A program made the position numbers and the translations under genes. From assembly GCF_009914755.1 (NCBI RefSeq), contig NC_060927.1: a stretch of 64,000 nucleotides of DNA, one strand, 5' to 3'. This DNA is from the human T2T-CHM13v2.0 reference genome, Homo sapiens. Below the pieces are notes generated by a model, which was given only the letters and a program-made list of their open reading frames with translations, was not told where the DNA came from and made no database searches. Shown here in pieces: positions 1-64,000 of this stretch. The stretch's first letter is position 1; each line of letters starts with the position of its first letter.

Positions 1-1774
1 GCAATGTTGGGACAGGCATAGAATAGACGTTCCTTTTCCAAAAGGAGGAAATGGGCAAGAAAGGGGTAACTGGTCCACAGAAAATCTAAAACTTAACAGT
101 GAAAACAACATTAAGTCTTAAAGCTGGAGAATAATTTTATTTGACCCTATATCCTGCAACCTGGGCACAACGGGGTTGAGGTTAGGCCTCCCAGTGTCTT
201 GGGCAGCCCCACCCCATGGCTTTGCTGGGCTCAGCCTGTGCTACAGCTCTCTAGTGTTGGAGTCTTGTTCCTGCAGCTCTCCCAGGCTAGTGTTGCAAGC
301 TGGTAGCTCTACAGTTCTGGGGCCTCAGGAGTGGCTCCACTCCCATGGATCCACTCGGAATTGCTCTAGGGGGGACCCTCTTGTAACTCTAACTCCACAT
401 TTCTGTTCATTCAGTATTGCCCTAGTAGGGGCTCTCTGAGATGGTGCTACCCTTGTGACAAGCCTCTGCCTGGCCTCCCAGGTTGTCTGCAATGTGCTTT
501 GAAACATAGGTGGAGAAAGCCATGTCCCTGCAGCTGTTGCATTCTGTGCACCTGCAGAATTAGCACCACGTAAATACCACCAAAGTGTTTACAGCTTGTA
601 CCTTTTGTAGCCATGGATTGAACCTCACCTGGGCCTGCTTGAGTTACAGCCAGGGCAGCTGTGGAGCAGCTTTACAAGGTCAGCCTGAAGTTTCTAAAAA
701 ATCTTTTAGTTCTAATTCTCTTTTAATTATAAATCTCATCTTTAAGTCTTTTCTCTTCTCTTGCACCTTAAGTCTTTTCTACTCCCTCTTGAAGAATGTG
801 GGGAGTACAGACCCAAGGTGGCTCTGGGCAGCAAGCCAATAGAAGGTGCTCTGAAACTATACCCTGAAGACAGTCTGCCCTTCTAGAGCTCTGAGCCTGT
901 GATGGTAGGGGCAGCCTTAAAGATATCTGAAGTGCCTTTGGAGTCATTCTCTCACTGTCTTAATGATCCCTTCTGTATGTACTAATCACCTTAGCAAACA
1001 GTTACTTGCCAAATCCTTGGTTTACTCTCCTGAACACACTTTTTAAATTCTTTACAAGGTCAGCCTGAAGTTTTAAAAAAATATTTTAGTTCTGATTATC
1101 TTTTAATTATAAATCTCATCTTTTAGTCTTTTCTTTCCTCTTGCATCTTACTGTATGCAGTTAAGGGTAGCCACACAGCTCCTTCAATATTTTGCTTAGG
1201 AATTTCTTCCACCAGATATCACAGGTTATTGTTCTTAAATTATGTTTTCCATAAAGCCCTCAGGTTGGACAAAATTCCACCAATTTCTTTGCAACTGTCT
1301 AATAAGAATGGCCTTTGCTCCAGTTTCCAATATCTTGCTCCTCATTTTCACATGAGACCTTATCAGAATGACCTTTCTATCCATACTTCTACCCACTCTC
1401 TTATCACAACCACTTAAGAAGATTACACTGGGCATTGTGGCTCATGCCTGTAATCCCAGCATTTTGGGAGGCCAAGAGGGGAGGGTCACTTAAGGCCAGG
1501 AGTTCAAGACCAGCCTGGTCAATAAAGCGAGACCCTATCTCTATTTTTTTAATGTAAAAAATGAAAAAAAAGATTTAGGCTATCCCTATTTCTGGGGTCT
1601 TCCTCTGAGCCCTCACTAGAATTGTTCTTACTGTTCCATTCACGACACTCTAGGTTTTTTTCTATCCTGCTCCTCTAAATTCTTCCAAGCTCTGTCCATT
1701 ACCCAGTTCCAAAGTCTCTTCTATAGTTTCAAGTATTTGTTTTAGCAACAGTCCCACTCTCAGTACCAATTTTC
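1..1774 (-). mobile_element. MaLR (MST-type) internal sequence, interrupted by an Alu monomer and a local duplication
   Basis: Resembles MST-int (gggacaggcatagaatagac...ttccaaaaggaggaaat); ends in tctcagtaccaattt directly abutting the LTR. Confidence 0.7.
1428..1571 (+). mobile_element. Alu left monomer (FLAM-like)
   Basis: gtggctcatgcctgtaatcccagc...gagttcaagaccagcctg, then an A-rich tail. Confidence 0.8.
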
Positions 1775-2163
1775 CTTCTTAGTCTGTTTTGTGTTGCTGT
1801 AACAGAATACCATAGACAGGGTAATTTATAAAGGAAAGAAATATATTTCTTATAGTTCTGGGGGCTGGGGAGTCCAAGATCAAGGGGCTCACATCTTGTG
1901 AGGGCCTTCATGCTGTGATATTTTCTGGAAGAAGACAGAAGGGCAAGCGAAGATGAGAGTGAGAGACAGAGAGGACCAAACTCACTTCTAGAACAATCCA
2001 CTTTCATGATAACAAACCAACTCTCATGATGGCAACATTAAACTATTCATGAGGGATAACCCCTCATGACTTAATCACCTCTTAATGGTCTCACCTCTTA
2101 ATACCATCATAATGACAACTAAATTTCAAAATGAGTTTTGGAGGAGACATTCAAATCATAGCA
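1775..2163 (-). mobile_element. MaLR 5' LTR (MST/MLT1A-like)
   Basis: cttagtctgttttgtgttgctgtaacagaatacc...acattcaaatcatagca, the reverse complement of a TGCTATG..CTAAG MaLR LTR. Confidence 0.8.
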
Positions 2164-2336
2164 GTGATTCTGCCATTTATGAGTTGTATAGTCCTGAGCA
2201 ACTTCCTATTACAAAACATTTCATCTGCCTGATCCATAGGGAACAGTTAGGAAATATTAGTAAACATTCCTATTGTGGCAATTACAAATAGTTAACTCAC
2301 ATCCTTTGAGATTCCTATCCATTTTACTAAGGTTTT

Positions 2337-3013
2337 GCTGTTGTTGTTTGTTTTGTTTTGTTTTTTGGGTTTTTGTTTTGTTTTGTTTTGTTTTTTGCAA
2401 TTAGGGCCTCGCTCTGTCACCCAGGCTGGAGTGCAGTGGCATTATCATGGCTCACTTACAGCCTCAACCTCCTGAACTCAAGCAGTCCTCCAACTTCAGC
2501 CTCCTGAGTAGCTAGGACTACAGATGTGCACCACCACACCCACTGATATGGTTTGGATCTGTGTCCCCACCCAAATCTCATGTCAAATTGTAATCCCCAA
2601 TGTTGTAGGTGGGGCCTAGAGGGAGGTGATTGGATCATGGGGCAGAGTTCTCATGAATGGTTTAGCACCATCATCCTAGTGATGTTCTCATCATAGAGTT
2701 CTCATGATATCTGGTTGTTTAGAAGTGTGTAGCACCTCCCACCTCTCTCTCTTCTTCCAGCTCCAGCCATGTGAAGACGCCTGCTTCCCCTTTGCCTTCT
2801 GCCATGATTGTAAGTTTCCTGAGGCCTCCCTAGAAGCAAAAGCCACTATGCTTCCTGTAGTGCCTGCAGAACCATGAGCCAATTAAACCTCTTTTATTTA
2901 TAAATTACCCAGTCTCAGGTATTTCTTTATAGCAGTGCGAGAATAGACTAATACACCCAACTAACTTTTCTATTTTCTGTAGAAATGGGGTCACTGTCTT
3001 GCCTATACTAGTC
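2337..3013 (-). mobile_element. AluJ split by an MST LTR
   Basis: Alu sequence runs to 2543 and resumes at 2956 (cccaactaacttttc...). Confidence 0.75.
2544..2955 (+). mobile_element. MSTA-like solo LTR
   Basis: tgatatggtttggatctgtgtcccc...gactaataca; flanks cccac/cccaa (imperfect 5-bp TSD). Confidence 0.85.
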
Positions 3014-3725
3014 ATCTTATTCAAGAAATCTTTAAAATCAGTATCAAGTTGCGTATGTACTAGGATATTGTCGAATATACAAGACACCAAGACACACCTC
3101 TAACAAGTGATTCTATACAATCCTTGGTGCCCATTTTATTTTAAATAGTTGAAATAATCTTCTCCCAACATGTTTTCCCAGAAATTGACCAAACTTTCTG
3201 TCTGCCCCTGAAATCTACTTTTCTTCATACTTGTATTTATCTCTTACAGCCATTTAAACAATTTAACATTTTTATGTTCACTTCAGGTAGAAGTTGAAAA
3301 CTATTTGGGAGAAAATCAAATAATATTACTGACTATAGCACCTCCACTTATCAGATCAAGAGCCCAAACAAGAATAATTTGATTTTATCTATACAATGGA
3401 AGCAATGCCTTAATTGCAAAGAGAAAACACATGTACACACACACACAGTCATTTTGCCAAGCGAATGGAGAAGCATTTTCCTGATTCACTAAGGTCGTCC
3501 TGTGAGCCAATTGGTTAGTTCAACTAAAAGCAAAAGAAACATGTAAGTGCAAACGTGTAAGAGCATCTGTTAAAAAAAACTCAAATTGCTATAAACTCTT
3601 CTTAAATAGCAAATATCAGAATTATATTTTTCAAATGTTCTTAAGTGCTCCAGCATCTCTTAGAAATATTGCACATTCTCAGGTCATAGAATTACAGAAC
3701 TTTAAAAACATAAGTGTATACCAAT

Positions 3726-4120
3726 TGCTATGGTTTGAATGTATTTCCCAAAAGTTCATGTTTTGGAAAACGAATCCCTCTGCCCACGTGAATGGATTAA
3801 TGTCAGCTCTTCCTTGTGAATGGATTAATGAATTAATGAGAGATCGACTCTCATGAATGGATTGATGTCACTATCACAAGAATAGGTTTGTTACTGCAGG
3901 AGTGGCTTTGTTAAAAAAGCAAGGTTTGTGACTCTTTTGCTCTTGCCCTCTCATTATGTGATGTTTTCTGCAGTTACAACACAGCAAGAAAGGCCTCGCC
4001 AGATGACAGTGCCATGCTCTTGGACTTACCAGCATCCAGAACTGTGAGTGAAGCTTCTTTTCTTTATAAATTACCCAGTCTGTGGTATTCTCCTATAGCA
4101 ACAGAAAACAGACAAAGACA
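3726..4120 (+). mobile_element. MaLR solo LTR (MST-like)
   Basis: tgctatggtttgaatgt...aaattacccagtctgtggtattc...aaagaca. Confidence 0.8.
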
Positions 4121-4672
4121 GCAACCCTTTATTTTACAAATCAATGGTGTTCCCAATGGAAATGACTCTTAAAGGCATAAGATACATCTGGTGACTTAGT
4201 CCAGATATTCTGACCCCTGTAATAATGGCAATAACAACTTACAAGTGCATAGCTCTGAACACTTTTCCATATACTGTCTCTCTTTAGCTCAGTCTTTACT
4301 TCTCCTTCTCTCCATCATAAATTAGCTGCCATCATTCTCAAGGTCCTGGCTTTTTCTAGGAGGATCCTGGAAATAAGGATCCTCTCGGAGGATCCTGCAC
4401 AGCTCTTATGTCATAGGATGCACTTCACCCCCCAACCCCATCTACCAACTACTTGATACTGTCATCAACTACAGAGGGGTTTTTGTTTCTTATCCATGTC
4501 CACATTGATAAGATAGTGTGTAAAGAAGCAAAATTCATTGTTACAAAACTCCCACAGATTTAACACTGGCCTTTTCTTGCCCATAGAATTTATCTCCTGG
4601 TCAGTCAGTCTCTACCTGATTTTCAGACACAGTAAGCATTTGCTAAAATAATTAGGACTCAATGCAAACTGA

Positions 4673-5002
<330 letters not shown>

Positions 5003-5154
5003 CTAAAGTTGTAGATCTTCTGAAAGACACCAGAATTCCATGAGCTCCATGGATGTAAATAAAATTAATCCTGAGAAAGAAAGTATCTTATCTTCCTCCT
5101 AGTTTTTCAAAGACAGCCAAAGTCATTGCTAATGAGCGCCTGGCAAAGTTAAAC

Positions 5155-5476
5155 TTTTTTTCTTTTTGAGACAGGGTCACTGTCACCCAGGCTAGAGTGC
5201 AGCATTGTGATCAGAGCTCACTTCAGCCTCTACCTCCTGGACTCAAGCAATCCTTCTGCCTCAGCCTCCCAAAGTGCTGAGATTACAGACATGAGCCACC
5301 ATGCCCATAGCTAAGCTTCTTTTATAAAAAACTTTTGTTTCAATTTTTTAATTGTTTTAGAGACAAGGTCTCACTATATTGCCCAGGTGGGTCTTGAATT
5401 CCTAAGCTCAAGTGATCCTCCTGCCTCAGCCTCCCAAAGTGCTAGCATTATAGGGGTGATCCACTGTGCTGAGCCC
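5155..5476 (-). mobile_element. AluJ/FLAM fragments
   Basis: Two Alu pieces, each ending in cctcccaaagtgct... Confidence 0.75.
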
Positions 5477-5719
5477 CAAACTAAATAAAAGAAATTAGAT
5501 GAAAATCATAAAATAATAGGTAGTTTTAAAAAGAATGATTTAATTAATAAATTGATGCACTGTCTTTTCTATCACACTGTTTAAATGTCAAATATATTTT
5601 GCTCAATCAACTGCTCCAAAACAAAGTCGACGTGATTCACTCTGAGAGTGCATAGTTTCAACTACAACCTAAATTTTGCTCAACACAACATGAAATAAAT
5701 TTATTTTTGTAAGTTTCTT

Positions 5720-6032
5720 ATTTTATTTATTTATATTTAATTTTTTTCATTTTGCTGAGACAGGGTCTCGCTCTATCACCTAGGCTGGAGTGCAGTGACA
5801 CAATCACAGCTCAATATAGCATCTACCTCCCTGGCTCAAACAATCCTCCCGGCTCAGCCTCCCCAGTAGCTGGGACAACAGGTGTGCACCACCACACCTG
5901 GCTAATTTTTGTGTTTTTTGTAGAGACGGGGTTTGGCCATGTTGTCCAGGCTGGTCTTGAACTCAAGTAATCCTTTCACCTCAGTTTCCCAAAGTGCTTG
6001 GCATTACAGGCGTGAACCACCACACCTGGCCT
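5720..6032 (-). mobile_element. AluJ
   Basis: Diverged full-length Alu. Confidence 0.85.
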
Positions 6033-8184
6033 GCTTCTTTTAAAAATCAAGTTTCAATCAAATGTTTACTCATTGTTTTCTGTGAAATTATGGTTCCCTA
6101 TTTAAATGACCTTTTTGCAATGCCATAGATCCTTAGAGAGGGAAGATAGGCATACATCAGCGAAGATTAGAAGACTAGAGGCTCATAAAGTACTTAGAGT
6201 AAAATATTAGGGTGGGTTCTCTCTTGAGTGGTGATGACGCAAGCGGTTATTATTTTCATCTGTGAACTTTGTTAAATTTTTCAAAATTTTCTAAAAAATA
6301 GCAATTCTGCTTTTGAAATATGAAAACATGATTTCATTTTGTATAAAACATTTATTTTGTAAAAGATAGAATCCCTCTTTCCTTCCATCTCATAACTCCC
6401 TGCCCCCACTAATGCCTTGAGACATTGAGGCTGTAGTTCCTCTCTACTAAGACGCTAATTATTCCCACTGTTTTGAAGGGTAGAGCCACCTCTACTGCCT
6501 GTCATCACACTGCAGTTAATCTTCACTACTGCAGTTCAAAATTAAAATAATTTATAGCTTTGAATAATTTTGGCATTATTCCAAGGCTTTTCATGACTCT
6601 CTCTTTTGAGGTGAGGGAGGTGGTATGGGTCACTTATGGCAGGTGGAAAAGTCTTAATTTTTTGGTATGACTTTTCTGGTCTCAGAATATGAAGTTAGCC
6701 CTGAGAAATAGGGTGTTTTACTTTTCTCCCCATAAAAGTTAGTGGGAACTTTTACAATTTCTCTCCTTCATCATGATGGGTATGAGAAATTGTTGGCCTG
6801 AAGCCTTTCTTCTAGCAATAATCCATTGCACCAGTTGTCTGAGGTCGCTCTGATTTATGATAATAAAACCATGATGGCCTCATATGTAAGAAGTCGTAGT
6901 CATTTTGTTCTGCCTTCCGGACAACAATGGCTCATTTCCTTTCTATCTAAAGGACAATTTAATTATTTTTTTCTTTATTTCCTTTATTTGTCTGTTTTTC
7001 CTGTGTATACCCTGCCTCCTTCCACAAAGGAGTAGAATATTTTTTCCCTTCTAATGCTTGACTTACATAGCTGACCACAAAAGACATGTATAGTAAAAGA
7101 GTAAAATAGAAATAGGAATTTAAAACCCAGGGCTGAGAAAATTATTTAAAAATCATAGTGAACTTATAATTAAACTATATATATACTATTTTATGAATAA
7201 ATTTATATCACTCAGTTTATATTATAAATAAATAGTATCAATAATAAGATCAGGACAGGGGAAAGGCCCATAAAGGCACAGGTCTTGAAAAACTGTGTAA
7301 TATAGTTATTATAGCTGAGCCTCAAATTTCACTCTAAGTTGCCTGGCAATAAAAGCTTAAAAGAAAGAAAGAAAGAAACCATCAGCCTAATTTCATTTCC
7401 CTTCTTCAATTCAGTGGGGGACTATATAGTAGATTTACTTGATGAAGCAATCATTGAAATCACAAAAGGCAAAAAAATCTGTGACAAAAAGACAGTTGTT
7501 TCTCTTGATTCTAAATATAACCACTGTTAAGACTGGACAAAATTTTTATCTCTTACCAGATAATGATTTAAATAATCTTGTTTTACTCTCTGTAGATTAT
7601 TTAGATGGCTTATTTCCATTTTGATTTTAAGAGAGTTTTTTCTTTTCTGATACTATCCTAATAGTAGTATCAGGCTAGATAGATTGAGGCTAGAATATGT
7701 TAATTAATTAAAGTCAAAATATTTGACAAATTTTATTACAATCAATATAGTTTAAATAATTTTGAATCATCCTCTACCCATTCCCTCTCAAAGCTGTTTA
7801 GTCTCCTACAATTGCAGAATCTAGAGCTCAAAAAAGGACATTAGAACTTTTTTAGTTCAACCTCCTCATTTAGTAGTTATGGGCACGTTGTCTCAGCGTC
7901 TTGATCTCTGAAAATTTATAAAGTACACATTTCAAATTGTGAAAAACATGACTCTCAGAAAAATATAAAATGAGTACGTATCAATAGTATTCTTCAATTA
8001 ATGAGGGAATCTGTGAGATGTTAAAACCAGTTCAGAGTAGTTGAGAAACTAGACTTATATAGGCAAACAAATTGATTTCAACCTAAGATTTAGAATTGGT
8101 TAACCCTCTAGCAGGGCCAAATATATGACCCTTCGGGTTCTGTTCCTCCAGATAAAAATTATTTGTATCCCTACTGGACAAATG

Positions 8185-9195
<1,011 letters not shown>

Positions 9196-9494
9196 TACCT
9201 ATAAGTTAGTCTCTGCCCCTACAGAATTAAGAAATAGCTTGTAAATAGAAAGTCAAGACTAGCCCTGTACTGTATGTCAACCCAGTATTTCTTTTGCCTA
9301 TTTCCATTTGGGTAATATATCTGGCAATATTTAATTAGCTTTGTAAAATGCCTGGACATGTAAACGCCTTAAGTTATGAAACATAAAGCAGGATATACTT
9401 CTCTGGTAATACTTTGACCAGTACTAGGTGGAGTGTATTTTTCTCCTCTTAACCTCCGAATTGCACTGTCTTGCAATACATAAAACTCAGTGTC

Positions 9495-9795
<301 letters not shown>

Positions 9796-9805
9796 AAAAC
9801 TCAGT

Positions 9806-10074
9806 ATCCCAGCACTTTGGGAGGCCGAGGCAGGTGAATCACGAGGTCAGTAGTTCAAGACCAGCCTGGCCAAGATGGTGAAACCCTGTCTCTACTGAAA
9901 ATACAAAAATTAGACAGTTGTGGTGGCATGTGCCTATAACCCCAGCTACTCGGGAGGCTGAGGCAGAGAACTGCTTGACGTGGGAGGCAGAGGTTGCAGT
10001 GAGCCGAGATAGTGCCACTGCACTCCAGCTTGGGCGACAGGATGAGACTCTGTCTCAAAAAAAAAAAAAAAAAA
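9806..10074 (+). mobile_element. AluS, 5'-truncated
   Basis: Starts at atcccagcactttggg; poly(A) tail. Confidence 0.9.
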
Positions 10075-11210
10075 GTAAAAGATGCATGTTCTGTAATTTG
10101 CCTTTCCTCCAGTAATTGTAAATATTCTTCAAGTCATTCTTCTGTTAAAATTTTAAAAATAATCATGAGTTTATTTGCTTAATAAATCCCGTATTATGTG
10201 GACATTTCTTTGCTGATTTTGCATTGTTCTCCAGCTTACTATTGTGATATTTATTTCAGGAGCTCTTAACCTAGCTTTTCCAATTTCTAGCTATTATCAT
10301 TCACCTGTGCCTAAAGTTGCAGTCTTATTTATCTTTCAGCTAAATAAGAATATGCAAATACAAAAAGAAAACAAGAATATCCCTGACATCTCTTATAGTA
10401 AACCAATGAGCCACCATAGGATTCCAAAGGAATTTCAAGAGGAGCTCCTGGTGACATAGGACAAGTTTTGATCCTGTTTCACTGATGTGACAGAGTGCAA
10501 GCACAGTGAAGCCCAAAGAGAGAATCTGAGGAGGTTGACACTGGCCAGCCCATTTTTAAAAACAAAAGTTTTGCCCCAAATCCAGCAAGCTGAGTAGACA
10601 CACAAACTGCTGCACTGGTGTGAGCTGCATTACTAGGGAAAACCTAACGCTTAAGAAACAGCTTTAAATCAATAATTACAAAGTTGTCTTGCCCTGTGAA
10701 TGGTGAGCCTGTGCTTGCAAATTAGAAGAATAAAACCAAAACTGTTTAAACATCGGGCCTCACAAAATAATCGTAAACTTCTTTCAAAAACATATTGGCA
10801 TAAACCAAGCTGGAGAAATTGGGCCTGTAATTAGACAACACTTCTATTCAAAAATGCCTCTTCTAAGGAAAATTTCAGACAGAGAAAGCTTTCATCCAAA
10901 GCATGGGACATTTCATTATTTCAAAATCTAACCAAGTCCATTTTAAATAAGAGTCATTTAGTGCAAAATGTGCTTACTATGAATGTCTTTAGACTTGGAA
11001 AGCAAAATATAGAATATTTAATAAGCCAGTTCCTACCAGTGTTTAACAAAGAAAGGCATACTGTTCACTGCAATGAATATGCCAATAAAATTTGGAGGAA
11101 GAAAGATTATACAATCATAGTCTTATCATATCATCTTATTTTGTTAGAGAAATCTTCTTCAAGTGTTATAAGCCCCCAAAATTGAATGTTTTAAAGTGGG
11201 TCATACATGG

Positions 11211-12423
11211 TGAGAACTAAAAATAAAATCCTAAGTCCTTCAACTGACTAAACAGACTCCCTCTTGGCGAAGGGAACCCCGGAGAAACCTTAAAAACTGA
11301 GTTCCCAGCCATGACAGCATGGCAGGTCAGACCCCCTCCCTTTTGCACTTTAGATCCAACAACTGACCAACATTAATGTTAAAATAGAGATCATAAGACT
11401 GACAAAACAGTAGCAATAAGATACGAAATTATAAATAAGACCTAAAACCATGCCAAGCAAAGGTTAAACATGCACTCCTATACTTAAAAAATAAACTATG
11501 TTCTAACTGCCACAAGGTTTTTTGTTTGTTTGTTTGTTTGTTTTTCTCTAGCAGCTAAACAAGCACTGGCCTCAAGATCAGCAATATTAAAACACTTGCA
11601 GCTTGGCCAGGTGCGTTGGCTCACACCTGTAATCCCAGCACTTTGGGAGGCCAAGGCGGGCAGATCACTTGAGGTCAGGATTTGAGACCAGCCTGCCCAA
11701 CATGGTGAAACCCCATCTCTACCAAAAAATACAAAAATTAGCTGGGTGTGGTAGCGCATGCCTGTAGTCCCAGTTACTCAGGAGGCTGAGGTGGGAGAAT
11801 GGCTTGAACTCAGGAGGCAGAGGTTGCAGTGAGCAGAGATCACACCACTGTGCTCCAACCTGGGCAACAGAGTAGGACTCTGTCTCAAAAAAAAAAAAAA
11901 TCCACTTGCAGCTCATCCACTGACAGACACTGAAGAACTGATCCTCCTGTTCCAAAAGCCATCACTACAGCTTTGATTGGACAAAAGAGTGATTTCCGTA
12001 ACCTTCTCCTGATAAGACTACCGACCATGGACTGGTTCTGATAAATTTAGAGAGGCTGCACATTTGTGAGCCTTTGAGTCCCTGCTTCATCTTTTGACAT
12101 ACAGGACCTAACTGTAATGCATTTAAATGTTAAGTCCTCCACCCCACAGTGAACATGGGATGCAAGTAACATGTGTGTTTTTTCAGTATGCATGTTTAGG
12201 ACCCCCTTCATGAATATTCATAGCTCCTGCTGTAACCTGTTGAATATGTATGCTTAGCCAACTCTTTCAGCATAAGTTCCTATTCCAATCCCTCCTCCTT
12301 GGAAGTACCTGCTTCCAGCTTCAACCAGAGGCTTACACTTCCTGCCTATAGGTTGTGATCCCCTTCTTAAGATATAAAGCTCTCCTTTTAAAATTTATAC
12401 ACTGTGTGATTTTGAAGTTGACA
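11211..12423 (+). mobile_element. ERV1 MER4-group solo LTR (MER4D-like) with an inserted Alu
   Basis: tgagaactaaaaataaaatcctaag...gaagttgaca, TG..CA ends, flanks atgg/atag. Confidence 0.7.
11605..11900 (+). mobile_element. AluS
   Basis: TSD cacttgcagct at 11593-11603 and 11903-11913. Confidence 0.9.
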
Positions 12424-12538
12424 ATAGGAACAATGCTAGATTTGAAATCGAAAATGCTCTAACTATAAAGTATAGGTTTCAGTTATAAGAGGTGATTACT
12501 TTATGACCAAGTGTTCGTGACTCTAAAATACCTGTCTT

Positions 12539-12926
<388 letters not shown>

Positions 12927-13214
12927 TTATTTATTTTATCAGAAAATCACTATGAATTTTCAGTTCAGAAACATAAAACTTTTATAAATACCATATCAAT
13001 TAAAAGGCATAGTTTTACCACAAATGTCATGTTATACAATTTGTTTATCAAAATAAAAAATGGAAAATAAAATGCTATGTAGAATAGAATAAAATATATC
13101 AATTCCACAAATGAAACACATACTGGTTTCTCATTACGCTTATCTCTGAGCCTCCAGTCAACTAACACACACAAAGAAATACAAGTTGCATAATTCTTAC
13201 TATAACATCAATGC

Positions 13215-13487
13215 AATGGTCTCAGCATTTTGGGAGACTGAGGAGGAGGATTGTTTGAAGCCAGGGGAGTTCAAGACCAGCCTGGGCAACAAAGCAAGAC
13301 CCCGTCTCTACAAAAACAAAAATAAAAAATTAGCTGGGCATGGTTGTACATGTCTATAGTCTCAGCTGCTCAGGGGGCTGAAGTGGAAGGATCACTTGAG
13401 CGCAGGAGTCTGAGGCTACAGTGAGCTATGATTCTGCCACTCTATTCTAGCCTGGGTGACAAAGTGAGACCCTATCTCTAAAAAAAA
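13215..13487 (+). mobile_element. AluJ
   Basis: Diverged Alu with a short 5' truncation. Confidence 0.85.
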
Positions 13488-13879
13488 TGTTTAATTAAAA
13501 AAATTAAAAGAAATATGCTATTTCTGCAGGCAATCTTTTCCTGATACTAAATTCTAAAAGGAGGTGAAATTAACATTTATTTTCTACCTTATGTATGCTG
13601 GAGAATTGTCATACATGATATGATTTAATTCTCTCAGAGTGTATCATATTAATCTATTTTCTATTTCTATGAAATGTAGCTAGGACTGTCTAATTCCAAG
13701 GTTTATGCACTTTCCACATTTCCCAACTGCTTTGCGTACAACACTTTAAACCCTATAATGTATCAAGATACATCTTAAGGACTGTACTAGAAACTCAGAA
13801 TCATTATTTGTATGGCCATTTCTTCTTTTTAACCTCTACAGAAATTGAGGACATATGTTTTTAAAAATGACTTAGTAAG

Positions 13880-15020
13880 TTTTAGTTCTGGGTAAGATGG
13901 AGTAAGCAAAATTCATTCTATTTCACCCACTGAATGTAAGTATAAAACCTAGACAGAATGCGTGGAACAGCTATTTTCAGACTCTGAAAAATAAAGATAG
14001 CAGATGTACTGGAGAAGATTAGAATTTGAAGTATCTTTAAACTGGCAATGACTTTCATATTTTTTCCCTCCAATATCCCCTAACCTGAACTCAAGACAGT
14101 GCCAAACTCAGAAGTACAATCAAAACATGCAGCCAGGTCAATTGTCTGTTCAAACAAAAATATCAGCTTCCTTCATAGGATTTCAAAAAGGCCCTGTGGT
14201 AGTTAGGATTCTTCAGAGAGATAGAAGCGATAGAAAATAGACAGATAGGTACGTAGGTAGGTAGATCGATAGATAGAGACATATATGAGAGGGGATTCAT
14301 TAGGGGAGTTGGCTTATGTGATTATAGAGGCCAAGAAATTCCATGACAGGCCGTCTGCAAGCTGGAGACCCTGGAATGTCAGTAGCATGACTCAGTACAA
14401 ATCTAAAATCTTGAGAACCTGGAGGGCTACTGGTATAAGTCCTGTTGTCCAAAGGCCAAAAAAACTGAATTTCTGATGTCCAAAGAGAAAAAGAGTGTAT
14501 CCCGGTTCTGAGGGAGAGGGAGAGAGAGACCAACCTGCCTTTCCTTTGTTTTTGTTCTAGCTAAGCCCCCGGCCAATTGCATGGTGCCTACCTACTTTGA
14601 GGGTGGATCTTCCCCACTGAGTCCACTCAGATGCACATGCCAATCTCCTTTGGAAACACCCTCACAGACACACCGAAAAATAATGCTTTATCACTTCTCT
14701 AGGTATCCCTTAAACCAGTTAAACTGACACCTAAAATTAACCATCACAGGCTAAGAGCCTTATGATATTCAAAATGTCCAGGCACAACCCAAAATAACAG
14801 CATTGGAAGAATAAGTACAATCTCAACTCGTATGAAAAAAGACGATCAATGGATGCCAACAACAGAATAACACATACGTTAGAATTATCTGACAGTTTTT
14901 AAAGCAGCTATTATAAAAATTCTCTAAGAAGCAAGGGTAAACACTCTTGAAACAAATAGACAGAAATTCTCAGCATAGAAATAGAGAATATAAGGAAGAA
15001 CGAAAGGGACATTTTACAAA
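13880..15020 (+). mobile_element. Ancient L1M 5'/ORF1 fragment split by an MLT2 LTR
   Basis: ttctgggtaagatggagtaa start; A-rich ORF1-like sequence after 14749. Confidence 0.5.
14195..14748 (-). mobile_element. ERVL MLT2-type solo LTR
   Basis: tgtggtagttaggattcttcagagag...ctaaaattaaccatcaca, with an internal (GATA)n-like run. Confidence 0.8.
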
Positions 15021-17505
15021 GATGAATAAGAAAAGGTTCCTGTGCTCAAAGAGCTTGCAATCTAATTAGAAGAATAAAAAATTTTTAAATTACAATAATA
15101 CATAAGAGAATAGAGGTTCAAATTAACAGGCTGAAATCTATTCACAGGTTTCAACAAAGTCAGTCAAATTATGTGCCTACATGTGAGGTGCATAAGTTAT
15201 GACAATACATTATGGAAGGTGCTATGATAGAATCATGAACAAAGAGCAGAAGGATCACAAAGAGGAAATGGTCAAACCTAGGGGAGTAGAGAAGGCTTAG
15301 GGTAGATATATTATTTAGCATTAGGTTGTCCCAGGAATGACAAAGACACAAAAATTAGTGACAGTTATTTTTCTTTCTTGTAAAAGTCCATATGGAAGCA
15401 TTCCGGAGCTGGTATAGAGGCCATACCATCCTCTGGACCCCAAGCTGACTGAAGCTTTCTCCTCCACCATTTCTAAGTTAGGTCCCTTGTCTTCCTGGTC
15501 CAAAATGGAGTTGTAGCCATCCCAGACATGTTTCAAGCTGCAGGAAGGAAGGGACAGGAAGGGGCAAAGATTTTACCAAGCTATTTTTGTAAAGGAAGGT
15601 TCTCTGAAGCAGTTGCTGGCATATTATTGGGCAGAAATTGGTTACATCACCATTCCTAACTTTAAGAGAAATTGTGAAATGTCATGTTTATTCAAACAGC
15701 TAGGTATCAATGTAATATCTAGGAGATCTGAAGTGACATCAAGATAGAGAATTAGAAGGTTTCCATACCTGTCTGCCCCATGGAAACAGCAAAAATAACA
15801 AATAAAGAAATAAACATCTACACTCTAATTAAAATAGTTCTAGGAGAACTTTGGAGTACAATGAAGAAATAGCAGAAACCATGTGAAGCACAAAGTAGAA
15901 AAGTGTAAGAAAATATTTTACCTGGGCTCTCATCTCCCAGAGTTTTGAGGCACCAAGAGTGATACTCTCTGAGAGATTTATCTCTTCCCTTTGTGGGAAA
16001 AAGGAGAGCAAGAAAACTCTAGCAGCCCTCATTACCATTGCAGACACCTGTAGCCTTCACCAGGAAGGACCTCACAGTCTTCACAGATGCTGAACCCACT
16101 TGATCAAGCTGCCCAAAGTCCATGCCACTGTGCTTCCCCTAGGAAAGGAGCAACCACTGCATCCCCACCCCAAGATCTGAGCTACTGTGATACTACACCA
16201 CCCATGAGGCTGGAGCTGCTGCTGTGCTGCATGCCAAACCCTAGTGCCAGTGCCAGACTTGCCAGTATGCTCCACCACCCCCAGAGTCATGCTGCTGCTG
16301 TGCCGTTTCCCCAGGGCCCGAGCAGCCCTGGTACCTCCTTGAGACCTGAGTTGCCACTGTGTCACATACCCTGGAGCCCAAGAAGCTGCAGTGTACCCCA
16401 GAGACCTGGAACCTAGCAGTATGGGCAACTGGTACATACCCAAGCCTAGTACACCAGCACCATCACTGTAGCAAGCATGTCCATGCCCCAGGACCTAGGC
16501 TCCATGTTAATTCCACATGCCCTTGTGCCCAGAACCCTGTCTCCGCAGCCATTCTGAGCACCTCTGCCCTGAAACCCAGTGTTGCTGTGGCTGCCTATGT
16601 GCCTGCATGCCAAACCTGATGTCAAGAAAGATCCCTTCAGTTAGGTCTTTGCCCCCTCAAGGTAAAAAGAAACCAAAGGGACCCCAGCAGCTTTTGACAC
16701 TGAAGTCCACAACATCCTTTGCTGCCACAGCTGGGGCTACTGTCACCACTGCAGATACCTGCAGCCTAGGCTGCTGAGAACTCTTAATATCTTTGCCAAC
16801 AGAGACTTCAGCTTATGGAGTTTTGGGGAGACTATGCCACTGTGTCCTCCCCAGAATGATAGCTGCCACACCTCATCCAGCTGATGCTCTCACATTCACC
16901 CACAGTTAAAAGACTGTTTCCACTGAAAACAGTCTATAAAGCCTAGAAGAAGTGATGGCTCCCTCAACTGTGCACACATCAATACAAGGCCTCAAGAAAC
17001 TCAAAAAGACAAGGGAACATGATGCCACCAAAGGAACACAAAAAATTTCTAGTAACCAACTCCAAAGAAATGAAGAGCTACAAAGTACCTGAAAAGGAAT
17101 TTAGGTTAATTATTTTTAAGGAAGCTCAACAAGATATAAGAGAACACAGATAGACAACTAAGTGAAATTGAGGAAAACAATACCATAACAAAATTAGTTC
17201 AACAGAGAGATGAAAATCATAAAAAAAGAACCAAACAGGAATCCTAGAACTGAGGAATACAATGATTGAAATAAAAAATGCAATAAAGAGCTTCAACAGC
17301 AGACTTGATCAAACAGAAGAATCTATGAACTCAAGCACAAGTCTTTTGAAATTATCCAGTCTCAAAAAAAAAAAAAAAGAATAAAAAAGTGAAGAAAGTC
17401 TTTAGGACTTATGGGACTCCATTAAGCAAAATAATATATGAATTATAGGGGTCCCAGAATGAGAAGAGAGAGGAAAGGAGGAAAAGCTTATTTAAAGAAA
17501 TAATC

Positions 17506-18082
17506 GGCAGCTCCCAGCCTTAACACTATCATCTTGGAAACCTCTGTGCCATGAAAACCAAGTGGAGGAAGAAGTGAATGCACAGGCTGAAGTGCAAAAG
17601 AAGAAAGATGAGGCAGAGGTGTAGGGAAAAGAAAGAGATAAAAATGGAGTTTCTTATGTCTTCCTTTTCTACATACACACAGTAACAGTCTGATCTATGT
17701 AGAAGTCTATGTAGAAAAGGAAGACATAAGAAATTCTATTTTGATCTCTCTTTCTTTTCCCTACAAGAGGTCCAAGTAATCCACTAGCTTGTGCACCCAT
17801 GGAGGCCACAGGAACAGAAACATGGAATGCTAGAGGCTGGGGATGCTAGTACAAGTTGTTGGACTTCATGCTACTGTCTAGAGCTTGTCTCAATGGATCT
17901 AGAACTTCCATTGCCATGTGATCACCAAAACTACCTTGGAGACCCACCTAGCTCATAACCAAAACAGTCCATATTGATCCTTTTCCCTGGACCTGTGGCA
18001 TTCTGAACTATTTCTGTGTTCCCTTGTGGCCAAGTGTAACAAGCATACAATAAATCACTTCTTCTGCTGTCTTAGCTGAAGA
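17506..18082 (+). pseudogene. RPL41: RPL41 processed pseudogene
   Basis: ATG 17551 reads [22 protein letters not shown][146-bp insert]SK* versus RPL41 [25 protein letters not shown]; intronless, recognisable 5' and 3' UTR, AATAAA 18049-18054, decayed A-rich tail. Confidence 0.93.
17620..17765. mobile_element. 146-bp quasi-palindromic element derived from the HERV-K LTR5A/B-type U3 end
   Basis: TGTAGGGAAAAGAAAGAGA at both ends in inverted orientation, ~60-bp arms, AGAGG TSD. Confidence 0.85.
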
Positions 18083-18220
18083 AGAAAGAAAGAAGAAAGG
18101 AAGAAAGAAAGAAAGAGAAAGAAAGAAAGAAAGAGAGAGGAAGGAAGGAAGGAAAGAAAGAAAGAGAAAGAAAAGAAAAAAGGAAAGAAAAAGAGAGGGA
18201 GGGAAGAAGGGAGGGAGAAA
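18083..18220 (+). repeat. GA-rich low-complexity tract (decayed poly(A))
   Basis: (GAAA)n/(GGAA)n mosaic. Confidence 0.9.
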
Positions 18221-18228
18221 AAATCACT

Positions 18229-18360
18229 AGCTGGGTGTTGTGGCACATGCCTGTAATCCCAGCTGCTCAGGAGTATGGGGTGGGAGGATTGCTTGAGGCC
18301 AGGAGGCTGAGACCACCCTGGGCAACATTACAAGACCCCATATCAAAAAAAGAAAAAAAA
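18229..18360 (+). mobile_element. FLAM-like Alu monomer
   Basis: Monomer with A tail; aaaaaatcact repeated at ~18218 and ~18787 as a probable TSD. Confidence 0.75.
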
Positions 18361-18465
18361 TGAATGAACAAATGAACAAAAGAAAGAGAGAGAGAGAAAG
18401 GAAGGAAGGAGGGAGGGAGCGAGGGAAGGAAGGAAAGAAGGAAGGAAGAAAAGAAGGAAGGAAGG

Positions 18466-18847
<382 letters not shown>

Positions 18848-18944
18848 TCAAAGGTTCCCATTCAGGTATAACTCAAAGAGAACTTCACCAAGACACACTA
18901 CTTAAATTGTCAAAAGCTGAAGGGAAACAAAAGAATTGAAAGCT

Positions 18945-19550
18945 AGCTGGGCATGATGGCGTGTGTCCATAGTCATAACTACATGGGAGGCTGAGGCAGG
19001 AGGATCACTTGAGCTTAGGAGTTAGAGACCAGTATGGGCAAGATAGCGAGACTCTGTCTCAAAGGAAAAAAAGAGAGGCTGAGGTGGGTGGATTGCCTGA
19101 GCTCAGGAGTTCAGGACCAGCCTGGGCAACATGGCAAAATCCCAACTCTACCAAAAATACAAAAAATTAGCCAGGTATGGTGGCATGTACATGTGGTTCC
19201 ACCTACTTGGGGGGCTGAGGTGGGTGGATTGCTTGAGCCAGGAGGCAGAGGTTGCAGTGAGCCAAGGTCATGCCACTGTACTGCAACTTGGGTAACAGAG
19301 TGAGACCCCATCATGAAAGAAAGAAGTAAAGAAAGAAAGAAAAGAAAGGAAAGGAAAGGAAAAGAAAAAACAAGAGGAGAAAATAAAAGAAAAGAAAAGA
19401 AAGAAAGAGAAAGAAAGAAAGGAAGCAGGGAGTCAGGGAGGGAGGGAAGGAAGAAAGAAAGAAAGGAGGCAGGGAGGCAGGGAGGGAGGGAAGGAAGGAA
19501 GGAAGGGAAGGAAAGAAGGAAAGAAGGAAAAGAAAGAAAATTTTGGAAAG
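18945..19550 (+). mobile_element. Alu monomer plus AluJ, followed by a long GA-rich tract
   Basis: Alu sequence 18945-19315; purine-rich tract 19316-19550. Confidence 0.8.
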
Positions 19551-22258
19551 AGAGAAAAGTGACTCTTTAAATACAGAGGAACCCACATAAGGCTATCAGT
19601 GGATTTCTCAGCAGAAACCTTGCAGGCCAGGAGAGTGGAATAATATATTTGAAGTGTTAAAAGATAAAATTTCAACCAAGAATACTTATCTAGCCAAACT
19701 GTTCTTCAGAAATGAAGGAGGGATAAAGTCTTTTTTAGAAAAACAAAAGCTGAGGGAGCTCATTACCACTAGACTTGCCTTATAAAAGGAGTTCTTCAGG
19801 CTGAAACAAAAGGAAACTAATTAGCAATATGAAAATATATGGAAGTGTAAAATTCACTGGCAAAGATAATATATAGTCACATTTGGAATACTGTAAAACT
19901 GTAATGGTGGTATGTAAATCCTTTTTAACAGTAGTACAAAGACAAAAGTATTTAGAAATAATGATATCTACAATTTTTTTAACAGATTCGCAATATGAAA
20001 AGTAAATTATAACATCAAAAACATAAAATGAGGGAATAAAGAGTAGAGTCTTTATATGTAATTGAAGTTAAGTTTTTATTAACTTAAAATAGACTGTTAT
20101 AACTATGTTTCCTGTAAGCCTTATGGTAACAATAAAGCAAAAGCCTATAGTAGATACCTAAGACATAAAGGGAATGAAATCAGAGCATATCACTAGAAAA
20201 AACAAAACGAAAACAAGCCAAAAAAACAACCAATCAAATCACAAAGGAAAATAGCAAAAGAGGAAGAAACAAAATAACTACAAGACAGTCAGAAGACAAC
20301 AAACAAGACGGCAATAGTATGCACTTACTCATCAACAATTATTTTAAATGTAAATGGATTAAATTATCTAATCAGAAGACATAAAGTGGCCGAACTGATT
20401 AAAAATAAGACCCAACTATATGCTGCCTATGAGAAACTCACTTTAGCTGTAAGGACACATAGGCTGAAAATAAAAGAATGGAAAAAGATATTTCATGAAA
20501 GCAGAAACCAAAAGAGAGCAGGGGTAGCTATACTTATAGGAGACAAAATATACATAAAGTCAAAACTGTAACGGGAGACAAAGAAGGTCTTTATGTAATG
20601 ATAAAGGGATCAATTTATCAAAAGGATATAGCAATTATAAATATATATGCACTCAACATCAGAATGCCTCAATTTATAAAGCAAATGTTAAAGAACTAAG
20701 AGAGAAATAAACAGCAATACAAGAATAGTAGGGGTATCCAATATTCCACTTTCAACAATCATTCTATCATATGATAGAAACATAAGGAAACCTTAGACTT
20801 GTACTACACATTAGACTAGAAGGACCTAAAAGACATGATTTTTATTATTTCTTTCTTTCTGTGAAATTTGGGATTAATTTTTTCTTTTTTTAGTTGCTTG
20901 AATTGTAAAGTGAGGTTATTTATTTTAGATTGATTTCAAATTATAGTACAAGGCTACAGTAATCAAAACATTATAGCACTGGTGTAAAAACAGACACATA
21001 AGCCAAGGGAAAGGAATAGTGAGTCCAGAAGTAAACTCACTCTTACATCGTCATCTAGTCTTTCAAAAAGGCACCAGGAATATATAATGGAGAAAGGATA
21101 GAATCTTTAGTAAATTATATTGGAAAAACTAGATATCTACATGAAAAGAAGGAAACAGACCTTTATATTACACCATACACAAAATCTATTCAAAATGAAT
21201 TAAAAACTTAATCATAAGACTTGAAACCATAAAAATCATACATGAAAACATAGAAGAAAAGCTTCTTCACATCGGTCTTGACAATGATTTCTTGAATATA
21301 ACACCAAAAGCATAGGCAACAAAAGCAGAAATAAATTAATGAAACTATGTCAAACTAGAAAGTTTCTTCACAGCAAAAGAAGCAATTAATAAAATGAAAA
21401 GGCAACCTATCGGATGGGAGAAAAATTTGCAAACCATGTATCTAATAGGGAGCTAACTTTCAAAATATATAAGGAACTCATACATAACTCTAAAAGTCCT
21501 AGCCAGAGCAATTACTGAGCATACAACTCAGTAGTTTAAAAAAAATTTAAAAAAGATGAAAAAAACGAGCAAAGCACCTGAATGGACATTTTTCCAAAGA
21601 AAACATACAAATGGCCAACAGATATATGAAAAGATTCTCAACATCACTAATCATCAGGAAAATGCAAAGCAAAACCACAATAAGATATCATCTCACACTC
21701 AGTAGTATGGCTATTATCAAAAAGCAAAAAAACAAGTGTTGGCAAAGATGTGGAGAAAAGAGAATCTTATGTGCCGTTGATAGGATTGTAAATTGTCACA
21801 GCCATTATGAAAGACAGTATGGAGGTTTCCCACAAATTAAAAAGAGAACTACCTTATGATCCAGCAGTCCCACTTCTGGGAATATATCCACAGAAAATAA
21901 AATCAGTATCTCAAAAAGATATGTACTGACCCATGTTCGTTGCAGCTTTATTCACAATGGCTAACTTGTGTAAACAACCTAAGTATTGGCTGATGGATGA
22001 AAGGATAAAGAAAATGTGACATTCATATACATGTATACCCCATGTTATATGTTACAGGTTTAGTTCTCAGGAAGCAGATGCTGAGACAGAGTTTAGGGTA
22101 CAAGATGTATCAGACATCATAGCTATGAAAGCAAGAGTGAGAGCAGGAATGGTCAGAGGGAGAAGTTAAACTGCAAGACAGCCCAACAAAGCTATGCTCT
22201 ACCCAGTGGGTACTCTGGAACACATACCATTGATGGGAGTGGAACTGGGCAAAAATAG

Positions 22259-22571
<313 letters not shown>

Positions 22572-22589
22572 AGTTGGTTGAGGTTTGGT

Positions 22590-24888
<2,299 letters not shown>

Positions 24889-25137
24889 TCAGTTGAGTAA
24901 GCTCTGGAAGTAGCAGATAGCTGGAGGCAGCCTACAGGGAGGAGTAAAAAGCTATTCCTTGAAGGGGAATCTGTGCAACACCCCTCTTTGTCTACCATGC
25001 TGTCAGCTTCCAGATCTCTTCTCTTTCTTTACAGTTACTCCCTAGGTGATCTTATTTTGTATTTATAAATCTAGCCTAGACCTGGGCCTTGTCAGTCCTC
25101 TGAATTCCAGATCCAGATACTCATCCAATTGCCTACA

Positions 25138-25497
<360 letters not shown>

Positions 25498-26040
25498 TAA
25501 GGGGCAACTGAAATTTAAAATGAACAAAATTGAACTCCTGGTAAACTCTTCCTCTGTCTTCCACATCTCAGTAAATATCTCAGGTCAAAAACTTGATATC
25601 ACCCTTGAGTTATTTCTTTTCTCATGTTGTGTATTCAATCCTTCATGAGACTCTGTTTTCTCTATCTTTAAGAAGTTTAGCATCTGACCTCTTCTCGCCA
25701 CTTCCATTATTCCCTCTTTATTCCAAGCACTATCATCTCTTGCTGTGATTATTGCACATGTGCTTATTTAATAGGGGTTAGGCCTTCTATTATTATTCTA
25801 TTTTAGGTCTTTCTGTCATAAATTTCATAACCATTTTGTCATATTTTAAAGAAAAATCCCCATTAGTATACGTCATTGATATTTCAGTGGGAATGATCTT
25901 AAGCCTAAGTTAAAGAGAACTGGTATTGTTACAATTAAACTTTCTACTGAGGAATATGGTATTGTTTTCATATTATTAAAACCTTCTTTTATCATGAAGT
26001 AAATGTATAATTTTCTTTATGCCACATGTTTCTCTTGTAA

Positions 26041-26471
<431 letters not shown>

Positions 26472-26669
26472 TAAAGGGGATAATTGAGTAGGCAATGGTA
26501 GCCTGTAGTCTATCTTTCTGGTGGTCTTTGATATTTAAGCCTTTGGAAAAAAATACCCTGAACATCAGTAAAATCTTCTGATTAGGTGGTATATGTAGAC
26601 CTCAGAATAAAATATAGTCATTTAAATCAGAGATTAAAACTCAGAGTCCCATGTATATGCATTTGTTTT

Positions 26670-26965
26670 TATTTTCATTTTTAATTTACTTTTTTAGAGA
26701 TAGAGCCTTGCTCTGTCATCCAGGCTAGAGTGCAGTGGTATGATCATAGCTTACTGTAACCTCAAACCCCTGGGTTCAAGCCGTCCTCCCACTTCAGCCT
26801 CCCAAGTAGCTAGGACTATAGGCACATGCCAAGATGCTGGTTAATTTCTTCTTATTGTACAGATGGGTTGCTCTGTTGCCTAGACTGCTCTCAAACGCCT
26901 GTCCTCAAGTGATCCTCCCACCCAAAGGTTCTGAGATTATGGGGGTGAGCCCCTGTGCCCAGCCT
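26670..26965 (-). mobile_element. AluJ
   Basis: Diverged Alu. Confidence 0.8.
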
Positions 26966-29469
26966 GAATTTATCAAATGGTGCATTTAAGATTTGTACAT
27001 TCCACTGTATGTATATTTTACCTAAAAAAACCCATAAATATTGAACAAAGAATGATAAGCATGCTGAAGTATTTAGAGGTATAGTGGTAAAACATACTGA
27101 TTTCTGAAACTTACTTTGAAGTACAAAAAAATAAGATGGATCAATGGATGGACAGAAGGATAAACAGATGAGTAGTATGTAATAATGCAGATACAGCAAA
27201 ATATTCATTATAGAATCTAGGTGGCGAATATATGAATAGTCACTAAATTTGATCTACTTTTTGGAATGTTTAAACTTTCACGATAAAATATTAGAAAAAA
27301 ATTCCAATTATTAACTACATCATCCATTAAAGTATGCTGGTCTTCAATAGCTGGTCGTTATGTCCATGGCTTTATCTCCAACAAAGACAGCCTCTGTCAT
27401 ACTGAGATGTGGCCAGCCATTTGTTCTCTAGCGGTGAATTAAGAACAGCTTTGATTTTCTGTTCCATTTGTTTCTATTCCAAGACCCTTATAATTAAGAC
27501 TGTTGGAAGCATGATGTCACAGCTCCCAGTGTTATCTAGTGCCAGCAAGTAGTCCCAAACATAGGCTTCAGCCTTCATGGTGGGTTGGCTTATTATTCAA
27601 ATACAAGGTTGCAAACCTACATGGTTGCATTCAAAGGATTAAATTAAAGGGCAGTGGCCTTAAATTGTGGAATGAATCACAAGCCAAACTTGTTTGATCT
27701 GTTTTCCATTTGCTCAAAGCCAAGATTCAAAATACTACTCCTGAGCCTCTGCATTGCTTTCTTTTGCTTGTAAGATGGATAATAGATAAAGCTAGGTTGA
27801 ACTAAACAGGGGAATGGCTCTGAGTTCTGAACTCCCAGATCGTTCCAAGCAGACTTTTTCCCCATGTCATCATAGTCAGTTTCCAGGGATGAGTGGGACA
27901 GTCAAGTTTTTATAACTGCTTTCCTTTAGTATTATAATCTTTTTCATTCTTCTCAAATCAAAATTCTGAATTTTCTAGTACAGCTTGCTTTTTCGTGAGT
28001 CTGCTTTTTTTAAAAAATGGATTATTTTCTGCAGCTATCTCACATAGGAGAAAAAGGTAAAGTTTTATAAAAATAACTATATATCACCTTCTCCCATCTC
28101 TCCCACAGGCCTGATACTGTGTAAAATATGTCATGGGCAGAAAATATATATTCTGAATATATATGATTTTCTTTTGTCTTACTTTTGGCTACTTCTCTGA
28201 AGTTGTAAACAAAAGGACATGCTGATCCAGTGTTTAGGACCTGCTAAAAGGTTGTGAAACTCTTTGTGACTCTAAGCCCATCTCCCACCTCCAGCCTATA
28301 GATAAGATGAGGAATGTTGGGGATAAGAATCACTTTTGGAAATAGTTATTAGAACACCATGCATTGAAATCTTTCTATCCCACCCCCAGCTTTAGTGAGA
28401 TAAGGAGCTCTAACAGACCATTTCAGAGAGCTTGCCATATCTCTGCAGGTATTTGGAGGACACAGAGACTAACTTGCTCCCAGATAAGACTAAAGATAAG
28501 AGCTGCCCCTGATAATAGAGTGAGGAGTGAAGGCTATAGTGGAAAGAGCAAGCATTTTCAGAATTCAGTGGTGGTAAAAGTCTGAGTATTTCTAGTGGAC
28601 CAGACCGGACACTGCAGTAGGTGGCCTGTGTGAGCTTTCTTAAGGCATCTTCATTCTAGAGGTCTGTCTGCCTGACAAGATGACCCTAAGAGAAACTGGC
28701 TCTGGGGTGTAGAGCCAGAAGCAGGAGCTCTGGGAACAGTTGTGGGGTCAGCTGGAGGATGCTTGCCCACATCAAGGAATTGTGTAGTGGGAGATTCTGG
28801 CAGGGAGTCTTCAAACAACTAAAACCATTGCTTCAAACCATTGCTCTTTCCTCCCTACCAAAAGAATAGTGTGTCCCAGAAGAGGCTGATCCTTCAACCT
28901 AGGTCCCAAAGTCAAGAGCACATGAAGCTGATCCACAGCTAACCTGCAGTGAACAGCAACAGTCTAGGAGAGAAGGAGCCAGCACCTGTTACAGGCCTAT
29001 ACCAATACGGCATCAGTAAACAGAGCAACTGGAGGAAGATGTAGAACAAGTAGAGGAAAGCAGACCCTCTCATCGCAAAGCTCCAAACGTAGATCTGATT
29101 GAGAGCTATGGAAGAGAGAAGGAGCTTTAAACTGAATGAGAGATTAAAGCTTGGATTTTGATAAAATTGAGCTTCTTAAGTCATGAAGATGAAACTGTGT
29201 GACAGATAGTACCTCGGAATTTAAAGAAAAACTTTTAGATCTGCATCAGATAATATCCAGAGTCAGAGAAGGGAAGAAGGGAATAACATTCATGTAGATT
29301 TGAAAGACAGTGAGAAAAATATGTCTATTTAATAATTTTACCTTACGAAATTCAGCTGGCTTATAATGATGATATATAAAGAGCATACAAAATATACATA
29401 TCCACAGGAATTTAGAGCTGAGGTGGATTTTATTCCTGCTCTCAATGAGTCGGTGTCTCTCCATGTGAA

Positions 29470-29828
29470 AGAATTATACTTATTTACCCACTGACATGAC
29501 AACTTGATTCTGTTATTTGCTTCAGTAGTATGTGTCTATATAATGAGTGGAGTGCTGGACGACACGTTCCAGCAAAAGCTTTAAGAGTCATCATATGACT
29601 TCATCATTGCTCTTTTCTCCCTACTAAAAGAATAGCATGTCCCAGACAGAGGCTGATCCTTCAAACTACGTCCCAAAGTGAAGAGCACATGAAGCTGATC
29701 CACAGCTAACCTACAGCCAACATGAAATATGAGTGAGAAATAAGTCTTTGTTGTTGCTGTGTTTGTAAGCCACTGAGATTTCGAGGGTGTTTGTTACTGC
29801 TGCACAGCTAACCTAAGCTGATTTACAT
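29470..29828 (+). mobile_element. Old MLT1 (J/K-like) LTR fragment
   Basis: 3' end gagaaataagtctttgttg...taagccactgagattt...gtttgttactgc...ctgatttaca. Confidence 0.6.
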
Positions 29829-29899
29829 AAGCAATATTTGGCAAAATTAAGATACAGGTTTATTAAAAAGTTGAATAGCAGTATAGAAATATCACAAGC

Positions 29900-30208
<309 letters not shown>

Positions 30209-31979
30209 TTACTCTAAAACACTAGCAGTATTTATCTTTGAGTGATGGGATTGTGAGTGATGTTTAAAATGTGTTCTTTTGCTTATCTGATACAGAGAGG
30301 GAAAAAATATTTTAAAATAAAAAATACAAACAAAAGGGAGGAGAAATACACATAAATTAAAGGAACAGGAAGAAAACAAGTTTTGGTGATAGCAATGACA
30401 ATGAAAAAGAAAGGATGGCACAAGAGGCTTTATAAAAGAAAACTTGAACGAACTTAGTTCACTAGCCCCTGAAACTCTCTGGGGCTTCAGAATTCATTCA
30501 CACTGAAGCAATTTTCAGTCAACAAACTGTTTAGATTATTGAAGTCAGTTACTTTCTTCATGCTTCTCAAATCCTAGTTCCATACTCTCATCCTCATTAA
30601 TACTCATTCCTTTGTTATTCTCTCTCTCATTTTTTTCTATATTACCCTCTGTAATTCTCTATTTAAATAAGCTCTTGGATTTCCTTCCCCTTATCTTACA
30701 ATCTGTTGCTCACTCCCTAAAGAACATAGCACCTTGTAGTTAATGATGCTGAACAGATATTTGTTGAATGAATGCTTCTCTGTAGTGTAACTCCACCTGA
30801 TTCCCTCCTCATAGCTCCTCAGCCTCCAACCTGTTGCTTCTCCTTCTGTGTTCCCATTCTGAGGAAATAGTACCAACACCCACCCAGCGGACCAAACTAA
30901 AACTAGAAATCTGAGAGTACTGTAGAGTCGCCATCCATCTGCCAAGTCTTATTAGTTCTGTTTCCTTCATGCATCGTAAATAAGTTTTCTTCCCTTTATC
31001 CTTTCTGCCACTACCCTAGTTTAGACTTTCCTCATTGCTCCCCTAAATTATTGCACTAGTCTTGCCTCTGCTTTTTTCTTCCTTCAGCTCTTCCATTCTT
31101 TGACCAATGTCCAGGCTGATCTTTTCAAAATGAGATTCCGATGATATTATCACACAGTTTTATTAATAAATCCTTTGAAGTGTTCCCAGAGGGTTCACTG
31201 AAAGGGAGAAAGAAAAAGACAGGAAGGTAGGAAGGAAGGAAGGAAGGAAGGGAAGAAGGAGGAAGGAAGGAAGGAAGGAGAAAAGAAAAGAAAGGCTTGT
31301 AGCATAGCATGGTGAGTAGACAAAATTCATTGTCATCAGGTCTCTGTCTCTTTATCTGCCAAACTGTGACACTCCAGGCATATTGAAAAATCCGTAGTTG
31401 TTGGAACACATCCTGCTCTCATTTGCCTCCAGCTCCCTCTGCCTGGAGTGCTCTTCTCCCATCTTCATCCTGTTGTTCTTGTGATTAAATCTTATTCCCA
31501 CTCTCCCCATCCCCAAACTCAGCTCAGACATTACCTCCTCGGTGAAGTCCCCCTTGATGAGGGTTTTCTCTACTCCCTTTGTTCTCCCAAGCCATCTCGT
31601 GTTTACTTCAACAGCACTTTGTACAATCTTGGTATCATTTAATTATTCTCGCGTCTTCTCCACTGCAATGTTTGTTCCTTGGAATCACAGATCATGTCTT
31701 GTTCATCATATGATTGGCACATAGTTAATGCACAAAAAACGTTGATGTTAACTGAATGAATAACCACATGTTCTGGTGATTGATAGACTGTGAGGACTAA
31801 ACAAAATGGAGAAGTCTAAGTTGACCAATTTTGATACTGAGAGGTTGGGAGAGTTGAAGCACTGAGAACAGAAACGGAAGTTTGGAGGCAGAGTTAGTTC
31901 AAGGAGAAGACTGATGCTTTGTCTTTATACATCATGAATTTTAACTGAAAGTATCCAAATGGAAATGACAAATATGGAC

Positions 31980-32126
31980 ATTTTATTTTTTATTAACTTT
32001 TTAAAAATAGAGACAGTTTCTCATTATGTTGTCCAGGCTGGTCTCGAACTGCTGGCCTCAAGCAATTTGCCTGCCTCAGCCTCCTAAAGTGCTGGGATTA
32101 CAGGTGTGAGCCACCATGGCTGGCTG
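31980..32126 (-). mobile_element. FLAM-like Alu monomer
   Basis: Left-monomer sequence only. Confidence 0.8.
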
Positions 32127-33003
32127 ACATTTTCTTGTAGATCCACAGTGCCCCCACCCACACAGATCCATGGCAAACACACCACCATGGATGACACATG
32201 GGCACAGCAGACCCCTCACTGGAGAGGCAGCAGCTGGGGCAGCATGAGGCTCCCATGATCTCTCAGCCTCGCAAGCGCTGTACAAGATGCTGATAGGGTT
32301 AAAATAGATAGCTATCTGCTTACATTTGCGAAAAGAAACTGAAAAGATAAACCAAAACCAATAAAAATGCAGATGGAAGTTATTCTTCTGCGAGTATACT
32401 TTATACAGTTTTAGCATCTTGTTAATATTTCACATATCCAAAAGATAAAATTCAATCAAAAAGGAAAGATAATCCCTAATTTAAAAAAATTGAAATACAT
32501 ATTTTATTGTTTTTAACTCTATATCAAGTTAGTGACATAACTACATAGAAAATAATTACTTGAAGTCATTAACACAGCATTTTGATATATTTGCTCAATG
32601 GAATATATTCTAAGGACAAATAGAGCTGCAAAGAAATCGTAAAATTCATGCATTAGATACTTATTGTTAATAGTAATATCAGTATTATTTCAAAACTGTT
32701 TTATATGTTGCAGAAGAAAGCAATAACTATGTTAATATTGTTGGGAATCAAAACCTCTCTTTCAGCATGTGTATATATATATATATATATATATAGTCCC
32801 TGTAATGTTAAATTTGAATTGGAAATATCAGTATGAGCCTGTGATTTTTAAAAAATTTCCAGAAATATGTATTTCCTAGCTCTGTCCACTGAGAAGTCCT
32901 AGAAGTGATGACAGCACAGCTTGTGGCCTTTAAATATCATTTCCCACTCAACAAACCAAGTTTCCTTGGAGAAATGGAGGATTCCAGGTCTATGCATATA
33001 TAT

Positions 33004-33004
<1 letters not shown>

Positions 33005-33042
<38 letters not shown>
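33005..33042. repeat. (CA)n microsatellite
   Basis: Read directly from the sequence. Confidence 0.95.
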
Positions 33043-33047
<5 letters not shown>

Positions 33048-33671
33048 GGCACCTTGCCTTTTTCATTGATATTGATAAGATGATCATGTAGAAATTGAAT
33101 CATCCTTGTCTTAGGTGGTGGAGATCTGGAGAACATTTAATTTAACCCAAAGAGATTAATTTGTAAAATCAGAATGCCCATTTATTATTTTAGGTAGTGA
33201 AATAACACTACGAAATAAACTAGATATTCACACTGGCATTCTCTGTCTGTGGGCAGATCTTGGGAAGCCAAATTATAAGCAGAAGTAGCTTCTGAGCGCC
33301 AAACCCGAGTGAAGAGAGTTAGGTGGTAGCCCTAGGGGTTGACGTTCTCAAGTCATGGTCATCCCACGCAGTCTCCACGTAGACAACTCAATATGCAACT
33401 ACTCCATGGAGCGGACTGTTGCCCTGTCCCACCTGGGTTTGCAGTGTTATAGACCCTTGGCCTCCATTCACCCTTTGGCCCTCCCTTCCCTCTTTTTTTT
33501 TTTTTTTCTGGCCACCCTCCTCCCCACTGGCAGCCTCTTTCTTTAGATATATTAAGACTATCAAGCCTTAGCAAGCAAAAGATCACATCTGTCCCTGCAG
33601 ATGTGTTTTTGTACCACTTGGCATACAATATTGGTTGTCCACATTTCACATACAAATACAGAATTCTGACT

Positions 33672-33969
33672 TCAGAGACAGGGCCTCGCTCTGTCAGCCA
33701 GGCTGGAGTGCAGTGATGCAATCATGGCTCACTGCAACCTCAGCTTTGACCTCCTGGGAACAAGTGATCCTCCCACCTCAGCCTCCCAAGTAGCTTGGAC
33801 GCCAAGTGTGCACTGTCACGCCCAGCTAATTTTTATTTTATTTTATTTTTTTAAGACAGGGTCTCACTATGATGCCCAGGCTGGTCTCAAATGCCTGAGC
33901 TCAAGCAATCCTCCTGCTTCGGCCTCCCAAAGTGCTGGGATTACAGGTGTGAGCCACAGTGCCCAGGCT
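33672..33969 (-). mobile_element. AluJ
   Basis: Diverged Alu. Confidence 0.85.
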
Positions 33970-35334
33970 TCTTTTTTTTTTACAAAAAGAGAAAAAAATA
34001 GGAAAACAAATTGAGCCACAAGTAGTTGGAGAAGTAGAAGCTATCCAAAATCCCCAGTTTACCATGGACCCGCCCTGCCCAGCTCACTCATTTCTATCAC
34101 TTGTCTTGCCACTGTCAGTACTGAATTTGCAATCCTGGCTTTAAGATTCTTCTGTAGGATCAGTCCCTCTGCTGAGCCACTGCCCTCATTCAGTAGTGAA
34201 CTATCAGAAGAAAATCTTTCTTCTTATTAATAGTACTCAGGTTCAAGGCTTGACTAGGATATCTCCCTGCTGGCTTCCTGTCTGCATTGGCACCATTTAG
34301 TGATGAACTAGTTAAAGCCATGCCATAGAAGAACTTTGCCAAAGAGAAAGAAAGCAAGGCCTGAGCCTTGAGGAAAGCCCACAGCAGAAAAGCAGAGGGG
34401 GGAAAAGATGCCTCCCCAGAATGGGCTTCCTATTTGCTCTTTTTTTTTTTTTTACATTTCTCATGTACAGACTTGAGAATCAGTCCCTTTTCTGGAACAA
34501 AATCTCCGTAGCCAGAATCCCTGAGGCAAATCTCCAATGTGAAGCTTCCTGCCTGGATTCACTAGCTGAGTCTTTGCACACGTTTGCCTTGTTATAGGCT
34601 GACATTCCTGACATAAGCATGTGTGAAGCAATCCCCTTTGTATGAATTATGTATAGGCTGGAACCCAAATTATTTCTGATCCCCATTACAGATGTTAGCC
34701 TTTTTTAACTCTGACATAGACACATCCAGTGGTTGCCCATGAGATATGAATCTGGGCACGCCTGAAGTTTGGCGAATTTTGTTTCTCTGGGGTCCTGCTC
34801 ACTAGCAGCCTCCAACTCCATGCTCTGACTCCCACCCCCCACCTACACAGATGCGTGATAAACCCACTGCCATGGGAGGTGTGTGGGTATGGCTGACCAT
34901 CCCTGGGTGGCAGCAGTTGGGACGGTGGAGGCTCCCAAGAGCTCCCCTCCTCTCAGTGTTGGCCACATCACCATGTTCCACCTGCTCAAAAGAGCCGTGG
35001 TTGATCTCTCTGGGCCAAATCTCACTGAACATTTACAGTATCCAGAACTCATCCTTTGCCACACGGCTCCCCATTGCCATTTTCCACATATTATATGTTT
35101 GGTTAATGTCTCCTTCTCTCACTATAAGGGCACCATGTGTGTTTTGTTCATCTATTTATATCCAGCATCTGATATACTCCCTACCCAGAGCAGGCACTCA
35201 GTAACAACTGTATAAGATAATTGATTTCAGAGCATTCACAGTGGCAAGGACCTTAGATGAAATCTGGTTGCTTTCTTTATTTGACAGATGAATACAGTGG
35301 TGAAGAAATGTTCCCAAATCACGTGGATTTTCAG

Positions 35335-35555
35335 AGAGGCAGCATTAAGTAGTGGTTAAGACCAAAGACTCTGAAGGCAAAGTGCCTGGGTTCGTATCTT
35401 AGCTCTACCACTTACTGACTCAGTAAGCACTTAACATCTTTGTACCTCAGTCTCCTTATCTAGAAAAGTGAAATAACTGTAGTGGCTCATAAGGTTATTA
35501 TGAGGATTAAATGATGTTAATAAGCACTTTATAAAGTGCTTAAAATAGTACTATT
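35335..35555 (+). mobile_element. MIR
   Basis: gcctgggttcgtatcttagctctaccacttact...cctcagtctccttatctagaaaa core. Confidence 0.75.
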
Positions 35556-37027
35556 TTAAATGTTTGTGTTTGTCAAAAAAAAAGAAAAAAAGAGGCTAGG
35601 ATAGGACCAAATTCTATGCCTCTTAACACCTCATCTGGTGCTTTTCACAAAACTGCCTAATGTTATTTTGGCATTGGTATACAGTAGTGCTGTCCAGTAG
35701 AATTTTTCATGAAAATAGAAAGGCTCTACACTGTCCAATATGGTAGCCCACTGGCCCCACGCGGCTGAGTACTTGAAATGAGGCTAGCATGACTAAAGAA
35801 ATTAATTTTTAATTTGTTTGCTTTAACTAACCTTTAATTTGAATTAAACTATCCTAATAGACAGGGTCGTTGTAACAGCTAAGTCATCATGGCTGATAGA
35901 ATACATGTCCTACTGCCCTAAAACTCTGGAGGATCCTTTTGAGCATGAACATTACAGTGTTCTGGAAGCCCAGAGACTCTCCACATCTTTATTTTGGCCA
36001 GACCTCCCAGGCCAGGCACCTGACATCAAAGTGAGGTTGCTGTTCTATCAGGTTGCTGTACAGGTTGGCATATCCCCCAAAACTGTGGCTAAATAAACCC
36101 ATTAAGAGCATCTTCCTTTTTTTCCAGGACCATACATGATGAATTTTAAAACAACAACAGTCTATAGATAAACAAGACTTTCAAAGCTCTAGCATGAACA
36201 TTTTTTTCAACCAGCTTTAGAATTATATATTCTTCAAGAATGCTTCAAATGCTACATTTAGAGAACAACTTTTCCATATGCATAGCTTTCTACTGCCATT
36301 AAAAAAAAGTCAATCCAAGAAAAAGGCAAGACCTCAACTGCTTGGTTTCCAAATTAAGCTACAGCTTGAGCTAAAAATAGCTTGCCAGTGTTGAGAATCT
36401 GTTCCCTGAATTTAAATGGCTTGCTTCTCTCCCAGAGGACAACATTCACTGTGTTCCATGGCAGGGTTGGACTCTGGGAAAGCACACTTCATTTTTTCTC
36501 TGCATTCATTTCTGCTTTGTGCTCAGAGCAGAGTAAAAAAACTAACAATAGTTTTATGTTCCACACATATGCATTGTGAAGTGTAATGAGCATAAATATC
36601 TATAGCTTTTAGTAGGAGTGTGTGTGTATGTGCATGTGTGCGTGCATGTACGTGTGTGTGTGAATTCAGCTTTGCGTAGATAATCCTAAAGGTATCTATA
36701 AAAGCCTGAAAGTATGTTCTGAAATAGATTTTACCTTCTTTTTTTCCAAACGTGTTACCATTTAGTCTACTAAAATTTATCTTCTCCTAATTGTCACTGA
36801 AAAGTTTCATGCTTTTTAATTTTAAAAATAGTCTCTATTTTTTTTTATATCTCGTGGAACTCGGGGATGGCTTTCTAACTGGTGGTAAAGACCAGAAGAT
36901 GAAAATAAGAGATGTAAGTTGCAGGCTCAATATGGGGAAAAGGTTGTATTTCAAGATGGGTTGTATTACATATACTTAAAATTTTTTCAATACTAAAGAA
37001 AGGATAAGGCATTTCTCATGTGCAGCA

Positions 37028-37322
37028 ATTTTTTTTTTTTTTTTTTTTGAGACAGGTTCTTGTTCTGTCACCAGGCTGGTAGTGTGATCACTGCTCACTC
37101 TAGCCTTGACCTCCTGGGCTTAAGCAAGCCTCCCACCTCAGCCTCCCAAGTAGCCAGGACTACAGATGTGTGCCGCCACCTCGGTTAATTTTTGTACTTT
37201 TTAGTAGAGGTGAGGTTTCTCCATATTGCCCAGGCTGGTCTCAACCTCCTGGGCTCAAGTGATCCTCTTGCCTTGGCTTCCCAGAATGTTGGGATTACAG
37301 GCATGAGCCACTGCATCTGGCC
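37028..37322 (-). mobile_element. AluJ
   Basis: Poly(T) followed by a diverged Alu. Confidence 0.85.
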
Positions 37323-38326
37323 TACAACATTTTTTTTTAAGTTTTCATTTTTATCAGCTGTACATGTACATAGTTTAAATGGTCAAATAATTCTATAAAC
37401 CTTATAATTATTTTTTAGGATGAGTGCTTCTGCATATGTAAATACTTCCATAGGTACCTGCAAAGCCCTCCTTTTTTATTTTCTTGTTCACATGGACAAT
37501 GCATTTGAAGTATAATAGCCATGCTTCATAACATCAATGTTCTCTCTCCCACCTACCCCTTTTAAAAATTTTTTGAAATCTTTGATACTGTTTTTTATTT
37601 AAAAAGTTATTGCATTCAACAGGAGTGGGGTAAAAATTTTAAACTTATGGATACATATCATAAAATTAAAATAATTCAGAAATATAGAAAATATAAAATA
37701 AAAGCCCTCTGAAATCTCACTTTCCCATGGATAACCACAAAGTTTGATGCTTATCCTTCCTGATCCCTCAACCCCTACCTGGTAGTCATTGGCAGGCAAT
37801 CGACATTTCATTTACTCATTCAACACATTTTTTAAGATTAAATGTAGAATGAGACACTGTGCTGCAGAAGGATTACAGTGATGACAAGGATGAATCAGAA
37901 CTAGTTGATACCTCAGGAATGCATAGCAGAGTTGAGGCATGAGCTGATATAAAATTGAGAAAATGAAATGTGCTGAAAGGAGCACACTGTGCCATGGAGC
38001 TCAGCTGAGAAGAGAGGGTTTCCATCAGGGCGGACTAGGACAGGTGTCCCAGAAGAAGCTGCATTTAGGCTGGGTCAGAGATATAGGTATGATGTGGACA
38101 TGGAAAGATGGGGAAAGGCATTCTAGAGTCAAGGAACAGAATGAATCCAAGAAGGAATATACCCAAAGCAAACAACGCTTGATGAATTTTGTTTAAGACA
38201 CAGAAGCAGCCCATGGAAAAGCATGGTGGGAAGTTGCCTTTAGTCATCCTGACTTAGGTTGCACCTTCTCTGAGGGCAATGAGAAGAACTTCAAGTTTAC
38301 AGGGCAAGGGTGTGAAGCTGACAGAG

Positions 38327-38713
38327 TGTTAGGGGCTGAATTATGTCCCCCAGCAAATTCATATGTTGAATCCCTAATCTCCAATGTACCCGTATTTGGA
38401 GATAGAGCCTTTCTGGAGGAAATTAAGGTTAAATGAGGTCATAAGAGTGGTGCCCTAATCTAATAGGACTGGGTGTCCTATACGAAGAAGAAGAGACAAT
38501 AGGGGTGTGATTGGGCAAAGAAAAGCTTGTGTGGGGACACTGTAAAAAGGTGGCCACCTGCAAGCCAAGGAGAGAGGCTTCACCAGAAACCAACCCTGCC
38601 AGCACCTTCATCTTGGAGCTCCAGCTTCCAAAACTGTGAAAAATTATAATATCTGTTGTTTAAGCTGCCCAGTCTGTGGCATTTTGTTATGGCAGCCCTG
38701 GAAGACTAATACA
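38327..38713 (+). mobile_element. MLT1B-like solo LTR
   Basis: tgttaggggctgaattatgtcccc...ggcagccctggaagactaataca. Confidence 0.8.
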
Positions 38714-38989
38714 CAACTTACTTTTGGTTTAGAACATTTCTTGGTTCTTACTAAAGAATAGGCTTTAGAATGGCCACATCTTAAAATGATGGAATTACTT
38801 TTATCCTTTGTGTTCTTTCCTTCTCCAGTTAAATAAGTGAGATTGACTTTATTGCTGTGTTTTATCATCATTTAATGTGAGAGCCTGATATTGAAAACCC
38901 ATTAATATTTACAGTATGCTAACTTCTCTACAAATATCCAAAAGTCACAGTCTTAGCAACCTGAGCGATTTCAGTAATACGGCTTAATA

Positions 38990-39143
38990 AAAATAACAAT
39001 AAAGTTAACACAGCTACTAGCACTGGGTGTTTACAATGTGTCAGATAGTATTCTAAGTGCTTTTTGTATATTGATTCATTTAATCCTCACAACAAGCCTG
39101 TCTGGTAGTTACTATTATTACCCCATTTTACAGATTAGGAAGC
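38990..39143 (-). mobile_element. MIR, left half (target of the outer HERV-H; continues at 50188-50255)
   Basis: tttaatcctcacaac...ccccattttacagattaggaagc, continuing as gacaccaggcacaag...tttgccccag...ctgggatt. Confidence 0.75.
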
Positions 39144-39531
39144 TGTCATGCACGTCCACGTGAAGAGACCACCAACAGGCTTTGTGTGAGCAACAAGGCT
39201 GTTTATTTCACCTGGGTGCAGGCAGGCTAAGTCCAAAAAGAGTCAGTGAAGGGAGATAGGGGTGGGGCTGTGTTATAGGATTTGGGTAGGTAGTAGAAAA
39301 TTACAGTCAAAGGGGGTTATTCTCTGGTGGGCAGGGGCGGGGGTCACAAGGTGCTCAGTGGGGGAGCTTCTGAGCCAGGAGAAGGAATTTCACAAGGTAA
39401 TGTCATCAGTAAAGGTGGGAACCAGCCATTTCTACTTCTTTTGTGATTCTTCACTTGCTTCAGGCCATCTGGATGTATACATGCAGGTCACAGGGGATAT
39501 GATGGATTAGCTTGGGCTCAGAGGCCTGACA
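39144..39531 (-). mobile_element. Outer 3' LTR7
   Basis: tgtcatgcacg...gaggcctgaca; PPT (ttcctatcttctt on + strand) immediately adjacent. Confidence 0.93.
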
Positions 39532-40907
39532 TTCCTATCTTCTTGTATTAATAAGAAAAATAACGTAAAATAGTGTTGAAGTGTTGGGGCAGCAAAAATT
39601 TTCGGGGGGTGGTATGGAGAGATAATGGGTGATGTTTCTCAGGGCTGCTTCGAGAGGGATTAGGGTCAGCATGGGAACCTAGAGTGGGAGAGATTAAGCT
39701 GAAGGAATATTTTGTGATAAGGGGTGATATTGTGGGGTTGTTAGAAGAAACATTTGTTGTATAGAATGGTTGGTGATGGCCTGGATACAGTTTTGTATGA
39801 ATTGAGAAACTAAATGCAAGACACAGGGTCTGAATAAGAGAAGGAGAAAAACAGGTATTAAAGGACTAAAAATTGGGAAGACCCAGGACATCCAATTAGA
39901 GAGTGCCCAAGGGAGTTCAGTGCAATTACTTGCTTGATTGGTGAGTTTTTGGGCTCTATTCTTGAGAGAGTCCTCTTTTTTAAGTTGGAGGCTGCCTGTT
40001 TTTAAAAGACCATTAGTCCATTTTACCTTTCCTGAAGATTGAGGACAGTAAGGGGTATGAAGGTTTTACCAAATACCAAGAGCCTGAGAAACTGCTTGGG
40101 TGATTTGACTAATAAAGGCCAGTTCATTTTTGGACTGTACAGAGGTGGGAAGGCCAAACCTAAGAATTTTGTCTTACAGAAGGGAAGAAATGACCATGGT
40201 GGCCTTTTCAGACTCTGTGGGAAAGGCCTCTACCCATCCAGTGAAAGTGTCTACCCAGACTAAGAGGTATTTTAGTTTTCTGACTCAGGGAATGTGAATA
40301 AAGTCAACTTGCCAGTCCTGGGTGGGGGCAAATCCCCAAGCTTGATGTGTAGGGAAGGGAGGGGGCCTGAACAATCCCTGAGCAGTAGTAGAATAGCAGA
40401 TGGAACACTGAGAAGTGATTTCCTTGAGGACAGATTTCCACAATGGAAAGGAAATGAGAGGTTTTAAGAGGCGGGCTAGCGGCTTGTAACCTACATGGAA
40501 GAGGTTATGAAACAATAACAGAATAGAATGGGCCTGTGAGGCTGGAAGGAGATATTTTTCTTAGTCTAAGAACCATTCGCCTTGTGTGGGAAGAGATTGA
40601 TAGGTGGAAGTTTCAGTGGGGGAGTAGGTGGGAGTGACCGATGAGAAGGAGAAAAACTGGCTGTGAGGGACAGAAGTTGGAATGCTAGCTGCTTCTTTAG
40701 CTACCTTATCAGCATAACCATTGCGCTGAGTGATGGGATCTGATGCCTTTTGATGGCCCTTGCAGTGAATGACTCCAGCTTCCTTTGGAAGTAAAGCGGC
40801 CTTGAGAAGAGTTTTTATTAAAGAGGCATTAATGATGGAGGATCCTCGCATAGTGAGGAAACCTCTTTCAGTCCATATAACAGCATGGTGGTGCAGGATA
40901 TGGAAGG

Positions 40908-41320
40908 TGTCAGGCCTCAGAGCCCAAGCTAAGCCATCATATTCCCCGTGACCTGCACATACACATCCAGATGGCCGGTTCCTGCCTTAACTGATGACAT
41001 TCCACCACAAAAGAAGTGAAAATGGCCTGTTCCTGCCTTAACTGATGATATTACCTTGTGAAATTCCTTCTCCTGGCTCATCCTGGCTCAAAAGCTCCCC
41101 TGCTGAGCACCTTGTGACCCCCACCCCTGCCTACCAGAGAACAACCCCCCTTTGACTGTAATTTTCCTTTACCTACCCAAATCTTATAAAACGGCCCCAC
41201 CCCTATCTCCCTTCGCTGACTGTCTTTTCGGACTCAGCCCGCCTGCACCCAGGTGATTAAAAAGCTTTATTGCTCACACAAAGCCTGTTTGGTGGTCTCT
41301 TCACATGGACATGAGTGAAA
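40908..41320 (+). promoter_or_regulatory. Inner 5' LTR7 (promoter with TATA-like ttataaaa; ATTAAA polyA signal)
   Basis: tgtcaggcctc...gagtgaaa. Confidence 0.9.
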
Positions 41321-41323
41321 TTT

Positions 41324-41341
41324 TGGTGCCGTGACTCGGAT
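41324..41341 (+). promoter_or_regulatory. Primer-binding site, tRNA-His
   Basis: TGGTGCCGTGACTCGGAT, the canonical HERV-H PBS. Confidence 0.95.
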
Positions 41342-44300
41342 CGGGGGACCTCCTTTGGGAGATCAATCTCCTGTCCTCCTGCTCTTTGCTCCATGAGAAA
41401 GATCCACCTATGACCTCTGGTCCTCAGACCAACCAGCCCAAGGAACATCTCACCAATTTTAAATTGGGTAAGCGGCCTCTCTTTACTCTCTTCTCCAACC
41501 TCTCTTGCTATCCCTCAACCTCTTTCTCCTTTCAATCTTGGTGCCACACTTCAATCTCTCCTTTATCTTAATTTCAGTTCCTTTCCTTTTCTGGTAGAGA
41601 CCAAGGAGACACGTTTTATCCGTGAACCCAAAACTCTGGCACCGGTAACGGACTCGGGAAGACAGTCTTCCCTTGGTGTTTAATCACGCAGGGACGCCTG
41701 CCTGATTATTCACCCACGTTTCAGAGGTGTCTGACCATGTGGGGACGCCTGCCTTGGTCCTTCACCCTTAGTGGCAAGTACCGCTTTTCTGGGGGGCAAG
41801 AACCCTCTGACCCCTTCTCTCCGTGTCTCTACCCCTTCTCCACTTTCCTGGGGGGCAAGCACCCCCCATCCCTTCTCTTCATGTCTCTACTCTCTCTTTT
41901 CTCTGGACTTGCCTCCTTCACTATGGGCAACCTTCCACCCTCCATTCCTCCCTCTTCTCCCTTAGCCTGTGTTCTCAGAAACTTAAAACCTCTTTAACTC
42001 ACACCTGACCTAAAACCTAAGTGCCTTATTTTCTTCTGCAATGCTGCTTGACCCCAATACAAACTCGACAGTAGTTCCAAATAGCCAGAAAATGGCAGTT
42101 TTGATTTTTCCATGCTACAAGATCTAAATAATTCCTGTCATAAAATGGACAAACAGTCTGAGGTGCCTGATATTCAGGCATTCTTTTACACATGGTTCCC
42201 TCCTTAGTCTCTGTTCCCAATGCAACTCGTCCCAAATCTTCCTTCTTTCCCTCCCGCCTGTCCCCTCAGCCCCAACCACAAGTGTCGCTGAGTCTTTCTT
42301 CTTTTGAATCTTCCTTTTCTACAGACCCGTCTGACCTCTCCCCTCCTCCCCAGGCTGCTCATTGCCAGGCCAAGCTAGGTCTCAATTTTTCCTCAGCCTC
42401 CACTCGCCCACCCTATAGTCCTTTTATCACCTCCCCTCTTCACACTCGGTCCGGCTAACAGTTTCATTCTGTGACTAGCCCTCCCCCAAGCAATTTCCTC
42501 TTAAAAAGGTGGCTGGAGCTAAAGGCATAGTCAAGGTTAATGCTCCTTTTTCTTCATCCCAAATCAGATAGCATTTAGACTCTTTTTCATCAAATATAAA
42601 AAACCAGCCCAGTTCATGGCTCATTTGGCAGCAACCCTGAGATGCTTTACAGCCCTAGACCCTGAAAGGTCAGAAGGCCATCTTATTCTCAATATGCATT
42701 TTACTTTATTACCTAATCTGCTCCCAACATTAAATAAAGCTCCAAAAATTAAATTCCGGCCCTCAAACCCTGCAACAGGACTTAATTAACCTCGCCTTCA
42801 AGGTGTACAATAAAAGAGTAGAGGCAGCCAAGTAGCAACATATTTCTGAGTTGCAATTCCTTGCCCCCACTGTGAGACAAACCCCAGCCACATCTCCAGC
42901 ACACAAGAACTTCCAAACACCTAAACCGCAGTGGCCAGGCATTCCTCCAGGCCTGCCTCTCCCAGGAGCTTGCTACAAGTGCCAGAAATATGGCCACTGG
43001 GTCAAGGAATGCCCACAGCCTGGGATTCCTCCCAAGCCATGTGCCATCTGTGTGGGACCCCACTGGAAATCAGACTGTTCAACTCACCCGGTAGCCACTT
43101 CCAGAGCCCCTAAAACTCTGGCCCAAAGCTCTCTGACTCCATCCCAGATCTTCTTGGTTTAGCGGCTGAAGACTGACACTGCCCAATCACCTCAAAAGCC
43201 CTCTAGACCATAACAGACACCAAGCTTCAGGTAACTCTCACAGTGGAGGGTAAGTCCATCCCCTTTTTAATCAATACAGAGGCTACCCACTCCACATTAC
43301 CTTCTTTTCAAGGGCCTGTTTCCCTTGCCTCCATAACTGTTGTATTGATGGCCAGGCTTCTAAACCTCTTAAAACTCCCCAACTCTGGTGCCAACTTGGA
43401 CAACACTCTTTTATGCACTCTTTTTTAGTTATCCCCACCTGCCCACCTCCCTTATTAGGCCGAGACATTTTAACTAAATGATCTGCTTCCCTAACTATTC
43501 CTAGGCTACAGCCACACCTCGTTGCTGCCTTTTCTCCCAGTTCGAAGCCTCCTTCACATCCTCCTGTTGTATCTCCCCATTTAAACCACAAGTATAGGAC
43601 ACCTCTACTCCCTCCTCGGCAACCGATCATGCACCCCTCACCATCCCATTAAAATCTAATCACCCTTACCCTGCTCAATGCCAATATCCCATCCCACAGC
43701 ATGTTTTAAAAGGATTAAAGTCTGTTATCACTCGCCTGCTACAGCATGGTCTTTTAAAGCCTATAAACTCCCTTTACAGTTCCCCCATTTTGTCTGTCCA
43801 AAAACCGGAAAGCCTTACAGGTTAGTTCAGGATCTGCGCCTTATCAACCAAATTGTTTTTTGCCTATCCACCCCGTGGTGGCACACCCATATACTCTCCT
43901 AACCTCAATGCCTCCCTTCACAACCCATTATTCTGTTCTGGATCTCAAACATGCTTTCTTTACTATTCCTTTGCACCCTTCATCCCAGCCTCTCTGCTTT
44001 CACTTAGACTGACCCTGACACCCATCAGGCTCAGCAAATCACCTGGGCTGTACTGCCGCAAGGCTTCACAGACAGCCCGCATTACTTCAGTCGAGCCCAA
44101 ATTTCTTCCTCAGCTGTTACCTATCTCGGCATAATTCTCATAAAAACACACGTGCTCTCCCTGCTGATCATGTCCAGCTAATCTCCAAAACCCCAATCCC
44201 TTCTACAAAACAACAACTCCTTTCCTTCCTAGGCATGGTTAGTGCAGTCAGAATTCTTACACAAGAGCTGGGACCGTGCCCTATAGCTTTTTTATCCAAA

Positions 44301-44345
44301 TAACTTGACCTTACTGTTTTAGCCTAGCCCTCACGTCAGTGTGCG

Positions 44346-45374
44346 GTGGCTGCCGCCGCCCTAATACTTTTAGAGGCCCTCAAAATCACAAACTATGCTC
44401 AACTCACTCTCTACAGTTCTCATAACTTCCAGAATCTATTTTCTTCCTCCCACCTGACGCATATACTTTCTGCTCCCCGGCTCCTTCAGCTGTACTCACT
44501 CTTTGTTGAGTCTCCCACAGTTACCATTGTTCCTGGCCCAGACTTCAATCCGGCCTCCCACATTATTCCTGATACCACACCTGACCCCCATGATTGTACC
44601 TCTCTGATCCACCTGACATTCACTCCATTTCCCCAAATTTCCTTCTTTCCTGTTCCTCACCCTGATCACACTTGGTTTATTGATGGCAGTTCCACCAGGC
44701 CTAATCACCACACACCAGCAAAGGCAGGCTATGCTATAGTACAAGCCACTAGCCCGCCTCTTAGAACCTCTCATTTCCTTTCCATCGTGGAAATCTATCC
44801 TCAAGGAAATCACTTCTCAGTGTTCCATCTGCTATTCTACTACCCCTCAGAGATTGTTCAGGCCCCCTCCCTTCCCTACACATCAAACTCGGGGATTTGC
44901 CCCACCCAGGACTGGCAAATTGATATTACTCACATGCCCCAAGTCAGAAAACTAAAATACCTCTTAGTCTTGGTAGACACAGGGTCTAAGAAGGCGACCG
45001 TGGTCATTTCTTCCCTTCTGTCAGACATAATTCCTCGGTTTGGCCTTCCCACCTCTATACAGTCTGATAACGGACCAGCCTTTATTAGTCAAATCACCCA
45101 GGCAATTTCTCTAGCTCTTGGTATTCAGCGAACTCATGGTCTTTTAAAAACTCACCTCACCAACCTCAGCCACCAACTTAAAAAGGACTGGACAATACTT
45201 TTACCACTTTCTCTTCTCAGAATTCAGGCCTGTCCTCGGAATGCTACAGGGTACAGCCCATTTGAGCTCCTGTATAGATGCTCCTTTTTATTAGGCCCCA
45301 GTCTCATTCCAGACACCAGACCAACTTGGACTGCACCCCAAAAAAACTTGTCATCCCTACTATCTTCTGTCTAG
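44346..45374 (+). pseudogene. HERV-H pol remnant ORF (connection/RNase H start fused by deletion to integrase pieces)
   Basis: 342 aa from a GTG start; motifs WFIDGSS, QDWQID, IQSDNGPAF and GYSPFELLY, with large internal deletions. Confidence 0.8.
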
Positions 45375-45919
45375 TCATACTCCTATTCACCATTCTCAAC
45401 TACTCATAAATGCCCTGCTCTTGTTTACGCTGCCAGTTTACACTGTTTCTCCAAGCCATCACAGCTGATATCTCTTGGTGCTATCCCCAAACCGTCACTC
45501 CTAACTCCCTCTTAAAGTAAATAAATAATCTTTGCTGGCAGGGCTATGCTGAACCTACTTAGGCACTCTCTAATTGGATGCCCTGAGTCCTCTCAATTCT
45601 TAGTCCTTTAATACCTGTTTTTCTCTTTGTCTCATTCCATTCTTTTTTAATTCATACAAAACCATATCCAGGCCATCACCAATCATTCTATATGACAAAT
45701 GTTTCTTCTAACAACCCCGCAATATCACCCCTTACCACAAAATCTTCCTTCAGCTTAATCTCTCCTACTCTAGGTTCCCAAGCTGCCCCTAATCCCACTC
45801 GAAGCAGCCCTGAGAAACATCGCCCATTCTCTCTCCATACCACCCCCAAAAATTTTCGCCGCCCCAACACTTCAACACTATTTTGCCTTATTTTTCTTAT
45901 TAATATAAGAAGACAGGAA

Positions 45920-46323
45920 TGTCAGGCCTCTGAGCCCAAGCTAAGCCATCATATCCCCTGTGACCTGCATGTACACATCCAGATAGCCAGTTCCTGCCTT
46001 AACTGATGACATTCCACCACAAAAGAAGTTAAAATGGCCTGTTCCTGCCTTAACTGATGACATTACCTTGTGAAATTCCTTCTCCTGGCTCAAAAGCTCC
46101 CCCACTGAGCACCTTGTGAACCCCCGCCCCTGCCCACCAGAGAACAACCCCCTTTTGACTGTAATTTTCCTTCACCTACCCAAATCTTATAAAACGGCCA
46201 CACCCCTATCTCCCTTCGCTGATTCTCTTTTAGGACTCAGCCCGCCTGCACCCAGTTGATTAAAAAGTTTTATTGCTCACACAAAGCCTGTTTGGTGGTC
46301 TCTTCGCACGGACGCGAGTGAAA
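45920..46323 (+). mobile_element. Inner 3' LTR7
   Basis: Preceded by PPT aagaagacaggaa; tgtcaggcctc...gagtgaaa. Confidence 0.93.
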
Positions 46324-49300
46324 GAAGGCATATTTACAGTCAGTATAAATATTGACACGTACTCCTTTTGCAAGAGTGAGGGCCTGAGTTAAGGCAATGA
46401 GTTCGGCTTGCTGAGAGATAGTGGAGCGGGGAAGAGCAATAGCCTCAATAATAGATGTGGAAGATACTATAGCATAGCCTGCCTTTGCTGGTGAGTGGCG
46501 ATTAGGCCTGGTGGAATTGCCATCAATAAACCAAGTGTGATCAGGGTGAGGAACAGAAAAGAAGGAAATATGGGGAAATGGAGTGAATGTCAGGTGGATC
46601 AGAGAGATACAGTCATGGGGGTCAGGTGTGGTATCAGGAATAATGTAGGGGCCAGCCTAAAACAGTAAGGGCAAGTTGTTTGGACAGAAAGAGTACAGGG
46701 CATGGTCCTGGCTGTTGTGTAGGAATTTTGACCACACAGCTCTGTATTTTGGCTGTGTGTAATGAAAAGGGTTGGGATGAGTTAGGGAGAGCTAGTGTGA
46801 GAGTAGCTTTTAGGGCTGTTTTTAAGGAAGGGAAAGAGGAGTGGTGAAAGGATTTAGGATCTATGGGGTCAGCTAGGTTTGCTTTTGTGAGTTCATATAA
46901 TGGTTTAGTCAGGATGGTAAAACTAGGTATCCAAATGTGGAAGTACCTAACCATGCCTAGGAAGGAAAGGAGCTGTTTCGTAGAAGGGGTTGGGGCTTGG
47001 GAGATTAGCCGGACACTATCAGCAGGGAGAGCACGTGTGTTTTCATGAAGAATTATACCGAGATAGGTAAGGGATGAGGAAGAAATTTGGGCTTGATTGA
47101 AGTAATGGGGGCTGTCCATGAAGCCTTGCGGCAGTACAGCCCAGGTAATTTGCTGAGCCTGATGGGTGTCAGGGTCAGTCTAAGTGAAAGCGAAGAGAGG
47201 CTGGGATGAAGGGTGCAAAGGAATAGTAAAGAAAGCATGTTTGAGATCCAGAACAGAATAATGGGTTGTGGAGGGATTGTGGAGGGAGGTATTGAGGATA
47301 GGAGAGTATGTGGGTTTGGCACCACGGGGTGGATAGATAAAACAATTTGGTTGATAAAGTGTGGATCCTGAACTAACTTGTAAGACTTGTCTGGTTTTTG
47401 GACAGGTAAAATAGGAAATGGTAAGGAGAGTTTATAGGCTTTAAAAGGCCATGCTGTAACAGGTGAGTGATAATGAGTTTTAATCCTTGTAAAGTGTGCT
47501 GTGGGATGGGATATTGGTGTTGAGCAGGGTAAGGGTGATTAGGTTTTAATGGGATAGTAATGGGCGTGTGATTGGTTGCCACGGAGGGAGTAGAGGGGTC
47601 CCATACTTGTGGGTTAAGGTGGGGGGGATATGAGAGGAGGATGCAAAGGAGGCTTTGAACTAGGGAAAAGGGCGGCAATGAGGTGTGGCTATAGCCTAGG
47701 AATAGTCAGGGAAGCAGATAATTTAGTTAAAGTGTCTCAACCTAATAAGGGAGCTGGGCAGGTGGGGATAACTAAAAAGGAGTGCATAAAAGAATGTTGT
47801 CCAAGTTGGCATCAGAGTTGGGGAGTTTTAAGAGGTTTAGAAGCCTGGCCATCAATACCCACAACAGTTATGGAGGCAAAGGAAACATGCCCTTGAAAAG
47901 AAAGTAATGTGGAGTGGGTAGCCTCCATATTTTAATTAAGAAGGGGACGGACTTACCCTCCACTATAAGAGTTATCCAAAGTATCTGTGATGGTCCACGA
48001 GGCTTCTGAGGTGATTGGGCAGCATCAGTCTTTAGCCACTAAGCCAAGGAGATCTGGGAAGGAGTCAGTCAGAGGGCCTTGGGCCAGGGTTCCAGGGGCT
48101 CTGGGAGTGGCTGCCGGGTGAGTTGGCCAGTCTGATTTCCAGTGGGGTCCCACACAGATGGCACATGGCTTGGGAGGAATCCTGGGCTGTGGGCATTCCT
48201 TGGCCCAGTGGCCAGATTTCTGGCACTTGAAGCAAGATCCTGATGGAGGAGGTCCTGTAGGAATGCTTGACCACTGTGGCTTAGGCATTTTGAAGTTTTT
48301 GTGTGCTGGAGATGTGGCTGGGTTTTGTCTCACAACAGAGTCAAGTAATTGTAACTCTTCTCTATTATTGTACACCTTGAAGGCGAGGTGAATTAAGTCC
48401 TGTTGTGGGGTTTGAGGGCCAGGATCTAATTTTTTGAGCTTTTTTTAAATGTCGGGAGCTGATTGGGTAATAAAATGCACATTGAGAATAAGACGGCCTT
48501 CTGACCTTTCAGGGCCTAGGGCTGTAAAGTGTCTCAGGGTTGCTGCCAAATGAGCCATGAACTGGGCTGGGTTTTTATATTTGATGAAAAAGAGCCTAAA
48601 CGCTAACTGATTTGGGAGAGGTCAGATAAAGAAAAAGGAGCATTAACCTTGACTATGCCTACAGCTCCAGCCATCTCTTTAAGAGGAAATTATTGGGCAG
48701 GTGGGGGAGGGCTAGTTTCGGAATGAAACTGTAAGCTGGACCAGGTGTGAGCAGGGGAGGGGACAGAAGGATTATAGGGTATGGGAGTGGAGGCTGAGGA
48801 AGAATTGGGACCTGGCTCGGCCTGGCGAGGAACAGCCTGGGGAGGAGGGGAGAGGTCAGATGGGTCTGTAGAAAAGGAGGATTCAAAGGACTCAGAGCTT
48901 GGGATGCAGACTTAAGGAACAGACAGGAGAGAAAGAAGAAGGATATCGGGTGAGTCGCATTAGGAGCAGAGACTAGGGAGGGACCAATGTGTAAAAGAAT
49001 GCCTGGACGTCGAGCACCTCAGACCCATTCGCCCATTTTTTGACAAAATTCATCCAGGTCTTGTAAAATGGAGAAATCAAAAGTGCTATTTTCTGGCAAT
49101 TTAGAACCATTATCGAGTTTGTATTGGGGCCCAAGCGGTGTTGCAGAAGAAAATAAGATGCTTAGGTTTTAGGTCAGGTGAGAGTTGAAGAGGTTTTAAG
49201 TTTCTGAGAACACAGGCTAAGGGAGAAGAAGGGGGAATGGAGGGTGGAAGGTTGCCCATAGTGAAGGAGGCAAGCCCAGAGAAAAGAGAGGGTAGAGACA

Positions 49301-49777
49301 CGGAGAAGGGGGTGGTGAGCAGCCCTGGGCTGCAGTGTGGGTGAGCAGCCAAAGCAGGCAACCCCGCAATTGACTTGCCACCAAGGGAATGTGGGTGAAT
49401 GACCAAGGAGGTGTCCCCGTGGTGATCAGACACCAGTGAAATGTGGGTGAATAATCAGGCAGGCGTCCCCGCAGGGATTAAACACCAAGGGAAGACTGTC
49501 TTCCCGAGTCCATGACCAGCGCCGGAGTTTTGGGTCCACGGATAAAATGTGTCTCCTTTGTCTCTACTAGAGAGGAAAAAGAACTGGAATTGGAAGGACA
49601 GGGAGATTGAAGGGTAGCGAGAGAGGCTGGAGAAGAGAGTGAAAAGACCACTTACCTGATTTGAAATTGGTGAGATGTTCCTTGGGTTGTTTGGTCTGAC
49701 GACCCCAGTTCACAGGTGGATCTCCTCATGGAGTGAGGGTGAGGACAGGGGACCGGTCTCCCGAAGGAGTCCTCCTG

Positions 49778-49795
49778 TCCTGGGTTTCGGCACCA
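49778..49795 (-). promoter_or_regulatory. Primer-binding site, tRNA-Phe type
   Basis: Minus strand TGGTGCCGAAACCCAGGA: 17/18 to the Phe PBS TGGTGCCGAAACCCGGGA, 12/18 to the His PBS. Confidence 0.88.
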
Positions 49796-49797
49796 AA

Positions 49798-50187
49798 TGT
49801 CACACGCGTCTGTGTGAAGAGACCACCAACAGGCTTTGTGTGAGCAACAAGGCTGTTTATTTCACCTGGGTGCAGGCAGGCTGAGTCCGAAAAGAGAGTC
49901 AGCAAAGGGAGATAGGGTGGGGCCGTTTTATAAGATTTGGGTAGGTAAAGGAAAATTACAGTCAAAAGGGGGTTGTTCTCTGGCGGGCAGGGGCGGGGGT
50001 CACAAGGTGCTCAGTGGAGGAGTAGCTGAGCCAGGAGAAGGAATTTCACAAGGTAATGTCATCAGTTAAGTCAGGAACCAGCCATTTCCACTTCTTTTGT
50101 GATTCTTCACTTGCTTCAGGCCATCTGGATATATATGTGCAGGTCACAGGGGATATGATGGCTTAGCTTGAGCTCAGAGGCCTGACA
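49798..50187 (-). promoter_or_regulatory. Outer 5' LTR7
   Basis: tgtcacacgcg...gaggcctgaca, adjacent to the PBS. Confidence 0.92.
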
Positions 50188-51616
50188 GACACCAGGCACA
50201 AGAATGTAAAATCATTTGCCCCAGATTGTATAGCTAGAAAATGCAGAACTGGGATTGTTGCCTTTCTCTACCCCACTGTCACTGAAGATAAAACATACTG
50301 CACTTCAATTTGCAGAGATATGATCAAATATCCCTCAGAAGATTCTGATGTCTAAATGAAAATAGGAGTTTCTGGGCCAATAAAGCTGAGGGCCACACTT
50401 TGGACCCTGGAAGGCCACCCTGAGTGGTCTGCTTACCTCTCTCCTGTATGTCTCTATTTTATTCTCTCTCTAACTCAACACTGTCTTTGTTATCTTTATT
50501 GCATAATATCTGAACCGTGCTTCCATGCCAAGGCTCTGTCAAGTTATAATCTAGATTGAGTTTTCTTAGTCTGGTTGTATAAACTCTGGAAAGCAGAACA
50601 AAATTTTCCTCTCTCTTTTTCTCATCAGCTAGCTCCTTAGATGAAAAATAAATTTCAGTATTACACACCTAGGAGATCCTCAATAAACAGTTCTGAGCTA
50701 TAGGAAAATTCTTTTTGGCACCATTCCCAAAATTAACAGCAACAAAAATTAATTTTATATATGAACGGTACAAATGGACATTGTAGAATGCATTAGGAGG
50801 CTTAAGAGAGCAGAGAGAACATTCTGTGAACTGCTCCCCAACCCCAGGATAAGACTGTGCATTGTTCTGGGAAAAGGGTCTTTAGCAATTAAATAGTTAA
50901 ACCTCCAGTGAAAGCAGGCCACAGCTGGAGAGAGTGTTTATAGTGCAAGGCAGGAAGTATGGAGTCAATGACTTCTGCTGGCAGGAAGGGGTGGAGGGGA
51001 AGGGGGAGGGAAAGAAAAGCAGGATGCCGGGAAGGAGGATTCTTAGTTGTTCTCAGCCTGGAAGACGTTCTCTCTCAATTTGAAGCCAGATATTGGCCAG
51101 AAAACTCCCATTGCTACAGAAAGGATGAAAAAGGTGCTGAGTGCAGACAGAGTGAAGCCAAAGTTGGGAGATGCAGGCGTTGTGCCCAGAATACAGTTGG
51201 AACTTCCAGCATTTGAATGGAGCAACACAAAAGTAGGAATTGAGATGCTTAGACATCCAGAAATACAGTTGAGAAAGCTTTCTTAAATAATAATGATATT
51301 TATTTAGCAATTTTACATGCCAAGAGCTGCACTAAATGTTTTATATTCATTATCCCATTTAATTTTCAAGAATCCAATGAGAAAACTCTCTGTTTTAGAA
51401 ACTATTCCTCACTTTACAAATGAGCAAACTTGAGGCTTTACAAAGTTAAATAGGTTTCCCAAAGTATAAATTCAAATAGTTTGCTCCTATCAAAATACAA
51501 ATTTCAAAAAGTTAAAACATGATTTTCATACAAATATATAGTCTAAGACTTACCTACTTCATTTGTGACAAAACCAGCTGGTTTAAAGAGGAGGATAGAA
51601 GATTGCTGATAAGTGC

Positions 51617-51625
51617 GTGTGTGTA

Positions 51626-51666
<41 letters not shown>
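51617..51666. repeat. (TG)n microsatellite
   Basis: Read directly from the sequence. Confidence 0.95.
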
Positions 51667-51668
<2 letters not shown>

Positions 51669-51768
51669 ATGTCACCAGTAGAAGAAAAGAATGCTAGATA
51701 AAATTGCAGAGTTATATAGAGAACAGAGAACTGACTAATGTCCCACAGAGCAATAAAATCGAAATCTT

Positions 51769-52081
51769 GGCCAGGCGCAGTGGCTCACACCCGTAATCCC
51801 AGCACTTTGGGAGGCTGAGGCAGGTGGATCATGAGGTCAGGCGATCGAGACCATCCTGGCTAACATGGTGAAACCCCGTCTCTACTAAAAATACAAAAAA
51901 TTAGCCAGGCATGGTGACACGCACCTGTAGTCCCAGCTACTCAGGAGGCTGAGGCAGGAGAATGGCGTGAACCCAGGAGGCGGAGCTTGTGGTGAGCCGA
52001 GATCGTGCCACTGCACTCCAGCCTGGGCAACAGAGTGAGACTCCATCTCAAAAAAACAAAAAACAAAAAAACAAACAAAAA
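51769..52081 (+). mobile_element. AluY-like
   Basis: gatcgagaccatcctggctaac and gaatggcgtgaacc diagnostics. Confidence 0.9.
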
Positions 52082-52275
52082 CCTTTAAGATTCTTTTTTA
52101 TTGGACATAAAGCATTTGACTCTCTATATGACAAAAAACCAATTGTGACTGATTAATTTTCTAAATGTCCACATCTAATTTTAAAGACAATCAACCCTAA
52201 TCAATAAAGCATAGTAGATCAAACAAAATGACATCCCTAGGTGATGAGTGGTTTCAGGTGGACTTAGACAATGTT

Positions 52276-52609
52276 TGCTATGGCCTGAATGTCATCCCCT
52301 CAAAATTCTTGTTTTGAAATCACCAATGTGATGGTTATTAGGAGATAAAGTCTTTGGGAGGTGATTAGGTCACCAGGGGAAAGCCATCATGAATGGGATT
52401 AGTACGTTTATAAAAGAGGGTCCCAGGGAGCTGCTTTTCCCCTTCCACCCTGTAAGGATACTCTGAGCAGGTGTCTTCTAGATACTGAATCTGCCAGTGC
52501 CTTGATCTTGGACTTTCCAGCCTATAGAACTGTGAGAAATACATTTTTGTTGTTTATAAGTTACTCAGTCTAAGGTATTTTGTGATGGCAGGCATTAAGG
52601 ACTGAGACA
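52276..52609 (+). mobile_element. MLT1A-like solo LTR
   Basis: tgctatggcctgaatgt...actgagaca; perfect TSD ATGTT. Confidence 0.85.
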
Positions 52610-52619
52610 ATGTTGTGTA

Positions 52620-52810
52620 CAGCACTATCGAATGAAGCTTTCTGTGATGATGGAAATGTTCTATTGCACTGTCCAGTGATGTAGCCACAGGAACATGTAG
52701 CTGTTGAGCATTTGAAATGTGACTAGTATGCTGAGGAGTTGAATGTGAATTAATTTAAACTGAAGTAGTCACATGTGACTAGTGACTCCTTTGTTGAATG
52801 ATGCACTGTA
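52620..52810. mobile_element. MER3-like hAT MITE
   Basis: ttctgtgatgatggaaatgttcta...gcactgtcca...tagccac...gagcatttgaaatgtgactagt (a similar piece lies at ~35685-35850). Confidence 0.65.
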
Positions 52811-53194
52811 TGACTTTGAAAGAGCACAGTCTGCAGAATAGCCAGGTGATTCATACCCACAGTAAATGTTGGGAAGAACTGTTGTACATGATACTGACAA
52901 AGGTAGCTGTAGACCACATTTTGAGAAATACTGCTCCACTCCCTGCTCTTACAGAATCCACTTTCAAAAAACGCAAACGTGGTATTATCAATCCCACTTA
53001 ACGGGACAGAAGGTCAACTGCTGAAAGGCAATATAATTAGTCAGTGGTCATGCAGTTTGGTTATAAAACAAACTGAAAGCAGCTTGTCTAGATCCAGTTG
53101 ATTGTAGCCCAGAATTGCCAGATCTTGCAACTTTTCAGAAAACTCCACAAATCTGAATTTTTATATAAGATATTCTCGGATTTTCAAAATCCTA

Positions 53195-53587
<393 letters not shown>

Positions 53588-53949
53588 TTACCCTGTTGTC
53601 TCTACAAGGAACTGAGGACAGGGGTTTGGCCTTTCCAGATCTTTCCAGGCAGAATCAAAGGCTTCTCGCAGCACTTGTTAGTATGGCCCGTTCAATGTTC
53701 AATGCTGTGAGAAGAAAATTTCTGTTATTTATAAATCACCCAATCTAAGGTATTTTATTACAGCAGCCCAAATGGACTGCTTGTCACATATCCCTAAAAA
53801 GTTATTTACATGCCGTCTTTCCAACTAGATTGCAAGTCCCTGGAGAAGAGGCACATACTCAGCTACCTATTGTCAGCATAACACCTGAAAAACAGAAAGC
53901 ATTTAATATATCTTAGTTAAATGAGTGCGCATGAAAATTAGAAGCTTAA

Positions 53950-54390
<441 letters not shown>

Positions 54391-54519
54391 TCAGAAGCTT
54401 AAATAGGATGGCGATGGGCCAAATGAATTTATTTCCTTGTTGTTGTGTTGTTGTTTTTAAACAACAAGATAGCAGATCCCATTTCTAAAATAAATAAATA
54501 AATAAACAGAAAAGTACAG

Positions 54520-55050
54520 AGTCTTGCTATGTTGCCCAGGCTGGCCTCCAACTCCTGTTCTCAAGCAATCCTCCCACCTCGGCCTCCCAAGTAACTGGGA
54601 CTGTAAGCACCACATTACTCAACCTGGCTTGAGTGTAGGTTTAAAAACTGTGATGGGGTTCCTCCTTGATCCATAATGGTTTATTTATTGCTGCCACAAA
54701 TAAAAACATACATGTTAAATGTGTACAGTTATAAAACTTACCCTTATTTATTTATTTATCTATCTTTAAGACAGAGTCTTACTCTGTTGCCCAGGCTGGA
54801 GTGCAGTGACGCAATCATGGCTCACTGAAGCTTTGAACCCCCTGGACTCAGGTGATCCTCCCACCACAGTAGCTGGGACTACAGGTATGCACCACCAGGT
54901 CTGGCTAATTTTTTTATTTTTAATTTTTTTGTAGAGATGGGGGTCTCCCTATGTTGCCCAGATTAGTCTTGAACTCCTGGGCTCAAAAGATCCTCCTGCC
55001 TTAGCCTCCCAAAGTGTTAGGATTACAGGCACGGGCCACCACACCTAGCC
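54520..55050 (-). mobile_element. Alu fragment plus AluJ
   Basis: Fragment 54520-54630; AluJ 54745-55050 with TSD aaacttacc. Confidence 0.8.
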
Positions 55051-56384
55051 AAACTTACCTTTTATTTATATAAAATATACAACTCATACAATGTAACATC
55101 TGTCCAGGTAGAAATATGTCAATTAACCATACCGATTGATAGGCCTAAGTATTATGTCTTAATTAATTTTTAAAAATCACATACTTTCCAAGGAACATGA
55201 TATATTCCTATTTTGAACAGATCCAAATTTTTCCCATGCTGACTTTTGAGGTAAACTAGGTCTTTCTACTGACTTTACCAAAATTATTTTTAAAATATAC
55301 CTAGCACCTTCTCACATTTTTTCCCTGGGGGCAGAGGGAAACTGTGGTGTAAAGAGAAGTCTACATAGTTTTTTTTTTTTTTAAACAAATCCAGTCATTA
55401 AAAGCGGAGCTGCAGAGACAAGAGTAGGGAGCTCTTTTCTGTACTGTGAAGTTTGGTTCTCTCTGAAGTAGAATTTCATCAAACTGAATGTGTTATGCAT
55501 TTTAAATATATTTGAGGCTAAAAGGGAAAAATAAGTATGTTGTTCTTTCTTGTAGGCTTGCCTTTAGATGTGTCTGGTCACTACCTTGGAAACCCTTACA
55601 AATGGCAACTGACGTCAAGAAAAGAGAAAAAACACTGCTGAGGGCACACGGTGCATGCATTATAGATGATTCTGAGGACTGAGGCTTGTGCCAGCACTAA
55701 GTGGCTTTAAGATGAGCATAAGCAATCTTCCATTTCACAAACATTCTTCATAAACTGTTTAAGGACTTGGAGGTCTGAAAAAACTTCTTTGAGTTTTTAA
55801 TTTAAGCAAGGTGACGATTCAGTTATTAGCTTAAGTGTTCTGTCCCACCATAACTGCCAAGGTCATTAAAATGTTTGGCACTAATATATCTCAAAAACAA
55901 GTGGAAGCTGCACCCTTGTTTTGAATATAGTTTATCCCAATATTTTATTATGAAAAAATTCAGACAGATAGCAAGTTGAAAGAATTTTACAGTGAACAAC
56001 CAATATACTCATCACCCAGATTCTTCTATTTTCAATATACTCAACTGGCCTTATCATATGTCTGTCTGTCTACCATGCATCCATCCATCCATCCATCTAT
56101 TCTTTTATCTATATCTTAATCCATCCACTTTTGATGCATTTCAAATAAATTGCAGACATGAGTTCACTTCCCCTGTAAATATTTCAGCATGCATATCACA
56201 ACTAGAATTCAGTATTTGTTTATAGGTTTTCTTTTGTTATAACATCTACATATAACATCTACAATGAAATGTACAAATCTTAAGTGTACATTTGCTGTTT
56301 TGACAAATGGTTAGTCTCAGAGTGTAGTGGGCTAGTTTTTCTAGATTTATGGTCCTTTTTTTTCTCTAGGGTCTCCACACATAT

Positions 56385-57780
56385 TATCTTTTTCTTTTTT
56401 GAAAGGGAGTTTACTTTCTAGAGGTGTTTTAGGTTCATAGCAAAACTGAACAGAAAGTACATAGAATTCCCATACGCCCCCTGCACCAACACCATGTACA
56501 GCCTCCCCCACTGTCAACATCCCACACCAGAGTGGTATATTTGTTACAACCACTGAACCTACATTGATATAGTCCATAGCTTACATTAGTGTTCAGTCTT
56601 GGTGTTTTACATGCTATGGGTTTGAACAAATATATAATGATATACATCCACCATGGTAGAATCCTACAGAAGTTTCATTGCCTTAAAATTCTCAGTGCTT
56701 TGCCATTCATCCCTCCTTCCCCTGGTAACCACTGATCTTTACTGTCTCAATAGTTTTACCTTTTCTAGAGATCATATAGTTGAAATCAAACCTTCCCCTG
56801 GGAACCACTGATCTTTTTATTGTCTCAATAGTTTTACCTTTTCCAGAGATCACATAGTTGAAATCGTAGTTGAATTTGCATTTAACAAGTTCGGAACACT
56901 CTTTTTTTAGAATCTAAGAAGTGACGTTTCCGAACCTATTGACCTTTTATAAGAAAATATGAATATCCAGCCCTAAAAACTAGAAACAAGCTATCTGTAA
57001 AAACGCTTTGTGATGTGTTGCTTTATATCACAGAATTGAACCTGTGATATAGGTTTTCAGATTGACTTCTTTCACTTAGCAATAGGCATTTAAAGCTTTT
57101 CCCATGTTTTTCATGGTTTGATAGCTCATTTCTTTGTAGCACTTTTTTGCATTTCTTTTTAGCATCCCCTTATCTGGACGTCCTACAGTTTATTTATTCA
57201 GCTACTGAAGGACATCTTGATTGCTTCCAATTTTTGGCAATTGTGAATAAAGCTGCTATAAACATTCATGTGCAGGTTTTTATGTGGACGTAAGGTTTCA
57301 ACTCATTTGAGTAAATACCAAGGAACATGATTGCTGGATTATATGGTAACAGTAGGTTTAGTTTTGTAAGAAGTTGCCAAACGCTCTTCCAAAGTAGCTG
57401 TACCATTTTTCATTCCCGCCAACAATGAATGAGAGCTCCTGTTGTTCCACATCCTTGTCAGCCTTTGGAGATGTCAGTGTTTTGGATTTTGGCCATTCCA
57501 ATAGCTGTGTGGTAGAATCTCATCATTGTTGTTTTAATTTGCATTTCTCTAATGACATATGATATTGAGCTCCTTTCCATATACTTACTTGCCTCTGTAT
57601 ATCTTCTTTGGTGAGGTATCTGTTCAGGTCTCTTGCCATTTTTTAATCAGGTTATTTGTTTTCTTATTATTGAGTTTTAAGAGTTCTTTGTATTTTAGTT
57701 AATAGTCCTTTATCACATATATCTATTGCAAATATTTTCTACCAGTCTGAAGCTTGTCTTCTCATCCTCTTGACAGTGTG
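56385..57780 (-). mobile_element. Old L1 3' end (L1MB/L1MA-like)
   Basis: ttttaggttcatagcaaaactgaacagaaagtac... and gaataaagctgctataaacattcatgtgcagg...; ORF2 C-terminus/3'UTR. Confidence 0.8.
56875..57046 (+). repeat. Single diverged alpha-satellite monomer
   Basis: ggaacactcttttt.tagaatct...aaaaactagaaacaagctatctgt.aaaacgctttgtgatgtg...tcacagaattgaacct; about 172 bp. Confidence 0.85.
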
Positions 57781-58948
57781 TTTTAAAAAGTTATATTCAT
57801 TTTCCATTAAACAATTAGTCTGTTCAACTGAGGGGAAAACTTGGTAGAAAAGAAGATTCCTGCCATCATGGAACCTACATTTTAATGGAAGAAACAACAA
57901 TAAACAAATACATGAATAAACATATAATAGGTATTTACGTGGAGTTACTTGCTGGAAAGAAAATTAAAACAAGGTAAGGGGTTAAAGAGTAGCTGGAGAA
58001 GGATCACTCTGGCTGCTGTGTAGACCTCATGGGGCCAAGGTAGAATAGACCATACTGGGGGCAAGGGTAGAAGTGGGAGTTAGGAAGTTACTGCCCTCAT
58101 ACAAGCAAGAGACAATGTGGGCATGGACTAGGGTGGAAGCAGTGGGTGTGGTGAGAAATATCCAGATTCTGGACATTTCTTAAAAGTGGCACTGGCATAA
58201 CTTGCTCATGGGTTGGTTATAAGAGAAAGGATTCGGGGATGGAAGGTAGGTTTGGGCCTAAACAACTGTGTGAATGGTGGTGAAATTGGGAGGAGAGTGT
58301 GGAAGGAAGGGGAGGCGGACCAGGCTGGGGGATGGGACAATCAAGTGAATATTCAGGAGGAGATGGCCAAGCAGGCCATTGGGATTCCACCGGAAAGGTT
58401 AGGGCTGGAAATACACAAATGAGGGAGTCTTCAGCATATCGAAAGTGTGCTGCATGTCTTTGCAGCCTTCCTTATTCTCACTCCATGCCTCTCCACTCTG
58501 CTGTTTACCTTCACACAGCCTGACCTGCATGGATTAAGTCAATGAACTCCAACCCCTGGTTTCCAGCTGGATTCAGCCAGCCTTGGGGCAGATCCGAAAA
58601 AAAGAGCAAGTGAGGTGGTGTATTCCCCCAGCTCCCTCGCTGAAGATTGCCTGAGTCCCTTGATCAAAGCCACAGCTCCCATCACACAGACCTCCCCACA
58701 GCTGTTCCTCTCTAGGTGCAGTCACTGCTCCTGATTGAATGAGGTTGGATGAGATCACTTAGGGAGTGTGAATAGATAGAAAAGAAGAGCTTTGAGGACT
58801 GCCTCCTAGGACACTGTAATATTTAGAGGCCAGAAAGAAGAGGCGGGCTCTGCCAAAGGGGAGTCTGTGTGGCAGAAGAAAAACAGGAACATGTGGTGTC
58901 TGGGTAGAGGCTCAGTGAAGGTAGCGTTCTTCAAGAGACAGTTCTCCT

Positions 58949-59246
<298 letters not shown>

Positions 59247-59468
59247 TTAGTTCTCCTAGAGTGTCCTAAGCTACTATTTTCCTGAAACTCTCAGGACCCT
59301 TTTTGTTCTCCCTCATCATTCTTGACTTTTCTTCTCTCAGGGTTGTGGTACTTGCTTTGCAATTAAGCTTTAGACACTCCAGATATGCTGATATGTTGTG
59401 TCGGACCTCAAGGGGGGTGATGGTTTGAGCTCTGGTCAGAGGCTCTCAGTAGCTGTGCATATCTATAG

Positions 59469-59837
<369 letters not shown>

Positions 59838-61272
59838 TAAATATCTCTCGGGTACTATGCTGTGAATATGATGAAAGCAGGAACTATTTCATATTCACAT
59901 CGATGTTCAGAACCTAACACCCACTTCACAGTTGCAGCTTGATACAATTTTTTTCAATAAATACTTTTTTTAAAAAAATGACATATGGTAATATAATTAT
60001 ACTATGCTTTTGGTGCATGAAGTCACCTTTACAGACTTGACAACTAATTCCTTGAATTGCCCTAGTATTATACATCTCTGATTATGCTTTTAAATGTTAC
60101 AAATTACCTGGGTGTGAATGTACTTTTTTTAAAAAAACAATTGTATTGAGGAGATGGTAACATAAACTCTGCAGAAACAAAGGCTGTGAATTTAGGTCAC
60201 TTGGACTCTGAGGCCATCAGATAAAATATATTAGTACTGCACTACCAACAGTTTTCTTTATTTTAAAATGTGACACTGTTATTCACTAATATCTTGGTGC
60301 CATTCCCAGAAAGCATGCTTTATATAACTGACAAGTTTTTGCAAAGACTTTTCTCTATTTGCAGCCTCCATGTTAATGTGTTTGACTGATTTCCTCAACT
60401 CTCTTGATCCTTTCCTGACTCAGTTTAGCTGACAAAAATCTGTCTCTTCTACAGGATTCCTAGAAAATATATATATTTATTTATTCATTTATAAAATGAA
60501 ATTTCACATTCAGCACAACACTGTTGGTTTTGGGGGGGTTTTGTTTGTTTTAGGAGGAAGACCGAGGATAGCAGGCGCAACCATTCCATTCAAGTAGCTG
60601 TGGCATTCCTCATTTAACTGGTTGACCAAGGATAAATATGGGTCTCAGTATCTCAGCTTTGGCTGGATTAGGCTCTGGGTGAGGGGACAAAGTGATTGCT
60701 GAACTTCCCCATAGACAGGAAGTGTTGTACTAGTCAGGACTCTTTTGGTTGCAAATGACAGAAATGAAGCCAAAATAGAATAAGCGAAAGCGGGAATTTT
60801 TGGTTCTCATAAACTGAGGAAAGGGCAGGGCACAAGTGGGCTTCCAGGGATGCCTGGAAGCAGGAAGTCAAATGCCATTAGGATTACCTGTCCCTGCCCC
60901 TTTCTCAGACTGCACAGTGATGGAGAGGCCCGAAGCTCCTTCCAGGCTCACCATTTCAACTTCATCACACATGGGACAGTCCCTGATGTTTTTGTTCCAA
61001 TTTTACAACTCCTGAATGAGGACTTTGAAGATCCATGCTTGGGTTACTTGCCTAGCCCTGAGATCAGTATTTGTCTAGAACCAACTAGTTGGAGTAAGGA
61101 CAGGAGCTGTTCTTCAGGAGAGGAGGGAAGTGCTGGGCAGACAGTAACGGGTGACCTCCACAAAGCTCAGACTCCTGAATTGGACCAGCCAGCCTCCTTG
61201 AACTGCCCTGATTTATAAGTTGTCTTGGATGAGGACTGACCCCAATTCTCAGTTGCTCAAAAATGCCTTCCC

Positions 61273-61428
61273 GGGAGGGATAGCATTAGGAGATATACTT
61301 AATGCTAAATGACGAGTTAATGGGTGCAGCACACCAGCATGGCACATGTATACATATGTAACTAACCTGCACATTGTGCACATGTACCCTAAAACTTAAA
61401 GTATAATAATAATAAAATAAAATAAAAT
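61273..61428 (+). mobile_element. Very short 5'-truncated young L1 (L1PA2/3-like 3' end)
   Basis: gctaaatgacgagttaatgggtgcagcacaccagcatggcac...; TSD aaaaatgccttccc at 61259-61272 and 61429-61442. Confidence 0.92.
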
Positions 61429-62138
61429 AAAAATGCCTTCCCTACTCACAGTCCTCTCAAATGGATTAGTACTGGCATTTGAGGGGTTTTGAGGGATGGG
61501 AAAAGAGATGCCGAGAGAGTTGACTGAGGCATTTGCTTGTTGGTGTTTGAGTTGTTAAACTTTTCTAAAACACCATAGGCATTTTTCAATGGTTTTCATC
61601 AAAATAGAGAATGTGGACACATTATTAGAAAAGCAGAAGGAAGTCTGTACAAAAGTTATTTACTCTATAATCAAAATGCTGCTGCCAGGCTACAGAGCAA
61701 GACTCTGACTTAAGCTTCAAGGCAGAGGTGGGGTAGGGGTGCTGGGGAGGGAAAAGTACCTAAACTTTCCCTTCCCTGGGAAATGTGCTTTTGGTCAAGA
61801 TAAGCAGATCTATCCCAGTCCACCCCTCCTTGCCTGTTGTTTTTAGAGCACTGAGCAAATGCAAAGCCGACACCAAAAGAGCCCCAGAAATTTTTTCCTG
61901 CCCCTGTGGCTCTGATGCTGTGATCGCTGCTCTTGCCTGCCTTTGTGATACTATAGCAAAGGCCAGTGCTGGGTTAGAAATGGGATTTTAGGCTGCTAAC
62001 CCAGTTGTCTTGGTAGGAAAGAGCTGGATGGAAGAAGGGAGGAAATGGAAAGGCCCCCTGCAGGCATGGGAAACTGGGAGAACGAGTGAGAAAGTGCTGA
62101 AGGGTGCAAACTAGGTTGGGTAACATGGGTTTGGGAGG

Positions 62139-63049
62139 TGTCATGAGTTGAGTGATATCACTCCCAAATAGATATGGTAAGGCCGTAACCCCTACTGCCT
62201 GTGTCTGTTAGGCCATTCTTGCACTGCAATAAAGAAATACTTGAGACTGCGTAATTTATAAGAAAAGAGGTTTAACTGGCTCACAGTTCTGCAGGCTGTC
62301 CAGGAAGCACAGCAGCATCTGCTTCTTGGGAGGCCTCAGGAAACTAACAGTCATGGCAGAAGGCAAAGGGGGAGCAGGCTTATCACAGGGTAAGAATGGG
62401 AGCAAGAGCAAGAGAATGGGTGGGCAAGGTGCCACATACTTTTAAGTGACCAGATCTTGTGAGATCTTACTATCTTGAAGATAGCACCAAGCCATGAGGG
62501 ATCCGCCATCATCCAAATACCTCCCATCAGGCCTCACTTCCAGCATTGGGGATTAAAATTCAACATGAGATTTGGGCGGCGACAAATATCTAAATTATAT
62601 CACTGTGAATGTGTCCTTATTTGGAAATAGGGTCTTTGCAGATGTATTCAAATTAAGACGAGGTCATTACGGTGAACACTAATTCAATTAATTCAACATG
62701 ACTGGTATCCTTATTAGAGGGCAACATTTGGACATAGAGACAGACTCTCACAGAGGGAAAGCAGTGCAGACACGGGATAATACAGCCCTGCGAGGGGCCA
62801 CGTGGTGACGGGATGGAGGCAGAGAGATTGGAGTTGGGTTGTCAGAAGCCAGGGAACATCTGAGGCTGCCAGAAGCTGGAAGAGGAAAGGAAAGATCTTC
62901 CTCTGAGGCTTCCAAGGGAGCATGGTCCTGCCAACACCTTGATCTTGGACTTCTAGCCTCCAGAACTGTGAGACAATGAATTTCTCACAGTTGTTTGAAG
63001 CCACTCCATTTGTGACATTTTGTTGTGAGAGCCCTAGGAAACTGATACA
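62139..63049 (+). mobile_element. MLT1C-like LTR split by an MST LTR
   Basis: Resumes at 62603 ctgtgaatgtgtccttatttggaaatagggtc...; ends ggaaactgataca. Confidence 0.75.
62204..62602 (-). mobile_element. MST (A/B-like) solo LTR
   Basis: gcaataaagaaatacttgagactgcgtaatttataag...aaattatatca; TSD CTGTG. Confidence 0.85.
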
Positions 63050-63629
63050 GGGGGTGATGTGGGGTTTAGGGAACCAATACAAAAAAAAAAAAAGAAAAAC
63101 ATTAAAAGACTTCATTGGGAAACCCAGTATGTATAATGTGATAGCATTTATTCATCTATGTAAAATTACAACATAACATATGCATATGTATAAAGAAATT
63201 CAAATTAAAAATAGAAAATGAAGAAGAAAAATATCTTCCCCATGTTTTCAGCCAAGTAGAGATTCATTCATTTGGATTCACAGGCATCTATTTTAAAACA
63301 CAAACATCCCTTGAGATCGTTAACTGGAAGAGTTCATTACATTTCATGTAAAGTTTTGTAATTAGCTAATCAAAATACTTAGCTCTTAATGCTCAGCAGA
63401 AACCAGTATAGAGGGCCTTCAAATTTTTGCTTAGGAGGAATGCAAGGGCTGTAGTATCTCAGTATGATTAACTTAACCAGGAGTTCAATATTTTTTTAGG
63501 ACTAATTCTATTTTAAAAATTTCCCTTGTTATTTGGCTTGTTAAAAATTCTACTATATTTGTTAGGCCGTGTGACCTGATCCTTTGTTAGAAGCACGTAA
63601 AGTTTGGAGAACTCTGTAGAATGAAAACC

Positions 63630-63946
63630 TGGCCAGGCACAGTGGCTCATGCCTGTAATCCCAGCACTTTGGGAGAATTGCTTGAGGCCAGGAGTTCAAG
63701 ACTAACCTGGGCAACATAATGAGACCCCATCTCTACCTACCCCCAATTTTTTTTTAATCAGTCAGGCATGGTGACTCACACCTATAGTCCTAGCTACTTG
63801 GGAGGCTGAGGCTAGAGGATCACTTGGTCCTACACATTTGAAGCTGCAGTGAGCTATGATCATGCCACTGCATTCTACCTGGGATGACAGAGTGAGAGTC
63901 TATCTCTGGAAAAAAAAAAAAAAAAAGAAAGAAAGAAAGAAAAATA
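63630..63946 (+). mobile_element. AluJ
   Basis: Diverged Alu with an A-rich tail. Confidence 0.85.
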
Positions 63947-64000
63947 AAACCTAAATAGTGTTCCTCAGTAAGAGTGCTTTAGACAACAAAGGGACAGGCG

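What the first reader, a model, noticed from the sequence alone, without database searches (positions are those of the whole stretch)
39144..50187. HERV-H nested head-to-head inside another HERV-H
Seen: a complete plus-strand provirus (40908-46323, perfect GAAGG TSD) interrupts a minus-strand provirus. Removing it restores the RNase H reading RVNIYTDCKYAF-HILHHHAVIWTERGFLTMRGSSIINAS, so the hit lies just after the conserved YTD motif. LTR order is <- -> -> <-. Hand counts give ~25 substitutions between the inner LTRs and ~32 between the outer LTRs (each ~400 bp), consistent with the nesting order. Inference: same-family nesting may reflect integration into chromatin opened by an active LTR7 in embryonic or germline cells.
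Basis: partly seen in the sequence, partly recalled or inferred. Interest (0 to 1): 0.7.

Follow-up and report, generated by a model that had tools for sequence, protein, structure and literature searches.

The report
HERV-H nested in older HERV-H
A fossil retrovirus (HERV-H) sits in reverse orientation inside another broken copy of its own family near the human GNB4 gene; the nesting is real, both copies are already catalogued, and it is likely an ordinary chance landing, though a partial survey hints at a modest excess of such nests.

Summary
A two-LTR plus-strand HERV-H (40908-46323) with an exact GAAGG duplication interrupts the RNase H part of a minus-strand HERV-H (39144-50187). In 29 of 29 other copies the two flanks abut with exactly 5 bases of overlap. 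LTR differences are 25/403 (inner) and 32/387 (outer); the direction fits but is not significant (p 0.27).

Carter 2022 lists both in hg38: inner LTR7d1, outer LTR7bc, an older wave. Neither is the ESC-active LTR7up, and the inner has no ESC activity marks. No gene conversion was found.

One such nest is expected by chance (0.9-1.4 genome-wide). In 694 of 1537 proviral rows I found two further antisense nests (chr2 with a 5-bp duplication; chr9, one junction only) against 0.4-0.8 expected. That excess is not significant without the index case and fits the published roughly 4-fold TE-into-TE bias. The 'LTR7-opened chromatin' idea is untested, not excluded. Ordinary nested provirus, low interest.

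The parts
39139..39143 (.). Left flank of the outer provirus (GAAGC); imperfect target-site duplication
   Evidence: 3 of 5 bases match 50188-50192
39144..39531 (-). Outer HERV-H 3' LTR (LTR7bc), 388 bp
   Evidence: subfamily from Carter 2022 supp. 2
39532..40902 (-). Outer internal region, 3' part: second half of RNase H, integrase and env remnants, polypurine tract
   Evidence: Pfam RNase_H 81-140, below cut-off; env/integrase labels by similarity to the inner element and recall
40903..40907 (+). Target-site duplication GAAGG, left copy
40908..41320 (+). Inner HERV-H 5' LTR (LTR7d1), 413 bp, followed by the common HERV-H primer-binding site
   Evidence: 685 genomic matches of the primer-site motif at up to 2 mismatches, 7 for the control
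41321..45919 (+). Inner internal region: gag zinc knuckle, broken pol lacking the RNase H stretch around the host break, integrase-core remnant, env remnant
   Evidence: (zf-CCHC, rve)
45920..46323 (+). Inner 3' LTR, 404 bp
46324..46328 (+). Target-site duplication GAAGG, right copy
46329..49797 (-). Outer internal region, 5' part: leader with a rare primer-binding-site type and splice donor, gag, pro, RT, first half of RNase H; many stops
   Evidence: 32 genomic matches of this LTR-end/primer-site motif, 0 control
49656..49809 (-). Alternative GNB4 exon (RefSeq table in the task) from an AG acceptor in U5 of the outer 5' LTR to the HERV-H leader donor
   Evidence: annotation given in the task; splice signals
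49798..50187 (-). Outer 5' LTR (LTR7bc), 390 bp
50188..50192 (.). Right flank of the outer provirus (GACAC)

Best explanation
An LTR7d1-type HERV-H with a 5-bp target-site duplication sits antisense inside the RNase H region of an LTR7bc-type HERV-H, likely placed there by an ordinary retroviral integration into an older, already resident copy that it likely hit by chance rather than by targeting its own family. Shown: the anatomy, the duplication, contiguous flanks in other copies, two different LTR subfamilies and primer-site types, the same arrangement in hg38, and no conversion between the inverted arms. Inferred: (1) the outer copy entered first (old wave, 25-40 My in Carter 2022) and the inner one later (9-20 My wave); (2) the inner copy, whose RNase H deletion is shared by 22 of 29 of its nearest relatives, was likely mobilised with enzymes supplied in trans; (3) the insertion survived because it hit already dispensable repeat DNA, the general bias that puts young elements into old ones; (4) antisense nests are the ones that remain visible, since same-strand nests are harder to annotate and can be lost by recombination. 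The nest itself likely does nothing. The only host link is an alternative GNB4 exon taken from the outer 5' LTR and leader, which skips the nest.
For: TSD and flank contiguity 29/29. Subfamily labels and ages. Inner-outer identity 87.5% over 3543 columns. Shared rare variants at 1 of 1696 columns against 46 and 55 private ones. Uniform-chance expectation 0.85 full-in-full and 1.4 provirus-in-provirus at 3.1 Gb, P(at least one) 0.57-0.76. Levy 2010 reports a 4-fold higher tendency of young TEs to sit in existing TEs (abstract passage); applied here it gives 1.6-3.4 expected antisense nests in the rows read, matching the 2-4 seen. Inner element: 0 for RNA, GRO-seq, chimeric transcript, NANOG, OCT4, KLF4, SOX2, H3K4me3 and H3K27ac in ESC; ZNF534 is the only positive call.
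Against: The partial survey found 3 antisense nests (index, chr2, chr9) plus 1 unresolved (chrY) against 0.41-0.84 expected; P(>=3) 0.008-0.054 with the index case, P(>=2) 0.06-0.21 without. All three hosts carry a 7bc label. The chr3 and chr9 break points lie 65 bases apart in the same RNase H stretch (chance about 0.08). Both chr9 elements carry the rare primer-site type. Host sizes and exposures in the null are rough assumptions, and 843 proviral rows were not read.
Confidence: 0.7

Rival explanations
1. One reading: the host LTR7bc was transcribed in the early embryo, opened its own chromatin, and so drew in a later HERV-H.
For: 7bc is expressed across the blastocyst while 7o is not. All three nests have 7bc-labelled hosts. 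The count is 2-7 fold above a uniform null.
Against: The host labels are ambiguous (the chr2 host is also listed as 7d1, the chr9 host partly as 7o). Robust ESC promoter activity is confined to 7up; 8.7% of 7bc loci bind NANOG. RNase H-retaining copies are less transcribed. The hit is about 3.5 kb inside the body, not at the LTR. No nest was seen among the 111 7up1 rows read (the one long-span row holds a non-HERV-H insert), though young hosts had little exposure.
Confidence: 0.11
2. Regional preference set by the host: a nearby enhancer and an alternative GNB4 start kept the region open in the germ line or embryo, and both proviruses landed there for that reason.
For: RefSeq enhancer at 50662-51212 and first exons at 51554-51637 lie 0.5-1.4 kb from the outer 5' LTR (annotation in the task). 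Preference of gammaretroviral integrases for enhancers is recalled, not tested.
Against: No other HERV-H piece lies in the 64-kb window. The inner element shows no active marks in ESC. The enhancer's age and cell type are unknown.
Confidence: 0.1
3. Family-specific targeting: HERV-H integration complexes prefer HERV-H DNA, with a hotspot in the RNase H region.
For: Two of three break points lie 65 bases apart in RNase H. The chr2 insert ends at an internal CA with a clean 5-bp duplication, an unusual integration. Levy 2010 reports position hotspots within target TEs.
Against: Only three events. The clustering has p about 0.08 and was noticed after the fact. The chr2 site is elsewhere in pol. 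The chr9 far junction is deleted, so its duplication cannot be checked. No mechanism is known to me.
Confidence: 0.07
4. Not an integration: an inversion, inverted duplication or misassembly of one provirus.
For: Inverted pieces of single HERV-H copies do occur (chr4 locus L028).
Against: Four full LTRs in two subfamily pairs (within pairs 92-94% identical, across pairs 88-90%), two different primer-site types, an exact 5-bp duplication, the inner element lacking sequence that the outer has, and the same rows in hg38.
Confidence: 0.02

Closest known systems
HERV-H proviruses with LTR7d1 (inner) and LTR7bc (outer) LTRs, Carter et al. 2022 (PMC8912925)
   Same: Both elements are rows of supplementary file 2: chr3:179517070-179522481 + full 7d1; chr3:179515306-179525958 minus-strand truncated 7bc, plus a 'solo' 7bc at 179525960-179526347 that is in fact the outer 5' LTR.
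   Different: The table splits the outer element and does not mark the nest; the Results parts I read (1-3 of 4) do not mention nesting.
[quoted passage not shown] 2010 (PMC2836564)
   Same: Exact insertions of young TEs into old ones, a 4-fold bias toward existing TEs, position hotspots, and same-family LTR nests such as MaLR in MaLR (3207) and ERVL in ERVL (passages).
   Different: The passages seen give no HERV-H-in-HERV-H count; same-type sense nests and internal-within-LTR cases were excluded there.
RTVL-H2-like versus RGH2-like HERV-H groups (as summarised in Gemmell 2019, PMC6629862)
   Same: The inner element has a pol deletion shared with 22 of 29 close relatives, as the younger deleted group does; the outer keeps that RNase H stretch.
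   Different: The outer element is only about 5.6 kb without the insert, so it is not an intact-pol copy either; I did not map its deletions on the published P1-P8 scheme.
ESC-active LTR7up HERV-H loci
   Same: Same family.
   Different: Neither element is 7up, each LTR has a single AAAAGAAG, and the inner one has no ESC activity calls.

Membership tests
Nested retroviral integration | Inner element bounded by two LTRs in direct orientation | tested here: met
Nested retroviral integration | Short target-site duplication flanking the inner element | tested here: met
   GAAGG on both sides; 5-base overlap of flanks in 29 of 29 other copies
Nested retroviral integration | Inner element younger than host by LTR divergence | tested here: inconclusive
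   K2P 0.065 +/- 0.013 vs 0.089 +/- 0.016, Fisher p 0.27; subfamily ages agree with the order
Nested retroviral integration | Host-only allele in an outgroup species | not testable with these tools
   no primate genomes held
HERV-H (inner) | LTR7-family LTRs | tested here: met
   2898 first-look candidates, 39 other LTR copies at 90-93%; 7d1 row in Carter supp. 2
HERV-H (inner) | tRNA-His primer-binding site | tested here: inconclusive
   motif is the common HERV-H one (685 matches); its assignment to tRNA-His is recalled, not checked against a tRNA gene
HERV-H (outer) | LTR7-family LTRs and HERV-H internal sequence | tested here: met
   7bc rows; 87.5% identity to the inner element over 3543 columns
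HERV-H (outer) | tRNA-His primer-binding site | tested here: inconclusive
   it carries a different, rare motif (32 matches) that I recall as tRNA-Phe-like and as a described minority type of HERV-H; the one paper search for this found nothing. Filing as HERV-H rests on LTR and internal sequence
HERV-H (outer) | Own 5-bp target-site duplication | tested here: inconclusive
   3 of 5 bases match
LTR7up (ESC-active) | Assignment to the 7up clade and ESC transcription | tested here: not met
   labels 7d1 and 7bc; inner RNA/GRO
Gene-converting inverted repeat | Tracts of shared rare variants between the arms | tested here: not met
   1 of 1696 columns; the 98.8% RT patch is equalled by 7 of 49 paralogs covering it
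Family-specific (homotypic) targeting | Excess over matched TE-in-TE background, genome-wide | tested here: inconclusive
   694 of 1537 rows read; 2-4 events vs 0.4-0.8 uniform or 1.6-3.4 with a 4-fold bias

The most novel reading that the evidence does not exclude
HERV-H re-integrated into older copies of its own family more often than into other repeats, favouring embryo-expressed LTR7bc hosts and a short RNase H stretch, so nested copies record which proviruses were open in ancestral primate embryos; at this locus the inverted pair would also fold into a multi-kilobase duplex inside the long GNB4 pre-mRNA.
Probability: 0.12. Interest if true: 0.55.

Novelty: new member of a known kind. Interest (0 to 1): 0.16.

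Why it matters
As it stands the locus is a tidy internal check on HERV-H chronology: a 7d1 copy inside a 7bc copy fixes their order independently of LTR clocks and agrees with the published waves. It also shows how automatic annotation splits a host into a 'truncated' and a 'solo' row. It would matter more only if a full count showed self-targeting beyond the general TE-into-TE bias. That would give a fossil read-out of integration preference and of embryonic chromatin 10-25 million years ago. A smaller, testable point is the LTR-derived GNB4 exon and the long inverted repeat in that isoform's intron.

Tried and rejected
Gene conversion between the inverted arms: prompted by 96-99% patches and a 77-base identical run; rejected on shared-variant counts. 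One figure pointed the other way: the outer element had the longest identical run to the inner (121 against 98 for the next copy), but that routine did not count insertions in the partner as breaks, and the global alignment gave 77.

Dating by LTR divergence: inner 15-33 My and outer 20-45 My over assumed rates of 2.2e-9 to 1.0e-9, with overlapping intervals; not discriminating.

Candidate nests dropped: chr10 hg38 53.49 Mb holds a roughly 6-kb non-HERV-H insert; chr4 L028 is one provirus with an inverted 3' end; chr5 8.998 Mb, chr5 44.11 Mb, chr16 10.28 Mb, chrY 17.13 Mb, chr2 208.89 Mb, chr5 43.32 Mb, chr19 23.18 Mb, chr1 221.95 Mb and chr11 118.72 Mb show no inner HERV-H row for the coordinate prefixes queried (one edge prefix was not queried for the last three); chr6 152.49 Mb is overlapping same-strand annotation. 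Unresolved: chrY 20.9 Mb (no duplication) and chr3 90.07 Mb (rows only). Not checked: chr4 35.02, chr7 75.78, chr19 9.54 and chrX 116.01 Mb, and six long-span rows (chr3 130.14, chr4 9.09, chr7 6.95, chr8 8.17, chr8 12.48, chr11 3.47 Mb) that I recall as one duplicated family with another ERV inside. A first guess at the chrY position missed.

The outer element's flanks look like an interrupted MIR from recall; searches did not confirm it.

Literature: no paper with HERVH or HERV-H plus GNB4; none for nested + HERV-H + 'inserted into another' + provirus; listings showed nothing on this locus; PMC6298018 and PMC12228294 had no relevant passage for the terms used.

Full report
1. Observation. 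The region 39144-50187 holds four LTRs in the order minus, plus, plus, minus. The inner pair (40908-41320, 45920-46323) differs at 25 of 403 aligned columns (K2P 0.065 +/- 0.013). The outer pair (39144-39531, 49798-50187) differs at 32 of 387 (0.089 +/- 0.016). Cross comparisons differ at 39-47 columns with 6-7 indels. GAAGG flanks the inner element on both sides. I searched the genome with the left flank (400 candidates, 40 scored, 30 loci fetched) and aligned the left and right flanks separately. In 29 of the 29 other copies they abut with an overlap of exactly 5 bases, so the inner element is a clean insertion with a 5-bp duplication. The break lies in RNase H: of six stop-free stretches chosen from the 36, the one right of the insertion matches Pfam RNase_H 4-72 and the one left of it 81-140 (the latter below the curated cut-off). 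Both proviruses are coding-dead, with 12-34 stops per frame in the pol stretches counted. The outer element's own flanks agree at 3 of 5 bases.

2. Identity. Using a recalled hg38 position of GNB4 I looked the locus up in Carter et al. 2022 (PMC8912925; seen: outline, Results parts 1-3 of 4, file list, supplementary file 7, parts 1, 7, 9, 12, 14 and 22 of file 2, and searches in files 1 and 2). File 2 lists a full plus-strand LTR7d1 element at chr3:179517070-179522481, inside a minus-strand LTR7bc element at 179515306-179525958 with a 7bc 'solo' LTR directly after it. Spans (5412 and 11042) and strands match the window (5416 and 11044), which confirms the look-up and makes a T2T misassembly very unlikely. 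The paper places 7bc in the oldest wave (25-40 My) and 7d1 in the middle wave (9-20 My), in agreement with the nesting order. File 1 gives the inner element zero for RNA, GRO-seq, chimeric transcript, pluripotency factors and active marks in ESC, with ZNF534 the only positive; the outer element had no row under the prefixes searched. The two elements also differ in primer-binding-site type (685 versus 32 genomic matches) and in pol content: the inner lacks the RNase H stretch into which it inserted, as do 22 of its 29 nearest relatives.

3. Interaction between the two copies. They form an inverted repeat, 87.5% identical over 3543 columns. Patches of 96-99% suggested gene conversion. Against 58 paralog loci, inner and outer share a rare base at 1 of 1696 usable columns while carrying 46 and 55 private ones, and the 98.8% patch in RT is equalled by 7 of the 49 paralogs that cover it. 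I find no conversion. The RefSeq table in the task shows an alternative GNB4 exon at 49656-49809; it runs from an AG found only in the outer 5' LTR to the leader donor and skips the nest. The pre-mRNA of that isoform would contain both arms and is predicted to pair; there are no expression data here.

4. Is same-family nesting more than chance? With the paper's counts (964 full, 362 truncated, 1535 solo) and uniform insertion, 0.85 full-in-full and 1.4 provirus-in-provirus nests are expected at 3.1 Gb, up to 1.8 and 2.9 if only 1.5 Gb is available. One case needs no special cause. I then read 694 of the 1537 full or truncated rows, flagged by eye those whose span exceeds their HERV-H length by about 3 kb or more, and followed them up by row search or sequence. 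Two more antisense nests appeared. The chr2 case has an exact 5-bp duplication. The chr9 case has one clean junction and a deleted far end; both of its elements share a rare primer-site type though their LTRs differ. A chrY case lacks a duplication and is unresolved. Rejected and unchecked rows are listed under Tried and rejected; same-strand nests would be largely missed. Separately, 2 of 58 paralog loci held HERV-H on both strands: one was the chr2 nest, one an inversion. The rough expectation for the rows read is 0.41-0.84 antisense nests. P(>=3) is 0.008-0.054 counting the index case, which was selected for being a nest; P(>=2) is 0.06-0.21 without it. Levy et al. 2010 (PMC2836564; abstract and passages seen) report a 4-fold bias of young TEs toward existing TEs, which lifts the expectation to 1.6-3.4. 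The modest excess is thus within a known general effect, but a family-specific part is not excluded: all three hosts carry a 7bc label, 7bc is expressed in the blastocyst, and two break points are 65 bases apart (p about 0.08, post hoc).

5. Mechanism. Most likely (0.7): ordinary integrase-mediated insertion of a pol-deleted 7d1 copy, likely complemented in trans, into a resident 7bc copy, retained because the target was dispensable. The anatomy is shown; the order is strongly inferred; the absence of targeting is inferred from a rough null. It also competes with a host enhancer and start site 0.5-1.4 kb away (0.10). Family-specific targeting gets 0.07, rearrangement or misassembly 0.02.

6. 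Novelty. Nested LTR elements, including same-family nests, are a known kind, and both copies are in a published table. I found no text describing this nest or linking HERV-H to GNB4 in ten searches of the open library (listings only unless stated), nor in passages of PMC6298018 or PMC12228294 (no hits). Subscription papers and unseen supplements may hold it. Verdict: real, new member of a known kind, interest 0.16; the self-targeting reading has probability about 0.12 and is directly testable with a full RepeatMasker count.

Noticed in passing
L061:5467-10000 and L062:1-3748 (G000:C2:34701466-34709747): A second antisense HERV-H-in-HERV-H nest with an exact 5-bp duplication (CTGTT). The inner copy has only its 5' LTR; its other end stops at a CA inside the polypurine tract, which looks like integration at a cryptic end. 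Inner and outer pol are 90% identical, so they are not one molecule.
   Followed up: partly
L071:611 and L072:584-591 (G000:C9:98031410-98035418): A plus-strand 7u2-labelled HERV-H starts cleanly inside the RNase H region of a minus-strand copy, 65 bases from the position equivalent to the chr3 site; the far junction is deleted. Both carry the rare primer-site type, yet their LTRs differ by about 10% and a roughly 44-base indel.
   Followed up: partly
L069:9154-10000 and L070:1-1242 (G000:C24, about 21.778-21.780 Mb): A 2.1-kb two-LTR minus-strand HERV-H piece between parts of a plus-strand copy, with about 2.2 kb of other DNA on one side and no target-site duplication; unexplained.
   Followed up: partly
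window 49656-49809 (-): The alternative GNB4 exon uses an AG acceptor present only in the outer 5' LTR (the other three LTRs have GG there) and the HERV-H leader donor GTAAG; it is 154 bases with one ATG. Whether these transcripts are curated or predicted is not given.
   Followed up: partly
window 40908-46323 against 39153-40488 and 46465-50187: 4766 of 5416 inner bases have an inverted partner in the outer element; three sampled arm pairs give duplex energies of -361 to -510 kcal/mol against -86 to -156 for shuffles. A read-through RNA would form a long hairpin; no expression data were seen.
   Followed up: partly
window 49778-49797: The outer element has a rare primer-binding-site type (32 genomic matches) unlike the inner one (685 matches); recalled as Phe-like versus His.
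   Followed up: partly
L067/L028/L068 (G000:C4:91673354-91680165): A single HERV-H whose 3' end (env remnant and LTR) is inverted relative to the rest.
   Followed up: partly
window 39060-39143 and 50188-50300: Flanks of the outer provirus resemble the two halves of a MIR element (recalled; not confirmed).
   Followed up: partly
window 51614-51666: A (TG)n microsatellite overlaps the annotated start of the long GNB4 transcripts (51633-51637).
   Followed up: no
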